In this document: positions 1 through 64,000 of the stretch, one piece after another
How the letters are laid out: every line of letters starts with the position of its first letter
How positions within the stretch are numbered: position 1 is the stretch's first letter
DNA from: a virus
Lineage: Duplodnaviria > Caudoviricetes
Virus record (IMG/VR): IMGVR_UViG_3300029288_004596
Location: 64,001-128,000 of that record
Length of the DNA: 64,000 bases
Strand: one strand, 5' to 3'
Program-made: the position numbers and the translations under genes
Notes under the pieces: generated by a model
What the model saw: only the letters and a program-made list of their open reading frames with translations
What the model was told of the DNA's origin: nothing
Databases searched by the model: none

Positions 1-429
1 AGGCACTATCTTTGATATAGCATCAATTACTCTAGTGTGTGCCTGCCAGCGAGCTTTAGTGGAAGGTGGAATACATCCTATAGTCCTATTGTATCTACAC
101 TTCCTATAAGGAGTTTTTCTTCTTCTTCTACTTCTTCTTAGAATACTTCGTAGTTTTACTGCATCCTTGACCCACCATGGTGTGTTCAACTGAATGTTTA
201 AAACTACCTTTGTTTCAGTAGCCACAGTAACTCCTGTTCTTTTGCTGCCAGGATCAATCCCTATGACTACATCTCTTGTAGCTCTTGATGATGGCTCCTT
301 CTGTAGTATTATGCAGAAGATGCCTTTGTGCCAGTAGGCTTTAGCTTCCTTCTTTTCCATTAGTTTCCTAGCCCTCTTCTCAGAGCATGGCATCAATGGT
401 TGTTTGTTTGAGTCTAATACAGGAACCAA
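1..429 (-). CDS. IscB/IsrB-family (OMEGA, IS200/IS605) RNA-guided RuvC nuclease, N-terminal part; runs off the window edge
   Basis: Not in the ORF track. My translation from TTG at 429 (AAGGAG RBS at 440-435) is MVPVLDSNKQPLMPCSEKRARKLM...VVIGIDPGSKRTG...LRRSRRRRKTPYRKCRYNR...PPSTKARWQ. It shows the PLMP motif, RuvC-I GIDPG and an Arg-rich bridge helix. The RKTP/PPSTKARW pattern looks more like IsrB, but the HNH region is outside the window. Confidence 0.9.
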   Translation of the reverse strand, partial: MVPVLDSNKQPLMPCSEKRARKLMEKKEAKAYWHKGIFCIILQKEPSSRATRDVVIGIDPGSKRTGVTVATETKVVLNIQLNTPWWVKDAVKLRSILRRSRRRRKTPYRKCRYNRTIGCIPPSTKARWQAHTRVIDAISKIVP

Positions 430-444
430 AGTGTCTCCTTAGTT

Positions 445-659
445 TGGGTTTACACCCCTTGTTAAAATCGCTTCGACTGTCGGGAAACTCATTGAAAGAA
501 GGCTAGCGAAACACCCTCTATGTGCAGTGTAACCTTTCGATGTTACTACATCCCTTACATTGCCTCTAAGGCCAGTCTAGTCAACATGTTACCCTTGGAA
601 CTCGCAGCTCGTTAAGCTCTAGGTCCCAAGCCCTTAGCTTTAACTATAGGGTTTACGAC
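445..659 (-). ncRNA. putative omegaRNA scaffold of the IscB/IsrB gene
   Basis: About 215 nt of non-coding sequence directly upstream of the PLMP gene. It begins GTCGTAAACCC...TAAAG..AAGGGCTTG, resembling the usual omegaRNA 5' hairpin, and contains GTTGACTAGAC, GTAAC-ATCGAAAG-GTTAC and GGGTGTTTCGCTAGCC. Boundaries are approximate. Confidence 0.75.
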
Positions 660-714
660 TCCTTGATTGTCTACTCTAGCTTAAATCCTTAGCAATAGCT
701 ATAGGGTTTATGAC
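628..714 (-). repeat. two imperfect 32-nt direct repeats (714-683 and 659-628) separated by a 23-nt spacer
   Basis: GTCATAAACCCTATAGCTATTGCTAAGGATTT versus GTCGTAAACCCTATAGTTAAAGCTAAGGGCTT (26/32 identical). The spacer is AAGCTAGAGTAGACAATCAAGGA. Confidence 0.8.
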
Positions 715-716
715 AC

Positions 717-1190
717 CTAGTCAATGTATCCTGTGGCTAGCCCTGAGGCTACCATCTCCTCTGAACCTATGTATCTTCCACTCTCCACCAGTTCCTTATA
801 CTTCTCTACTGGTATGTCTGTGTTGCCTGTGATAAATCTTTCCAGCACTGAGTCGTCAATCTTCAATCCCTCAGCCGCTATCTGCAGTTCCTTGTAACTC
901 CTCCAGGAAGAGCACTGTTCTGTGATATTATGAAACAGGAAGGTGGCGTACTTGCTTACCAACCTGTTCTTTCCAGCCGCGAATATCATTGTGGCGCTTG
1001 AAGCCACATATCCTAGTCCCACAGTGTCTGCGTTTCTCATCTTAAGAGCAGTGGCTATTCCCATAGCTGCGGGGACTTCTCCTCCTGAACAGGATATCCA
1101 GACAGTGATGTCTTCTTCAGCATCCAGTATCTCCTTGATAATGCTGTCAGCTACATCCGAATCAATCTTTGTGACTATGATATTTACCAT
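717..1190 (-). CDS. ClpP-like (S14/S49) protease
   Basis: ISCSGGEV, GYVASSATMIFAAG (catalytic Ser region), NRLVSKYATFLFH (catalytic His) and a C-terminal GLATGYI follow the ClpP layout. Confidence 0.8.
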   Translation of the reverse strand: MVNIIVTKIDSDVADSIIKEILDAEEDITVWISCSGGEVPAAMGIATALKMRNADTVGLGYVASSATMIFAAGKNRLVSKYATFLFHNITEQCSSWRSYKELQIAAEGLKIDDSVLERFITGNTDIPVEKYKELVESGRYIGSEEMVASGLATGYID

Positions 1191-2068
1191 GTAACCCCCA
1201 AGTCTTTTGATAGTCTGTATCTTGTAGTCTGGCTTAGAGCTTCCACAAACTGTGGATGGCTTGCTGGGATAAGTGTAGATCTCCTGTGTCCACAGTATCT
1301 CCAGTGAAGGTTTTCCATGTCCTCAAATACCTCTATGGTCAGTTTCTTTTCTGAGGCTGCAGAGTATATGGCTGGAGAAGTGAATCCTATAGATCCTATG
1401 CAGTTAGGATGCTGCACAGCTCCAACAGAAAATAGGATATCTTCGCTGTCTTCTACAATACTATACATAGGAGGGAGATTATCTCTGGTCACTCCCATGC
1501 TTTTCAGCCTCTCAGCTCCAGCTAGAACTATAAACTTCTGGCTGGATTCCTTCTTGTAGTTCTCATAGAGTTTCTCCCTGACATAGCTTTTGTTTACAGT
1601 TATAGTGTCTATTAGATAGTCTTCTGGCATGGTGTCTATGGGAAGTTCTGTGGCAAAGGTTATGATCTCGCAGTAACCTTTGACTAGGTTCCATTCTGGG
1701 GGAGCATTGGGATCCAGTCTGGGGTAGAAGTCAGGTTTTTGCACCTGCTCTTCCAGGATTCCATTGGCCTTGGCTATTTCTTTTACCCTCTTGTCTATTT
1801 CCTCTTTTGTTCTTCGCCTGGTCAAAAACTCCATTTCCTTGGTTTTGTTTACATCAGCTTCAAGTCTTATGGCATACTTGTAGTCTGTGTTGGCTGGCAG
1901 TACAGCTGTACTTTTATCCACAAACCAGGCCTTGCTCCCGTAGTTCCTCTGGTGTTCATTGTTTGTGACTAGTATCTGAGTTTCATCATAGAAGTCCTTA
2001 TACAGTTCCATGGCCTTACATGCCGCCATAAAGTCTGTATTGTCCCCTTCAAAGATGTAAGTGATCAT
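1184..2068 (-). CDS. hypothetical protein, possibly remote glycosyltransferase family 9-like
   Basis: Start moved to MITYIF (2068) on the basis of the RBS. C-terminal IGFTSPAIYSAASEKKLTIEVF loosely resembles GT9 IGNDSGPxHxAAAxxxPxxxLF. Confidence 0.45.
   Translation of the reverse strand: MITYIFEGDNTDFMAACKAMELYKDFYDETQILVTNNEHQRNYGSKAWFVDKSTAVLPANTDYKYAIRLEADVNKTKEMEFLTRRRTKEEIDKRVKEIAKANGILEEQVQKPDFYPRLDPNAPPEWNLVKGYCEIITFATELPIDTMPEDYLIDTITVNKSYVREKLYENYKKESSQKFIVLAGAERLKSMGVTRDNLPPMYSIVEDSEDILFSVGAVQHPNCIGSIGFTSPAIYSAASEKKLTIEVFEDMENLHWRYCGHRRSTLIPASHPQFVEALSQTTRYRLSKDLGVTW
1899..1912. repeat. dispersed palindrome AGTACAGCTGTACT
   Basis: Perfect copy inside a CDS (encodes STAVL). Confidence 0.8.
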
Positions 2069-2352
2069 TTCCTTCTCCTGCTTGAGGGAACCCAGACCCA
2101 TAGAGTAGACCCAATAGAAATGTGTTCTTTCAGGGTTATTTGGTATTCGCAGTCAAACTCTTCTATAGTGTATAGGTTGGGGAATAGAAGTCTCCCCTCA
2201 GGTCTAACAAACACCAGACAGTTGTTCTTCTCTATTTCTCTTTCCCTGAGTTCTTCAGAGACTCTGGTTATAGCTGTGAGAGCTTCGTTTTTGTCAAAGT
2301 CCACAAGCTTGAATGTGTTGTCAGATATCTTGTAAGTTAGTATCCCTGGCAT
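2065..2352 (-). CDS. hypothetical protein
   Basis: Operon-coupled ORF that overlaps both neighbours and has an RBS. Confidence 0.6.
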   Translation of the reverse strand: MPGILTYKISDNTFKLVDFDKNEALTAITRVSEELREREIEKNNCLVFVRPEGRLLFPNLYTIEEFDCEYQITLKEHISIGSTLWVWVPSSRRRK

Positions 2353-3467
2353 TATAACCTCCTTCCCGTCAGTTCAGAAGTGTAGTTGGCGCAGTAACTG
2401 CCATCTAGATTTATTCCCATAATCACGTTCCCTGGCAGCGCCGGGGAGTAATCCATTCTATAGGCATAGGTGTCTAACCAGTCCATAAAGGACCCGGCAA
2501 TTATGTTGTAGCATATCCACTGTTCCTCGCACTTCTTCTGAGAGTTCATTATAGTGAAGGGTTCCCTGTATATGTTGGGACAGTGAACATGACCTGAGAT
2601 GTTGAAGTGTATAAACCCAGGATTTCCTACCTTTGTCATGGCGGCCCTCTGAATGCCAGTAGGAGTGGAAGGGCACCTTAGCCCATGTCTAGCCATGAAT
2701 TCCCAGGAGTGTGCCCCAGCGGAAACCATAAATCTAACTGATCCATCAAAGGATTCTATCTTGAGTTCTCTGGCTATCAGTTTGTTTATATTCTGTCCAG
2801 AGCCTTTTCTGGTGCGGTTTTCATGGTTTCCTGGGAGAGTGAATAGTATCTTGTGGGAGATGGGAGCGAGGAGTTCAAGGAGGTCATCCACCTGCACATC
2901 TGGGGGTTTTATAGTGTCGTAACACATCCCCCTCCCATCCTCCATAGCGTTCTCCATGATATCTCCTCCAATGAAGGTAGACACATTTGGGGTGTTCTTT
3001 ATAAAGTCTATGTGCTGCAGGAACTCATCATACTTGTGTCCTCTATGTCCATAGTGCACATCATAAAGAGGCAGGAAATAATAGGTGTCATCCACAAAAC
3101 AACTCTCAGGAAGATCTACAAACAGGGATCTCTGAAGGCCTCCTTGTTCCGCTAATGGTCTGTGGGTTACAAACTCTGTGGACTTGACGCTTGTAGGCAC
3201 CAACTGATATGTGGTTACATCCTTGGATACCTTGGCTATGTGGCTTCCTTTGTACTCCTTATCGAGCACTGACTGATACTTGGGGCCGAACTTTTTCTCT
3301 AACTCTACCACTGTTCTTGGCTTGGTGAGGAACCCTATAGGTGTATCGGGCAGCTCCTTCATCTCTGTGGCGAAAGTGTGCACTCCTAAGTGCGTTAGTC
3401 CTAATTCCTCTGCTATCACATCGTAAGGTTTGCCTGAAAGGATTGCCTCTTCAAGGCTTCTTGTCAT
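2352..3467 (-). CDS. calcineurin-like metallophosphoesterase with N-terminal HTH-like segment
   Basis: Motifs DVHYG, GGDIMEN, GNHENR, RHG and SGHVH. Likely start MTRSLEE at 3467 after GGAGG. Confidence 0.85.
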   Translation of the reverse strand: MTRSLEEAILSGKPYDVIAEELGLTHLGVHTFATEMKELPDTPIGFLTKPRTVVELEKKFGPKYQSVLDKEYKGSHIAKVSKDVTTYQLVPTSVKSTEFVTHRPLAEQGGLQRSLFVDLPESCFVDDTYYFLPLYDVHYGHRGHKYDEFLQHIDFIKNTPNVSTFIGGDIMENAMEDGRGMCYDTIKPPDVQVDDLLELLAPISHKILFTLPGNHENRTRKGSGQNINKLIARELKIESFDGSVRFMVSAGAHSWEFMARHGLRCPSTPTGIQRAAMTKVGNPGFIHFNISGHVHCPNIYREPFTIMNSQKKCEEQWICYNIIAGSFMDWLDTYAYRMDYSPALPGNVIMGINLDGSYCANYTSELTGRRL

Positions 3468-3504
3468 CTTATGTCCTCCGTGTGGATTTATTATTATAAG
3501 TGTA

Positions 3505-6500
3505 TCAATAACTTCGTAGTGCGTCAAGCAAATCCTGCTCCCTTTTCTGCTTGATGGCTAAGTCCACATTAAGTTCATCATTGTTAAGGTTAGCGTCTTC
3601 ATTTGTGGCTATCACAATTCTCAGATTCTTAAGGCCCCTGCCAGAAAGTATCTTGTTTATCCTATCACTTATATCGCTGGAACTGCCGTATACTGTGGGA
3701 GTGTCTATGTTCTGGGTGTTCTGTTTGGCTTCATATATCTGAGAAGGATAGATACCAAAGTCCATTGGGTCCATTCCTTCTTCCACTATAGCCTTAGCCT
3801 TGATGTCATCCAAGTTCAGTCCCGGGCTCCATCCCTTCCAGTCCTTATCTGGCAGGGTATGGGTTTTGAAGTACTCTCTCAGCAACTTTCTCTGTGGAAG
3901 TCTCTTAGGGTCAATGCCCATGTAAGGTCCTATCAGTCTCTTCTGATAGTCAGGCATGAGCTTAAAGGCTTTCTCCCTCTCCTCAGGAGTAGACTGTGTT
4001 AGAAAGCCCTGTATGAACTCTCTTTCATACTTGGGGAATGCCGCCATCACATTTAGGAGAGGACCTCCAGGCATAGCCCCGTACATAGTAGCCGCATATT
4101 TATCTCTGTACAGCATAGCCTGATTGGTTAGTGGACCTAAGGCCAAAGTCTGCTTTCTCTCAGCCAGATTCTGTATTTCTTGTCTTATGCGCAGCTCTTC
4201 AGGAGTTCCTTTCTTGCCCTTCCTGAGTAGTTGCTGCCTTTGCTGTCTGAGCTTAGTGAGCTTTTCTTTTCTCCACTTCCCAAGGTTATTGTATCTGCTG
4301 TAGAGTCTGTCTACATCCACCCCTTCTTTTTCCTTGGCGAGTTCAGCAGTCCTTGCATATAAGGCTCTGTACTTCATGTACTTCAGTATATCAAAGTACT
4401 CTTCTATGTCTCTTCTCTTCTGGGTTCTCTTTGGCACCCACATATCATCAGTGTTATCCAGGACTCCCTGTCTTATGAGGGATAGTCCTGCTCCAGCCAG
4501 GGCTCCCCAGCCAGCGGCTTTCCATCTAAGATTTCTCTGGGAGAAGAAGAAACTGGAAAATAATCCAGCTCCAGCCGCTGCTCCTAAAATGCCTCTACCC
4601 ATGAAGGATGTGATAGAAGGATTTATAAACGATGAATAAGGAGCCTCCCACCTTGCGCTTCTGGATCCATAAGTCTGTCTCTCATATTCCTCATAAGGGG
4701 ACTTGACGTCAAGAAACTTTGTGTTTAGGATAGACCGCATGTGAGCCATGGATTCCCACTTGGCTCCCTTGCTTATTTCAATAGCTGAGAACCTGGCCCA
4801 TACTCCAGCCGCAGTCCACTCATTCTTCTCAGTTCCCACTCCACTTTCCAGGAGTTCTCTGTTTATATTCTTTCCATTCTTTATGATGACAGCATGCTGA
4901 GTTCCCAGGACATCATCTGAGTATCTGTTCTGCGGGTCTGCATTCACAAGAACTTTTATCACACTGCCCTTGTGCACTCCAAACTGGCTGAATAAATACT
5001 CAGCTGGCGTCATGTTTCCTTCAGGGGCACCATAAGCGTCAGTGATTCTCTCTATAGAGTTCCTTATCCCAGCTAATCTTAGAGGATGCTCATCTCCATA
5101 CACTGATATGGTGTTGGCGTCTATGATATCTTTTACTATGTATCTGTGGGTTTCTACATCAGCGTACTTGAATCTGTAGGGGTAGAAGTTATATCTTCTT
5201 TTCTGAAGAGTAGCCCTGTGCTTTGCCGCCTGCACTCTCTCATTCTCATTCTCTGTGAGCTGATCATTGTTAGCCATCTGATCCTTGAGGGCCAGGTATT
5301 CCATGGACCAGGGACTGGTATCGGCCAAGATCTCAAACCTGGTAACTGGATCATACAGAGTGGCTCTAGACACCTCTCCCCTTTCCACCATTCCCCTTAT
5401 GTCTTCTCTGGCCGCTTCCACTTTAGCTATGGTCTGGTTGAGCAGACTCTTGGAGAAGTCCACATTTATGAGCCTCACCTGATTAGGATCGTCCCTGTTC
5501 ACATAGGCTAGCATTCCTTTGTGTATTCCTGACTCATAGAGATAGAAGTTTAACTGTTCCATGTGCTCCTGGAAAGGCTGCCCTAAAGCAAACCTCTTGG
5601 CAGACATGGTCTTTATCTCAGCCACCACGTCTCCCTGCCCCATGTTCAGTATAGCATCCATGTGCCCTGTAATCCCAAGGGCTGGATCAAAGATCTCCAG
5701 TTCCTTACCCTTGAGGATTCCCATGTTATTCCACTTCCTCTGGATAGCTTTATGGGAAGCTGTGCCTTCTTCCATGACTCTTTCAGAGTAGGCTGAAGAA
5801 CCCTCATCATATCCCAGCATTTCCAGGATGAGTTGTTCTTTAGTCCTGCCAAGGGAAGAGGCCCTGGTCTGCATGAGTCTATTTCTATGGACTCTCTCAT
5901 AGGCTTCTCCTGGAAGTCTGACAAGTCCATTCTCTACCTTTGTATAAGGATCTCCTTCCTGGAAGTTAAGGAAGTAGTCTGACCCTGGCATAAAGGAGTA
6001 TTGCATGGAGTTGGGGACTGGATTGTAGCGCTCCACATTCCTAAGTTTGTGGGGCATAAACCTTCGGCCTATTTCTGAGAGTTCTCCCCCAAGACCTCCT
6101 AGGTTAGCATTCCAAAAGCGCTGCTCATAGGAGTAGGCTTCTCCTGTGTCCGCTATTACAGGACCAGTTCTCTGACCAAATGGAATTGAGGTTGCCCAGC
6201 CATAGAGACCAGTGTATTCCCTGGCTAAATATCCAGCCATCTCCATATCCGAGATGGTCCTCATATCCTCCAGGTCTTCTTCTGTGAACCCACCTGTCTG
6301 TTCAGCTAGTCTCTGCATCCTTGAAGGAGTTAGCCCAGCCCCTGTAGCCTTGAGGTTCCTGTTGATCCTCTCTATCTCCCACTTAGCCAGTCCCTTTATA
6401 TTGTTTCCTTTATCTCTGGTTCCTAAGTGAGAGGTATCTGTATCTATTTCCCCTATCTGTTCAGCGGCTATCCCTCCAGCTGGATTTACTGTGGCTATAG

Positions 6501-9500
6501 AACCTGCGGCTACTACTGTGTAAGGATCTCCTCCACCGCCAGTTCCCCCTCCCTTGAGGGACATGTTTATAGCTCTTATCCCTTCCTTGGCCTGGGTCTT
6601 GCCCATGTTCTCCGGGAGATATTCTGGGTATAGAACTCTTTCAGGTTTGAAGATCCTGCCTATAGTAGAGTTGACTAGTGGTCCCCATAGGGTTTCTCGA
6701 GTGGCTATTGGGCCGGACACTACATAAGGTCTGTCTGGGTTGTCCCCCATGGAGTGGCGCTGTTCCCACCACATAGGGTCTAGGAATCTCATCACTGGAG
6801 CTAAGGGGTGCCGGGGGGTAGGCAGCAGAGAGTGAGCCCAGTAAGCGTCTGACCTCATGTCAGCATTCTCAGCGTCCTGCCAGTTGGAGTAGGCCAGCTG
6901 ATATGGATCTGGCATGTAGTATTTTATCTTGTCCCCATAGATAGGCGATCTTGAGCCAAATAGCCACAGCCTTCCTCTCCTTACCGGGACATATCCTGAT
7001 TCTAACTGTTTTTTGGTATCCTCTGGAGTGGTGCCTGCAAGATAATTATCCATGCCTGGGTGGAGTTCATTGTATCTCTCCCAGTCATTGAGGTGTGAGA
7101 AGGCTATCTTGGCGTTGGCTCTTACATTGGCCTTTAGTTCATTAGGGGAGGTTCCAAAGAGGTTCTCTGATTCCCAGTTCACATAGTTCCAGGCTTCTAT
7201 TCCTAGTACAGCCGGTACTATTCTCTGCATTATCAGACCCCTGAGGATCTTGCCTCCAGAACCCATGGCCTCAGGTCCGAGTCCTAATCCGAAAGCTTCC
7301 AGAGGTTTATTGAGTCTTGAGTTGAAGAAGTACCAGGTGAGAGCTGACCTGGTCATATCCTCAGGATCATCCACTCCCCTCCATAGGGCAGTGGTATACT
7401 GTTTTATAGCTGTAGAGCCTGTGATATTGCTCAGGACATCAAAGAAGTTTCCTCCGTTTTGCCAGGCTCTGTTTATAGACTCTAGTATTGACTGGTGCTC
7501 TTTTATAAAAAGTCTCTGAGGACCATTGCTTATCTCAGGATTCCAAGTATCCCAATACCCGAGCTTGGCATCTACCATTGCTTCAGCAGTTAATCTTATG
7601 TCTTCTGAGATATGTTGCGAACCTACCAGTCCTTGATACGCTCCTCTAGCTCCTGATATTCCTGTCAGCTGATCTCCCAATAGATAACCATATCTGACAG
7701 CTAAGGCGTCTCTCGATTCATTGATAGGCACATCCAAGTTTACTATGATATCTTCGATTCCTCTTCCCAGCTGACCAGGACCACCTAGGTTTATATTTCT
7801 CAGAACCTCTTCTTTTATAAATTTCCTGGCAGTGTCATAGCCAGTGAGAGGTTCTTCTTTCCCAAGGAACATATCCACTAGAGGATTCACCGAGTTTCTA
7901 GCAGTCTTCTTCCCCAGGGTTCTGGCTGGGTCCCTGTCAAACTCCTCAAGGAAGTATCTGAACTCATCTGACCTTATAGCTTTTCTGTCTACATTTAATA
8001 GATAATGCAGTAGATGGCTGTTGGAATCCAGGTTATTGGCAGCTACCCTGAGATCTATAGGGAGATAGCCCCCATTGGCCGTCACATCATCTAGGATTCC
8101 TTCCAGGACATTCTGAGATATATTGCCTTCCTTTTTCAGGAAGTTTACCACAGACCTTATGGATTCTATATTTCTTACAGGATCAAAGTCTGGGTTGTTG
8201 TATATATCGTTTAACGCAGCGGCTGGGTAAGTGGAACCTGGATTCATCTTGGCGAATATGGATTTTACTTTCCCAAACCATGACTGCTCTCTTTGATTGA
8301 GTTGCAGAGTTCCTCTAGTCCCACCATGTCCAAATCCCAGCGCTCCTCTGACTCCTCCGGTCTTAGGGGTGTCAAGATAGTCTGTGAGGTTCTTGTAGAT
8401 GTCTTCCACAAATCCGCTATCCGCAGTTAAAGAAGTGTAGCCTTTGCCCAGTTCTCCTATAGAAGCGTTGCCCAGTTCTGAGAACCTGGAACCTATAAGA
8501 GTGTTGCCAGCTATAGTCAGGTCCTGCCCCTGAGCCGCCAGGTGCCTAGTGAGAGGCTGTCTAGCCACAGCGTTCTGGTGGATAATATCAAAGGTTCTCC
8601 CAGTTCCTCCTTTTAGCCAGCCAAAGAACTGAGTTGGGGAGAAACCTTCCAGGTATGGGAGCACTGGGATCTGCATGTTCTGGTCTACCCAGTCTATAGC
8701 TCTTCCTAGAGTTTCCTTGAAACCTCTCAGGTCTCTGACAGTTCCTTTTTCATCCATCCAGATCTGCCCTACAGCAGTGGAGTTTATTATATCCTGAAGA
8801 CCTTCTCTGTGCCCTGATAAACTCAGGGAGGCTCTTAATCTCGCTGAGGATTCCTGAGCCTGCCTCACCACATCTGCTGAGAACCTGTCTCTATTGGAGA
8901 GCACGTCATTGACAGTGACTCTTCTAGCTCCCAGCTGCTCCATGAGAGCGTCCATGTAAGTGGGGCCTCTCCCAGCAGCCATGTTGCTAGCTTTGGCCTT
9001 GGTGACGACTCTTCTTTGCAGAGCGTCTATAAACGCTTCCGCATGGACTTCTCTGGCTCTCTGCAACTGGGCTCTAAGATTATCTGACAGAGGAAAATCT
9101 TTATTGAACAGGGTTGTCAGATTGCTTTGGTCAAAAGCTCTTTCCAGATTCTTCTGGATCTCCGGTATGTTTCCTCCAACTGAGGCCACGAAATCCCTGT
9201 AAGCGTCTTCCTGAATGACGGAACTTCTAAGGGTTCCTCCATGCAGCCACTGGTTTATTCTTGAAGAAGGAGCCACTCCCCTATTGTATCCCAGGAGCAG
9301 GTCCACCTGTTCTCTGGAGAACACTCCTGTGGCTCTGAACCTCTCTTCAGCCACCTGCTGTCTCAGCCTCAGAGGCAGAGTCTCTGACATAGCCGCTCTT
9401 ATCTCATTGGATAAGTTGGTTATGGAGAGGTTTCCTAGCTTCTCGGAACCGGTGGCGAACTTAGACACAAAGCGTTCTACGCCATTTATGATGTAGCCGC

Positions 9501-9600
9501 CAAGCTTCTTCCTGTTAACCACAGCGGCGGATATCGCCCCTATGCTAGCAGCCCCTATTAAGAACCTTCTAGTTCCTTTTCTGTCTTCGTAGTTGTCCAT
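3505..9600 (-). CDS. giant tail-associated protein at the tape-measure position, with embedded PD-(D/E)XK (Cas4/RecB-like) and SNase-like domains
   Basis: 2,031 aa, directly after the tube paralogues and two chaperones. Contains GTASHKAIQ...GHMDAIL...AEIKTM...QLNFY and KDIIDANT...LRLAGIR...NINRELLESG, plus Gly/Ala-rich hydrophobic segments. Confidence 0.7.
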   Translation of the reverse strand: MDNYEDRKGTRRFLIGAASIGAISAAVVNRKKLGGYIINGVERFVSKFATGSEKLGNLSITNLSNEIRAAMSETLPLRLRQQVAEERFRATGVFSREQVDLLLGYNRGVAPSSRINQWLHGGTLRSSVIQEDAYRDFVASVGGNIPEIQKNLERAFDQSNLTTLFNKDFPLSDNLRAQLQRAREVHAEAFIDALQRRVVTKAKASNMAAGRGPTYMDALMEQLGARRVTVNDVLSNRDRFSADVVRQAQESSARLRASLSLSGHREGLQDIINSTAVGQIWMDEKGTVRDLRGFKETLGRAIDWVDQNMQIPVLPYLEGFSPTQFFGWLKGGTGRTFDIIHQNAVARQPLTRHLAAQGQDLTIAGNTLIGSRFSELGNASIGELGKGYTSLTADSGFVEDIYKNLTDYLDTPKTGGVRGALGFGHGGTRGTLQLNQREQSWFGKVKSIFAKMNPGSTYPAAALNDIYNNPDFDPVRNIESIRSVVNFLKKEGNISQNVLEGILDDVTANGGYLPIDLRVAANNLDSNSHLLHYLLNVDRKAIRSDEFRYFLEEFDRDPARTLGKKTARNSVNPLVDMFLGKEEPLTGYDTARKFIKEEVLRNINLGGPGQLGRGIEDIIVNLDVPINESRDALAVRYGYLLGDQLTGISGARGAYQGLVGSQHISEDIRLTAEAMVDAKLGYWDTWNPEISNGPQRLFIKEHQSILESINRAWQNGGNFFDVLSNITGSTAIKQYTTALWRGVDDPEDMTRSALTWYFFNSRLNKPLEAFGLGLGPEAMGSGGKILRGLIMQRIVPAVLGIEAWNYVNWESENLFGTSPNELKANVRANAKIAFSHLNDWERYNELHPGMDNYLAGTTPEDTKKQLESGYVPVRRGRLWLFGSRSPIYGDKIKYYMPDPYQLAYSNWQDAENADMRSDAYWAHSLLPTPRHPLAPVMRFLDPMWWEQRHSMGDNPDRPYVVSGPIATRETLWGPLVNSTIGRIFKPERVLYPEYLPENMGKTQAKEGIRAINMSLKGGGTGGGGDPYTVVAAGSIATVNPAGGIAAEQIGEIDTDTSHLGTRDKGNNIKGLAKWEIERINRNLKATGAGLTPSRMQRLAEQTGGFTEEDLEDMRTISDMEMAGYLAREYTGLYGWATSIPFGQRTGPVIADTGEAYSYEQRFWNANLGGLGGELSEIGRRFMPHKLRNVERYNPVPNSMQYSFMPGSDYFLNFQEGDPYTKVENGLVRLPGEAYERVHRNRLMQTRASSLGRTKEQLILEMLGYDEGSSAYSERVMEEGTASHKAIQRKWNNMGILKGKELEIFDPALGITGHMDAILNMGQGDVVAEIKTMSAKRFALGQPFQEHMEQLNFYLYESGIHKGMLAYVNRDDPNQVRLINVDFSKSLLNQTIAKVEAAREDIRGMVERGEVSRATLYDPVTRFEILADTSPWSMEYLALKDQMANNDQLTENENERVQAAKHRATLQKRRYNFYPYRFKYADVETHRYIVKDIIDANTISVYGDEHPLRLAGIRNSIERITDAYGAPEGNMTPAEYLFSQFGVHKGSVIKVLVNADPQNRYSDDVLGTQHAVIIKNGKNINRELLESGVGTEKNEWTAAGVWARFSAIEISKGAKWESMAHMRSILNTKFLDVKSPYEEYERQTYGSRSARWEAPYSSFINPSITSFMGRGILGAAAGAGLFSSFFFSQRNLRWKAAGWGALAGAGLSLIRQGVLDNTDDMWVPKRTQKRRDIEEYFDILKYMKYRALYARTAELAKEKEGVDVDRLYSRYNNLGKWRKEKLTKLRQQRQQLLRKGKKGTPEELRIRQEIQNLAERKQTLALGPLTNQAMLYRDKYAATMYGAMPGGPLLNVMAAFPKYEREFIQGFLTQSTPEEREKAFKLMPDYQKRLIGPYMGIDPKRLPQRKLLREYFKTHTLPDKDWKGWSPGLNLDDIKAKAIVEEGMDPMDFGIYPSQIYEAKQNTQNIDTPTVYGSSSDISDRINKILSGRGLKNLRIVIATNEDANLNNDELNVDLAIKQKREQDLLDALRSY
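7205..7219. repeat. dispersed palindrome variant AGTACAGCCGGTACT
   Basis: One mismatch; inside the giant tail gene. Confidence 0.6.
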
Positions 9601-9633
9601 AATAAAAAAAAGCCCTCCTCTATGGGAGAGCTA
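9601..9633 (-). terminator. intrinsic terminator overlapping the RBS of the giant tail gene
   Basis: AGCTCTCC-CATAGA-GGAGGGCT followed by a T-run, then ATT ATG. Confidence 0.6.
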
Positions 9634-10191
9634 TTTTATAAAAGTGAAATTCCCTTCTGACTCAAGCCTTGAGGGTTGTCTGTTAACCCCATAGGCGTTG
9701 CCATGCATTCCTGGAGGTTGCTGCTGCGGCAATACTTGAGCTGGCGGAGTTCCTTCTAAGAATACAGATGGGTCAACTCCATGGATTCCGCCCATTATCA
9801 TCTTTGCCATAGCGGCGTACTTGTACCAGGTTAGAGATTCCATGCTCTCCAGGATATCTGGAGTCATGGTGGGGAAACAAAAGCATATCAAGCAGTCTAT
9901 TCTGGCTTCATCTGTGGAAGCCCAGTCCTCAACCGCCTTTATCAGTTTCCTTACAGAGTCTTCATTGAGCATACCGCTCGCGTCCAGTATAGCTTCAGCT
10001 AGAGTAGATGGTATGCCAGCATAACAGTCTTCCCATCCTGGGAAGTCATCTGGGATTTTAAGGGTGCATAGCTTGGCTATCTCATCCTCAAAACCCACAG
10101 GATCATCTAAGTTCTCAGCCAGGATCTCCTTGTATTCTTTCCTTGTGAGAGATCTGTAAGTGTAGGTCTCCCCTAGAATAGAGATGTCCAT
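9631..10191 (-). CDS. tail assembly chaperone-like protein
   Basis: YTYRSLTRKEY...AGIPSTLAEAILDASG is homologous to the repeats in the upstream gene. Lies between the tube genes and the tape-measure-position gene. Confidence 0.6.
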   Translation of the reverse strand: MDISILGETYTYRSLTRKEYKEILAENLDDPVGFEDEIAKLCTLKIPDDFPGWEDCYAGIPSTLAEAILDASGMLNEDSVRKLIKAVEDWASTDEARIDCLICFCFPTMTPDILESMESLTWYKYAAMAKMIMGGIHGVDPSVFLEGTPPAQVLPQQQPPGMHGNAYGVNRQPSRLESEGNFTFIK

Positions 10192-10196
10192 GCATC

Positions 10197-10895
10197 CTAG
10201 AGTTCCTGAACTTTGGCGGTGGAGTTATAACCTGAGGCTGTGAGGATCATGTTGGAAAGGGTGGGACAGTAGCCTGCTGGTTTAGCATTCCAGTCTATTT
10301 TCTTGGGCCAGAGCACGCAGCGATTGCATACTTCCTCGTCTCTTTCCATGTCGTCTCCAGAGTCTGTGGCTCTTTTAGCTGCCACCTTCCACTCCTGTCT
10401 TGTGATAGGCCTTATCACAAAAGACTCCTCTTCAAAGATGACTTCCTTTATAGGGAAGGGAGTGCCAGCCTTGAGTTTATCTATATCCTCAGTGCTGGGT
10501 CTCACAGGTATAATCACATCTCCTATAGTAGACGCTCTAGGCTGAGGTATATCCAGCTCAGGGACTATAAATCCCGACTTAGCCTGGATCCATGAGGACA
10601 GTGTTGGCACTAGTCCCGCTGGAAGTCCAGTCCATCCGCCTTTCTGAGCGTCTGGCTGGGGACATATGAGCCCATAGGTCACTATCTTTTCATTGACATC
10701 GTCTATGGTCATGTTGGGGTTGCTCTGAACAGTGGACATTACTGTCTCCCATTCTCCTTTAGAAAGAGTCCTGACCACGAATTCAAAGTCTCCCACAGGC
10801 ACAAGGTATATCTTGCCAAACTTGGTTTTTAGTTCTGAGATCGCTTCATCTGATAGCTCGAAGTCTATCAGAAGCGGGTGCTGATTAGTTTTCAC
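10197..10895 (-). CDS. tail assembly chaperone-like protein (two tandem copies of one domain)
   Basis: FVVRTLSKGEW...PAGLVPTLSSWIQAKSG and FVIRPITRQEW...PAGYCPTLSNMILTASG. Confidence 0.6.
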   Translation of the reverse strand: MKTNQHPLLIDFELSDEAISELKTKFGKIYLVPVGDFEFVVRTLSKGEWETVMSTVQSNPNMTIDDVNEKIVTYGLICPQPDAQKGGWTGLPAGLVPTLSSWIQAKSGFIVPELDIPQPRASTIGDVIIPVRPSTEDIDKLKAGTPFPIKEVIFEEESFVIRPITRQEWKVAAKRATDSGDDMERDEEVCNRCVLWPKKIDWNAKPAGYCPTLSNMILTASGYNSTAKVQEL

Positions 10896-10904
10896 TAGTC
10901 CTCC

Positions 10905-11690
10905 TTATGAAATGCTCCTACCCACAAATGAGTAAACCTCAAGGATGTTTCTCCCTGAGTCATCTATGGCTTTGGCGTAACTTCCTATGTCGCATCCCCT
11001 TATGATTTCCAGAGTTCCCCATTTATCATAAGAAGGATACTGATTGTTCCTTACTTCTTCTGGTTGTCCAAACTTCACCAGGATGTCAAACCCTTCTTTA
11101 GTGGTAGCATACCTGGGTCTCTTCATTATTCTATCTGTGGTTCTGCTAGTGGCGTTGTTGTTGACTCCCCAGTATGTCTCGTCAAAGGAATCCATGTAAT
11201 CTCTGTAAGCGTTGGGGTCATTTTGATTAGCTACATTGACTATATCCTCTAAGGTGAAGTCTCCTCCAAGAGCGGCCTGCTGAAGAGTAAGGTTCTTGGT
11301 GGCCATCTTCTTGCTAAGAGTCTTTATATCTTTATCAGTTCCCTCTTCATTAGCCAGTCTCTGGAGTATCTTGGTTATGTAACCTGAGTCCTTAAAGTTT
11401 ATGGTGAATGTGCCTTGTATCATCCTGGAGCCATGGGAGAATCTTCTGGGTGTATAGTCTGCATAGGAGAATACAGGTTTAACCTGTTCAAGTTCCTGGT
11501 ACTGCAGGGCTACGGCTTCATCTATGTAGATGTTGTTGAAGTAAACAGACACGTCCAGTCCCGAATAGTATGTGGAGTCAAACTCTCCAGTCACTATCCA
11601 CCTTGGAAGATCTCTATTGGGGTTTCCCAGTCCAGACTCGCTGCTGTAAAGATCCGCCCAGTTGTTTGGTCTGTTATATTTTAATCCCAT
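10905..11690 (-). CDS. tail tube-like paralogue 3 (possible tube initiator)
   Basis: YSGLDVSV...PVFSY...GSRMIQGTFTINF aligns with the FSGxD...GxRxIxGTLxF motif of the two upstream genes. Confidence 0.6.
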   Translation of the reverse strand: MGLKYNRPNNWADLYSSESGLGNPNRDLPRWIVTGEFDSTYYSGLDVSVYFNNIYIDEAVALQYQELEQVKPVFSYADYTPRRFSHGSRMIQGTFTINFKDSGYITKILQRLANEEGTDKDIKTLSKKMATKNLTLQQAALGGDFTLEDIVNVANQNDPNAYRDYMDSFDETYWGVNNNATSRTTDRIMKRPRYATTKEGFDILVKFGQPEEVRNNQYPSYDKWGTLEIIRGCDIGSYAKAIDDSGRNILEVYSFVGRSIS

Positions 11691-12285
11691 TGTTTATTAA
11701 GCTTCCATCCTCTTTCCTTGGAGGGGTCACAGGCTGGAATGGTATTCTCCTTAGAGCCATGAATGAGTAGCTCTCCATTAATATTATAGTCTCTAGATTA
11801 TAGGAAGTTCCTTCATCCAGTATGGTGATGCCTTCTATGACTGAGTAGCTGGCTTCTCCAGTTTCATTGACAGCTGTTATTATTATATTGAATGGAGGCA
11901 GCTCATCGGCAGCTGAATAGTCAGGACTTAGATGTGATCCACTGGATAAAGCTGACCTTACCCAGCTATCTACCGAGTCTCTAGTCAGCATGGAGAAGGC
12001 GCTTCTGTCTATAGTGTTGAAGGCCAGGGTCCCGCCAATCGTGCGGTGTCCAGCGGTATATCCCTTAGGCCCTATAGAACCAAGGGAGGCTACAGGGAAC
12101 TTGTCTCTGTGCTGAGATATGGAAATCATAGCTATAGTCCCCAAAGGTATAGTCTTGGTTACCCCGGGAATTGTGCCAGGAGGAATAAGGGCTGTCATAT
12201 CAGCGGCAGAAAAACCATTTCCCTGATCATAGTAGTTATAGGAGCCAAAGTGTTGACCCTTTTCATCATAGTATTTTTTTACCAT
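11674..12285 (-). CDS. tail tube-like paralogue 2
   Basis: FSAADM, GHRTIGGTLAF, DELPPFNIIIT and EGITILDEG are shared with 12321-13052. Confidence 0.65.
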   Translation of the reverse strand: MVKKYYDEKGQHFGSYNYYDQGNGFSAADMTALIPPGTIPGVTKTIPLGTIAMISISQHRDKFPVASLGSIGPKGYTAGHRTIGGTLAFNTIDRSAFSMLTRDSVDSWVRSALSSGSHLSPDYSAADELPPFNIIITAVNETGEASYSVIEGITILDEGTSYNLETIILMESYSFMALRRIPFQPVTPPRKEDGSLINNGIKI

Positions 12286-12320
12286 AAGAAACCTTGGGGG
12301 TGGGTTGCACCCCCATTAAG

Positions 12321-13052
12321 TTAGTTAGAGAACTTAAACTCAGCCCCCACAGGGACTAGAGGAGTAACTTCTCTGGCAATATAGGTGTAAGCGCTTTCAG
12401 CGGTTAGGTCATCCATAGTGAAACCATAGCCCTCATTGATTAGGGTTATGCCCTGGATAGTGCACCAGGCTGCGTTGCCTGTGTCATTAACCATGGTTAT
12501 AACCAGATCAAATGGAGGTATCTGGTCCACATACTTTAGTTTTCTCTGCTGTATTACAGCGTCCCATACCTGTCTTATCTCTTCTTGTATCCTGCTCTGC
12601 AGGTTGGTTCCACTTCGTATAACTCCAGCCACATTGAGATCCCCAGCTGGATTTGAAGCCACAACTCCCCCAATAAGTTCTGAGAATGGGTTGTTAGTAG
12701 CTCCATTGTTTGTCTTTGCTGTGAGGTTAAGAACATCCTGGATGCTCTTTCCATACAAAGTCCCCTTGCCCGCAGTTCCTCTTTCATCTAAGAAAGTGTC
12801 TAAGAGCAGGGAGTGCCTGTCAAAGTTGGAGAATACAAGGGTTCCCGATATTCCCCTCTTGCCTTTCACTATAGTGGCAAGACTCGCATTTCCCATAACG
12901 TATATAGGAAGAGTTTCTCTTGTGATAGAGACTGTGACAGCCTGCAGGTTTCCAATAACCTTGTTGCCAATGATAGCCTGCATATCACACCCAGAGAACG
13001 CTTTTCCGTCATACTTTGTTCCATCAGCAATCTGATCTTTTATACTAGCCAT
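12321..13052 (-). CDS. major tail tube protein
   Basis: Directly follows the sheath gene and has a strong RBS. Motifs FSGCDM, GKRGISGTLVF and DQIPPFD. A hairpin follows at about 12294-12316. Confidence 0.7.
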   Translation of the reverse strand: MASIKDQIADGTKYDGKAFSGCDMQAIIGNKVIGNLQAVTVSITRETLPIYVMGNASLATIVKGKRGISGTLVFSNFDRHSLLLDTFLDERGTAGKGTLYGKSIQDVLNLTAKTNNGATNNPFSELIGGVVASNPAGDLNVAGVIRSGTNLQSRIQEEIRQVWDAVIQQRKLKYVDQIPPFDLVITMVNDTGNAAWCTIQGITLINEGYGFTMDDLTAESAYTYIAREVTPLVPVGAEFKFSN

Positions 13053-13067
13053 TTACGTTCTCCTTCC

Positions 13068-14777
13068 TTAGTCTCCTGTCGGCGGCGAAAGATTGATAGT
13101 CACATCAATCTTAGTGATCTGGATAGCGGGTCTCAGAGTAAGGTCAATCCTTATTCTTCCAAGGATCTGATCCACTCCATCGGAGGTTACCGCGAACTGA
13201 TAGCCCACGCCCTCCTGTCCCACTATGGCTCCTTCAGCCGCTACTCTGTCAAGGTAGTTCTTGATAGCTGTCCTCATGGCTATTCGGATTCCAAAGGTGT
13301 TCGCTGTTCCAATATAGGGGTTGCAAATCCTTCTAATTCCCTCCACTACTGAGTTCACTATCCTGAGAATCTGCAGCTTGGCATAGTCGCTAGATCTCTT
13401 GGCGGCTGTGTTGTCCATGTTGACAACTATGTTGCCAGCATTATTGACTCTGAGCGCTGTATAGGCTCCGCCATAACCCCAGGAAGGAGGATCTCCCTGA
13501 GTAGCTGGCTGAGCTCCCGCTAGGAGGTTTACCTGTTTAGTGGTGAACTCCCATGCCAGAGCTTGAATTCCTGGGAACATCTTATTGGTCGCCGGATTCT
13601 GTGGTTCTAAGGAGGCTATAAAGCCCGCGTAGATCCCAGCCGGGGATTCAATATATGTCCCTAGAGAGTTCTGAGTCATTAAAGCGTCTGGTCCAGCCAC
13701 TACCTGTATAAATCTTCCAGCGTCTACTTTAGCTCCTGTCTCAGCGTCTATCACAGCAAACTGAGTGTCTCCATTGTTAGGAGACGCCAGGAAGTAGCCA
13801 AACTTGGAAGTTTTTCTTCCGGAGTCAGCGGCTCCAGCTGAGGACGCTGTCAAGTTAGTTACTATGTTGGCTATCTGATCTCTTGTAGTGTTAAGCGCTG
13901 GGGTCATGCCAATAACGCCTATCTTGGGGTAAGAGTTCTTGGCGGCCTTGTAGCACGCCTCCGCAAACTTGGTGACTACAGACACTGTGCCATCTCCACC
14001 AGAGGAGAGGTCATCATCTGCGTACAAGTCTGTGAGGTACACTATGTCAGCGTCGCTGTCTTCCAAGAGAGCGAAAGCTCCTGTGGTTGTATCTGTCAGG
14101 GATGTGTAGTAGGCTGCCTTTGTTATGGAGCCATCCTCCAGAGTCCCATTTGATCCATTTACCAGTGTCATGGTGTAGTTAGATCCACTAGCTATCACTG
14201 AGGTAAGCGCAGTGGTATTTGCAGCTTCAGCCCTTACGCTAAAGTTTAAGGGTTCCTTGTTTATGTCATTCACAAGGGAAGCTATGGTTTTACCGCTGGC
14301 CCAGCTAAAGGACAGGTTTCCGCCTCTCCCTATGCCGGACTGCACTATAGTCAAAGTGCTGGTAGCAGAGGAAACTATAACAGACACCCCGTTATATATT
14401 TTTCCTGGATAAAGCCCCTTAAATGTTAAGTTTCCTGAGGTTACAGAGGCTGTGTTGCCCCCTACCCTTAGGAAGTAGACGTTTGTGGCTCCACCCATGA
14501 GTACTTCATTCATACCCTTAACTAGCGAGTTGCCAGAATACTTGTTCTTGTAATTGGCTGATAGAGCTCCTGTGGCTGTGTACAAATCATTGTATGTCAC
14601 AGGGCCAAAGACGCTTTCAGCTTTACTTGGATTGATCCTGGTTATGACTCCCTGGGGTCCATCAAGGGCATTGCCTATTACCAGAACTGAGTCTGTAAGG
14701 TTGCCCTCAATGATAGGGACCATTAACCCGCCATCATTGTAATGAACGGAGATTGATGGGATGTTTTCTCGTGCCAT
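13068..14777 (-). CDS. contractile tail sheath protein
   Basis: N-terminal VLVIGNALDGP and C-terminal LQILRIVNSVVEGIRRICNPYIG...IDLTLRPAIQITKIDVTI are typical of sheath proteins. Confidence 0.85.
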   Translation of the reverse strand: MARENIPSISVHYNDGGLMVPIIEGNLTDSVLVIGNALDGPQGVITRINPSKAESVFGPVTYNDLYTATGALSANYKNKYSGNSLVKGMNEVLMGGATNVYFLRVGGNTASVTSGNLTFKGLYPGKIYNGVSVIVSSATSTLTIVQSGIGRGGNLSFSWASGKTIASLVNDINKEPLNFSVRAEAANTTALTSVIASGSNYTMTLVNGSNGTLEDGSITKAAYYTSLTDTTTGAFALLEDSDADIVYLTDLYADDDLSSGGDGTVSVVTKFAEACYKAAKNSYPKIGVIGMTPALNTTRDQIANIVTNLTASSAGAADSGRKTSKFGYFLASPNNGDTQFAVIDAETGAKVDAGRFIQVVAGPDALMTQNSLGTYIESPAGIYAGFIASLEPQNPATNKMFPGIQALAWEFTTKQVNLLAGAQPATQGDPPSWGYGGAYTALRVNNAGNIVVNMDNTAAKRSSDYAKLQILRIVNSVVEGIRRICNPYIGTANTFGIRIAMRTAIKNYLDRVAAEGAIVGQEGVGYQFAVTSDGVDQILGRIRIDLTLRPAIQITKIDVTINLSPPTGD

Positions 14778-14803
14778 TTAGTTCTCCTTCATAAGCATCA
14801 GAT

Positions 14804-15637
14804 CTAGGATCTGTCATAAGAAGTCTGTTTACCTGTTGATGTGTCCATGGAACTAGTCCACTTGGTGAACAGGATGTAGTATGTGCTGCCATAGGCGGGA
14901 TGCTTCCCTCCATTTAACCACATGATAGTTGGGGCGATAGTGGTTGTGGTGGTGTTTATGACAACAGCGTAGTCTAATCCATCCCTGTAGCTTGGAGAAG
15001 CCACAGTGTAGTCCGGGGTGTCGAATATGCCCATTATTCCAGAGAAGTTGTAGTCTACAGGTATTACGTCATCTATGTCAGGACCCCTGATTATTGGTTT
15101 GATATCCCAATCAAGATCTTCTCTGACGCTAATGAGCAAGTCATTTATCCTACTCTCTAGAACTGGTATATATTCTGTGTATTGAGCTCTGTATCTGAGG
15201 TGGCGGGCAACTGTTCTTTCTGGAACTTTTACTAGGGAGTCCATCAGCTGCTCTTCAAATATAAAGTGCTCTACCCCAGCCTCGCACAATGAAGGCCTGG
15301 CCTCCATTAGGAACTGTTCAAAGTCTAGCTGAAGTTTATTGACTTCAGCGTTAGTGGCATGGAACAGATCAAACTGATATATCACTGTCATTCTCTGGCC
15401 ATAATAAGAGGTCTGCGGAGCCCCAGTGATGGGTATGTCAGCTCCTCTGTATCTTGGCTTCCTTGTCTCCTTGCCTTCAGCTCCTGGAACCCTGGTGGCT
15501 ATTTTCCATGCGATGGTAGGGGCTTTTACTTCCTGCGTGGGGTATTCCTCTGTGAAGACAATGGACTTCAGGGGGGTCTGAGCCACTAGAGACTCCAGCA
15601 TGTGTGGTATGCTATATTCATGTAGCAGTCTTATCAT
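14804..15637 (-). CDS. putative tail completion/terminator protein
   Basis: Position before the sheath gene; KPRYR...IYQFDLF pattern. Confidence 0.5.
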   Translation of the reverse strand: MIRLLHEYSIPHMLESLVAQTPLKSIVFTEEYPTQEVKAPTIAWKIATRVPGAEGKETRKPRYRGADIPITGAPQTSYYGQRMTVIYQFDLFHATNAEVNKLQLDFEQFLMEARPSLCEAGVEHFIFEEQLMDSLVKVPERTVARHLRYRAQYTEYIPVLESRINDLLISVREDLDWDIKPIIRGPDIDDVIPVDYNFSGIMGIFDTPDYTVASPSYRDGLDYAVVINTTTTTIAPTIMWLNGGKHPAYGSTYYILFTKWTSSMDTSTGKQTSYDRS

Positions 15638-17067
15638 GTCTTGACACCCACCTGAAAGGATATTGAATTAACCTCTCCAATTACAGTAGCGTCTATATCT
15701 ATGACTATGTAATCGCTGAGGATGTTAATTCCATAACTGTAAGATTTAATATAGGGAGCGTTGGCCATGGCCTCCCCTACTATGGTGTTTACCTGTGAAT
15801 ATGAGTAGTTTATAGAACCTATGATAGGTTCTAGAGCATCATACAAATCTCTGTAGATGCTCTGGTAAGCCTTGAGGTCTGCTATAGTCCATGTGGAATG
15901 AGTTGTCACTCCTTTATAAACTGCTGGCCCCACTGAAATAGTGTTTACCATGGACACTATTCCTTTGCTGGCCAGTCCTGATAGGGATTCCGCAGAGTAC
16001 CTTGGAGAGAATTCCCTTATATTGATTGGACTCCTTGTGGAAGATATGCCATCTTTGGATAAAGCGGCAGCATAAGCGGGAGCCATAGTTCCCCAATAGG
16101 ATACTCCTGGAAACACTTCATAATAAAGTTCCTGAGCTGTGGCGTGCAGTTCTCTGGTGTCTATAGTACAGGCTGTACTGACAAAGGCTGAGACTTCCAC
16201 AGTGGACGCTGGCATAGAAAGGTTCTGCACAACAACTGTGGGATAACCCAACTCATCAAAGAAAGCGCTGTTAAATAACCCCTTAGCGTCTTCATAGGTC
16301 ATTCCAGCTATATGCGCCACATCCACTCCATAGAGGTCCGCGTACTGCAGGACTGTGGATAGTCCGCTTGTGGTAATAGTCCCATCTGATCCTGTAGACA
16401 TGGAACTCATGACTGGCGCTACTGTGGAGGAACCTATCCAGTCCACTTCTACTGGAATCCAGTTTTTAGCTCCGTCATAGTTTATAGATTTGGCCAGTTC
16501 CTTAGGGGTGTTTAGACTGTAGCTTCTAGTGTAGCCCATCCCTGGAGGAGGGACTATAGTTATTCCAGTGCTGCCAGCTGTGATAGTCATGGAGTTATAC
16601 AGGGTTCCATCATATCTTGAGGAGATAGTTATATAACTATCTCCTGATCCTATCCTGGTGACTGACTTGGTCCCTGGGAGTCTCATCACATATAGTTCAT
16701 CTGGCATTCCAGCCAGGGCCTCAAAAGCCGCCTTGACTACGCTTCCTGAAGGATGTTCTCTTAAATAACTAACATAGATGGTCTTGGATTCTCCAGGTTT
16801 CCAGAAGGTCATGGAGTTTCCGCTAAGGACCAGCCCATGAAGGTAATATTTGTTATAGTCCCCAGCTGAGTATTCAGTTATATCCACCATGTTATTCCAT
16901 GGAGTGGAAGATAAAGTTATAGAAGATGTGGAAGCTGCCAGGGTGTGGCACTCCCACCCTATGGATCCAAACTTAAGACCCAGGTCTCCAGCTGAGGAGT
17001 ACCTGTAGGGCTCAAGAGATGGTCCATCAAAGGCTGTCCCAATTATCATTAGTGGAACTCTACGCAT
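15634..17067 (-). CDS. second sheath-like protein
   Basis: MIIGTAFDGP at the N-terminus and LEPIIG...IDATVIGEVNSISFQV at the C-terminus parallel the main sheath protein. Confidence 0.65.
   Translation of the reverse strand: MRRVPLMIIGTAFDGPSLEPYRYSSAGDLGLKFGSIGWECHTLAASTSSITLSSTPWNNMVDITEYSAGDYNKYYLHGLVLSGNSMTFWKPGESKTIYVSYLREHPSGSVVKAAFEALAGMPDELYVMRLPGTKSVTRIGSGDSYITISSRYDGTLYNSMTITAGSTGITIVPPPGMGYTRSYSLNTPKELAKSINYDGAKNWIPVEVDWIGSSTVAPVMSSMSTGSDGTITTSGLSTVLQYADLYGVDVAHIAGMTYEDAKGLFNSAFFDELGYPTVVVQNLSMPASTVEVSAFVSTACTIDTRELHATAQELYYEVFPGVSYWGTMAPAYAAALSKDGISSTRSPINIREFSPRYSAESLSGLASKGIVSMVNTISVGPAVYKGVTTHSTWTIADLKAYQSIYRDLYDALEPIIGSINYSYSQVNTIVGEAMANAPYIKSYSYGINILSDYIVIDIDATVIGEVNSISFQVGVKT
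16165..16179. repeat. dispersed palindrome AGTACAGGCTGTACT
   Basis: Perfect arms; in the second sheath-like gene (STACT). Confidence 0.8.
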
Positions 17068-17566
17068 TTATCCCCCTGGATAGCAACTGTTCCTCAAGGA
17101 ACCATTTGGTTGAGTCAGCTATAAAACAGCCTACTGAGAAATAGCTTATTTCATCTTCCCTCATGGGGATCACTGTGTCTATGGTGTATACATGTAATAT
17201 TTCTGTAGGTTGTCCTATGCTTCCCACAAGTCCAGTTCTCACATTCCAAGATGCCTCTAATATTTTGTCTCCCATCTTAGGATATGTTCCGCTCTTCAGA
17301 TAAACCACTAGATCATAGTTAGGAATATTTCCATAAGTGGTTTCTGTGTCTGGAGTAAATAATGCTCTAGGTTTTGTTATTCTGGAAGGCAATCTCTCAA
17401 AGGACACTGAGTATCCTGTGCCATAGCAGGTGGGGCATAGGGAGTTGCCTTGGGATGTTGGCTCATCCCAGCATGCTGGACACTTGAATTTCTTATTGCC
17501 CCTCATATAAATTATCCATGTGGGATACTTATCTATAAAGTCCTCAAAGTTTGTTAACACTCTCAT
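17060..17566 (-). CDS. neck/head-closure-like protein with a CxxC zinc motif
   Basis: KCPACWD...LCPTCYGTGY and YPKMGDKILE; lies between the head and tail genes. Confidence 0.55.
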   Translation of the reverse strand: MRVLTNFEDFIDKYPTWIIYMRGNKKFKCPACWDEPTSQGNSLCPTCYGTGYSVSFERLPSRITKPRALFTPDTETTYGNIPNYDLVVYLKSGTYPKMGDKILEASWNVRTGLVGSIGQPTEILHVYTIDTVIPMREDEISYFSVGCFIADSTKWFLEEQLLSRGINA

Positions 17567-18786
17567 GATTTCTTAATAGTCACCTTAGCCGCATTGGGTT
17601 GTCTTACTGATACATTGACATCTAACCCATCCACCAGTTTCTTGCCAATAGACGCGTTAGTGGATAAGGTTGCTGTCTGTGCATCCCATATTCCCTGGAT
17701 AGCTCCAGCTGTTAATCCTACGTCCCCAGTAGAAGTGGCTGATATAGTCTCTCCTGTGAGAGTGGCCACTACTCTATTTCCTATGGAGGATAGCGCTGAG
17801 GTCTTAGCGTTAATGGATAGTACTGTAGGAGCGTAAGAGCTTGGCATTCTGGAACTTATAGTAGTGTCTACTCTATTAGCTGTAGTATATAACATATATC
17901 CAGCCTGACCGCCGGGATAAATTACGTCATCTATAGCTTCGCTCCATATATCTTGGGTGATTGCCGCCACTGTTAAAGACGAGGGGGCTCTGGAAGTTAT
18001 AGTGGCATTGAGATTATCCAGGTTAGTGGACCTGGTTGAAGTTAATCTGCCAGTTAGAGTTTGAGTATTGGCAAGCGCAGTGGCTATGGAGGTATTGTCA
18101 GGAGCTGTGTAATTAGCTGAGGCCAATCTACTAGAAATAGCCACATCCAAGTTGGGGGCTACAGTTGAATTTATAATTCCAGCGTTCATGGATGACACGT
18201 TGACGCTAGTTACTGAGGTTGCTCCTCCAGAGGTGTATACCTGTTCCCCATCTAGTGTAGCCTTTACATCATTTCCTGTGTAGGTCAAAGCTGAGGTCTT
18301 GGAATTAATAGTTTGTATTGTGGAACCAAAGGAACTAGACATTCTTGAGCTTACTGTGGAGTCCACTCTGCTATTTGTTATATATAACATTCCTCCAGCT
18401 TGATTTCCAGGATAAACCACATCATCTACAACCTCGCTCCACACATCCTGGGTTATTGCCGCCACTGTGAGAGTGGAAGGAGCTCTGGAAGCAATAGTTG
18501 CATTTAAGTTATCCAGGTTTCCAGCTCTTCCTGAGGTATAATCATTTTCCGTGATCACAGTCATGGCGAAACTATCTACGCCAGGAGCTTCCACATGCAG
18601 TCCCACTATATCTCCAGAGGTTTCCCTGTTGGTGAGGATCACCTTGTACCAGCCCCTGCTTATTTCAGTTACCCCTGAAGTTATCTGGTTAAAGGAGTTT
18701 CCATTAATAGATACATAACCTATAGGGGATAGTCCTGTAGTCCCCAGGCTCACTGGCATTGCTATATAAGAGTTTCTATAAATCAT
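17563..18786 (-). CDS. virion appendage/fibre-like protein with an internal duplication
   Basis: An ~85-aa unit NLDNLNATI.SRAPS.LTVAAITQD.WSE..DDV.YPG.QAG.MLY occurs twice. Ser/Thr-rich. Confidence 0.55.
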   Translation of the reverse strand: MIYRNSYIAMPVSLGTTGLSPIGYVSINGNSFNQITSGVTEISRGWYKVILTNRETSGDIVGLHVEAPGVDSFAMTVITENDYTSGRAGNLDNLNATIASRAPSTLTVAAITQDVWSEVVDDVVYPGNQAGGMLYITNSRVDSTVSSRMSSSFGSTIQTINSKTSALTYTGNDVKATLDGEQVYTSGGATSVTSVNVSSMNAGIINSTVAPNLDVAISSRLASANYTAPDNTSIATALANTQTLTGRLTSTRSTNLDNLNATITSRAPSSLTVAAITQDIWSEAIDDVIYPGGQAGYMLYTTANRVDTTISSRMPSSYAPTVLSINAKTSALSSIGNRVVATLTGETISATSTGDVGLTAGAIQGIWDAQTATLSTNASIGKKLVDGLDVNVSVRQPNAAKVTIKKS

Positions 18787-20495
18787 GGAAGCCTCGGCTG
18801 ATAGGTTGTCTTGCTGTGTTTTTTGTACCAGAAGTATGACTTGGCGGCTGCCGCGTCATTTACTGTTAGTCTTATCTTGTATCTATTTCCTATAGGAGAA
18901 TTATTAGTGTACTGGACTGTGGAACTCTGCCACTCAAGGGCGCTAGTTAGTGCTGCGCTAACTAATGGGGTATACGTAGGATCAGTATATGATAAGTCTA
19001 TATTATTATTAAGAAATAACCTTGGTGGGTCTGTATTACTTGAAGAGGGCTTTCCATATAATGTAAAACTAGCTGTCTCATATGGATTGATATACAAATC
19101 ATCCTCTACCCATGCTATGCCATCCCCTGTGGAAGTCCATATGGCTACCTTCCCTAAGCTGGGGTGCGTAGTTTCTATGGTATCATTATATGCGCTAAGG
19201 GTTGTGGTTCCTCCTATAGTGCCTATCATTCTTACCCCTGAGGTAGAACCTGTTGATCTATAAGAATCAACATAATATCTTGGGCACGCTGAATATCTTT
19301 CTAGCGGCTCCATGAAATCATCATTGCCATAGTTAAGGTTTATCACATTGCAGAAAGAGTTTATAAACAGTTTGCTATTTCCAGAACTAGCGGAGTTTAT
19401 TATATCTAGTTGCGCATACAGCATTGCATAGTTATTATTATACCAGTTGCAATCTTGCAGAACCACTCCATTGGAGTAAACGCAACATGTAGTATGTCCT
19501 ATAAAATTTAGATTTCTACCTACAAAGTTTGTGGCATAACTAATTGCGTTAGTGTTTCCAGCTACGTATACGTTGTCTACATAGTCCCCAAGGGTAGTGT
19601 AAAAGGCATCCTGACATCCAGCAATTACTCCACCACTCATGGTTGTCGCTTGGTCTGCATACACTCCTCTAGTGCTTCCAATAATAGCGGAGTTTAGCAC
19701 TTGGGCAAATTTAGTATTTTCTAGCAGGGAAAGCCCTTTACAATATACACTTTTATCAATTACTGGGTACCTTGATGACTCTAGCGCATAGGTCCCACCA
19801 CTTATGCAAACGCTTTCTAGGACTCCTCCAGATGTCACATATAGATAGTAGGTAGTGCTGCCTCTCAGTATTATATTTCTGGGAAGAAGGGCTACTACAG
19901 CTCCTTTGAGTTTTGTGGCAGATAGGGCTGGGGTTATTGATATGCTAGTGGCAGAGATTCCACTAACAGACACCCACTCCATGCCCCTGCCTTTATTGAT
20001 ATTGCATATGCCAATATCCTTATATATGTACTGAAGCCACCCTGCAGATGTTAAGTCATCTGTCACCGGCAATGTTACTACTCCTATGCCTGCCGCAGAG
20101 GATAAGGTTGTGTATAATATTGAAGGGGAGGTCCCGTGAAGGTCCACAAATCCTGAAGCTCCGGTGTTTATGTACCTGGATCCTCCTCCAAAGTCTATTA
20201 TAAAAGTGCTAGCTGATGGAAGTGGAGTATCGGCAGATCCAGCTGATAGGCACCCAGTTCCTGTTATATGTCCAGCGCACTTCAGGTAGTAAATCCCAGC
20301 GGTGGTTGGCACTGTCAGGATTCCGCTTATTCCCAGGGTTACTCCATTGGCGTATCCAGACATATCGCATGTGTCTAGAGTCACTATATGTCCCCCTGAG
20401 ATTATAACAGTGTCATTATTAGCAGGAACTGGGTTTCCTCCCCAGGTGCCAGTAGATGACCATGTGCCTGTTTGTGAGCTTGTTCTTGTCGCCAT
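18783..20495 (-). CDS. beta-helix (pectin-lyase-like) appendage protein with a G8-like N-terminus
   Basis: GTWSSTGTWGG..VP..NDTVII..GH.VTLD at the N-terminus, followed by a central repetitive Asn/Gly beta-strand pattern. Confidence 0.55.
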   Translation of the reverse strand: MATRTSSQTGTWSSTGTWGGNPVPANNDTVIISGGHIVTLDTCDMSGYANGVTLGISGILTVPTTAGIYYLKCAGHITGTGCLSAGSADTPLPSASTFIIDFGGGSRYINTGASGFVDLHGTSPSILYTTLSSAAGIGVVTLPVTDDLTSAGWLQYIYKDIGICNINKGRGMEWVSVSGISATSISITPALSATKLKGAVVALLPRNIILRGSTTYYLYVTSGGVLESVCISGGTYALESSRYPVIDKSVYCKGLSLLENTKFAQVLNSAIIGSTRGVYADQATTMSGGVIAGCQDAFYTTLGDYVDNVYVAGNTNAISYATNFVGRNLNFIGHTTCCVYSNGVVLQDCNWYNNNYAMLYAQLDIINSASSGNSKLFINSFCNVINLNYGNDDFMEPLERYSACPRYYVDSYRSTGSTSGVRMIGTIGGTTTLSAYNDTIETTHPSLGKVAIWTSTGDGIAWVEDDLYINPYETASFTLYGKPSSSNTDPPRLFLNNNIDLSYTDPTYTPLVSAALTSALEWQSSTVQYTNNSPIGNRYKIRLTVNDAAAAKSYFWYKKHSKTTYQPRLP

Positions 20496-21110
20496 TTATT
20501 TTCTTCTGTAAGGATTAGCAGCTTTGCCTGCATTATATGGAGTTGTTGTAGTTAATATGTTAGGAGGGGATGTTGAAGCCCCATAGATCTCAATTCCTGT
20601 TCCGTTTTCAGAGTAATTGGAACTGGCAAGCCTGGAGGATATTGTGGTATCAAGGTTAGGAGCCACAGCTTGATTTATAGCCCCAGCGGTAAAACTTCCA
20701 CTACTAATTATAGCAGCGGCTAGACCAGTTACATTAACTCCTTCACTGTCCAGGGTAGCCTTGACATCCCCATTAGTGAAAGTGAGGGCTGAGGTCTTCT
20801 GGTTAATAGCTGGGACAAGACCCTCTTCAGTTATTATGTGGGCTGGTATTACTACCACTCCTGAAGTAGAGGATTTCCCAGCCACTGTTATTGTGGAGTA
20901 GTTTGTCTCTGAGGCTGAAAGGGAAACTTTATATATGCCTGGGCAATTAGAAGAAGATACCTCTGTGACTGTAGATGTGGCAAGAGAAGAGAGAGCTCCA
21001 TTTACTACTAGGTAAACTGATACCTGTGGTGCATCCCCTGTTTTTCCTGTATTAGTTAATGTATCCCATACAGTAAATGGGACTGTTAAAGCCACCCCTT
21101 TTATCGCCAT
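20496..21110 (-). CDS. virion structural protein sharing modules with 17563-18786
   Basis: Shared segments KTSALT..GDVKATLD.E and VAPNLD..ISSRLAS.NY. Confidence 0.55.
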   Translation of the reverse strand: MAIKGVALTVPFTVWDTLTNTGKTGDAPQVSVYLVVNGALSSLATSTVTEVSSSNCPGIYKVSLSASETNYSTITVAGKSSTSGVVVIPAHIITEEGLVPAINQKTSALTFTNGDVKATLDSEGVNVTGLAAAIISSGSFTAGAINQAVAPNLDTTISSRLASSNYSENGTGIEIYGASTSPPNILTTTTPYNAGKAANPYRRK

Positions 21111-21111
21111 C

Positions 21112-21822
21112 TTAAACTACCCCTATAGAATTTCTGAATAAAGCCATTATAGTTGGCAACACTGTCCCAGGCAGCTCTGATGGAGCTACATACATTCCGC
21201 TTGTTGTCTGGTAATTTGATAATATAGTTGAATCATCAAGCGGATCATTATAAAGTTTGAATAATCCAATAGATCCATTAAAGTATGAAGAGAATCTAGG
21301 GCTCTTTCCTACGGATGCCCGATAGTCTGTTTCAGGTCTAAAGGTTTTAAAAGATGCGCTTGTTACGTATGATCCATTTTTATATAGATTTATAGATGAA
21401 GAAGCCTGTGATATAGTTCCTACCATATATGTCCATACCCCAGTTGGCGCTAGAGCAGACAATGTTGTATATTTTCCATCAGTGCTATATGCTCTGAGTT
21501 CAACATAAACTCCTAAAGGCCTTAAGAACCACCCACGTTGCCCAAATCCAAGAGGACTGGATCCATGGGAAGCTATATAAACTCCAGCAGTGTTAGTCAT
21601 ATTAAACCAGATCTCTATACTATATGAAGTCATGCCTGTTAACGATGTCGATACTTCCGCATATACTCCATCTGCTGAACCGCTAAATGTGTATACGTAA
21701 TGCGTATTATCAGGGGCTAGTTCCCTGGTAGCTCCACTAACAGCTCCTGTGTTGGAATTCCCTGACAGGTCATCTAGTATAGGAGGAGCTTGCTGAAAGT
21801 CCCAATATAGTATATTTGACAC
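21112..21822 (-). CDS. LamG/concanavalin-A-like lectin domain protein
   Basis: DLSGNSNTG, SIEIWF, WTYMVGT, LYKNG and FNGSIGLFKLYN. Confidence 0.8.
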   Translation of the reverse strand: MSNILYWDFQQAPPILDDLSGNSNTGAVSGATRELAPDNTHYVYTFSGSADGVYAEVSTSLTGMTSYSIEIWFNMTNTAGVYIASHGSSPLGFGQRGWFLRPLGVYVELRAYSTDGKYTTLSALAPTGVWTYMVGTISQASSSINLYKNGSYVTSASFKTFRPETDYRASVGKSPRFSSYFNGSIGLFKLYNDPLDDSTILSNYQTTSGMYVAPSELPGTVLPTIMALFRNSIGVV

Positions 21823-21843
21823 TACTTGATAACCTCTTCTATG

Positions 21844-23358
21844 TTAGAAGGTCTTCCTGAATAGTCCAGCTAAGGAGGTGTCTGAGAGTCTCTCATCTCT
21901 GTTCCACTGGCTGGATCTGGTTCCCACTTCTGGCAGCACCCTGTCATCTCTTATAACATTCTCCAACCTTTCCACTTCAGCTCCATATTTGGTCAGCAGT
22001 TTACCCAGTTCTGTTATGGAACCAGCTCCTATATCCACTGTGAAGTCCCCAAGGGTTTTCCTAGTGTCAGCTTCTTCCAGCATTTCAAAGTATCTGAGCT
22101 GAAGTAAACTGAAGGCGGCCTTGGCCCTGACATACCTTATCATGTCATAGGTTACATTGGATATGGATGTTTTGAGAGTAGTTAGTGTAGTGTCGGAAGC
22201 TAGGTCCTGAGTTCTATTGCAGTCTATAGAAGCCTGATGTATGTGCGTGTTTATCAGGTCATCTGTGAAAGTGGCTACAAACAGTCCACACATAGCCCTT
22301 ATAGATAGCACATCAGCATATAGCGGATTGTATTTGCCAGTAAAGTAAACCTGGTATAAAGAGTCTAGCTGGGTTCCATTCGAGCTTTGAATGCTAACTA
22401 TGTTAAGGGTGTATCTCATATTCTCAGAGATATCCCCTGAAGGAGTGAACACTATGCTGGAGGAGGCTATAGTTATTCCACCATTAAGATATCCTGGCAA
22501 GACAGCTGGGTCCCCATCTGAGGGTTCATAATATAAGTATACTGTAGAGGATGTGGCTGAAGATGCCACTATAGAGTTGGAAAAGGAGACCAGCATAGTT
22601 GGCCATGCCGCTAGGTTTGTGGTTCCATCTGGAGGCGTGACGGCTATAACCCCAAACAAGCCTTCATATGGTGTGGTAAGTCTGGAATCATAAGCTGTGG
22701 GAGTGAAAGCTCCATAGTAAAATGAAGTTATCCCTGTGGACCATGCTCCTGTAGTTGTGGCTGCGGCTGCCCTCACTCTCCAGAAGTACTCTGTGTTTAC
22801 AGTAAAAGCGCTTGAGTTGGGAGAGTATGTAGTGGAGGTTGGCACATTCACGGATAGTACAGCTGTACTAAATCTAGGAGTGGTGGATATCACCAAGTCA
22901 TAGGATGATGCGCTTGCCACTGAAGACCAACTCAGAGTGGGCATGGCAGAATGTATAGTTTCATTCTGGGGGAATATCAGAGTTGGCATCCCTAGAGTGG
23001 AACCATTAACTGTAAAGTCCCAGGTGTAATTCCTGGGAAGAGTCCTTCCTGTGGAAGACTGTATAGTCTGTCTAGCCAGAACCTGGTAAGTTTCTCCAGG
23101 GATTAAAGCTGTGGCTGGAACTAAAGTAAGTATAAAGGAGTCGGAATCATAATTTGAGTATGAGAGGTCATAGGATGCGTCTGTGGATAACTCAACCAGG
23201 GAAAATAAAGTGTTTAAAGTCTCGCTCGCGGTAAACTGAGCAGTGTCCATATCCCTGCTGAAAGTTATGTCTATATTTGGCAAAGTTCCCACCCCGGTAG
23301 ATGCGGTGGTGGGAGAATATGTCAATATGGTAGGTATGAATGCTGAACTTAGATCCAT
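21844..23358 (-). CDS. head-tail adaptor/neck protein with Ig-like (Big_5/FN3) domains
   Basis: IDITFSRDMD...YTWDFT, YFWRVRA and a second Ig domain, then a helical C-terminal region (YADVLSIR...KTLGDFTV). Follows the major capsid gene. Confidence 0.65.
   Translation of the reverse strand: MDLSSAFIPTILTYSPTTASTGVGTLPNIDITFSRDMDTAQFTASETLNTLFSLVELSTDASYDLSYSNYDSDSFILTLVPATALIPGETYQVLARQTIQSSTGRTLPRNYTWDFTVNGSTLGMPTLIFPQNETIHSAMPTLSWSSVASASSYDLVISTTPRFSTAVLSVNVPTSTTYSPNSSAFTVNTEYFWRVRAAAATTTGAWSTGITSFYYGAFTPTAYDSRLTTPYEGLFGVIAVTPPDGTTNLAAWPTMLVSFSNSIVASSATSSTVYLYYEPSDGDPAVLPGYLNGGITIASSSIVFTPSGDISENMRYTLNIVSIQSSNGTQLDSLYQVYFTGKYNPLYADVLSIRAMCGLFVATFTDDLINTHIHQASIDCNRTQDLASDTTLTTLKTSISNVTYDMIRYVRAKAAFSLLQLRYFEMLEEADTRKTLGDFTVDIGAGSITELGKLLTKYGAEVERLENVIRDDRVLPEVGTRSSQWNRDERLSDTSLAGLFRKTF
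22855..22870. repeat. dispersed palindrome TAGTACAGCTGTACTA
   Basis: Perfect 16-bp copy; in the Ig neck gene. Confidence 0.8.
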
Positions 23359-23371
23359 GTATAACCTCTAT

Positions 23372-23404
23372 AAATAAAAAAGGTGGGGCTATTGCTAGCC
23401 CCTA
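23372..23404 (-). terminator. intrinsic terminator after the major capsid gene
   Basis: GGGGCTA-GCAA-TAGCCCC followed by ACCTTTTTT. Confidence 0.75.
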
Positions 23405-23409
23405 AGTTG

Positions 23410-24585
23410 TTACGATACGCTTCTAACTGAGTAGAGCGGAGTGGAGTTCTCTGTGATTCTCACATTCTTTATGGCTACAGCGGCCTTACCAGCGTTGAGC
23501 AGGTCTACTCCATAGACTTCTTTGATCTTCAAATACCTGAGGTCTCTGTTGGGATCATTGAACTCATCGGTCTGTATTCCTTCTCTCTGCAGGATGACTA
23601 TGCCATTGTTTCTATCTATAAGATAGATGTCCGTGGCGGCTGCTGAGGAGTCTCCAGTCGTAGTCACTGTTGTCAGAGTTGGACTCTGAGTGAATGGCAT
23701 GAATGGAGAAACGTTGACAGTGATGCCCCATGGCAAGTTGGCCTGAATATTGTCAGGTCCCATAGGAGCATAGGACTGACCTATAGGTCCATTGGTCAGC
23801 AACTGATACTGAAGCCTTGGGTCTTTCATAAAGATAGTCCAGCCCAGTGGGTGAACTACTAAGTCAGTGGTTATAAAACCATTGGCCAGCTGAAGAGCCA
23901 TAGCGTCAATCAGGTCCATAAAGGCCAGAGAACCATTGCTCTTCTGGTTTGTGTCTTTGCCTGTGGTCTGGTTAGCAGCTCCAGCTATGCTGTTGTCAAA
24001 GGCCACAACCGCTCTGTCCTTGACGGCGTTGAAGATCTTCTCTTCTTTCCATCTGGCCATAGCGAAACCCATGGCTTCCACATGAAGAGCCAGGATATCC
24101 CACATGGAGTCATTTATGACTTCCTCTGGGATAGGGCACTTGAGACCCGACTTCCCAACCTTCACCTCTGTCATGGCTTCCGCGAATGCGAGCGTGTTTT
24201 CCTGGTATTCCTGACCAGGCGCTATGTCGTATGCCCTAAGAGCTCCCACTGTGGGGAATTCTACGGACCTTACTCCATCAGGAATGTTTACCACTTTAGC
24301 CAGTCTCAACTGTCCAGCCATCACTGGATCTTCCATAGGTCTCATTAGAACATCTGAGATTACCTTGGGAAAGAGGATGCTAGCGTCAGGAGCATACAAA
24401 GCTTCTTTGAGGTTGATGCTCATCTCAGGCTTGGACTCCGGAGTGGTAGTCATGAGGGCCTTCATGAACTCAACATTAGCTGTTATATACTTATGGTCAA
24501 GCGGCGACTCGACACCTGGGAGCGTTATTTCTGTAGCTTTCTTTTCCTGTTCTTTGAAAAGATCGCCGATTAACTTTTTACCCAT
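23410..24585 (-). CDS. major capsid protein (HK97 fold, predicted)
   Basis: 391 aa, after the protease, scaffold and decoration genes. KSGLKCPIPEEVINDSMWDILA...AMARWKEEKIF and LVVHPLGW; followed by a terminator. Confidence 0.8.
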   Translation of the reverse strand: MGKKLIGDLFKEQEKKATEITLPGVESPLDHKYITANVEFMKALMTTTPESKPEMSINLKEALYAPDASILFPKVISDVLMRPMEDPVMAGQLRLAKVVNIPDGVRSVEFPTVGALRAYDIAPGQEYQENTLAFAEAMTEVKVGKSGLKCPIPEEVINDSMWDILALHVEAMGFAMARWKEEKIFNAVKDRAVVAFDNSIAGAANQTTGKDTNQKSNGSLAFMDLIDAMALQLANGFITTDLVVHPLGWTIFMKDPRLQYQLLTNGPIGQSYAPMGPDNIQANLPWGITVNVSPFMPFTQSPTLTTVTTTGDSSAAATDIYLIDRNNGIVILQREGIQTDEFNDPNRDLRYLKIKEVYGVDLLNAGKAAVAIKNVRITENSTPLYSVRSVS

Positions 24586-24633
24586 TCTAAAAAGTCTCCT
24601 TATCTTAGTTGACTAAGGGGTCGCCCCCTGAGT

Positions 24634-25980
24634 TTAGTCTATCATTACTCTTAGGATGCCGACAGATCCAGCCACATCAATGTGAGCAGGAGTGCCTCCG
24701 CCTAAGCTTGAGTAATATCCATCAGTCAGTTGCATCTGTCCAGAGTCATATCTCTGACCTGAGCCAAGATCCTCATAGTAATAGTCAACTCTTATGTCCG
24801 TGTCAGGAACAGTTGTAGATCCATCAGAAGCCTTAACGCCCATCAACCTTAAGGTGTTGCCTATAGGGTTAATAGTATAGTTCTTTCCTATGGAGTAGTC
24901 TTCTATATACAGGTTGGTAAACCTTGGCAGAGCAGTCCATGCGTCAGTGGTTGTAGTCCAGTCTCCAGTGTCTCCATCAAAGTAAGAGCACCCAGCGGAT
25001 ACGTAGACTGTTATAGACTTGTAAGCCGCAATCTGTCTCTGAACTCCGCCCACATCAATAGTGAATTCATTGTCCCCAATAGACGCGAGATTAGCGGCCT
25101 GAGCTGTAGTGGCTGTGGTGAAACCAGGAAGCTGAATCCTTGGAAGGTCCCATGCTCCATAGTTGTCTCTTACCCACTTCAACCAGCCCGGATAGTCAGA
25201 GTCTATAAGCTCAAGACCAAGGACTGTTCCAGCAATCATCTCTGGACCCTGACCCCAGCTGTATATAACATTCTTTACTGCGCTAGCGGTAAAGGTTACA
25301 ACCCATCCAACCGAGTTTTTCCATGCGGCTGTTCCTGTGGTGGGGACACCAGCGGCGGTAAAGCCAAGAATAGCTCTTGGAGTTATATGAGCGTAAGCCG
25401 CATCAGACAAAGCTCCAGAGGTTATGGTAGCTCCAAGCGTCAACCACTGATTATAGAACTTGCGCTCTATGTACTTGACTACCTTGCCTATATGTCTGTT
25501 ATCTACAGTTGTAGAGTTGTGGTATCCAGGATAAGCTGTCACCTTGTCGCCCTGAGTTAAGTCGCCAAAGATGCCATTGGTGAACCCAGTGGAACTGGCT
25601 ATGTAAGGAAGACCTATAAGCTTGTTCTTGAATAGAGAAGGAAGACTCTTAACTGATCTATCCTGATACCATGCTGAGTGCATAGCGTAACCGGCAAATC
25701 CAAGAGGAGCTATATTAACGCCATCTGCAAGAGTTAGCACTGTGTCATGGCTCTCTGTAATAGCGCCGTTAGTCCCCGCGCCACTACCTGAAGTTATGTC
25801 TTTGGATCCTACGCCAACTAGTCTACCCTTAGGTATAACTACCAGGTCCTGAGGATTCTTTGGGTCCTGGCCTAGAACAGGAAGCGAGGGATCCAGTTTA
25901 AATGTTTCAGCAGGCGCGTCTGTGCCAGAAATTTCCAAATCTGTTGGCCATCGTCTACCTGTCGGGAGATATCCTATCAT
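24634..25980 (-). CDS. head decoration/minor capsid protein
   Basis: Immediately upstream of the major capsid gene, with a strong RBS. VVIPKGRLV motif; beta-rich. Confidence 0.55.
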   Translation of the reverse strand: MIGYLPTGRRWPTDLEISGTDAPAETFKLDPSLPVLGQDPKNPQDLVVIPKGRLVGVGSKDITSGSGAGTNGAITESHDTVLTLADGVNIAPLGFAGYAMHSAWYQDRSVKSLPSLFKNKLIGLPYIASSTGFTNGIFGDLTQGDKVTAYPGYHNSTTVDNRHIGKVVKYIERKFYNQWLTLGATITSGALSDAAYAHITPRAILGFTAAGVPTTGTAAWKNSVGWVVTFTASAVKNVIYSWGQGPEMIAGTVLGLELIDSDYPGWLKWVRDNYGAWDLPRIQLPGFTTATTAQAANLASIGDNEFTIDVGGVQRQIAAYKSITVYVSAGCSYFDGDTGDWTTTTDAWTALPRFTNLYIEDYSIGKNYTINPIGNTLRLMGVKASDGSTTVPDTDIRVDYYYEDLGSGQRYDSGQMQLTDGYYSSLGGGTPAHIDVAGSVGILRVMID

Positions 25981-25991
25981 TATGTTTCTCC

Positions 25992-27326
25992 TTATCCCTT
26001 AATTTTAGCAAGTTTCTCTCTAAGTTCCTCAGCTTTCTTTCCTCTGGGGAACATGAGAGTTATTGTGGTTTCTTCTTCATCTGTGATTTTGCTATAGAGG
26101 TCTTCCTGGAGAGCTTCCTTAGTTACCTCAGTTGTTTGAGCGGTCATTCCAGTTTCCTGATGGAGTGTGGGATCTTCTAACTTCTCCACATCCTCAGTGG
26201 CTGGAGAGACCTCTATGGAACTGAGATCCTCAATGTGTATCTTGAGGTACTCTTCAGATCTTCCAGTAAATAGCTCTACTAGATCATCAAATGACTTAGT
26301 CTTTGAGAGCGGGTGTCCTTTCTCTATGGAAAGTCTAGCCGCCTCCTTAGCCAGTAAGACATGCTTTTCAGCAATCAGTTCAGCCAGCTTAGCTTCAAGA
26401 GTCCTGGTCAACTCTCTCGAGTCCTCCAGTTCCTTGTTGATCTTGTCAGGCTCTTCTGATTCCTTGTCCCATGGCGGCGTCTCGTTCATTTTCTTATAGT
26501 ACTTGCCTAGGTGAGATCGTATCCCAGCCTTGTCAGAGTCTGAGACCTTAGCTTTATTTATGGAAGCCGCGGCCGCGTAAACTCCTCTTTTTATGGCTGT
26601 GAGTTTTCCATCCTCCACAGTGGCTATTGGGAACTTGTAACTCCCAGCTTTATCATCAGCTTCAGAGTCGTACCAGACAAAACCCTTTCGGTATTTAGCC
26701 CAGTTGACATTTCCCTTTGAATCCTTGGCATACTCCATTAGAGCTTTTCTGGCTTCACCTTCATCCCAAGCCCTATCCGAGGTATCTATAGGAAGGTTTT
26801 GGTAAGGCACAACTGCCTCGATGAAGATCTGATCCTCATAGTCTTTAAGGATAGAGGACTGCTCTTCTAAGTCTGTTTTCAGAGATTCAATCTGGGCTGT
26901 CAATTCCTGCTCTCTTTCCTCCGAGACTATCAGGAGGTCATCGAGTTCTTTCTTTAGCTCTGTGGTTCCCATACTGTCAATGTAATCGCCTTTTTCTGTG
27001 AGGAAACTATATATAAGCTTATAGTTTTCCTTGGTGATTGGTATTGGATATGGTTCAGTATTCTCAGCCGGCTCTATGTCCTGGAACTCTATGAGGTCTT
27101 CCTCGGTGAGAGATTCCTTTCCATGAGCCATGAGTATACTCAGGATGCCAGAGATCTGCTCTGGTGTGTGATTGCTCTGTCTGATCTCTTTAGCGGCTGT
27201 AACTATAGCCTCTCTAGTAGATACATCGTAGCCAGACATCAAAAGTTCTATCTGGTTGTCTGGATCCACTAGCTTTGTCAGATACGCAATATTCATGCTA
27301 TCATCCTTTCGCTCGCATGTCGCCAT
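25992..27326 (-). CDS. capsid scaffold-like protein (acidic coiled coil with an inserted globular domain)
   Basis: Glu-rich helical sequence downstream of the prohead protease; central PYQNLPI...PPWD domain. Confidence 0.6.
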   Translation of the reverse strand: MATCERKDDSMNIAYLTKLVDPDNQIELLMSGYDVSTREAIVTAAKEIRQSNHTPEQISGILSILMAHGKESLTEEDLIEFQDIEPAENTEPYPIPITKENYKLIYSFLTEKGDYIDSMGTTELKKELDDLLIVSEEREQELTAQIESLKTDLEEQSSILKDYEDQIFIEAVVPYQNLPIDTSDRAWDEGEARKALMEYAKDSKGNVNWAKYRKGFVWYDSEADDKAGSYKFPIATVEDGKLTAIKRGVYAAAASINKAKVSDSDKAGIRSHLGKYYKKMNETPPWDKESEEPDKINKELEDSRELTRTLEAKLAELIAEKHVLLAKEAARLSIEKGHPLSKTKSFDDLVELFTGRSEEYLKIHIEDLSSIEVSPATEDVEKLEDPTLHQETGMTAQTTEVTKEALQEDLYSKITDEEETTITLMFPRGKKAEELREKLAKIKG

Positions 27327-27328
27327 GC

Positions 27329-28165
27329 TTATTGGAGTTTCCTTATCCTGCCTCTGAAAGACTTGAGATCTTCAGGCGTGAGGCTAACCTCGCAACCCTC
27401 CAGGATCCTCTGGTAGGTTCTCTTGGACACTCCAAGAACTTGTTCCCTATAGCTTTCAACTGGTATTTTGCTTTCAGTAGCCATATCTAACAGGAACTCG
27501 CCCTTGCTTCCTCCTAATAGAACTCTAGCTTCGCTTTCAGGCAGAGTCGGGTTTACAACTCCAGCATTTACATCAGATGGAACATTGACAAATGAAATCT
27601 CATCCATCCTTATTCCACCAAGTATCCAGTGACACAGATCCCCATCATAGGTCTGTCCTTTGTAGTGGTCGCAGAGTCCCTCTTTAACCAGGTCCCTTTT
27701 GCATATGCTGCATGTCACAGAGTCTACGCTGCTTCCTATGCTGACAGTAAGCCACCTTCCAGTCAGTATCTTTTCTATAGCGTCTTTGTCTGTGATAGCG
27801 GCTATGGCTTTCACCCATCCCCCTCCGGAGCGGTGCTCATTAACGAACTGAGCGTTGTACACTCTTCCAAATGGAGGGGAAACCTCTCCTCCAAAGAACC
27901 CGCCAGCTGATGCGTGATCTTTGAGGACTGGAACTGGGTAAGGATAGTAGAAAGAAATTGCCCCTGTTCCTTCTTCCGCCTTGCCTACCAGTTCCTTTTT
28001 GGGATAAAAGGTGTTGTTCCTGGTTATCCAGTTAGCTGTGATAGCTCTGATCTCTGTGAATATAACCTCAGGGGTCTCAGCAAGAGAAGATTCTTTAATC
28101 TTTCTTACTGGGATGCCCACCTGGACACTCTCAACTTGTTTTCTTAGGTCCATTGTGTTCCTCAT
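27329..28165 (-). CDS. prohead maturation protease
   Basis: TRNNTFY, PVLKDH, GRV, TVSIGS..VTCSIC...CDHYKG and EISFVNVPSD; follows the portal gene. Confidence 0.8.
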   Translation of the reverse strand: MRNTMDLRKQVESVQVGIPVRKIKESSLAETPEVIFTEIRAITANWITRNNTFYPKKELVGKAEEGTGAISFYYPYPVPVLKDHASAGGFFGGEVSPPFGRVYNAQFVNEHRSGGGWVKAIAAITDKDAIEKILTGRWLTVSIGSSVDSVTCSICKRDLVKEGLCDHYKGQTYDGDLCHWILGGIRMDEISFVNVPSDVNAGVVNPTLPESEARVLLGGSKGEFLLDMATESKIPVESYREQVLGVSKRTYQRILEGCEVSLTPEDLKSFRGRIRKLQ

Positions 28166-28548
28166 TTTACCAAGTTAGTCATTATGTTTCCTAGTAATTG
28201 AGAGAGCTCTCCCCCCAGCACAACCCCTAGGGCTCCTAGGCCTGCTGAGATGATAGCTACTTTCAGCTTTATAGCTGACATTTCTTTGACAGAGTCTTCC
28301 AACTTGACTGTCAAAGAGTCTATTTTAGCTAACAGTTCCTGTTTGGAGTCTCCGGAAATATCAGCTAAATCTTTAGCGCATTGTTTAAACTCGCCCCTTA
28401 GTTCTACCTTGGTGTCATGGATAGACTGCACTGACCAGTCCTTTAAGGTGCTCATGGATTCTTCCACCTTCTCCAGACTCTTGTCGTGTCTCTCCAGGGT
28501 AGCCATGACTAGCTGGGCATAGTTAGCCCAATCGCCTTCATAGCTCAC
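28162..28548 (-). CDS. coiled-coil protein with a C-terminal TM segment (possible holin-like)
   Basis: Helical N-terminus; hydrophobic VAIISAGLGALGVVLGG. Confidence 0.45.
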   Translation of the reverse strand: MSYEGDWANYAQLVMATLERHDKSLEKVEESMSTLKDWSVQSIHDTKVELRGEFKQCAKDLADISGDSKQELLAKIDSLTVKLEDSVKEMSAIKLKVAIISAGLGALGVVLGGELSQLLGNIMTNLVK

Positions 28549-28999
28549 CGCACGGTATACTCGGGGATGCTGGCATAGTTACCATCCATAACCAAGTATC
28601 CTCCTCTGTCTTCATGGAATGAGACGAGCATGGAGGAATAACCAGAGTGTCATACTGAGCTAGCTCATAAGTGACATTATCCATAGTCACAGTGAGGGTT
28701 CCTGACATAACGCCAATGACTAGTTTTTCTGGGTGCGCATGCGCTGTTAATTCTGTGCCTGAAGATAGAAACTTCTGCGCTATTGACGCGTTGGGGTCTG
28801 TGTGTATTCCAAATACCAATGCTGTGCCCTTTATTGTTGTTAGTTCCTCGTACTCGGTCCGACTTCTTGACAGGTTCTTAACTATATCCTCAAATAAAAC
28901 TAGTTTTTTAGTGGTGCTCTTCAGCTCCTCTATTCTTGAGTTTAGAGTCAAAGCCTTTAATTCAGACAGGTTCTTAGTAAGCTTTTCATCTGTTGTCAT
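28538..28999 (-). CDS. cupin-domain protein
   Basis: HAHPEKL...SG...GD-like DTLVIPP..SHS two-motif cupin pattern. Confidence 0.7.
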   Translation of the reverse strand: MTTDEKLTKNLSELKALTLNSRIEELKSTTKKLVLFEDIVKNLSRSRTEYEELTTIKGTALVFGIHTDPNASIAQKFLSSGTELTAHAHPEKLVIGVMSGTLTVTMDNVTYELAQYDTLVIPPCSSHSMKTEEDTWLWMVTMPASPSIPCGEL

Positions 29000-29001
29000 A
29001 A

Positions 29002-30600
29002 TTACCTACCAGACAGTAACTCTAACCGGGGTCTCATGGACTCGAACTTCCCATAGATAGCGGAAGGGCTGTCGGTTAGTTTACTAAACTCTATCGCCTC
29101 TTTGAAAACTCCTCTCACAGTTTCAGGTATAGAATCTAGATCCACTGTTGGTTTCCTATTTTCTAACACATCCTGCATTAGGGAGTCGTACTCCTCCATC
29201 ACCAGAGAGTTCTTCGTGTGCTGGTTAGAGGGCTTAACTTTGTTTTGGGTTTGATTGTTGAAGGGGTCTGCTTGGAATCTAGCAAAGGCCAGGGGGATCT
29301 GCACTGTGTTAATATAAAGTTTAGCTCTGTCTTGATCAGTGAGAGTAGGCCTCTTTAGAACGCTCCTGACTTCATCCTCAGTTATTATGTTTCCTGAGTA
29401 CTGAAGCATAGCGTGTTCTTCATCTTTTCTTCTTCTGTCTGAGTTAGACTCATTGAACTTGAAGGCCACTGACTGGTCTGGATTAGCCAGAGGATCGAAT
29501 CCTCCCTCCAGCAGCAGTTCTCTCAGTATATAGAAGGAGATAAAGAATGAGAGCTCTTCTTGGAATAACCTGGTCTGGTCCTCCATCACTGAGGAGAAGG
29601 AGTCGGCGCTTCCGGCGGAAGATGTTGAGGCTTCGCCAGCTATCACAGTGGATAGTCCTAGCCCAGCAAATACTCTTTGCTTCATTATCTTAAGGTATCC
29701 TTCAGCTCTGAGAGCTTTGGACTCCACCCCGATAATGCTTATTTTGTGTCCAGGGGGGGTTATCAGATAACCGTTGACAGGGGATATATCATGCCTTGAG
29801 GCTGCGTCTCTTAAGTCTTGCTGTCTTATTCCTCCCACCCCCAAGGTGTCTGGCAGTTCATGGTGAACTATGGGATTGAGAGATTTGAATATAAGGTGGA
29901 CTACCATCTCTTCACACTGTCTTAAGATTCTTACATCATCTAAGACTGAGATAACTCTTGAGGTCCCCCACTGCCCGCCGGACTGTTTGTTGTGGTGCAG
30001 GTGCACAATCTGATCTGGCTTGTATATTATGGGACTTCCCCCTGATCTTCTATGTTCCCATGCTGTTATGTTTCCTGTCTCATCCAGCACAGGTTTTATC
30101 AGGAGAGGGCTGATAGAGTAGTAGCCACCTATAGGTTTCTGTTTATTTACTCCCTGTATGTTCAGGTTCTTTACAGGTTTAGTGTATCTTTGTTTTATAA
30201 GGAATCCATTGCCCAGTTTAACATAGTCATGGGTGGATCTCTTTATAGTGGTTTGCCAGGGTTCTCCTGTAGCCACTGTCATGAGTTCCAGTCTCATGTT
30301 TATATATTCTAGAGCCTTTGGATCCTTGCATTCTAGAAAGTACCCTTCTTTCCAGATCTTGTTGTGCATCTCATTGACCCCTCTGTGTATATAGGAGTCC
30401 ACCATATATCCATTCTGGATATCCTGGAGTTTATAAGGAGATGCTGTGCCTGTCTGATTAGCCCTGGAAGAACTGCCGACATCAAACTTGAGAGTTGGGT
30501 CTGTCAAGTCTGGGAGTATAGTGGCGGCGTTAAGTTTGCGTCTTCCCTCATCTACTAGGGTGAGACCTGTTTTTATAGGTTTTTCCTGGGTTAGTATCAT
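29002..30600 (-). CDS. portal protein
   Basis: 532 aa. DYVKLGNGFLIK, IVHLHHNK..GQWGTSRV..VLDDVR.LRQ.EE, RVFAGLGLS and ITEDEVR. Confidence 0.85.
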   Translation of the reverse strand: MILTQEKPIKTGLTLVDEGRRKLNAATILPDLTDPTLKFDVGSSSRANQTGTASPYKLQDIQNGYMVDSYIHRGVNEMHNKIWKEGYFLECKDPKALEYINMRLELMTVATGEPWQTTIKRSTHDYVKLGNGFLIKQRYTKPVKNLNIQGVNKQKPIGGYYSISPLLIKPVLDETGNITAWEHRRSGGSPIIYKPDQIVHLHHNKQSGGQWGTSRVISVLDDVRILRQCEEMVVHLIFKSLNPIVHHELPDTLGVGGIRQQDLRDAASRHDISPVNGYLITPPGHKISIIGVESKALRAEGYLKIMKQRVFAGLGLSTVIAGEASTSSAGSADSFSSVMEDQTRLFQEELSFFISFYILRELLLEGGFDPLANPDQSVAFKFNESNSDRRRKDEEHAMLQYSGNIITEDEVRSVLKRPTLTDQDRAKLYINTVQIPLAFARFQADPFNNQTQNKVKPSNQHTKNSLVMEEYDSLMQDVLENRKPTVDLDSIPETVRGVFKEAIEFSKLTDSPSAIYGKFESMRPRLELLSGR

Positions 30601-30992
30601 CTTAAGACTTCTTCTATTCTGTTAGCTAGGGTATATTTGTCTATTGGGTCATCAGGGTATATGACTATCAGGGGTATATCCACTTTCTTGCATATCCTTA
30701 TGGAGTAGGACACATTAGCCACGCATAGTTTCCATATCTTCTCTTTGGCGTATTTTCTTATATAGGTTCTGGGAACAATAAGAACTGCCAAGGGGAGTTC
30801 TGGATACAGGTAATTCAGGAATACGTCATGCTCCGAGCCTGTCCAGTGATGGGTTCCATCAGCTATGTAAGGGAGGTCTTCCATCAATTCTTCCAGTACA
30901 GCCTGTACTTCTATGCGTCTCTGAGCAGACCATCTTCTACTGGATCTGATAGAGCGCAGCGCATCCAGCAAGAGGGTGTAAATCTTTTTCAT
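30597..30992 (-). CDS. hypothetical protein, possibly restriction-endonuclease-like fold
   Basis: Start MKKIY at 30992 after GGAGG. LNYLYPELPLAV...CKKVDIPLIVI resembles a degenerate DUF559-like pattern. Confidence 0.45.
   Translation of the reverse strand: MKKIYTLLLDALRSIRSSRRWSAQRRIEVQAVLEELMEDLPYIADGTHHWTGSEHDVFLNYLYPELPLAVLIVPRTYIRKYAKEKIWKLCVANVSYSIRICKKVDIPLIVIYPDDPIDKYTLANRIEEVLR
30895..30909. repeat. dispersed palindrome AGTACAGCCTGTACT
   Basis: Perfect arms; in a CDS (VQAVL). Confidence 0.8.
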
Positions 30993-31005
30993 GTAGCCTC
31001 CAGTC

Positions 31006-34000
31006 CTAAGGCTTCCAGTATATAGTTTCGTTATCTTCATGCAGGGCATTATCCAGTTCCCATATGGGAAGGACTCCCGCATTGTAGAGTTCCAGTTTCT
31101 GTGTGAGGTCTTTGCCTAGCGGCATTCCCTGTCCAAGGGCTCTTGTCTTCTCAGCTTCAGCTTTAGACTCTGGTATCACTATATCTCTATTCTGAGCTAC
31201 TTTCTGGTTTATCTCCTGAGCCTTGGCATGCTCCTGGGCTGAGGCTATATCATTTAGTTTCTCTTTAACCTCAGGGTCCACTAGACTTCCTGATAATAGC
31301 TGTGACATAGTGAGGACATTGGAAGTGTAATATCTTGAAGAACTCTGATAGGAGAGGTCTACCTCCACCCCAGGGAGCCTGTCTAAAGGAACTTTGGATA
31401 GCGGAAGCTCTACGGCGTTGGAATAGGAAAGCACCCTGTTTATCGCATCCTCATCTATGTAGCCATCAGCCGCCAACCCTTCTAGGGCTATGATGGCTGC
31501 GTCTATTAGTGGGATCCATCTCCTGGCGGAGATAAGGGCTTTAGTTTTCTTGTTCTGATTAAGGAGAAGCTCAGTTCTAGTTTTCTTTTTCTGAGCGAAG
31601 TCTGTTAGGGTGGTTTCGTACTTGTTAAATAGTTCTGAGCTTACATTATCTATTATAGCAATGAATCCATAAAAAGCGTTGCATTGGGTAAGATTATTAA
31701 GTTCTCCCATATATTCATAGACAGGGTCCATTATTCTCTGCACAGATTTGCAGTAGACCTGCAGGATATCTTCTATAGCTAGGTCTATCATTCTGTTGGA
31801 GATGTAGCTTTTAACATAGGCGGCTGCATTCTTCCAGTCCATGGAAGACAGCATATAATAACTTAGTAGAGCAGCCCTTATAGACTTTAATTGTCTTATT
31901 AATTTTTCTATAGAGGATCTGCCTGTGGCTCCGCTGCCCACCAAAAGGTTTCTGACAGCGCACCTTGAGAGTTCTCTCTTGGCTATTCCCACAGCTTCTT
32001 CCACATCTCTTCTTAGTCTACTGGCATTGTCCCTGGACATCTTGGCTAGTTCATAGGAATCTTTCTGAAGCTGATTTTGTCCTCCGGCGGACTCGTAAGG
32101 GTTTATGGACTCTGAACTCTCCTTAAGATTTATGGGGGCTGAAGGATCATATAACTCTATTACAAAGTCTGACTCCAGATAGTTGATAGCTCCTAAGACT
32201 TCATGTTTAGCGTCTTCCAGCACTCCTAGGAGCAGAGCTCCTTCATTGCATTCCGGATTCCCTAGGCTATGGTAGTTTTCAAAGATCTCCTTAGCTATAG
32301 CCGCTCCATAGGAAGTAGATCCTAAAGATTTCATGTAGTCTGATGTAGTTATAGAATTCCCCAATAAGTCTATGTTCTCTGTTGGAACAGGGGCATCGGA
32401 AATGGTAGCGGCTATATTGTCGCTGAGCTCTGTTATCTGCAGGTACTCAGCTATCAGACTGTCCACCATGTCCTTTCTGTCCAGTTCAGCCTGGTTCACT
32501 ATCACTGTGGGTTTTAGTACAGTCTGTACTATTCCGCTAAGAGCTATGGTTTCTTCTTTAAGATACTTAAGTTTCTTCCTTTTGGGGTTGGCAAATGGAG
32601 GATCAGCCACCCACAGGTCTCCTGAAGTGGATACCTCAGCTACACTCACTAGAATGGATTCGCTGTCTGATTGAGGAGGAGTCCCATCATTGGTAACCAC
32701 TACTGAAAATCTGTAATCCCCAGGTCCCTGATATTCTGTAGGAGTCCAGGAGAAAGCTCCTCCAGTGGTTATGCTAGCTCCAGTTGGTTCTCCCAACAAA
32801 GAGAACACAAGGTTCCTGGTTGGGATATTGGGGTCTATAGCGCTGGCTGTGAGAGTTAGGGTCTCCAGTTCATTGACTGTCCTATTTCCTATGGGAGACA
32901 GTATAGGAGGATTATTTACCTCACTGACAGTCACGGTTATAGTTTCAGAGTCTGTGAGTCCACCATCATTTACTGTGATGGTCATGTCATAGCTGCTAGG
33001 AGCTTGAGACTCAGAAGGAGTCCAGGTAAACACTCCAGTGCTTGGGTCTATAGCTGCTCCGCTGGGAGCTCCTATTAACAGGAAGGTCAGAGTGTCCACT
33101 GGCAAATCATAGTCTATAGCTGAAGCTGTGAATGTAAGAAGAGATAGCTCATTTACACTCTTGTCCCCGATGGCGGCTAAGACAGGACTAGACTGAATTT
33201 TGTTTACAGTGACAGTTATAGACTCTGAATCAGTGGCCCCATAGGAGTCTGTAACTACAACGGTAAATGTATAATCTGAACCACCCTGTTCCTCAGTAGG
33301 GGTCCATGTGAATGCTCCAGTTGTTGGGTTTATAACCGCTCCACTTGGATTATTCACTAAAGAGAACGTAAGGGTCTGAGTTGGAACATCCTCATCTGTG
33401 GCTGTAGCTGTGAAGCTTAATAGAGTCCCCTCATCAACAGACTTGTTGCCTATAGTCCCCAATCTAGGTGGTGTATTAATGAACATTGGGGTTACATAAA
33501 TAGTAGTTCCAGAAGATACTGAGGATGTGCCATCAGATACATGCACTGAGAAGTTATAGGTTCCTCCAGAGTACGCTTCTCCTGGAGTCCACTCAAAGAC
33601 CCCATTAGCAGATCCTATAGTAGCTTCAGCAGGCGCTCCTGTGAGAGAAAAAGTCAAAGTCTGAGGTGGCAGGTCTGCATCTGAGGCTGTGGCCGTGAAT
33701 GTGTAGTATTCTCCAACATCTATCTCAGCATAGCTAGGGACATTTCCTATGTAGGGAAGAAGATTAGCTTCAGTAACTCCTACAGTTATTATTTCATAAT
33801 CATAGAGAGACCCGTCGCTGGCATATACGCCAAAACTGTAACCCCCCGGACCCTGCGCTTCAGAAGGAGTCCAAGTGAATACTCCAGTGCTTGGGTCTAT
33901 GCTAGCTCCAGAAGGAGCCCCACTTAAAGTATATGTTATAGTCTGTGGCGGTATATCATAGTCTACTGCTGAAGCTGTGAATGTGAGAGTCTGCCCTTCC

Positions 34001-37000
34001 ACAACCCCCTTGTTTCCTATAGTATTTAATACAGGGGCTGTGTTAACTTCTCCGACAGTTATTGATAAGGGGGTCCAGGCTGAAAGTGGAGGAGTTCCAT
34101 TATCAACTACCATGACTCTAAAGTTATAAGAACTAGGTCCTTGAGTCTCTGATGGAGTCCAGGTAAAGTCTCCAGCTGTGGTTATTCCTGCTCCGCTAGG
34201 AACATTGCCTGATAGATAGAAAGAGAGGGTCTGGGCTGGAATATCTGAGTCAGTAGCGCTTGCAGAAAAAGATAATAAGGTTCCTTCATTTACACTTTTG
34301 GAAGGTATCGAGTTTATGACTGGGGCAGTGTTAACTTCATTGACAGTGACACTTATGTTCTCCATGTCTGAAGCCCCATAAGTGTCAGTGACTATGACAT
34401 TAAAATAATATGTGCTAGGGGCTTGAGATTCTGTAGGAGTCCAGGAGAAAGCTCCTGTGGAAGGATTTATGTATGCTCCAGCTGGATGACCTGATAAACT
34501 AAATGTGAGAGTCTGTGGTGGGAGATCTAGATCTATAGCTGTAGCTGTAAATGTGAGGGTTTCCAGTTCATTAACTGACTTGTTCCCAATGCCTGACAAC
34601 ACTGGGGCTGTGTTATCCTCATCTACAGTTATTATTATTGATTCATCATCTGAACCTCCCCCACCACTATAATAGGCTAGGGCTGAAGCTGAGGAGGTAA
34701 AAGTGTAACCGTTCCAAGTATTAGCTGTGATAGGAATGGTGACAGTGTCAAAGTACTGTCCTACTCTAGAACTTGTTACAGGGGTAGTCAGGACATACCA
34801 CTCTCCATGGGTATCCCCTTTAAATACTAATCTATCCGCTGCGCCACTAAGGACCGTAACTGTTCCTGAGGAAACCATATTAGCGGGAGGAACTTTCCAG
34901 CTTGTAAACTCATCTCCTGTGATAACTGTGTCTAGAGAGGCTCTTATATTTGTAGGAGCTCCTACCCCAAGAGTGGCAAAAGCTATAGCTGAGACAGCCG
35001 CTCCCCCTACAGGTTCTCCCACTCCTGAGGAATCCACAACCTTGAAGTATACTGTGTATGTGCTAGGTCCTTGAGTTTCAGAAGGTACCCATGAGAACTG
35101 TCCTGTTCCTGAAAGAGTAGCCCCAGAAGGAGCTCCTGTCATGGAGAAGGTGTATGGAGACATACCCCCAGAAGCTGAAAGAGTGAAGGATAAGGTGTTT
35201 CCTTCAAGGACATTTTTATTCCCTATAGGATTTAGCGATAATTCATTTGTGGGGTCCAGTAACTCATAGGATTTAGCTGATAAATCTGCAAAGGTATCTG
35301 TAAATGAGCTGTTAGTTACTGTTAGGATTCTTTCAGAAAAGGTTATGTTATTAAGAGTATCATTGGCTGGACCATATAGGACCCTCACAGATCCTACATT
35401 TTTTCCATGTATCTGGAAGGTTACAGAGGATAATGTATCTGTTCCTCCAACCCTTAATCTCTCTACAGCGGTAAAGGTTTTTACGTTAGGCCATAGACTT
35501 GAACCAGCAGAGGATGAAACTGTGAAGGTTGAAGTTGTTGGGGTTGACACTACAACATAGGGTTCTTCTCTTCTCACATCCCCAGTCACAGCGGGACTAG
35601 CAAGATAAGCCTTTACTGCTCCACTAAGTTCTTTATTGAATTGGATTATGTCTCCAACATTAAGATCATGTTTCCTAAGACAATTATATAACCCAGTGTC
35701 TGCGTCAAAGCGACCCCATAGAATATTATCCTGGTTTCCATTGGCGGCTAATACATAGGTTTTTCCATTAAGTTCTCTTACTAAGGTTTTTACATCAGGA
35801 TTTACAGAGGATACTATAACACTGGTAGAGTCTAAACCTATAGCTGCCGAGGTAGCTTTGGATACAGCGCTTGCCGCAGCGCACAATGCGAGTCTCTGGT
35901 AGTCGGAAAGATTACTATATCTGAACCAGTCTATACCTCTGGCTCCTGTAATAAGAGCCATGTAAGCCTGGAATATGTAGTCTTTAGCTCTAAGATTCAT
36001 TGGCGATTCATAAGACTCTAATACTGATATATTAGGTTTATTTAGTAACCAATTAGTTCTTGCTTGGTGCTCGAGATAGCTTCTATTAAAGTGGGGAACG
36101 TAGGCTGAGGATTCGCTAGTAATATTGCCAGTGTAGTAATAGTAATATGGATATGCTGTAAATCCAGCTGCGTCCATATCCATGAAATTTCTATCAGAGG
36201 TTCTCTCCCTGTAACAGTGATCTATAAATACAAAGTGGTCTTTGTCTCTTTCTTTAATGAAGTTGTATCTATCCTTACAGAAAGCAACCTCATCTGTAGA
36301 CTCTGGCTCTTCATACATCATGTAGCCCATGAGGGCTGGATGGTCCTTGAAGGTCTTTATCATGCCAGAGGCTACCTGGTCTGCTGTAGTCCAGTTTACA
36401 CCACAAGACGAGTCTGTGAAAGTAGATTGATTGCTAGGTCCTGGATATATGGATAAGGGAGAAGCCCCATTTAGACAGAATAGATAATCCAGCCCTACAG
36501 TGGCGCAGTTATCTAATCTTTTTTGTATCCCTGACAATCCTTCTCCTGTTGAGGAGCTTGGATATCTTGAGAAGTAGTCATGAACGGCATTAAATCCAGA
36601 GTCTTTTAGTTGCTGCAGCTGAGGAACTATGCTTGATACCGGAAATTGAGCATGGTCTGTAGATATCCACATGGTCAGAGGGAAGTATAGAGCCCCATCC
36701 TTTAGAACCCTACCATGTCTATCTATGGAAAAGTGCTCTCTGGACTGGAGTTTATACTCTAGGGTCCTTAGATATCTCTTCTCAGAACCATCATAGGAAC
36801 TTACTATATCGCCAGTGGAGAGTCTATATATGTATGTGTCTAATAAATATGTGCTGGGGACTATGCCATCTGTGTTGAGTTCTATATCTATATAGTTAAG
36901 TCCATTAACTATAGAAGTGGTCGCTGAAGTTATAATAGCTGAGGATGAGGTATTTCTTAGCGCTATCCCAAAGTTTAGCGTAGAAGGTTGTATAGTATTA

Positions 37001-38595
37001 GATTGTATAAATGCCCTTACAAATATAGATGAAGGCTCATCTGTATAAATTCTATTATTGTATGGCAGACTAGCTAGGAATGCTGGATCCCCAGGTAGCA
37101 ACTGTCCTCCCTGTGGGTCTGTTACTCTAAGTTGAACATCATCTATTAGAGCAGATCCGATAGTTGTGGAGTTAAATCTTATCTTGAAGTAGTGTTTAGG
37201 CGTATAACCTTCAGCGCTCAGTCTCTCATTGCTAAGAGGGACTGACATATATCCCCCTGAAAGTCCTGTAGCTGAGTCTGTGGTATTGTAACTAAAATAA
37301 GAAGACCAGGTTACATGCTGCCAGTCCCCAGAGCCTGCTATAGTTGGGGTATTTATCAACTGAGATGCATGAGACCCGCTATGTTCACCTAACCATGGGA
37401 CTATGTAATAGAAGGACCGGGATCCGCCAATAGCGAAGTTTGGCTTTATCCAGTAGGACATCTCCACCTGAGATCCATAAGGGATATCAGTTATCTGCTG
37501 GTTGAAGTCAAAGGATGTAGACCCAGCCGCTGTTTTTCTTAGTTCTACTAATTGCTTAGATATTCCATTATGATCAAGACCAGTAACTAATAAACTCGAG
37601 GCGGTAGGGGAGTCTCCTGTCAGATACCACGGGAAGGTATTCCACCTTACTGATGATAGATTTCCTGTGTTGGCGACAAAACTCTTTGGAGATACAGTAA
37701 CTTCGGTAGTCTGATAACTGGAAAGTTTAGCGGCATCTGTCACTACTACATTAAAGGAATATGCGCTTGGAGCTTGGGATACTAAAGGCATCCAAGTCAA
37801 TGTGCCACCCGAGGTTATGCTAGCTCCATAAGGAGCTCCACTAAGGGAGAAAGTATAAGGCAGAGTTCCACCTGAAGCTGAAGAGGTAATTGTTAATGTA
37901 GTTTCTTTTATTACTGATGAGGATGCTGCACTTATAATTGTGGGAGGAGCAGTATATAGTCCGCTAGTAGCTTGATAACTGGATAGGATGTCTGTGGAAG
38001 AAAGAGGAGTGTTATAAAGTTTAAAGGAACCCATATAGGAATTGAAATAATTGTCAGCTGTGTTAGAAGACCTACCTATAAATAGATTCTGACTATTAGC
38101 TGGGGAGTGTCCAGTGCATGATGCTGTAGAACCTTGTTTAGTTCCATTGATATACAGGTCTATACCACTTCCATTGAAAGTGCTTACTATGTGATACCAG
38201 GAATTGGGTGTAACTACTGCTGACTTTGACTTGCCAGACCGTAGCGCATCAAAAACACAAAGTCCTACATAAGTATTTCCTGCTCCTAGAGTAGTATAGA
38301 AGTACCAGCCATCATTAGTAGGTCCTGAGCCAGTGCCCTTCATAGCCATCATTCTGGCAGTGGTAGCTAAAGGTATGAATGCCCAAGTCTCTATACTGAA
38401 CTGTGTCCATCCTGATAGAGAAGAAGAGTTTATTGCGCTGACGTTGGAGGTGGTTCCATTAAAGGAGTACACATAACCAGACAAAGGGCCAGCTACTCTA
38501 GTGGTATTAGAGGCTGTCCCTGTGTTTGAGTATCCGCTATAGTCCGTAATGGATGGTCCGGCATCCTGGAAGTTGTAATTTAGTACGTTAGAGAT
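31006..38595 (-). CDS. giant virion-surface protein: LamG + glycoside-hydrolase-like barrel + 9 cadherin/He_PIG-like Ig repeats + helical C-terminal domain
   Basis: The ORF track starts at TTG 38484, but the frame is open to an ATC at 38595 placed 6 nt after AAGGAG, and homology to 21112-21822 extends to that point. Repeats read NTAPVL..IGNKSV.E...GA.I.P.TG.F.WTP.E.Q. Confidence 0.8.
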   Translation of the reverse strand: MSNVLNYNFQDAGPSITDYSGYSNTGTASNTTRVAGPLSGYVYSFNGTTSNVSAINSSSLSGWTQFSIETWAFIPLATTARMMAMKGTGSGPTNDGWYFYTTLGAGNTYVGLCVFDALRSGKSKSAVVTPNSWYHIVSTFNGSGIDLYINGTKQGSTASCTGHSPANSQNLFIGRSSNTADNYFNSYMGSFKLYNTPLSSTDILSSYQATSGLYTAPPTIISAASSSVIKETTLTITSSASGGTLPYTFSLSGAPYGASITSGGTLTWMPLVSQAPSAYSFNVVVTDAAKLSSYQTTEVTVSPKSFVANTGNLSSVRWNTFPWYLTGDSPTASSLLVTGLDHNGISKQLVELRKTAAGSTSFDFNQQITDIPYGSQVEMSYWIKPNFAIGGSRSFYYIVPWLGEHSGSHASQLINTPTIAGSGDWQHVTWSSYFSYNTTDSATGLSGGYMSVPLSNERLSAEGYTPKHYFKIRFNSTTIGSALIDDVQLRVTDPQGGQLLPGDPAFLASLPYNNRIYTDEPSSIFVRAFIQSNTIQPSTLNFGIALRNTSSSAIITSATTSIVNGLNYIDIELNTDGIVPSTYLLDTYIYRLSTGDIVSSYDGSEKRYLRTLEYKLQSREHFSIDRHGRVLKDGALYFPLTMWISTDHAQFPVSSIVPQLQQLKDSGFNAVHDYFSRYPSSSTGEGLSGIQKRLDNCATVGLDYLFCLNGASPLSIYPGPSNQSTFTDSSCGVNWTTADQVASGMIKTFKDHPALMGYMMYEEPESTDEVAFCKDRYNFIKERDKDHFVFIDHCYRERTSDRNFMDMDAAGFTAYPYYYYYTGNITSESSAYVPHFNRSYLEHQARTNWLLNKPNISVLESYESPMNLRAKDYIFQAYMALITGARGIDWFRYSNLSDYQRLALCAAASAVSKATSAAIGLDSTSVIVSSVNPDVKTLVRELNGKTYVLAANGNQDNILWGRFDADTGLYNCLRKHDLNVGDIIQFNKELSGAVKAYLASPAVTGDVRREEPYVVVSTPTTSTFTVSSSAGSSLWPNVKTFTAVERLRVGGTDTLSSVTFQIHGKNVGSVRVLYGPANDTLNNITFSERILTVTNSSFTDTFADLSAKSYELLDPTNELSLNPIGNKNVLEGNTLSFTLSASGGMSPYTFSMTGAPSGATLSGTGQFSWVPSETQGPSTYTVYFKVVDSSGVGEPVGGAAVSAIAFATLGVGAPTNIRASLDTVITGDEFTSWKVPPANMVSSGTVTVLSGAADRLVFKGDTHGEWYVLTTPVTSSRVGQYFDTVTIPITANTWNGYTFTSSASALAYYSGGGGSDDESIIITVDEDNTAPVLSGIGNKSVNELETLTFTATAIDLDLPPQTLTFSLSGHPAGAYINPSTGAFSWTPTESQAPSTYYFNVIVTDTYGASDMENISVTVNEVNTAPVINSIPSKSVNEGTLLSFSASATDSDIPAQTLSFYLSGNVPSGAGITTAGDFTWTPSETQGPSSYNFRVMVVDNGTPPLSAWTPLSITVGEVNTAPVLNTIGNKGVVEGQTLTFTASAVDYDIPPQTITYTLSGAPSGASIDPSTGVFTWTPSEAQGPGGYSFGVYASDGSLYDYEIITVGVTEANLLPYIGNVPSYAEIDVGEYYTFTATASDADLPPQTLTFSLTGAPAEATIGSANGVFEWTPGEAYSGGTYNFSVHVSDGTSSVSSGTTIYVTPMFINTPPRLGTIGNKSVDEGTLLSFTATATDEDVPTQTLTFSLVNNPSGAVINPTTGAFTWTPTEEQGGSDYTFTVVVTDSYGATDSESITVTVNKIQSSPVLAAIGDKSVNELSLLTFTASAIDYDLPVDTLTFLLIGAPSGAAIDPSTGVFTWTPSESQAPSSYDMTITVNDGGLTDSETITVTVSEVNNPPILSPIGNRTVNELETLTLTASAIDPNIPTRNLVFSLLGEPTGASITTGGAFSWTPTEYQGPGDYRFSVVVTNDGTPPQSDSESILVSVAEVSTSGDLWVADPPFANPKRKKLKYLKEETIALSGIVQTVLKPTVIVNQAELDRKDMVDSLIAEYLQITELSDNIAATISDAPVPTENIDLLGNSITTSDYMKSLGSTSYGAAIAKEIFENYHSLGNPECNEGALLLGVLEDAKHEVLGAINYLESDFVIELYDPSAPINLKESSESINPYESAGGQNQLQKDSYELAKMSRDNASRLRRDVEEAVGIAKRELSRCAVRNLLVGSGATGRSSIEKLIRQLKSIRAALLSYYMLSSMDWKNAAAYVKSYISNRMIDLAIEDILQVYCKSVQRIMDPVYEYMGELNNLTQCNAFYGFIAIIDNVSSELFNKYETTLTDFAQKKKTRTELLLNQNKKTKALISARRWIPLIDAAIIALEGLAADGYIDEDAINRVLSYSNAVELPLSKVPLDRLPGVEVDLSYQSSSRYYTSNVLTMSQLLSGSLVDPEVKEKLNDIASAQEHAKAQEINQKVAQNRDIVIPESKAEAEKTRALGQGMPLGKDLTQKLELYNAGVLPIWELDNALHEDNETIYWKP
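32515..32531. repeat. dispersed palindrome TAGTACAGTCTGTACTA
   Basis: Perfect arms; in the giant Ig gene (VQTVL). Confidence 0.8.
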
Positions 38596-38611
38596 TGTAG
38601 TCTCCTTAATA

Positions 38612-38653
38612 GTTGGCTAGCTGGAGGGGAGGACTGGACTCCAGCCAACCAAC
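38612..38653 (-). promoter_or_regulatory. strong stem-loop between the terminase gene and the ATC-start gene
   Basis: GTTGGTTGGCTGGAG ... CTCCAGCTAGCCAAC, about 15 bp including G-U pairs. No T-tail. Confidence 0.5.
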
Positions 38654-38656
38654 AAC

Positions 38657-41323
38657 TTAGAATCCTTTTCTGGTGAAGCCTGTGTAAGAAGGGAGTTTTC
38701 TTCCAAATGAAGGTCTGATAGGTGAGTAGTCATCCTTTACTACCCTTATCATCCCTGGAACTTTCTCAGGTTCCTCTGAGAAGAACTCCTTAGTGGGTTT
38801 GACCACATAGTCTTCTGTGGCCACTACCTTGAAAGGATCCGCAAAATTAGTGTGCATGGCATGAGCCGCCAGCAATAAGGCGTCTATGATGTGTTCGTTT
38901 CTGCTGGAGTACTTTATGGAGTTGGCTGTGGTAGCCACTACTCTGTAACTCTCCAGTTGTCTGGTGAGTGTAACATGGTTCTTGGAGTATATAAAAGAGT
39001 TATCTTCAAACCATCTCACCACAGTATTAACCATGAAGGGCTTTATGGGTTTGGATACCTTGCCATCTACTGGGTCAAAGATCTCCACCCTATCAGAGAA
39101 GGTTATTCCTTTTATCTTGTTAGAAAGATTAGATGAGGGGTTTTCTTCCCCATACTTCCTGAGGAGCTCACACTGCACCTCTCCATATCCCCTGTCTATG
39201 TAGATAAACCTGGGATTGAAGAGTTCATTGAGTTTAATTATTTTCTGGATGGTATCTATAAGGACATACTCGCTCTGGTCAACCTCTTCACAGTAGGCCA
39301 CCATGTATTTCTTGAGTTCCTGTTCCAGTTTCAGTATGAGGATTGTGGGTCCGGCTTGGTATTTGTCCCAGTCCACTCCCATGGTATATATAGCTGGAGG
39401 TATTGTGTCTGTGAGAGTGAGATAATTATAAGAATGTGCAGCTCTGTCTATATAGGAGTTCCTGAATACCCCCTCGCCCACGTCCGGGAACTCAGCCAGG
39501 TATTCCTGGGTGAACATAGCTTCATTGGCTGAGAGGGCTCTGGCTGACTGTATCTTCTCGTCGTTCCACTCTGGGTTCTTGTCTACCCCTATGTGGATCC
39601 TGTCCCATCTGTGTTCTGCCTGAATAGTATCCTGGTTCTCAGTGGCCCACTTATAGTAAGTGCCCCTGTACTGCTGAGGAGTAGAGGAGACTATGGATAT
39701 AGGTTTCCTGGTGGAGTCGCCTTCCATGATAGGGGTTATGGCTGGCCAGTCTCCCTTGGTCTCTTCATCGTCAGCCAGGTAAGCGGCTTCGTCAATGATG
39801 ACCAGGTCTGCTGTCTGAGATCTTACAGCTGTAGCTTTTCTGTTGGAGGAAGCCCCTGTAGTGAATCCTGAAATCATGGACCCATTCTTGAAAGAGACCT
39901 GGAGATATGGAGCTTCTCTAAGTCTAGCCACCATATCTCCTAAAACAGGACTCACATTAATAAAGTCTTTTACCCTCTGGTAGATCTCCAGAGCTTTTGG
40001 TTTATCAGGGCAGACGACTAGGACCTTGAAGTTAGGTCTGGTGACTGCTGCCCACAGGGCTATAGCTGATAAGGCATGGGTGTTATGAGTGGGAGTATAG
40101 TTGTCTGTAAGGTAAAGTTCTCTAGGGTGGTCTACCATGATGCACTGCATCTCAGTTGAGCCAACCTTCTCTATCTTTACTATAGTCCTTCTAAGATACC
40201 TGGTTGGCAGCCCACCACACTTCTTCCTATCAAGATTGAATATCTCTAGTCCTTCTGGGACTCTAATATTAAGCCTGAACCTTACGCCTGTTACTTTTCT
40301 TGTTCCATTCTTTGTATATCCAGCTTCAGATTCAGATATTTTTACTTTACATCCTAGAGACCTACAAAGCTCAGCTGTGTCTTCCGCTAACTGTTTGCTA
40401 ACAGAGCAAAACTCAGCTTGTCCATTCCTTCTCTTGTCAGAGCTTCCATCAGTATCCATGAGTCCTCTAAGTAGCCATAGTCTATTCTCTATAGAGTTAT
40501 AGAGATACTCTTTTGGAATGAACTTGTTATGAGAGATCGTATTGTCTAGACTTAAAGCTTTTAGGCAGTTGAGGTTCTTTACATAGTAGGATGTAGTCCT
40601 GTTTTCTGGGTCTCTCCTAGAGATTTCTAATCCTGTTCTTTGTTCTATAGTCCTTATAATATCCTCATCGTCGCTAGTAATGGTCCTGGTGTTCATGTGA
40701 CCATCACCTAGCAATACCCCTAGGAGATATGGATCTATAGGTATATCTTTCTGTGTGTGAAGGATAGGAGATACTGGGTTAAGTTTATATTTGTTCTCAG
40801 TCCTATTGTTATAAGAGTAAGTTAAGTCTTCCATAATCTCTTTAGTAGTTAGGACTTTGTTCCCATACTGCTTCCGAGATTTTCCTCTTCCACCCTTCCA
40901 CCCCATACCAGTGAATACTTCCCAGAGGTGTTCGTCTCCAGCTTCTACATAGGTTCCATCATCCAAATGGATCCTGTATATATCTTTTACTCCCTGAGGG
41001 AATATGCCAGTTACTTTAGCTATCTCGCCATCAGGAGTACAGACTGTACTGCCAATCTTTAGAGATCCCATAGTGACAGGACCATCTGGAGTATAGACAG
41101 TAGAATACAGTGGAGCCATCTTCCCGGCTCTCCTGTGCACTCTTATAAGGATTCTTTTGTTCCCTGCCTTGAGGGAATCTATTATCCTGTTCTGAGCGTA
41201 GTTGAGAACTATGGGACCGTGGTTGGTGTCCTCGGGATTGTTTATAAAAGTCTCTATCCACTCCTTGGGGTCTTTGAATACTTCCTCTAAGAGCTCTAGA
41301 TCTTCCTGTGTATAATCGCTCAT
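38657..41323 (-). CDS. terL: terminase large subunit, intein-containing
   Basis: The spliced Walker A reads RRAGK|T. Walker B is LVIIDEAA, followed by SSTP, FTQEYLAEF, nuclease MGVDW, YIDRGYG and EHIIDA. Confidence 0.92.
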   Translation of the reverse strand: MSDYTQEDLELLEEVFKDPKEWIETFINNPEDTNHGPIVLNYAQNRIIDSLKAGNKRILIRVHRRAGKMAPLYSTVYTPDGPVTMGSLKIGSTVCTPDGEIAKVTGIFPQGVKDIYRIHLDDGTYVEAGDEHLWEVFTGMGWKGGRGKSRKQYGNKVLTTKEIMEDLTYSYNNRTENKYKLNPVSPILHTQKDIPIDPYLLGVLLGDGHMNTRTITSDDEDIIRTIEQRTGLEISRRDPENRTTSYYVKNLNCLKALSLDNTISHNKFIPKEYLYNSIENRLWLLRGLMDTDGSSDKRRNGQAEFCSVSKQLAEDTAELCRSLGCKVKISESEAGYTKNGTRKVTGVRFRLNIRVPEGLEIFNLDRKKCGGLPTRYLRRTIVKIEKVGSTEMQCIMVDHPRELYLTDNYTPTHNTHALSAIALWAAVTRPNFKVLVVCPDKPKALEIYQRVKDFINVSPVLGDMVARLREAPYLQVSFKNGSMISGFTTGASSNRKATAVRSQTADLVIIDEAAYLADDEETKGDWPAITPIMEGDSTRKPISIVSSTPQQYRGTYYKWATENQDTIQAEHRWDRIHIGVDKNPEWNDEKIQSARALSANEAMFTQEYLAEFPDVGEGVFRNSYIDRAAHSYNYLTLTDTIPPAIYTMGVDWDKYQAGPTILILKLEQELKKYMVAYCEEVDQSEYVLIDTIQKIIKLNELFNPRFIYIDRGYGEVQCELLRKYGEENPSSNLSNKIKGITFSDRVEIFDPVDGKVSKPIKPFMVNTVVRWFEDNSFIYSKNHVTLTRQLESYRVVATTANSIKYSSRNEHIIDALLLAAHAMHTNFADPFKVVATEDYVVKPTKEFFSEEPEKVPGMIRVVKDDYSPIRPSFGRKLPSYTGFTRKGF
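40082..41119 (-). mobile_element. intein (346 aa) with LAGLIDADG homing endonuclease, class-3 signature
   Basis: Starts MAPLYSTVYTPDG after GK. Block B EHLW, LAGLIDADG motifs LGVLLGDG and LRGLMDTDG, block F MQCIMV. Ends PTHN, followed by +1 Thr. Confidence 0.9.
41036..41050. repeat. dispersed palindrome AGTACAGACTGTACT
   Basis: Perfect arms; inside the intein coding region (STVCT). Confidence 0.8.
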
Positions 41324-41742
41324 CTTCTAGCATATCTGGCAGCCATCATAGAAGCTTCGCTTCCTATAAGTCCTCTGGCTATTCCAAGTTGCTGTAGTCC
41401 TCTCTGCTGAGCCATGGATGTGGCTTCTGTGTGCTGATATGAATGTGAGAATGGGGTTCTGAACTCTCTCTGCCATGCTCTGGTATTCTGGGAGAAGTTA
41501 TACAGAGCTTTGCCAGCATTATAGATAGCTCCTGGGTTGGTGACTATAAGAGCTGGCAAAAAACCCATAGTGGTCCATGCAGCTAACGACCCAGCGGCTA
41601 TAGCCCCAGCTATTATGGGATTTTGTCCCTGAGAGACTCTTTCCCTGAAGGCTGCCAGTTCTCCCACGCCTCCAAGTGCTGATCCGGCTATGTGTCCCCA
41701 AGATCCCCCAAGCATTCTGGATGTGTCTTTTATAAGGCTCAT
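41320..41742 (-). CDS. small Gly/Ala-rich protein with a hydrophobic segment
   Basis: Operon-coupled; IIAGAIAAGSLAAWTTMGFLPALIV. Confidence 0.6.
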   Translation of the reverse strand: MSLIKDTSRMLGGSWGHIAGSALGGVGELAAFRERVSQGQNPIIAGAIAAGSLAAWTTMGFLPALIVTNPGAIYNAGKALYNFSQNTRAWQREFRTPFSHSYQHTEATSMAQQRGLQQLGIARGLIGSEASMMAARYARR

Positions 41743-42257
41743 CTGTTATTTCTCATGGCTAGCGGCAAAGAACCGGAAGCTCCCAGCATATCTGGTCTAG
41801 AGACTTCCATGACTCCTGAAGGAGACATCTCCACATTATACTTCTGGTATCCTTGGGATTTCTGAATAGAACCTGCTGCTACGCCAAGACCCCCGGCTAC
41901 ACCAAGGGTTCCAAGCACAAGTTTGTTCTGCAGGTTCCTGTGCAGTTGAAAGGGAGTCCCGCCTAGTTCTCCGTAGAGGTCCTTGGCAAAGATATTCTTC
42001 CCCAGTATGCCTCTGCCTATCTTATAGGAGAGACCCACAGCTCCAGCGGCAGTTTCTCCAGCCACTTCCACAGCTCCTCTGGCCACTCCAGCAGATCTTA
42101 CCACAGCGTTTTCTATTACTCCTGGGGAGATGCCGATAAGAGACCTCGAGGCTGTGGCCGCTATGAGTCCAGCCTCTTTCCCTGTGGCTAGCGTCCCTTT
42201 CATAAGGAGGCCAGCTAGTCCAGCCGCCAGTTTGTTTACTGGCTCCCAAGGGCTCAT
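41739..42257 (-). CDS. small Gly/Ala-rich protein
   Basis: Operon-coupled through ATGA overlaps; LGTLGVAGGLGVAAG. Confidence 0.6.
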   Translation of the reverse strand: MSPWEPVNKLAAGLAGLLMKGTLATGKEAGLIAATASRSLIGISPGVIENAVVRSAGVARGAVEVAGETAAGAVGLSYKIGRGILGKNIFAKDLYGELGGTPFQLHRNLQNKLVLGTLGVAGGLGVAAGSIQKSQGYQKYNVEMSPSGVMEVSRPDMLGASGSLPLAMRNNR

Positions 42258-42595
42258 AGGCCAGCTCTGGCTCTTCTAGAACTCCTAGCGGCTCCTGATA
42301 TAGCGGTGGGGTTGTTAAATCTAGCGGCTGTGTATATGTTTGAGAGACCGCCTCGTCCCCCAAGCAGGTAGTAACCTGTGCCAGCCCCAGCTCCTACAAC
42401 AGCTCCTCGCTTCCAGTCTCTGCCAGTGGCTCCATACCCTATAGCTCCTGCTCCAGCTCCTATGCCGGCTCTAGCCCCGAGGGCTTTCCAGGCGCCTTTG
42501 TTTCCAGCCCATAGCATTCCGCCTCGGGATCTGGCTGAGCCTTTTGCCATTCTCCAAGCTGATTCCCAGTTTACTCCTAAAAATGGAGCTGCCAT
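42254..42595 (-). CDS. glycine-zipper small protein
   Basis: AGIGAGAGAIGYG...GAVVGAGAGTG. Confidence 0.6.
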   Translation of the reverse strand: MAAPFLGVNWESAWRMAKGSARSRGGMLWAGNKGAWKALGARAGIGAGAGAIGYGATGRDWKRGAVVGAGAGTGYYLLGGRGGLSNIYTAARFNNPTAISGAARSSRRARAGL

Positions 42596-42666
42596 GTTAC
42601 TTTCCTTTGGTTCCCGCTGGGGTCATGGTTCCAGCTGGTTTCAGGGTCTTGGTCATGACTTTGATG

Positions 42667-43362
42667 CTAGCCTGACTCGGTGGTTTGGCCTTCGATAAGT
42701 TTGCCTTGCTCATTTCTTCTTCTCCTAATTATATCAATGATGTTTGCGGAGCTCTCCGCAACCTTAGACTGTTTTACTGACTGTTCCAGTTTCTCTCTCC
42801 TGGAAGCCATGAGTTCCTTATACTTCTGGGATATATCCCTTCTGATCTCTCTCGCCGCCTCAAAGCCCATGTTGACTCTCTTGGCGTAGATAGCCTGACC
42901 AGTCTTGTTGGAAACTCCTATGGGGGTCTCGTCATAGAGGGGGTGATCCTTTTGGTAAAGGTCGCACCTTCTCATCTGAAGATGGAGCCTCACAAGGTCC
43001 ACCACTAACTGAATATCCGCAAACTCTGTAGGTTGTATCTGCAGGTCCACTATGTATCCAGCTAATATCTTATAGGCGTTGAGGACTTCAACCCCGCACT
43101 TCCTGCCCTTGAACTCTTCATCCACAAGGTCGTCAGCAGCCTCGCAGTATTTCCCAAATTCGCAGTTCTCTTTTCCGAGACAGACCATGGGAACATCTGT
43201 GTAGACTCCTGTTATAGTGTTAACTCTTCGGACAGCTTCTGCTGTCCATTCCTTAGGGAGGGCTGAGGACATCCTGCAGTCAGAGAGTTCTCCATTGTGC
43301 AATACATCTTTGAGGTTTTCTATAGGGGTGAGGTCGAAGGTTATCCCTAGGGCATTAGCCAT
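42667..43362 (-). CDS. hypothetical protein, candidate terminase small subunit
   Basis: Upstream of terL with a GGAGG RBS. Cys cluster (CLGKENCEFGKYC...C) followed by a helical region. Function inferred from position only. Confidence 0.45.
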   Translation of the reverse strand: MANALGITFDLTPIENLKDVLHNGELSDCRMSSALPKEWTAEAVRRVNTITGVYTDVPMVCLGKENCEFGKYCEAADDLVDEEFKGRKCGVEVLNAYKILAGYIVDLQIQPTEFADIQLVVDLVRLHLQMRRCDLYQKDHPLYDETPIGVSNKTGQAIYAKRVNMGFEAAREIRRDISQKYKELMASRREKLEQSVKQSKVAESSANIIDIIRRRRNEQGKLIEGQTTESG

Positions 43363-43435
43363 GGGTCCTCCTAACTATATTTTGGTGTTCATTTATTATA
43401 GAGGTAGGTTTAGTGTCAAAAAAACCTGATTTGTA

Positions 43436-43792
43436 TCATCTCGGGGTCATCTTGACTATAATGCTTCTGATTCTGTCCGCTTCCTTGTGCAGTCTCTCCA
43501 CATGTTTATCCAGGGTATCCCTGGTGTCTACTCCCACCGCAGCGCCGCATGCTCTGAGTTCCAGAGTCTCCACAGCCTGGGTATCCAGTTCCTTTAAGTA
43601 CTCATGGGCCACATCCAGCACATGGAATACGTCTACTCCATTCATGTCTTCTCCCATGAAGTCAAACATTCTTTGATAGGCTAACCCCTCGTTAGGGGTT
43701 AGCAGTCTATCTACATTGGATGTATCCCCAAATCTGGGGAGATCCTCAGGGGTCAGGTCAAAATCTTCACTCAAAACTTGCCGATCTCCCAT
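43436..43792 (-). CDS. hypothetical acidic protein
   Basis: The start is uncertain (43792 or the TTG at 43774). Continues the operon. Confidence 0.5.
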   Translation of the reverse strand: MGDRQVLSEDFDLTPEDLPRFGDTSNVDRLLTPNEGLAYQRMFDFMGEDMNGVDVFHVLDVAHEYLKELDTQAVETLELRACGAAVGVDTRDTLDKHVERLHKEADRIRSIIVKMTPR

Positions 43793-44055
43793 TCCTCCCA
43801 CTGTCCTTTGGGAAACTCTTTCCACTTCAACTTCTTTATCCTCCTGCCACAGAAAGGGCACACATTGGGAATTCGCCAACCTGAGGGCCAGAAGTCTAAG
43901 TTAAACTTATCACTATGCCCACAGTTAACCTCTATACTTCTGCATTCTCCATCATCTGGCTTTATCTTCCATTCACAAAAATCTGAGGTCCATATCACAG
44001 AGTCATTCTCTCTGACAATGACTCTTCCATTATCATCTACTTCAACTCTTATCAT
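43771..44055 (-). CDS. hypothetical zinc-ribbon protein
   Basis: Start MIRVEV after GGAGG; C..., NCGH and CPFCG. Confidence 0.55.
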   Translation of the reverse strand: MIRVEVDDNGRVIVRENDSVIWTSDFCEWKIKPDDGECRSIEVNCGHSDKFNLDFWPSGWRIPNVCPFCGRRIKKLKWKEFPKGQWEEWEIGKF

Positions 44056-44056
44056 T

Positions 44057-44320
44057 TTACCTCCACTTGGACACATCATAGTATGCAGTCTGTTCTCCAT
44101 AAAATACATTCAGATAAACCGATCCTGGAGACACATATATTGTAGCGCACCCATCAGAATGGAATCTCTTTCCATCCTTATATAACTTAATAGGCAGATT
44201 CACATACTTCTCTATAGAAAATACCCTATCATCTTCCAAGGGTTCTTTTATAGACTGGATAGTCTCTTTAAGTTCTTTCTCATCCACCTTGCAGGAAACA
44301 GGACCCTCTAGAGTAATCAT
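44057..44320 (-). CDS. hypothetical protein
   Basis: Operon-coupled ORF. Confidence 0.5.
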   Translation of the reverse strand: MITLEGPVSCKVDEKELKETIQSIKEPLEDDRVFSIEKYVNLPIKLYKDGKRFHSDGCATIYVSPGSVYLNVFYGEQTAYYDVSKWR

Positions 44321-44922
44321 TCCAGTACCGCCTCCAGCAGGGTATCCACAGGGTTCAGTTCATTCTCCACATAAGAAGCCAGACATCTCAGGGAACAGAA
44401 GACCATGGTGTGTCCTCCAAAGATAAGCTTGGGTATCTCCTTGCCTATATCCCCTTCTGGCATTAAACCTTCACATAGAGGACAGACTCTATTAGGTCTG
44501 GTATCCTCATGTTCCTCTTTCATTCTGGCATAGAGTTCTTCTGCCGACCAGTCCCCGTCCACAGCCATCTCTATCCATTCCATAGGGTTATCCGCGCCAG
44601 CCGCATTCCTGTAGTGGCTCCAGGACAACCCGGTCATCCGTTCCTCTTTCTTAGGGAATCTGGAAGAGATCCACCTATACTGTCTCACAGTGTCAGGCTT
44701 GAGTCCTATCTGGGAAGCGAACACTGCCACGGCTTCCTTGCCCAGGTCTCTTTCCACCTTGTAGGCTATATCCCCCAGGGCCCATGAAGAACCATCATTA
44801 AGTTCTCTGGCCACAACTCCTCTAGACACCAGCTCTTCCAGAGATTCTCTGGGAAGTGTATCAGCTACCTCAGGGACTGGAGCAAGTTCATCCAGCTCAT
44901 CAATAATGCCTTCTATAGACAT
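44317..44922 (-). CDS. LmbU-like DNA-binding protein with a C-terminal CxxC...CxxxC motif
   Basis: SWALGD...TVRQYRWISSRF...LSWSHY...WIEMA...WSAEEL resembles the LmbU family pattern (WxLGD...TLRNYxWV.R.F...LSF.HH...W.....WS..EL). Confidence 0.6.
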   Translation of the reverse strand: MSIEGIIDELDELAPVPEVADTLPRESLEELVSRGVVARELNDGSSWALGDIAYKVERDLGKEAVAVFASQIGLKPDTVRQYRWISSRFPKKEERMTGLSWSHYRNAAGADNPMEWIEMAVDGDWSAEELYARMKEEHEDTRPNRVCPLCEGLMPEGDIGKEIPKLIFGGHTMVFCSLRCLASYVENELNPVDTLLEAVLE

Positions 44923-44990
44923 CCATTCCTCCTGTCGCTAGTAATTGCTTACTACCACACTCATCGTGGTTTTATGCTAAACCACTCTTA

Positions 44991-45446
44991 TTATATCAAG
45001 TTTTCTATGTTCTCAGCAAGTTTTTTAGGGGTGTTCCCTGACACAGCCATCCCATTATGCCACACCTCTAAATGGAGATGAGGAGCTCTGAGAAACCTGC
45101 CCACATACCCTATGCACTGTCCAGCCTTAACTGTAGCCCCAACCTTGATAGAGGGACTGACTACATGCACATGGGCATACATAATCCTGTACTCAGTATT
45201 CCTTATTAGGACTCTGCCATTCCTCCCAGAGGGCTCCATCACTTCCACAGTCCCAGCGCTCATTGCGAAAACCGGGGAGCCAGCTTTAGTATACAAATCC
45301 AGTCCATCCCCATTACGGGCTGTGTACCCCAGGAACACGTTGTGTCCAGGGACGCTGGTCTTCCTGTAAACAGATCGTCCATGTAAAGTATTGTTATACT
45401 TCAGTTCACTTATCTTCTTCTCTAGTGGTTGTCTTAACTTAGTCAT
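44991..45446 (-). CDS. M23-family peptidase (candidate lysin)
   Basis: GLDL..KAGSPVFA..AGTV, YAHV, VKAGQ.IG.VG and PHLHLEV. Confidence 0.8.
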   Translation of the reverse strand: MTKLRQPLEKKISELKYNNTLHGRSVYRKTSVPGHNVFLGYTARNGDGLDLYTKAGSPVFAMSAGTVEVMEPSGRNGRVLIRNTEYRIMYAHVHVVSPSIKVGATVKAGQCIGYVGRFLRAPHLHLEVWHNGMAVSGNTPKKLAENIENLI

Positions 45447-45499
45447 TATTTCCCTCCAGGTACGTCGGTATTCTAGAAGAATACCTCCACTTTATATTA

Positions 45500-45566
45500 T
45501 AGCCTTGGATTATGAATCCAATGGATAGCCTTGATATTACCATAGGCAATATCAATGGATAGCCTT
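45500..45566. repeat. tandem TAGCC-hairpin-TGGA elements at the divergence point of the two arms
   Basis: TAGCC TTGGATT-ATG-AATCCAA TGGA, then TAGCC TTGATATT-ACCATAGGC-AATATCAA TGGA, then TAGCCTT. A minus-strand TATAAT abuts at 45501-45496. Confidence 0.75.
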
Positions 45567-45775
45567 CTACTAGAGGTTCCTTAGGGAGGAGGTGGTGTCT
45601 CCATGACCTAGGGGAACCTAGGATTAGTAGAATCCTAAGGGATTAGGGGATGCTCCATTCCTTTTTCAGGTTTTTTCATTTTGGATTGGCTGTCCTAGTA
45701 CACTGTCAAGGCTAGGGGCACCCTAATATATTCTGCCCCACCCCTTGTGAGTGACTAACTAAAAGGAGTAGAACG

Positions 45776-45997
45776 ATGAACAGAAAACTGGAAAGTCTAG
45801 TAGCCAATGTGCTGCTAGCGCTCATAGCTGTGGTAGGAGCAGCTGTGATCATAGGAGCCTTGTGGGCTATAGAGTCCACAGCTGAGATAGTGGCTAATAG
45901 ACTAGCTACCTGGTCAGGAACACAGTTATTAGTGGCAGTATTTGCCAATGCAGTCCTTTGGGCAGTAGCTTTAGGTCTCCTGCTCAGAAAGAAATAA
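45776..45997 (+). CDS. small membrane protein (2 TM)
   Basis: AAAAGGAG RBS; two hydrophobic helices. Confidence 0.65.
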   Translation: MNRKLESLVANVLLALIAVVGAAVIIGALWAIESTAEIVANRLATWSGTQLLVAVFANAVLWAVALGLLLRKK

Positions 45998-46010
45998 AAG
46001 GAGTAACACA

Positions 46011-46208
46011 ATGATTGTAGACAAGAAGTTTAGAAAGATATATGAGTTCCTCTTAGCAGAGACTCATAACAGAACACTCTCTCAAGATGAGGTTCTCGAC
46101 CTTATCAAGAGAGCAGAGTGGCTAGCTGGGACATCAGTCTACCAGTTTCTAGATCCCTATAAGATATTAGGGGTCTCTAGGGAGGAACTAGATGCTAGAA
46201 GTAGTTGA
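46011..46208 (+). CDS. hypothetical protein
   Basis: AAAAGGAG RBS; ends in a DPYKILGV motif. Confidence 0.6.
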   Translation: MIVDKKFRKIYEFLLAETHNRTLSQDEVLDLIKRAEWLAGTSVYQFLDPYKILGVSREELDARSS

Positions 46209-46401
46209 GTATGGAAGTCAGGTCTTGATAGGTAGGGCCAATAACTATAGAGAGGTGGTCTCTCTTATAAAAGATCATCTCTCTTCAGACTACTCTGATA
46301 TCCAGGTCGTGACTGTGGACATCAAACCTAACTACACAAGGGTGGTGGCAATTTGCCACCCTAGTTTGGATTCATTTTCCTATGAGGTATACCCTGCCTG
46401 A
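46192..46401 (+). CDS. hypothetical protein
   Basis: GGAGG RBS; coupled to the previous gene. Confidence 0.55.
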   Translation: MLEVVEYGSQVLIGRANNYREVVSLIKDHLSSDYSDIQVVTVDIKPNYTRVVAICHPSLDSFSYEVYPA

Positions 46402-46483
46402 TAGTTGATACCCTGCCCTAAGGTTACTAGTTCAGGAGAGTTGATAGGGCTAGACTCTCCACCTATAAAAAGGAGCACATAAA

Positions 46484-47137
46484 ATGCAGAGCAAGAACTT
46501 TAACCTCACAAGCGTACTACCAAACCTCAGATTTTCTTGGAATGACTCTAAGGGAGTAATCAAGACCTCAGAAGACACAGTCAAAATAAAGCTGGGAGAG
46601 TCCAGCTTTGAAGCTAAGAACAAAGCTCACTACACAGTCACAGTCAGTTATGATCTTGGGCTCTTTAGAAGACTGATTCCCTCTAACCTTCTTAAGAGAC
46701 TGGCTGAGAAACTGCTAACTAAGATCTCCCTAGAGATAGGATATGTCTCCGAAGAAGCAGAGGTTAACATTATCAGAGCTGATAAGGAAGCTGCAATCAC
46801 ATATGGCGCAGCACACTCAGCTCTAACAATCTCAGGCGAACAAATCATCAGACTTATACAACAAATAAAGTCTGGGGATATGACTCCCCCTAGTCTTGTC
46901 TACAACCATCACTTGGATGGATTCACTTACACCTCCCCATTAGGTGAAGTAGTAATGTTAGAGAGCATTGACCTGACAGCTGGAAGATATGTTACTATTC
47001 GCTCAGCTATGATAGGGGACAGGTTCATTGGGGACATCTCCTTCGATGTGCTTGACCCACTAGGAATACCAGAGTGGTTTATGACTATAGGGGAAGAAGT
47101 TAGCAACCTTCTTCCTAACCCAACAGATATACTATAG
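46484..47137 (+). CDS. hypothetical protein
   Basis: AAAAAGGAG RBS; 217 aa. Confidence 0.65.
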   Translation: MQSKNFNLTSVLPNLRFSWNDSKGVIKTSEDTVKIKLGESSFEAKNKAHYTVTVSYDLGLFRRLIPSNLLKRLAEKLLTKISLEIGYVSEEAEVNIIRADKEAAITYGAAHSALTISGEQIIRLIQQIKSGDMTPPSLVYNHHLDGFTYTSPLGEVVMLESIDLTAGRYVTIRSAMIGDRFIGDISFDVLDPLGIPEWFMTIGEEVSNLLPNPTDIL

Positions 47138-47275
47138 TTAAAGTAGTAGAACATAGCCTCAGACCTAGTCCCTTAGAAATAGGGGGCTAGGATGTGGGAC
47201 TAGAGATAGTTTACTGATAAACTATGACCACACATAAGACAAGGACAGTCTCTAAAACCAAAAAGGAGTGACGCA

Positions 47276-47497
47276 ATGTCATTTATGAACAAACTAGCCA
47301 GAGTAGCTGGCAAAGCAACCAGTGTAGTTGTTAACAACTACATACCCACCGCAGCTAAGGCAACAGCAAAGGCTGCTGTTATAACAGCTAAAGCGGCTCA
47401 GGCTGCTGCCAAAGAAGCCAGGGAAGGGTACTTAGAAGCTAAGACCTCTGAGCCTGAGACCAAAGCTAAAGTTACTATAGATATAACAGATTTATAG
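47276..47497 (+). CDS. small Ala/Lys-rich protein
   Basis: Strong RBS. KEAREGY resembles KEDFLEGY in 54713-55039. Confidence 0.6.
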   Translation: MSFMNKLARVAGKATSVVVNNYIPTAAKATAKAAVITAKAAQAAAKEAREGYLEAKTSEPETKAKVTIDITDL

Positions 47498-47584
47498 TGA
47501 CCCCAGACAGAGTCCCTTCCACACAGGGGACTCTGATGTGGGATTACCACAACATCTGGCAGCCCCAGATAAAGGAGTATAATA

Positions 47585-48088
47585 ATGTTTAGATGTGTAA
47601 AGAGACTGGTGAATGTCCTGAGGACTAAACAGGACTGCAAACGCATCCCTATGTGGGAAGAGGGCTATAGGGCCCTGAAGTTCTTTGGGCTCGAAGATGA
47701 ACTACACATCTGTCAACTTGATGGTTTTGCATACTATCACTCTTATAAGGAAGAGAAACCATATATCCAGGTGCCAAACTCATACCACTTGTATGACGCT
47801 GTAATGACCCTGCAAGCATCCTCAATACATAGCGGTATGCCAGCAATAATACTCATAAGACTGGCAATACTGCATGAGATCTGTCACCATCTACTAAGTA
47901 AGGCTGAAGAAGTTATGGGGTATGAGTTAGACAGGTCATTGCCCTATGACCCAGTCCTAACACCTCTTAGTCAGTATGTTCCTTTTCTGATAAATGAGTT
48001 GCACTTCAGGAAAGAAGTAGAAGCCGCAGCTTATGAGTTGTCTACTAAGTATGTAGAAGAATACCTTGCATATATGGCAGGGTATTAG
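47585..48088 (+). CDS. HEXXH metallopeptidase-like protein
   Basis: AILHEICHH...EVEAAAY. Confidence 0.6.
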   Translation: MFRCVKRLVNVLRTKQDCKRIPMWEEGYRALKFFGLEDELHICQLDGFAYYHSYKEEKPYIQVPNSYHLYDAVMTLQASSIHSGMPAIILIRLAILHEICHHLLSKAEEVMGYELDRSLPYDPVLTPLSQYVPFLINELHFRKEVEAAAYELSTKYVEEYLAYMAGY

Positions 48089-48107
48089 TTCCTCTAAGGA
48101 GGATGCC

Positions 48108-48287
48108 ATGAATGTCTTCTTCCTGCAAACAAAGGAGGGGTTCCTGAGGATCACCCTCCTCTACCTAGGGCTCTGGCTTATCGAGTCGGAGCCCTCTTCA
48201 GGTTCAGGCTACACCGTGGACTTGGAGGGTTTATTCTCACTACTAAAGGAGTCGTGTATGTATAGACTCAGAGGACTATATCAATGA
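48108..48287 (+). CDS. hypothetical protein
   Basis: AAGGAGG RBS before MNVFF. Confidence 0.4.
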   Translation: MNVFFLQTKEGFLRITLLYLGLWLIESEPSSGSGYTVDLEGLFSLLKESCMYRLRGLYQ

Positions 48288-48431
48288 GGGGCTGTTGGTC
48301 CCTGTTAGTTTACTTACTTATATGGGGAACTCCATTGGACTGGAGTGTATTTGTGGATCTGTTCTACCCCAGGGGCGGATACCGTTTAGGGCTGGTTACT
48401 AGTCTTGCTAGTATACCAGAGGAGTGCTGAA

Positions 48432-48821
48432 ATGAAACTTATAATTGCAGGCAGTCGAGAGATCACTGAGTACGAGTTGCTCTCTAAGATCATGGTCTCC
48501 TATATGATTAGGAAAGGTTGTCTTATCAAGGAAGTAGTCTCTGGAACTGCTAAGGGAATAGATACTCTTGGTGAAAGATGGGCCCAGGAAAACTCTATCC
48601 CTGTTAAGAGATTCCCTGCTGATTGGAATAGATTTGGCAGGGCAGCTGGCTTTAAGAGGAATGAGGTTATGGGTGACTACGCTGATGAAGCTGTAGTCAT
48701 CATCCTCAATCACAGCAGAGGTTCTGAGCATATGGCTCAGTGTATGAAGACCCTTGGCAAGAGAGTTTCTGTCTGTGATGTGGTTATTAAAGATGGCAAG
48801 TACAGGTGCTCTTGGAGGTAG
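48432..48821 (+). CDS. SLOG-family (YspA/DUF2493-like) protein
   Basis: KLIIAGSR, VVSGTAKGIDTLGERWA, FPADW..GRAAG.KRN. Confidence 0.85.
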   Translation: MKLIIAGSREITEYELLSKIMVSYMIRKGCLIKEVVSGTAKGIDTLGERWAQENSIPVKRFPADWNRFGRAAGFKRNEVMGDYADEAVVIILNHSRGSEHMAQCMKTLGKRVSVCDVVIKDGKYRCSWR

Positions 48822-48838
48822 TAGTACAGGCTGTACTA
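48822..48838. repeat. dispersed palindrome TAGTACAGGCTGTACTA
   Basis: Perfect arms; right after the stop codon of the SLOG gene. Confidence 0.8.
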
Positions 48839-48995
48839 AGTGCTGCTCTTCCAGTATTTGTTTGCTTATTTGTTTGGGGATACCCTTTTTCTGGGTTAGC
48901 CTCAAAAGATGACTTTTTTACATGGTCATGTAGACCTATTTGTTTGGCTATTTGTTTGATAACTGAAATAAACTACTATATAAAGGAGTTATACA

Positions 48996-49205
48996 ATGAA
49001 TAACAAGGAAATCTGCCTTAAAGCCCTGGGTATTCTGGAGAATATCAGGGAAAACCTGGTAAACCTGAACTACTCTGAGGTAGTCTCAGGCCTTATCACC
49101 ATGAACTCTTATTCTAATGGGTGGCTGGACCTCCTCAACTGTGAAGTCCCTGACATATTAGCAGCTATCCATGCTACTATCACTAGGATAAGGAAGTCCC
49201 TTTAG
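48996..49205 (+). CDS. hypothetical protein
   Basis: AAAGGAG RBS. Confidence 0.55.
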   Translation: MNNKEICLKALGILENIRENLVNLNYSEVVSGLITMNSYSNGWLDLLNCEVPDILAAIHATITRIRKSL

Positions 49206-49573
49206 TGAACTTGTGTCAGGGATATGTTCCTTGATGCAAAATTCTCCATGGGAAAGTAACGGACCTCCTTTATGAGTTTCTTAAGAACTTGTGGAGGAGG
49301 ACATAGACCACTTATCAGGCGCCTTCGGCGCCCCTATTAGTCTATAGCCATAAGGTGGTGGAGGGAGAGGGAATTGAGAGTGTAGGAGTGGTCCACGGCA
49401 ATTCCCAGTGGATTTCTTAATTTCTTGTGCTTCTCCCTCTCCTTATGGTTTTTTGGGGAGAACTTCCTCCTCTCGTGCTTAACTAGAGGTGAGAGTGAAC
49501 TGACTCTTCCTCTCCCTATGTGTTCATCTGTTATGTGTTTCTTGTGCATGGTGTTTACAAAAGGAGGATTGCC

Positions 49574-50902
49574 ATGTATATCCCAGTTAAGAAAATAGAG
49601 ACTCGTGGAGGGGTCTCTACAGAAGAAGTTACTTCCACATCACTTAAAGGGTCTGTCTTTGACGGTCAAGGACAAGACTGTGTTATTAGCTTCTCTCCTA
49701 CTGATATGTTAGGTAGGACTTTTTCCTCTGTGTGTGTCCCTTGGAGTCTTAGAAGATTATCTAAGGGATTTTCTGGTAACTACATTCTCTCGCCCCTTCA
49801 GAGTTCTCTCAATGCTCTGGTAGGTGTTACTGGTCAAGGGGTTTACCCGGCTCTCTACAGGTTCATGGGAGCCTGGTTAGAAGAGATGGTTAGAACTCTT
49901 AACCGTGACCTGGGTCGTCCTAGAAATCCTAGGTCTGGTTCCTTAGTAGCTGTCCCTATGGTGGACTCTGATGTGTTTACCAGTTCCAAGTGGGGTGGCA
50001 AGTTGTCTTCTCTTAATCCCTGGCAGGTTGGGTTTAGTACAGCTGTACTAAATAAACTCAATAACTCCAGGACTAATCCTCATACAGAAGAGGGTTCACT
50101 CATGATTCTCAGCAGATTCCCAACAACTGATGTGGTGGCTGTTGAGATTAAAGAGATTCCTGGTGAGGCCTTCTGCTTGTATGTATGTCCCAACTCCTTC
50201 AGTCTAGGGGATGAGGACAAAGAGTTGCTCTTCCAGGACCTTATCGAGGGTGACTGCGATGGGGATACAGATAACTTCAATGTTGTCTCCAACCCAGCTC
50301 AGTTGCACCAGTCCATTAGTGAGATGAAGAAACAAGTGACCCCCCTTCCCCAGGAGCGGACTCCGCTGACCTGGCTGGACCATGAAGAGGATTCCCCTGA
50401 TGTCATGTCTATTGTCAGGGACAAGATAGAACAGAAGACCTGGATAGGTTCAGTGGCTGTTCTAGCTTACTGTGGATTCGCTGTCCTGGAATCCCAAGAG
50501 ACTAATATCACTCATGCTGAGTGGAGAGAATTTTATACGCATCTTGTTGAGCTGGTCATGGATAAGAAGCACAACAATAAAAGTAATCTGGCGCCCATAT
50601 ATGGTTACCTCAACCGCAGAAGAGGCGTCAGTTATGATATGGCGGCAGCTCAACTGGTAGATAAACCAGAGTTCCTGGCTACCATGACTAAGATGGATAC
50701 CCTGCTCAATGGAGAGTCCATAAGGGAAGTCGCTTCCAGAAACAAGGCGTTCAGGATAATGCACCTGAGCAGAGGAGCCAAGCTACCCCAGAAGTTTATG
50801 ATGGTGTTTGACCTCCTTGAGTCTATTCCTGACTCAGCTAATCCCCTTGAAGATATTGACGTGGTTGACCAGTTCGTGTCTAGTTTAATAAAGGAGGACT
50901 GA
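49574..50902 (+). CDS. reduced RNA polymerase beta'-like subunit (catalytic double-psi beta-barrel)
   Basis: AAGGAGG RBS. RPRNPRSGSLVAVP (cf. GKRVDxSGRxVI), ILSRFPT (cf. NRxPTL) and IEGDCDGD (cf. NADFDGD, at 50249-50266) occur in the canonical order. Confidence 0.75.
   Translation: MYIPVKKIETRGGVSTEEVTSTSLKGSVFDGQGQDCVISFSPTDMLGRTFSSVCVPWSLRRLSKGFSGNYILSPLQSSLNALVGVTGQGVYPALYRFMGAWLEEMVRTLNRDLGRPRNPRSGSLVAVPMVDSDVFTSSKWGGKLSSLNPWQVGFSTAVLNKLNNSRTNPHTEEGSLMILSRFPTTDVVAVEIKEIPGEAFCLYVCPNSFSLGDEDKELLFQDLIEGDCDGDTDNFNVVSNPAQLHQSISEMKKQVTPLPQERTPLTWLDHEEDSPDVMSIVRDKIEQKTWIGSVAVLAYCGFAVLESQETNITHAEWREFYTHLVELVMDKKHNNKSNLAPIYGYLNRRRGVSYDMAAAQLVDKPEFLATMTKMDTLLNGESIREVASRNKAFRIMHLSRGAKLPQKFMMVFDLLESIPDSANPLEDIDVVDQFVSSLIKED
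50033..50052. repeat. dispersed palindrome TTTAGTACAGCTGTACTAAA
   Basis: Perfect 20-bp copy; inside the beta'-like RNAP gene. Confidence 0.8.
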
Positions 50903-50903
50903 C

Positions 50904-52985
50904 ATGGAATTTAGGATTAAGAAAGTTAACGGAGAAGTTTTCCTTGGCGTTGAGAACCAGGGAAAAGAATATTATTCTAGGATACCTAAGGACAAGGATG
51001 GAATCGTCCTGCCTTCAGGGTCTATACCCATCTTTCGTAAGTGCGTCCTCATTGAGTATGAGGATCTCACTCCCACAGTTACCTTCTTTGGGTCAGTCGA
51101 GAAGTATCTGCTTCACAGAGTGACTGCCCCTGAGTTGCAGGGATACATAGCTAAGATAGTATCCAAGGGTAAGAAGACTGAGATTGAATCCCTTCTCAGA
51201 GGGTTGATACTTAGAGGTCTTAACGACCTTTATAAGTGTCCCACGGAGTGGGAGGAGCCGGGGACAGACTTCGAGGCTACCTCCCAGAGGTGCGCTTATA
51301 AACTATTAGATAGCAAGTTACCAATACCTCCGCGTGGCAAATACATGGCGGACGTAGTCACTGCCCATCGCATGATATTCTTGAAGTATCTGGAATCCAT
51401 AGGTGTTTCTAGGATGATGGCTACTGCCCCGGGTAATCCTGGCACAGTAGCTGATTGGTGCGCTAAGGACACTGGAATGCCAGTGTATTTGAATGTCCAG
51501 CCACTGGCGAAATACTATCATCCTAAGAGATGGTCCATTGCTAGAGGTCTTACCCATCTGGTGTCCATCAAAGGCAAGGATGACCCCCTTGTCAAGGTCC
51601 TAGAGGCGGAGGGTTATAGTCTTCCTCCCATGGCGAACGCCAACGTTATCTGTCCTGATATGGGGTTAGATGACGCAGTCATAGTATCTGAGTCCTTTGC
51701 AAAGAAACTCCAGACTGCGTATGACGAAGTGCATACGCACACTCTGGATAATCTTATAAACTGTCGAGCTGGAAGAAAGTTAGTCCGCTCCCAGACAGGG
51801 ATGAAGATACCTGGTTATTTCAGGTCTCTATCTGCTGACCTGCATTCAGATTGCAGAGAGATATGGATAGAGAAGCACGGGTCTAAGTGTCCAGCCATGA
51901 TTAATAGAAAGGAACAGTTCCTGAAGTCTCACACTGAGGCGGAGTGGGAACTTAACCATGGAGACCAAAGTCCTGAAGCATGGCACAAGTATAGCCTATG
52001 GCTGAAGAACTTCCAGCCATTCCATAACTATAAGCAGAGGTGGAATCCTCTGAACCAGCCAGTCAGGCGGAGGTTCGTTGACCGCATTGACAGGTTGGTA
52101 GTTGAGAGTGAGGGCGGTCGTTCCGTCCTCTACAAGGAATACCATGGGATAACAAAGAAGCCTCTCATGGATGGAGACAAACTTCAATCAGAGGCTGACT
52201 TGTTTAAGGGAGTGTGCAAGATACTCCCGGACGAGTCAATGCCTCTCATCAGATATAATGACAATACTATAGTCAGAGCTGATATAGTGGCTGACATGGG
52301 GAATAGCACTAAGAAGCACAGTTCTCTGAAGCTAGCTCATCTGACTCTGGTTACCAATAAGGTATGCCAGGGTCTGACAATGACATGTGTCAACCCACTA
52401 GCTCATGCGACTACCAAGTATCTTGAGAGGAGACAGTTCTTAGAGGAGACCCTTGAGTCTTTTGAGGAACTCATAGCTGACCATTTGCAGACAGTTGATG
52501 TGGATGACCCCTGTTCCTCTGAGGAACTGGACTTTATCCATGGGGTAAGTTCCCAAGTTAATATACTGAGAGATGACATTAAGTCTCTCATAGATTGGCT
52601 ACCTGAAAGACAACCCAGTTCCCTAGTCAAGAGAGCTATGTCTTCAGGGATATACTTTGATGAGTCTCTCACCTGTGAAATGATAAGTCCCGATGGTTCT
52701 CACCTAGGGTGTTTCCCAGCAGGAATCATCCGGGTTGGGAGACACAGACAGGATTCCCAGGTTGTAGGTGGAGTTGTTGGAGACCTAGGCAAGAAGCCTA
52801 GGAAGAACAACTTGAAGAACAGCGGCAAGAGGGATGGCTTCGTTGAGACAGTCATCCAGAAATCCTTCGGCTTTATAGATGCCGCTAAGGAGTTAAGGAG
52901 AACTGATCCCAAGGCGGCGGCTAAGGCCAGAGACCTAGCCAAGGTGTTCTCCACATCAGTTCCACTGTATACTGAGGCTGAGTAG
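50904..52985 (+). CDS. reduced RNA polymerase beta-like subunit
   Basis: GLDDAVIVSESFA (cf. NxEDAxxxS), DGDKLQSEADLFKGVCKILPDESMP (cf. GDKxxxRHGxKGVxxxxxxxEDMP), ADIV, GRHRQD (cf. LxHxVDDK) and SGKRDGFVE (cf. GGxRFGEME). Confidence 0.8.
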   Translation: MEFRIKKVNGEVFLGVENQGKEYYSRIPKDKDGIVLPSGSIPIFRKCVLIEYEDLTPTVTFFGSVEKYLLHRVTAPELQGYIAKIVSKGKKTEIESLLRGLILRGLNDLYKCPTEWEEPGTDFEATSQRCAYKLLDSKLPIPPRGKYMADVVTAHRMIFLKYLESIGVSRMMATAPGNPGTVADWCAKDTGMPVYLNVQPLAKYYHPKRWSIARGLTHLVSIKGKDDPLVKVLEAEGYSLPPMANANVICPDMGLDDAVIVSESFAKKLQTAYDEVHTHTLDNLINCRAGRKLVRSQTGMKIPGYFRSLSADLHSDCREIWIEKHGSKCPAMINRKEQFLKSHTEAEWELNHGDQSPEAWHKYSLWLKNFQPFHNYKQRWNPLNQPVRRRFVDRIDRLVVESEGGRSVLYKEYHGITKKPLMDGDKLQSEADLFKGVCKILPDESMPLIRYNDNTIVRADIVADMGNSTKKHSSLKLAHLTLVTNKVCQGLTMTCVNPLAHATTKYLERRQFLEETLESFEELIADHLQTVDVDDPCSSEELDFIHGVSSQVNILRDDIKSLIDWLPERQPSSLVKRAMSSGIYFDESLTCEMISPDGSHLGCFPAGIIRVGRHRQDSQVVGGVVGDLGKKPRKNNLKNSGKRDGFVETVIQKSFGFIDAAKELRRTDPKAAAKARDLAKVFSTSVPLYTEAE

Positions 52986-53105
52986 TCTACTTCCTTTCTC
53001 TTTCTATGGTGTCCCACAGAGGGATCCACGGCAGGGTGAGTCCGCAGACTGAAACTCGGTCCACCCAAGAGGGGCAAGCTCCATCGAGGAGCTACCCCTT
53101 TTTTA

Positions 53106-53149
53106 CACTCGGAGAGTTCCTTGGAACTCTGCGCGCACTCGGAGAGTTC
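53106..53149 (+). repeat. 14-bp direct repeat CACTCGGAGAGTTC (two copies)
   Basis: Copies at 53106 and 53136, in the intergenic region after the RNAP genes. Confidence 0.6.
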
Positions 53150-53169
53150 TCTCCAGATAAGGAGTTGAC

Positions 53170-53448
53170 ATGGAAACGGAACCCATTCATCCATATGAAA
53201 AGATGAAACTGATAGCTGAGGCTTTGATGTTTCATCCTAGAGATAGGAAAGTCACTATCCTGGGAGAAGAAGCCAAGGTGGAATACACTGGCGATCCTGA
53301 CACCTTGAGGTCCCTGAGTTTTCAGGGTTACGTGGCTATTCAGGGCCATAACCCCTTTTGTGTGAGAGTCTTCACTCCCATCAATCGCAGATTCTATGTG
53401 GAGTATGACCCAGACAAAGATTCTTTCCGGGTGTCCCCAGCCGATTAG
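53170..53448 (+). CDS. hypothetical protein
   Basis: AAGGAG RBS. Confidence 0.6.
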   Translation: METEPIHPYEKMKLIAEALMFHPRDRKVTILGEEAKVEYTGDPDTLRSLSFQGYVAIQGHNPFCVRVFTPINRRFYVEYDPDKDSFRVSPAD

Positions 53449-53456
53449 AGAAAGGG

Positions 53457-53873
53457 GTGTCACTAATGAAAGTATTCAGACCGCAATCCTATAAGCACAC
53501 TTCTTATGGTCTGGATGGCATTGAGTTGCCCTCCGGGCATGGGGAGTCTGTCACTATCAAGGGTTACGTCCTTAAAGACAGGGATGGAAATCTTGTCACT
53601 ATAGAAGTGTATGAAGATGACAGCATGCCTATCATCTCCTTTATGTCAGTTACTTACAGCGGAGTAGTTGAACCGGAACAAGGCAATCCTGTTGTAGCTT
53701 TGGCTAACGGGAGCGCCTGGTCTGGCGGCAGAAACTACACAGGTTTTCTTGTAGGTAGACTGGGAGATAGGGTCTGCTTTTCCCGCAAGGGTGATAGGAC
53801 TAGGTATGAGGTTACTGAGAACGGATGGGAGGAACTTCCACCCATGCCCAGTGGCAATGCAGTTATTTACTAG
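53457..53873 (+). CDS. hypothetical protein
   Basis: ORF in the operon; start at 53457 or 53466. Confidence 0.55.
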   Translation: MSLMKVFRPQSYKHTSYGLDGIELPSGHGESVTIKGYVLKDRDGNLVTIEVYEDDSMPIISFMSVTYSGVVEPEQGNPVVALANGSAWSGGRNYTGFLVGRLGDRVCFSRKGDRTRYEVTENGWEELPPMPSGNAVIY

Positions 53874-54007
53874 CGCTCTTTGACCACACTTAGTGGACTG
53901 CCCTTCCCGTCCAGCAGTCTACTAACCTTTTCTCTTTGGACGAGCGTCCCGCTGACCGTCGAATCTCAAAGCATACTATATTTCAGCGGGGCAAGAGAGG
54001 TGTTACG

Positions 54008-54541
54008 ATGGCTAAGAAAGTGTTGCTGGAATCAGCGGATGTTGCTGAGACTTCAGCAGAACAGGTGACTGAGGCTATAGCTGAAGTTGTTGTGTCGGCT
54101 CCAGTCAAGAATCTTCCCCAGACAATGGGTGAACTGGATTGGTTCACCGCCCCTCCAGCGGGTGGTGGAAGAGAAGCTTGGCTCAACGAGAACTCTGACT
54201 TTAAGGCGGAGAATGAGCTTGGGACCTTCTGGTTCCGCGTTCAGCCTGACAGACAGGCCTTCAGCTGTAACGTAGACTTAGCGTGTGGAATCAAATTGTC
54301 TGATCTATACGTTAAGAAAACTCCAGGTGGCTTTTACTGGGCCCTTGGAGACCAGGCTTCCTTCAAGTCCTTTGAAGATGGAACCGAGTTTAGAACGGAG
54401 AACTATCTTCAGAAGCGGCTTGTCCCAGCGACAGCTGATGGTAGCAAGCCTGAGAGGGAAGTGCCAGCCATTCTGTGGAATGTGTCCGCTTTCATAAGGG
54501 ATGTGTTAATCCCCATGGGAGCTGAGGCGCGCAAACTCTAG
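54008..54541 (+). CDS. hypothetical protein
   Basis: GAGG RBS before MAKKV; followed by the hairpin ACCCGCC-TTCAT-GGCGGGT. Confidence 0.6.
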   Translation: MAKKVLLESADVAETSAEQVTEAIAEVVVSAPVKNLPQTMGELDWFTAPPAGGGREAWLNENSDFKAENELGTFWFRVQPDRQAFSCNVDLACGIKLSDLYVKKTPGGFYWALGDQASFKSFEDGTEFRTENYLQKRLVPATADGSKPEREVPAILWNVSAFIRDVLIPMGAEARKL

Positions 54542-54712
54542 CAAATGACCCGCCTTCATGGCGGGTTACCCCTTTGAATAACTCCCCACATCCATGGGTT
54601 TACTCCTTTTTCCCATGGATGCGTTATACTATACTGGGCGTAGCCCAAACTGCGCCTTATTTGGGGTAGGAAACTACCCCACTTTTTTAAACCTGTGGGT
54701 TCGGGAGGACGT

Positions 54713-55039
54713 ATGTCAGTAGCAAAAAGATTTGGCAGAGCTCTTGGTTCTGCAAGTTCTATGAAAGTAAAAGAGTTAGGTCCAGGGGCTGTTAATTTAT
54801 TAGGTTCTCTGGCAGATTCTGTTAATAAAGTCAAGGAAGATTTCCTTGAGGGATACAGAGTATCCAAACCAGTGTCTGTTATGGCTGGAGCAAACCACAG
54901 AGATGTGGAGTTGTTCTTCCAGACTATGGAGAAGTATAAAGACTCTGAGGAGTTGGAACAGAGGCTCCAGTTTCTGGCTGAAGCGGTTGGGTTTACTCCA
55001 GAGCAAGTGGAATTCTTAAAATCCATAGAGGAGGACTAG
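54713..55039 (+). CDS. hypothetical protein
   Basis: GGAGG RBS before MSVAK. Confidence 0.6.
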   Translation: MSVAKRFGRALGSASSMKVKELGPGAVNLLGSLADSVNKVKEDFLEGYRVSKPVSVMAGANHRDVELFFQTMEKYKDSEELEQRLQFLAEAVGFTPEQVEFLKSIEED

Positions 55040-55041
55040 CT

Positions 55042-55308
55042 ATGGAGACAGTGTCTATATGTATTACTGTTCGCGGTAAACTTGTTCCTTTTCGTGGTCT
55101 GGCTGGGACTAAGGAACACCCTATAGAGTTGTCAGACTCTACTTATAGAGTTCATCCATATGATAGATTATATGAGGTGAAGATGGCTGATGTTGATTCC
55201 TACGTCCAGTGGAATGGAATGGGTCCATTCATCCTAGACAGGATCACTCTTGTCATGGATGAAGGCTACGATAAGAACGTCATTACTATTGAGGGGCATG
55301 GATTATGA
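55042..55308 (+). CDS. hypothetical protein
   Basis: Coupled to the previous gene; GAGG RBS. Confidence 0.55.
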   Translation: METVSICITVRGKLVPFRGLAGTKEHPIELSDSTYRVHPYDRLYEVKMADVDSYVQWNGMGPFILDRITLVMDEGYDKNVITIEGHGL

Positions 55309-55435
55309 ACTACAAGGGACTCATAGGTAGTTCTGTCTAGTTGTCCTGAGGATATCTACGGGTTCATTTATAAGTTTCCTCAGCATGTGAGGCATGAATA
55401 TTATAATAATGCTCTTAGGATTTATAAGGAGATTA

Positions 55436-56032
55436 ATGGTGAAAATTTATACTGATGGCGGATACTCCCACTCTCAAGACATGGGGGCTTGGGCCTACGT
55501 TACTGAGGATGAGAAGTTTGCTTCTGGCGTTGTTGTTAGGGCTGCTAGTCATAACATAGACTGTGAACTTTTTGCTATAGTCACTGCCCTGAATACTTAT
55601 CCGGATGCTGATATTTATACTGACCTTCAGGGAGCGGTCAAGTGGGCCACTGGGGAGTGGAAGACTGCCACTCCAGTCACTCAGTCCTATAAGAATCTAG
55701 TAGCCAGTAGGGCTAGCCAGATTCACTGGATCAAAGGACACAGTGGGGATATTCTTGGAGAGGCGGCCCATAGACTAGTCCAGAAAGTTTTGTCTGGACA
55801 AAAGGAACCCACTTCCAAGGTGGATGTGGCTGAGTGTATTCCAACTAGATACTCCAGACTGAAGGCTATAGTGGAGTTCATGGCTTTTGCTGATATTCAT
55901 ATTAAGAAGCCAGACTATGATATCCTTGAGTGGCTGGCTGACTATGGCATGGATGCTGACTGTGCTACGAAGGAGTCTGTTCCTGAGGAAAGTGAACTGA
56001 TACTTGAGCTGGCTGAACTTGTAAAGGGCTAG
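55436..56032 (+). CDS. ribonuclease H (RNase HI family)
   Basis: KIYTDGG, GAWAY, N..CELFAI..AL, IYTD and WIKGHSG. Confidence 0.85.
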   Translation: MVKIYTDGGYSHSQDMGAWAYVTEDEKFASGVVVRAASHNIDCELFAIVTALNTYPDADIYTDLQGAVKWATGEWKTATPVTQSYKNLVASRASQIHWIKGHSGDILGEAAHRLVQKVLSGQKEPTSKVDVAECIPTRYSRLKAIVEFMAFADIHIKKPDYDILEWLADYGMDADCATKESVPEESELILELAELVKG

Positions 56033-56042
56033 CTATTAAATT

Positions 56043-56128
56043 TAGCCTTGATATTGTCTGTAGACAATATCAATGGAAAGTACGGTCTGTACTCTCCATT
56101 GGTATTACTTATGGTAATACCAAGGCTA
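56043..56128. repeat. inverted pair of TAGCC-hairpin-TGGA elements around an AGTAC palindrome
   Basis: TAGCC TTGATATTGTC-TGTA-GACAATATCAA TGGA on the plus strand, AGTACGGTCTGTACT in the centre, and TAGCC TTGGTATTAC-CATAA-GTAATACCAA TGGA on the minus strand. Confidence 0.8.
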
Positions 56129-56313
56129 CCTTGTCCTGCTCTCTTAAGGCAAGGCGATTATGGTGGAACTCTGGGTTTCTTAGGGGACTGTCAATAAAGG
56201 GGTCCCCCCCCTGTGGAGGAGGATGATATGTAGTATTGTGTATTCAATAGCATAGAGTTCTGTTAGATCCAATGTGGGCTAGAGAGAGCCTAGCCCAGTA
56301 AACTAGGTGTGTT

Positions 56314-56874
56314 ATGGATGAGTTCAAGAAATTAATAAAAGATAGTGGTCCCCTATATGATCATGCTGCTCTTATATCTATTATCCTGAAGGAGCTATGT
56401 CCTGGCAGGAAACAGGGAGCTACTATTATTCACTCTAAGTCTGAGTTGAAGATGCTGGCGACAGTGTCAGCAAGGAAGGGTCCACTGGTAGTTACTGATG
56501 TCAGGGATCTCAGGACTCTGTATGCTATAGAGCAAGATCTTAGTTATACTCCTGTCCTTAGCGATGACCCTGGAATGTGTGGCCCTACTGAGAGTAGGGT
56601 CCAAGTGGGCATGCAACTTGATAGTAAGGATGCTCACCTTCTTTATTGGATGACCAAGGATTCTTCCTGGTTGCCCATCCCTTGGGGTGTTGATTTCAGG
56701 GCTACATTAGCTAGCCTAGTTAATTATAACCTTATAGGCAACCACTTCCAAGGGTGGAAGAACAGACCTGATCACTTTGAAAGAGGGTGTGTTAACATCC
56801 TTTATAATAAACTGGGTTCTATGTCTGAGGTAGCTAGTCTGCTCAGACATAACATACCATTGGAGGAACTATGA
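56314..56874 (+). CDS. hypothetical protein
   Basis: 186-aa ORF in the operon. Confidence 0.55.
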   Translation: MDEFKKLIKDSGPLYDHAALISIILKELCPGRKQGATIIHSKSELKMLATVSARKGPLVVTDVRDLRTLYAIEQDLSYTPVLSDDPGMCGPTESRVQVGMQLDSKDAHLLYWMTKDSSWLPIPWGVDFRATLASLVNYNLIGNHFQGWKNRPDHFERGCVNILYNKLGSMSEVASLLRHNIPLEEL

Positions 56875-57254
56875 AAGATCTTGTAGCCCTTGAAAAGAGG
56901 ATAAACCTTTTACAGGAGAGACTCGTTAAACTGAGAAGGGAGAAGTTAGAACTCCAGCACGCCAGGATCATGGCCTCTATCTCTGAGGATATAAAGGCTG
57001 TGAGAGAAAAGATATCCAAGCTTGGATACCGACTGGAAGTGGAAGGGGATGACTTGTCAGTGTATGGTTCCCTGGATGCGTCTATTATCACCTTCCATGT
57101 CAGCGCTGTGAATTCTGTTCCCAGAAGATTATCCCTTGAAGATATTGTATATAACAGCATTATCACTGACAAACTTGCTGAGATTGAGGACATGAAGATA
57201 CCTAAGTTGGATGTTATAGAAGCCCTTAGTCTTTTGTCCAAGTGCTTTATCTAA
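56871..57254 (+). CDS. hypothetical protein with an N-terminal coiled coil
   Basis: GGAGG RBS; ATGA overlap with the previous gene. Confidence 0.6.
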   Translation: MKDLVALEKRINLLQERLVKLRREKLELQHARIMASISEDIKAVREKISKLGYRLEVEGDDLSVYGSLDASIITFHVSAVNSVPRRLSLEDIVYNSIITDKLAEIEDMKIPKLDVIEALSLLSKCFI

Positions 57255-57258
57255 ATTT

Positions 57259-64000: not shown

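Follow-up and report, generated by a model that had tools for sequence, protein, structure and literature searches.

A phage-borne IsrB-omegaRNA unit preceded by a degenerate partial copy of its omegaRNA 5' end, best read as the scar of an earlier event

A nuclease gene that had remained unannotated in a jumbo phage belongs, in our reading, to an otherwise standard IsrB-omegaRNA unit that has been immobilised in the phage genome, and the partial second copy of the omegaRNA 5' end found upstream of this unit would be the scar of an earlier insertion or of a faulty excision or deletion. We give this reading a probability of roughly 0.6. Hereafter the upstream copy is referred to as R1, the 5' start of the scaffold itself as R2, and the 23-nt segment that separates them as SP. 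The first-pass annotation of the same DNA had left two options for this arrangement, a nascent one-spacer array or a scar of repeated insertion. The data presented here favour the scar and speak against the array, since R1 has lost bases that are invariant in the family and the arrangement does not recur.

Results and Discussion

The locus and its genomic setting

The window analysed in this work is a stretch of 64,000 nt that corresponds to bases 64001-128000 of IMGVR_UViG_3300029288_004596, a 216,899-bp IMG/VR virus record representing a jumbo phage with a CheckV completeness of 93%. On the minus strand of the window, a ClpP-like gene is followed in order by R1, SP, R2 with the remainder of the omegaRNA, and isrB (Table 1). 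The protease ORF (1190..717) ends in a TAG stop codon at 719-717 and R1 begins after a further 2 nt, in agreement with the original placement of the first repeat relative to the ClpP-like stop. The protease gene points the same way as isrB, and read-through transcription into the omegaRNA and isrB is likely to originate from it. A scan for promoters and terminators on the minus strand between these two genes returned neither a promoter-like nor a terminator-like site, which makes the earlier proposal of read-through from the late operon plausible. In the preprint of Meers et al., the IscB scaffold is described as the transposon end and the guide as lying outside the element; transcription has to be supplied from outside, and the genes upstream show a strong bias towards the orientation of the element. 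In the light of that preprint, read-through at this locus would be the norm for IscB-type elements and no special feature.

Table 1. Features of the protease-isrB interval, in window coordinates
Feature	Position	Strand	Basis or remark
ClpP-like head maturation protease gene, 157 aa	717..1190	-	Pfam CLP_protease E 8.6e-17; PHROGs head maturation protease E 5e-15
Common upstream context of R1, 4 nt, overlapping the TAG stop	718-715	-	29/36 with extension
R1, decayed partial copy of the omegaRNA 5' end	714-683	-	26/32 versus R2
SP, 23-nt segment at the guide position	660..682	-	30 nt 5' of the scaffold variable in relatives
omegaRNA scaffold, from 659 to the isrB ribosome-binding site	430..659	-	Conservation, nhmmer, covariation
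R2, scaffold nt 1-32, taking in the first hairpin	659-628	-	Conserved across relatives
isrB 5' part, residues 1-143	1..429	-	TTG start 429-427; Pfam RRXRR

Both an ENA assembly and a Logan contig are identical in sequence to the record, though they probably derive from one and the same sample. In a sequencing-run index, one DNA run matched (contigs of a landfill metagenome, probably the source sample) and no RNA run did; among the contigs of that landfill run, the locus is covered by one bridging contig, with no variants and no joints. Relatives of the phage locus proved elusive: blastn against GenBank phages gave no match, scans of IMG/VR with the protease and with a 305-aa neighbour protein retrieved no related phage, and the protease had no word-sharing homologue among 5.8 billion proteins. 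A nearby 391-aa exonuclease-like protein was also tried as a route to related phages and was discarded, its homologues being 35-41% identical and not syntenic.

The gene encodes a complete IsrB

The isrB gene runs 585 nt past the window start (G000:C1:63416-64429, equivalent to L001 7416-8429), encodes a complete protein of 337 aa and is single-copy in the phage genome. An exact look-up of the protein sequence returned no record. Its sole Pfam match is RRXRR (residues 2-152, E 1.6e-39). Residues 2-322 align continuously to the IsrB of Desulfovirgula thermocuniculi (DtIsrB, PDB 8DMB; E 3.7e-23) and IscB structures match the N-terminal ~115 residues only; from this one-piece alignment, and from the restriction of the IscB matches to the N-terminus, it follows that the protein has no HNH insert. 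The RuvC residues D59, E150, H219 and D222 are invariant in an alignment of 32 sequences (this IsrB and 31 relatives), and the RuvC site looks intact from this conservation. The domains that characterise IsrB are thus all in place, namely PLMP, RuvC-I, an arginine-rich bridge helix, and RuvC-II and RuvC-III with no HNH between them. From the PLMP, RuvC-I and bridge-helix portion alone, the gene had been placed in the IscB/IsrB family, with the advice that the rest be inspected for HNH and for RuvC II/III; the full 337-aa sequence confirms the family and identifies the protein as an IsrB, with HNH absent and the catalytic residues intact. By analogy with characterised members, this IsrB is predicted to be an RNA-guided nickase.

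All members of the clade that is 60-75% identical to this copy reside on metagenome or viral contigs, and the nearest cellular relatives are 40-49% identical (loci L168-L229). These cellular relatives are multi-copy in Ardenticatenales (Chloroflexota) and in filamentous cyanobacteria (Microcoleus, Calothrix, Scytonema).

The omegaRNA scaffold begins exactly at R2

The same conserved blocks that precede isrB in the phage are found 5' of the gene in relatives with 45-75% protein identity, and an nhmmer profile built from six relatives located the scaffold, ~230 nt in length, 5' of isrB in most of ~160 loci. The 5' module of the scaffold consists of GTCAATAA, a hairpin with a TAAAG loop, and then GGGGCTTG. 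Compensatory changes were observed in 7 of the 14 predicted pairs that make up the first hairpin and the next helix. In a covariance model of this 5' module R2 scores 35.2 bits, a value that is somewhat favoured by the inclusion of R2 in the seed alignment. When the scaffold was searched with the Rfam HEARO model (RF02033), as the first-pass annotation had recommended, the outcome was mixed: the match, at 461-659, covers the whole model and begins exactly at R2 position 1, but it reaches 19 bits (E 0.35) against a gathering threshold of 83 bits. The scaffold is a divergent relative of the curated HEARO family that falls below Rfam's own threshold for membership.

The 30 nt that lie 5' of the scaffold are mutually unrelated in 66 distinct relative loci, a pattern that would be expected of the guide region, and the boundary between variable and conserved sequence coincides exactly with R2 position 1. 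Because a conserved module is immediately preceded by 30 variable nt, R2 marks the true start of the scaffold and SP lies exactly at the guide position. The omegaRNA-like region that had been noticed 5' of the gene is therefore real, with R2 as its exact 5' start, and the 23-nt segment does sit where the guide should be. In one relative (L005, 69% protein identity), the scaffold begins 16 nt before the stop of an upstream 569-aa gene (L005:2472-2487), so that the whole guide at that locus is coding sequence of the 569-aa gene.

The duplication of the omegaRNA 5' end is real and rare

R1 and R2 are identical at 26 of 32 positions, and the claim that the first 32 nt of the omegaRNA region are duplicated 55 nt upstream was thereby borne out. 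According to a repeat finder, the match reaches 4 nt further upstream (AGGT versus AGGA), with 27/32 in its own register and 29/36 overall. Rarity was assessed by searching the 400 nt upstream of each scaffold for matches to the first 32 nt of that scaffold. The best upstream self-match amounted to 10-19/32 in 121 distinct related loci, and the chance of 26/32 over 400 offsets is ~1e-6 by a binomial estimate. R1, R2 and the 23-mer have no further copy anywhere in the 216,899-bp genome, and Tandem Repeats Finder reported nothing at R1-SP-R2. Elsewhere, an upstream omegaRNA copy was found at only 1 of ~123 related loci, L142 (IMGVR_UViG_3300039338_000053). Given a match of 26/32 here, 10-19/32 in the other loci and a single further case, the R1/R2 repeat is real, far above chance and rare.

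The case of L142 is of a different kind. As at the phage locus, the omegaRNA 5' end recurs upstream of the functional copy; unlike it, the duplicated unit is ~240 nt long, arranged head to tail at 91-98% identity 5' of a 463-aa IscB, whereas R1 comprises 32-36 nt at 81% identity and is split from R2 by unrelated sequence. At L142:921-1488 the omegaRNA is near-completely duplicated in tandem, with a period of ~249 nt. The gene-proximal guide at that locus consequently corresponds to omegaRNA sequence of the first copy, and its high identity and head-to-tail arrangement indicate that the duplication was recent and simple. The R1-SP-R2 arrangement as such did not recur, since the 121 loci have no upstream copy above 19/32 and L142 is a plain tandem.

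That such accidents happen at these loci, as L142 demonstrates, lends some credit to the idea that R1 arose through replication slippage, in which a local 55-nt tandem duplication was followed by divergence of its copies and no second insertion or excision took place. Under this scheme SP would belong to the duplicated unit and, at the 81% identity seen over the 32-nt part, should retain ~19/23 identities. Aligned without gaps, however, it agrees at 6/23 positions with the 23 nt that follow R2 and at 9/23 with the 23 nt that precede R1 (P <= 1e-5), so that both 55-nt tandem-slip registers fit poorly. Local alignments of SP were likewise at chance level: p was 0.33 with the full scaffold and 0.35 with the part of it that follows R2, 0.34 with the 70 nt that precede R1, and 0.51 with the element's far end. 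The candidate origins of SP as decayed scaffold, as a copy of the sequence preceding R1 or as a copy of the distal end were all rejected on these grounds. The silence of Tandem Repeats Finder points in the same direction. We therefore consider slippage unlikely. The homology between R1 and R2 is instead bounded sharply at about -4 and +32, an interval that equals the hairpin plus 8 nt.

R1 belongs to the same lineage as R2 and has decayed

Two peculiarities tie R1 to R2. A TA at positions 5-6 is common to both and occurs in 0 of 30 relatives, and both carry an extra A before the inner stem together with the U:A pair typical of the closest clade; these shared characters indicate that R1 derives from the same element lineage as R2. 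Since then, the two copies have come to differ by ~19%. None of the 30 relatives varies at positions 20, 21, 29, 30 and 33, yet R1 is altered at all five; its loop has changed from TAAAG to TATTG, and GGGCTTG has become GGATTTA. The changes proper to R2 number two, each merely creating a G.U wobble. On the family covariance model R1 remains below the listing floor of 7.9 bits, versus 35.2 bits for R2, and nhmmer with the 5'-module profile left R1 unreported even at E <= 100. The predicted hairpin of R1 is nearly as stable as that of R2 (-7.3 versus -7.4 kcal/mol), with its closing pair broken. That R1 is still recognisable at such a divergence and still folds into a stable hairpin could reflect some constraint. 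The strand of R1 equivalent to the first-helix strand of the scaffold pairs, as read by eye, over ~4 bp only with the scaffold partner strand. From its sequence we take R1 to be a non-working repeat.

These observations bear directly on the proposal that R1, the 23-mer and R2 form a functional repeat-spacer-repeat unit, a mini-array or proto-CRISPR in which R1 would either delimit or shield the guide at its 5' end or supply a second guide. In one variant, the second guide would be the 3' end of the protease gene, with the scaffold acting in trans, and the guide would be uncoupled from the flank and retargetable. The layout formally agrees with this proposal, and R1 has kept its -7.3 kcal/mol hairpin. 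Near-identical repeats under constraint, by which a CRISPR array is recognised, are nevertheless absent, the identity being 26/32 and the five bases invariant in relatives being gone from R1, which the family model misses. The expectation of a repeat under constraint accordingly failed, and so did that of a recurring arrangement, which is missing from the 121 related loci. In Cas9-like RNAs, moreover, the repeat 5' of a spacer is dispensable for the function of that spacer.

A comparison with CRISPR-associated IscB, for which DelIscB is reportedly the example in the 2021 work of Altae-Tran, is instructive in this respect. Such loci, with repeats and an anti-repeat, are known and give the mini-array a precedent (PMC12660989), and the phage locus resembles them in having a non-coding region 5' of the nuclease gene in which scaffold-like repeats surround a short unique segment. 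DelIscB, however, has true repeats, an anti-repeat duplex and an HNH-bearing IscB (PMC12660989), whereas the phage locus offers a single degenerate copy of 32 nt, lacks both HNH and any long anti-repeat pairing, and has no recurring counterpart in relatives. The ~4 bp available between R1 and the scaffold partner strand compare poorly with the long repeat/anti-repeat duplex used by CRISPR-associated IscB; in DelIscB this duplex could be truncated experimentally (PMC12660989). Taking these points together with the guide matches described below, we regard a functional mini-array as very unlikely.

The persistence of the hairpin could alternatively mean that R1 has been co-opted as a signal other than a guide, be it a 3'-stabilising hairpin of the protease mRNA, a weak attenuator or a part of the omegaRNA promoter. 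In favour of such a role, the R1 hairpin begins 2 nt past the stop codon, with a short T-rich stretch after it, and a weak sigma-70-like pair (TTGCTA, 18 nt, GACAAT; 8/12, identified by eye) extends over R1 and the 23-mer at window 660-695 (-). Yet this pair is below the threshold of the scan, which yielded no promoter or terminator site on the minus strand, although the promoter type of the host may differ; a transcript starting from the pair would retain almost no guide; and the hairpin is weak, with a broken closing pair. A signalling role of this sort seems to us quite unlikely.

Origin and possible targets of the segment at the guide position

SP ends in AAGGA and, together with the first base of the scaffold, reads AAGGAG, a Shine-Dalgarno-like motif. 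The same motif precedes isrB in this phage, and in many relatives a Shine-Dalgarno-like motif is present within the last 12 nt of the guide region. SP is thus most likely native intergenic DNA that once carried the ribosome-binding site of the next gene, as far as its sequence allows us to judge.

The first-pass annotation had also suggested that the guide might be insulated from the flank or retargeted for phage use, and that it be searched against phage sequences. In the phage's own genome the best match to SP is 18/23, and at least one match of this quality is found for 12.5% of shuffled guides; the own-genome target was rejected for this reason. The match in question lies at window 7630-7652 (-) within a 2031-aa gene, and its 8 scaffold-proximal bases are identical. 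An exact 18-mer scan of IMG/VR with the guide returned three matches, approximately the chance expectation. One of the three, on an otherwise unrelated phage contig (L243:4192-4213), extends to a 22-nt exact match made up of the guide segment and the first scaffold base; it coincides with the start codon of a tail-fibre-like gene of 370 aa and has a chance probability of ~0.05. The L243 phage has a GC content of 33% versus 45% and no proteins in common with the phage studied here, and was consequently dismissed both as a related phage and as an empty site. The search therefore did produce one long exact match, which is probably due to chance, and no convincing target in either the own genome or IMG/VR. 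With SP ending like a native Shine-Dalgarno sequence, the notion of an insulated or retargeted guide was not sustained.

The 22-nt match at the start of a tail-fibre-like gene would agree with a mini-array. It would provide an example for a working one-spacer proto-array whose spacer was acquired against another phage, and if this were true the locus would represent a live intermediate between OMEGA and CRISPR-associated IscB or Cas9 that is used in phage-phage conflict. Considering the ~0.05 probability of the match, the lack of common genes and the difference in GC content, we judge this version highly improbable.

Element ends, apparent loss of mobility and proposed behaviour

In relatives, a hairpin that mirrors the first one of the omegaRNA, again with the loop TAAAG and with a stem rich in G and C, is found at the 3' end of isrB and is followed by ~10 conserved bases (L003:1308-1327, L005:3699-3718, L013:3497-3516 and L035:3508-3527, among others). 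Folded as single-stranded DNA, this 3' hairpin reaches -6.8 to -8.9 kcal/mol in five relatives, versus -1.2 kcal/mol for the homologous stretch in the phage (L001:7405-7440), which is altered by many C-to-T and G-to-A changes. The hairpin at the proximal end has been retained in the phage element. A search for Y1_Tnp gave no match in the 93%-complete phage genome and was positive in control genomes, a result that leaves room for a host-encoded TnpA. With the distal hairpin decayed and the phage devoid of a Y1 TnpA, the element is seemingly unable to transpose. It lacks two attributes of mobile IS200/IS605-type (ISC) elements, a second subterminal hairpin and a Y1 TnpA in the phage; on this basis it looks immobile, with nuclease and RNA intact.

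An ATG is found 21-24 nt past the 3' hairpin in 9 of 12 loci viewed. Elements of this family may sit between the ribosome-binding site of a gene and its start codon.

A different situation was encountered in G001 (IMGVR_UViG_3300023213_000432), a 327-kb sequence with five full-length IsrB copies (loci L094, L095, L097, L100 and L246), each with an omegaRNA and with differing upstream sequences, and with a Y1 TnpA (E 4.7e-42). This looks like an IsrB element that is actively transposing inside a huge phage; G001 is also possibly a cellular contig filed as viral.

Set beside IsrB OMEGA systems (ISC1, e.g. 8DMB), the phage element is alike in its domain order, its PLMP, its split RuvC with bridge helix, its lack of HNH and the alignment of its C-terminal region to 8DMB, as well as in having the omegaRNA upstream with a 5' guide position and, in relatives, hairpins of the same type at both ends. 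It is unlike them in residing in a phage as a single copy without TnpA, in the decay of its ORF-distal hairpin, in the decayed copy of its proximal end 55 nt upstream, and in a HEARO score of 19 bits versus a threshold of 83.

From this anatomy, together with the conservation of the unit, the pattern of decay, the fact that the duplication is rare and the lack of TnpA in the phage sequence, the following picture can be proposed for the preferred reading, that of an immobilised unit with a scar. The locus would hold a single-copy ISC1-type OMEGA element lodged in a short intergenic gap of the phage head-gene region, the working unit being isrB and the ~230-nt scaffold that starts at window 659. 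Transcription of the protease gene probably reads through into this unit, and the guide would be the DNA just 5' of the scaffold, i.e. the last 16-23 nt of SP. On the established logic of OMEGA systems, IsrB and its omegaRNA would together nick any copy of the phage locus that is free of the element, and recombination might then copy the element into the nicked locus. The net behaviour would be that of a free-standing homing endonuclease gene, which makes a role in homing or retention the most likely one. R1, in turn, would be a copy, 32-36 nt in length, of the transposon end on the omegaRNA side, comprising the hairpin bound by TnpA and 8 nt, which was presumably left by a prior insertion or by a faulty excision or deletion and decayed later. 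A remnant that is centred on the TnpA-binding hairpin fits an aberrant cut by TnpA.

This proposal has counterparts among the free-standing homing endonuclease genes of phages, such as T4 seg and mob, in which a nuclease gene likewise occupies a short gap between conserved genes. Genomes without such a gene should be cut or nicked by its product, and the gene should then spread by recombination at co-infection, a concept that has been reviewed (PMC13565253). OMEGA systems have been framed as composite homing endonucleases in a recent review (PMC13565253). The phage element would differ from the classical genes in being RNA-guided instead of relying on recognition by the protein, in that a nick is expected instead of a double-strand break, and in that its homing is a proposal.

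Conclusions

The contribution of this analysis is mostly one of clarification: an apparent mini-array is best read as a decaying scar by an otherwise standard IsrB-omegaRNA unit. The apparent loss of transposition, with nuclease and guide RNA kept, is what would be expected of an element that lives in phages as a homing gene guided by RNA. Nature does produce partial duplications of the omegaRNA 5' end, as seen in 2 of ~123 loci. Such duplications are the proposed raw material from which CRISPR-associated IscB arose, an origin that would become testable at this locus if the scar described here were functional.

What the first reader, a model, noticed from the sequence alone, without database searches (positions are those of the whole stretch)
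49574..52985. Minimal two-gene, two-barrel RNA polymerase (beta' 442 aa + beta 693 aa) in a myovirus-type phage
Seen: two translationally coupled ORFs. The first has R-x-P (SRFPT) followed about 45 aa later by GDCDGD, the Mg-binding DxDGD loop. The second has DD-AVIVSES, GDK...KGV...SMP, DIV, RH and GKRDG..E in the order found in cellular beta subunits. Known: these are the conserved active-site residues of double-psi beta-barrel RNAPs. Cellular beta plus beta' total well over 2,000 aa, phiKZ-type enzymes are split into four or more chains, and YonO/crAss-type enzymes are single chains. Inference: at about 1,135 aa in total, in beta'-then-beta order, with no alpha or sigma recognisable nearby, this is a strongly reduced and divergent phage RNAP. 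It is encoded in the early arm and probably transcribes the oppositely oriented 45-kb virion operon. The small downstream genes (53170-55308) are candidate specificity subunits.
Basis: partly seen in the sequence, partly recalled or inferred. Interest (0 to 1): 0.9.

Follow-up and report, generated by a model that had tools for sequence, protein, structure and literature searches.

The report
Compact two-gene phage RNA polymerase
A 217-kb uncultured phage encodes a stripped-down version of the cell's own type of RNA polymerase in two adjacent genes; it belongs to an unannotated family whose sister branch joins the two halves in the opposite order to the single-chain enzymes I found described, but which phage genes it transcribes is still open.

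Summary
Confirmed as a two-barrel RNA polymerase. ORF1 (442 aa) and ORF2 (693 aa) carry all eight universally invariant catalytic residues. They fold as beta'/Rpb1 (Z 12.7) and beta/Rpb2 (Z 19-22.5), and model as a complex (0.82 against 0.00 controls). The beta'-then-beta pair recurs in nine other loci. A sister clade fuses the two into one 930-1045 aa chain with beta' first, the reverse of YonO, QDE-1, gp66, gp64/gp96 and Orf6. Structurally it is a reduced member of the cellular/phiKZ branch, not YonO-like, and it is not the smallest two-barrel enzyme known. The claim that it transcribes the virion operon is doubtful. The genome encodes three sigma-70-like factors outside the window. Late-strand genes are headed by a TATAAT-type motif. 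The sigma-binding flap is replaced here and deleted in the fused relatives. Most likely it is a sigma-independent, non-virion enzyme for part of the early/middle arm, perhaps with a roughly 200-aa partner that travels with it in relatives. The scan noted the same pair before on another genome (e1-5642988, e1-5643008). New variant of a known kind; activity untested.

The parts
49574..50902 (+). beta'-like subunit (442 aa): short N-terminal clamp remnant, switch 2, catalytic barrel (residues about 118-240), bridge-helix-like helix and helical C-terminus
49922..49936 (+). Invariant R117 to S121, at the switch-2 position leading into the barrel (assignment inferred)
   Evidence: lies in the modelled interface
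50114..50122 (+). R181-x-P183 motif (Rpb1 R446/P448 equivalent)
   Evidence: invariant in 18 homologues; PMC2919709
50252..50266 (+). Mg-binding loop D227-C-D229-G-D231
50402..50569 (+). 31-residue helix 277-307 (bridge-helix-like, Q287/K288 conserved), then helix 314-333 with invariant E326, D330, K332 (trigger-helix position; inferred)
50892..50906 (+). Coupled junction: RBS of ORF2 inside ORF1, stop codon, one base, start codon. Fused relatives join the two chains here.
50904..52985 (+). beta-like subunit (693 aa): shortened N-terminal lobe region, fork/hybrid-binding region, second barrel, switch 3 and C-terminal helices
51672..51674 (+). D257 (Rpb2 D837 equivalent)
51711..52163 (+). Flap position: long beta-hairpin stem carrying a helical bundle where cellular beta has the sandwich-barrel flap. 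Almost wholly deleted in fused relatives (D-to-first-K distance 169 aa here, 34-41 aa there).
52179..52208 (+). K426 and K435 (Rpb2 K979/K987 equivalents)
52743..52838 (+). H614 and the switch-3-like G641-x-R643-x-G645
54008..54541 (+). 177-aa candidate third subunit or factor. Homologous to a gene beside the L001 polymerase; its link to the partner family of L011-L013, L020 and L021 is not shown.
55394..56032 (+). RNase H, a recurrent neighbour (L001, L003, L010, L020); may belong to a general early-gene cluster
45488..45501 (-). Candidate late promoter TATAATAW-N1-2-AGTG at the head of the minus-strand block
44983..44995 (-). Second copy of the candidate late promoter
49206..49573 (+). Strongly structured 370-nt non-coding leader of the polymerase genes (z = -5.7); not an Rfam family; relatives have only short gaps here

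Best explanation
The two proteins assemble into one DNA-dependent RNA polymerase. The barrel of ORF1 holds catalytic Mg with D227/D229/D231 and places R181; the barrel of ORF2 supplies D257, K426 and K435 for the incoming NTP. Motifs, folds and fusions are shown computationally and activity is inferred (about 0.92 for this part). It is a non-virion enzyme, expressed very early from the head of the plus-strand arm by host polymerase (inferred: no second copy, location 4 kb into the arm). It has no alpha and no normal flap, so it probably cannot use the phage's three sigma factors. It most likely finds its start sites without sigma, through its own helical insert and/or a roughly 200-aa partner, and transcribes part of the early/middle arm. 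The virion block is read mainly by host core polymerase with a phage or host sigma at TATAAT-type promoters (inferred, about 0.5).
For: All eight residues invariant in two-barrel polymerases (PMC2919709) are present and conserved. AF2 models have pLDDT 84.9 and 77.9. Top structural matches are Rpb1/beta' (Z 12.7, 349 aligned, rmsd 5.2) and beta/Rpb2 (Z 22.5, 342 aligned, rmsd 3.6; next unrelated row 5.5). The beta profile hits AR9 nvRNAP beta at E 1.5e-8 and Thermus beta at 5e-4. Complex score 0.82 against best control 0.00; the mark was reached by 58 of 80 solved and 2 of 110 mismatched pairs; runs agree in at least 83% of contacts; partner pLDDT at least 81; D227-G230, D257, K426 and K435 are all in the interface. 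That pass may reflect likeness to solved polymerases. Natural single-chain fusions exist. Switch 2 is present, which PMC2919709 ties to DNA templates. Sigma genes. Late motif: 7 copies on the late sense strand, 0 antisense, 5 outside long ORFs. Flap deleted in the fused clade.
Against: No promoter motif specific to the plus-strand arm was found. The late motif was defined by eye, so its enrichment (7 against a simulated 0.17) is inflated, and it is not enriched in the two related genomes (2 copies each). AT-rich motifs near -10 are also used by phiKZ-type phage enzymes (PMC7598289). The helix pair 74-114 may be a clamp coiled coil able to bind sigma region 2. The window's candidate partner gene could not be linked to the conserved partner family.
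Confidence: 0.5

Rival explanations
1. One reading: the same enzyme is the late polymerase. It is made early and then transcribes the minus-strand virion block, recognising the TATAATAW..AGTG motif alone, with a small partner, or with a phage sigma bound only through region 2.
For: Non-virion two-barrel enzymes of phiKZ and AR9 transcribe late genes (PMC7598289). The beta profile's best solved match is AR9 nvRNAP. The motif has no consistent -35 element, which would suit an enzyme without a flap.
Against: The motif core is exactly the sigma-70 -10 hexamer and two copies have a near-consensus -35 at 17 bp. Three sigma factors are encoded; group 1 jumbo phages, which run on their own polymerases, encode none, whereas sigma-encoding jumbo phages are thought to use host core (PMC7824862).
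Confidence: 0.28
2. The enzyme mainly makes RNA primers or R-loops for replication initiation. With little lid or flap it would leave RNA hybridised to the template, and the neighbouring RNase H would process the hybrid for the phage PolA.
For: RNase H lies close by in the window, L003 and L010, and directly upstream in L001 and in the fused locus L020. The enzyme lacks much of the RNA-exit apparatus. The phage encodes PolA.
Against: RNase H was not seen in several other loci. It sits among DUF488, NADAR and SLOG genes typical of early clusters. The phage already has a Toprim primase-like gene. No origin was identified.
Confidence: 0.12
3. Not a working DNA-dependent RNA polymerase: an RNA-templated enzyme, a decoy that sequesters host transcription factors, or a decayed remnant.
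For: Language-model features of ORF1 weakly recall Pfam RdRP clusters (score 0.80, below the reliable range). The cellular trigger-loop signature is not recognisable in sequence.
Against: Catalytic residues are retained across sequences only 16-37% identical. Switch 2 is present. The beta fold is far closer to DNA-dependent enzymes (Z 19-22.5) than to gp66 or gp96 (4.3).
Confidence: 0.07

Closest known systems
Non-virion RNA polymerases of phiKZ and Bacillus phage AR9 (PDB 7ogp, 7s00; PMC7598289)
   Same: Phage-encoded, no alpha or omega, cellular-type barrels. AR9 beta is the best profile hit (E 1.5e-8) and shares the flap-stem motif; structural Z 19.9 and 19.0. They need a non-sigma fifth subunit, a role the 200-aa partner gene might fill.
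   Different: Four core chains there, two here. No separate beta N-terminal or beta' C-terminal gene was found. No second, virion paralogue. The flap barrel is replaced by helices. This phage encodes sigma factors and PolA, unlike group 1 jumbo phages.
Cellular multi-subunit RNA polymerase (beta, beta'; Rpb1, Rpb2) and mReC phage enzymes (PMC7481178)
   Same: Two catalytic chains with one barrel each and the same eight catalytic residues; top structural hits for both chains.
   Different: 1,135 aa in all. No Pfam or PHROG hit for either chain, whereas mReC enzymes were found with COG0085/0086 profiles. No alpha found. Gene order is beta' then beta.
Single-chain two-barrel enzymes: YonO (PMC5467207), QDE-1, phi14:2 gp66, P23-45 gp64/gp96, P74-26 gp62 (bioRxiv 2022.12.01.518664)
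   Same: Small, alpha-free two-barrel core; bridge helix and first trigger helix kept; ORF1 matches QDE-1 (Z 9.2) and gp96 (Z 8.7).
   Different: Those chains run barrel B, connector, barrel A. The fused relatives here run A then B. The beta model matches gp66 and gp96 only at Z 4.3. Some of them are smaller than this enzyme.
Reduced derivatives of the cellular enzyme: yeast plasmid pGKL2 Orf6 (982 aa), baculovirus LEF-8/LEF-9, Corynebacterium NCgl1702 (PMC2919709)
   Same: Heavy loss of peripheral domains with barrels and switch 2 kept; LEF-9 (495 aa cluster) appears among the Atlas structural neighbours of ORF1.
   Different: Orf6 and NCgl1702 are beta::beta' fusions, the opposite order. LEF-8/9 work with p47 and LEF-4 in insect viruses. 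No sequence-level relationship was tested or seen.

Membership tests
Two-barrel polymerase superfamily | Eight invariant residues (three Asp, Arg, Pro on barrel A; Asp and two Lys on barrel B) | tested here: met
   R181, P183, D227, D229, D231; D257, K426, K435
Two-barrel polymerase superfamily | Two double-psi beta-barrels | tested here: met
   Model ranges 118-240 and 243-616 match isolated barrels and polymerase subunits
Two-barrel polymerase superfamily | Barrels meet to form one active site | tested here: met
   Predicted only: 0.82 against control 0.00, catalytic residues in the interface (may reflect likeness to solved complexes); natural fusions
Two-barrel polymerase superfamily | Template-dependent nucleotide polymerisation | not testable with these tools
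   Needs purified protein
Cellular-type (multi-subunit clade) RNA polymerase | beta-type architecture around barrel B (lobe, fork, hybrid-binding, switch 3) | tested here: met
   Z 19-22.5 over residues 1-622; Foldseek E 1.5e-12
Cellular-type (multi-subunit clade) RNA polymerase | Sandwich-barrel (SBHM) flap inserted in barrel B | tested here: not met
   Confident model (pLDDT 84-95 over 311-370) shows helices at that position; the segment is deleted in fused relatives
Cellular-type (multi-subunit clade) RNA polymerase | alpha subunits, full clamp and beta' C-terminal module | tested here: inconclusive
   No PF01193, PF04997, PF04998 or PF04563 match in the genome, but these profiles also miss the two known chains and the record is 93% complete
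phiKZ/AR9 (group 1 jumbo phage) RNA polymerases | beta and beta' each split into two or more genes | tested here: not met
   ORF2 spans cellular beta from about residue 75 to the C-terminal region in one chain; ORF1 carries barrel, bridge-like helix and C-terminus in one chain
phiKZ/AR9 (group 1 jumbo phage) RNA polymerases | Two paralogous sets (virion and non-virion) and no sigma factor | tested here: not met
   One beta copy, one DxDGD in the genome, three sigma-like genes
phiKZ/AR9 (group 1 jumbo phage) RNA polymerases | gp68/gp226-type fifth subunit | not tested
   No profile search for it was run; the partner-gene family has no solved or Pfam match
YonO / RdRP / gp66 / gp64 single-chain clade | One chain, barrel B before barrel A | tested here: not met
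   Two chains here; fused relatives have barrel A first
YonO / RdRP / gp66 / gp64 single-chain clade | Barrel B surroundings of the QDE-1/gp66 type | tested here: inconclusive
   Only Z 4.3 to gp66 and gp96 against 19-22.5 to cellular beta; a weak match does not exclude kinship
mReC phage RNA polymerases | Near full-length beta and beta' detectable with cellular profiles | tested here: not met
   No Pfam hit at E up to 1 for either chain; lengths 442 and 693 aa

The most novel reading that the evidence does not exclude
This family is an undescribed lineage of cellular-type RNA polymerase reduced to two chains plus one small dedicated non-sigma initiation factor. It has discarded the flap and, in a sister clade, fused into a single chain in the reverse (beta'-then-beta) order. 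It runs its own promoter class alongside host polymerase reprogrammed by phage sigmas, and would show that the beta/beta' clamp connector and the flap are dispensable for a cellular-type enzyme.
Probability: 0.4. Interest if true: 0.85.

Novelty: new variant of a known kind. Interest (0 to 1): 0.68.

Why it matters
It gives a natural deletion series of the cellular transcription engine: two chains with a helical flap substitute (this phage), and one chain of about 930 aa with no flap and reversed barrel order (sister clade). A two-gene or one-gene enzyme on the cellular branch is easy to express and would test which parts of the multi-subunit polymerase are needed for initiation, elongation and RNA displacement. 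The reverse fusion bears on how often and in which direction the two barrels were joined or split in evolution. It also shows that sigma-encoding jumbo phages can hide their own polymerase below the reach of Pfam and PHROGs, against the published picture that such phages lack one (PMC7824862).

Tried and rejected
Single-sequence Pfam, PHROG and PDB searches found nothing for either chain; the signal appears only with profiles and folds. No relative among 50,697 GenBank phages, nor in GTDB genomes with the patterns used, so no host could be named. Acinetobacter phage ME3 has a 798-aa protein with a beta-like predicted fold but did not match the family profile: treated as unrelated. Further polymerase subunits were sought in the genome and not found. 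Profile comparisons between the three groups of roughly 200-aa neighbour genes were not significant, and my guess of a SpoVG-like fold got no support. Genes 53170, 53457, 54695 and 55042 have no homologues beside related polymerases. Sigma-70 consensus sites around the locus are at chance level (16 found, 17.7 expected). No plus-arm-specific promoter motif emerged. The tree is the quick version, unrooted, with no outgroup, so the direction of fusion or fission was not determined. Literature searches found no description of this family or of a beta'-first fusion; the library lacks most subscription papers, including the 2012 Iyer and Aravind survey.
Full report
Observation. Each has an AGGAGG ribosome site, and the second lies inside the end of the first gene. 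ORF1 has R181-x-P183 and, 46 residues on, D227-C-D229-G-D231. ORF2 has D257, K426, K435, H614 and a switch-3-like glycine motif in beta order. These match the eight residues invariant in all two-barrel polymerases (PMC2919709). DxDGD occurs once in 89,501 residues of six-frame ORFs of the whole genome, so this is not chance.

Context. The window is part of a 216,899-bp virus record with tail sheath, capsid, portal and terminase. The genome has two arms: about 118 kb on the minus strand (virion and glycosylation genes) and about 98 kb on the plus strand (small early genes through to replication genes). The polymerase pair lies 4 kb into the plus arm. Outside the window are three sigma-70-like genes (G000 149209, 173646, 207694), PolA and a Toprim protein. 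There is one copy of the beta gene and no detectable alpha or further subunit pieces (weak test).

Identity. Single sequences hit nothing in Pfam, PHROGs or PDB. With homologues the picture is clear. The beta profile hits AR9 non-virion beta at E 1.5e-8 and Thermus beta at 5e-4, and the beta' profile ranks Rpb1/A' chains first, though weakly. AlphaFold models have pLDDT 84.9 and 77.9. ORF1 matches Rpb1/beta' chains (Foldseek probability 1.0; Z 12.7, 349 aligned, rmsd 5.2) and isolated barrels over residues 118-240. ORF2 matches beta/Rpb2 at Z 19-22.5 over residues 1-622, with the next unrelated fold at 5.5 and gp66 and gp96 at 4.3. So this is a reduced enzyme of the cellular/phiKZ branch, not a YonO type. 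The complex model scored 0.82 against a best control of 0.00 (mark reached by 58 of 80 solved and 2 of 110 mismatched pairs; contacts agree at least 83%; partner pLDDT at least 81), with the aspartate loop, D257, K426 and K435 all in the interface. Such textbook pairs can pass by likeness to solved structures, so this supports binding but does not show it.

Family. A search of 1.84 billion representatives gave 29 hits. The beta'-then-beta pair recurs in L001, L002 (near-copy L019), L003 and L010-L015; two of these are 211-213 kb virus records. A second group are single chains of 930-1045 aa: in P0015, residues 17-391 align to the beta' family (E 1.9e-16) and 456-930 to the beta family (E 2.2e-43). 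Nine fused proteins form one side of a branch with support 100 (quick unrooted tree). The fusion independently shows the halves work together. Its order, barrel A first, is the reverse of QDE-1, gp66 and gp64/gp96, and of Orf6, NCgl1702 and Helicobacter. I found no paper describing it, within a library that lacks most subscription journals. The scan's first readers noted the L003-type pair before.

Anatomy. ORF1 keeps only about 115 residues before switch 2, and after the barrel a 31-residue helix and a helix ending in invariant E326/D330/K332, which I read as bridge helix and first trigger helix (inference). In ORF2 the flap position holds a hairpin stem with a confidently modelled helical bundle instead of the sandwich barrel that binds sigma in cells (PMC7824862). 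In fused relatives this segment is gone: 34-41 residues separate the aspartate from the first lysine, against 169 here. An 80-residue low-confidence insert (493-571) is largely peculiar to this copy. 'Minimal' is relative: gp62 (592 modelled residues), the gp96 active fragment (327-1124) and Orf6 (982 aa) are smaller.

Partners. A gene of about 200-240 aa sits directly upstream of the split enzymes in L011-L013 and directly downstream of the fused enzymes in L020 and L021. These are homologous (E down to 6e-16), so the gene followed the polymerase through fusion and reordering: a good candidate for a dedicated factor. In the window the positional candidate is 54008-54541, homologous to a gene near the L001 polymerase (hhalign E 1e-4), but its link to the conserved family was not significant. 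The other small downstream genes have no homologues near relatives. RNase H is a frequent neighbour.

Which genes? The motif TATAATAW-N1-2-AGTG occurs eight times, all on the minus strand, seven in the late block, including its head at window 45501 and 44995; five of the seven lie outside long ORFs, 23-73 bases before a ribosome site and start codon. I defined it by eye, so the enrichment is overstated, and it is not enriched in two related genomes. Its core is the sigma-70 -10 hexamer, two copies have a near-consensus -35, the phage has three sigmas, relatives also carry sigmas, and the enzyme lacks a normal flap. No promoter for the enzyme itself was found.

Verdict. Observation confirmed; interpretation right on what it is (about 0.92), unproven and probably wrong on what it transcribes. 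It works like the core of a cellular or phiKZ-type polymerase but fails the membership tests for the phiKZ/AR9, mReC and YonO-type families. New variant of a known kind; interest 0.68.

Noticed in passing
window 1899, 16165, 22856, 30895, 32516, 41036, 48823, 50036, 57260; whole genome: The palindrome AGTACAG(N0-1)CTGTACT has 26 perfect and 11 one-mismatch copies spread over the genome, one inside ORF1. It is absent from the related loci, so it is not tied to the polymerase family (lead from e1-5674647).
   Followed up: partly
window 49206-49573: The non-coding leader of the polymerase genes folds far better than shuffles (-145.6 kcal/mol, z -5.7), with a long hairpin followed by a U run; possible attenuator or small RNA; no Rfam match.
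   Followed up: partly
G000 149209-149694, 173646-174368, 207694-208347 (outside the window): Three sigma-70-like genes; the third lies on the minus strand at the far end of the late block.
   Followed up: partly
L020:12946-13596, L021:6242-6844, L011:1920-2642, L012:5831-6493, L013:205-879: Unannotated 200-240 aa family with a conserved W...DH..G.xR motif always adjacent to these polymerases, split or fused.
   Followed up: partly
loci of P0009 (L012), P0015 and P0016: Split and fused polymerase loci share a downstream SSB, 209-aa protein, AAA ATPase cassette; the L012 SSB and 209-aa protein have homologues in this genome, suggesting related viruses.
   Followed up: no
window 48405-48821 and 55394-56032; L001-L003, L010, L020, L021: SLOG/YspA, RNase H, DUF488 and NADAR genes cluster around the polymerase in many loci; RNase H is fused to DUF488 in L010.
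   Followed up: no
Acinetobacter phage ME3 (KU935715), UniProt A0A172Q0S6: An uncharacterised 798-aa protein matches the beta model (E 8.6e-9, TM 0.37) but not this family's profile: possibly another hidden two-barrel polymerase in an isolated jumbo phage.
   Followed up: partly
G000 174821-178199 (L006): JAB-like and ThiF/E1 genes lie directly after a sigma gene; also noted by the scan as a ubiquitin-like operon.
   Followed up: no
P0023 residues about 203-208: One fused relative has DTDGE in place of DxDGD.
   Followed up: no
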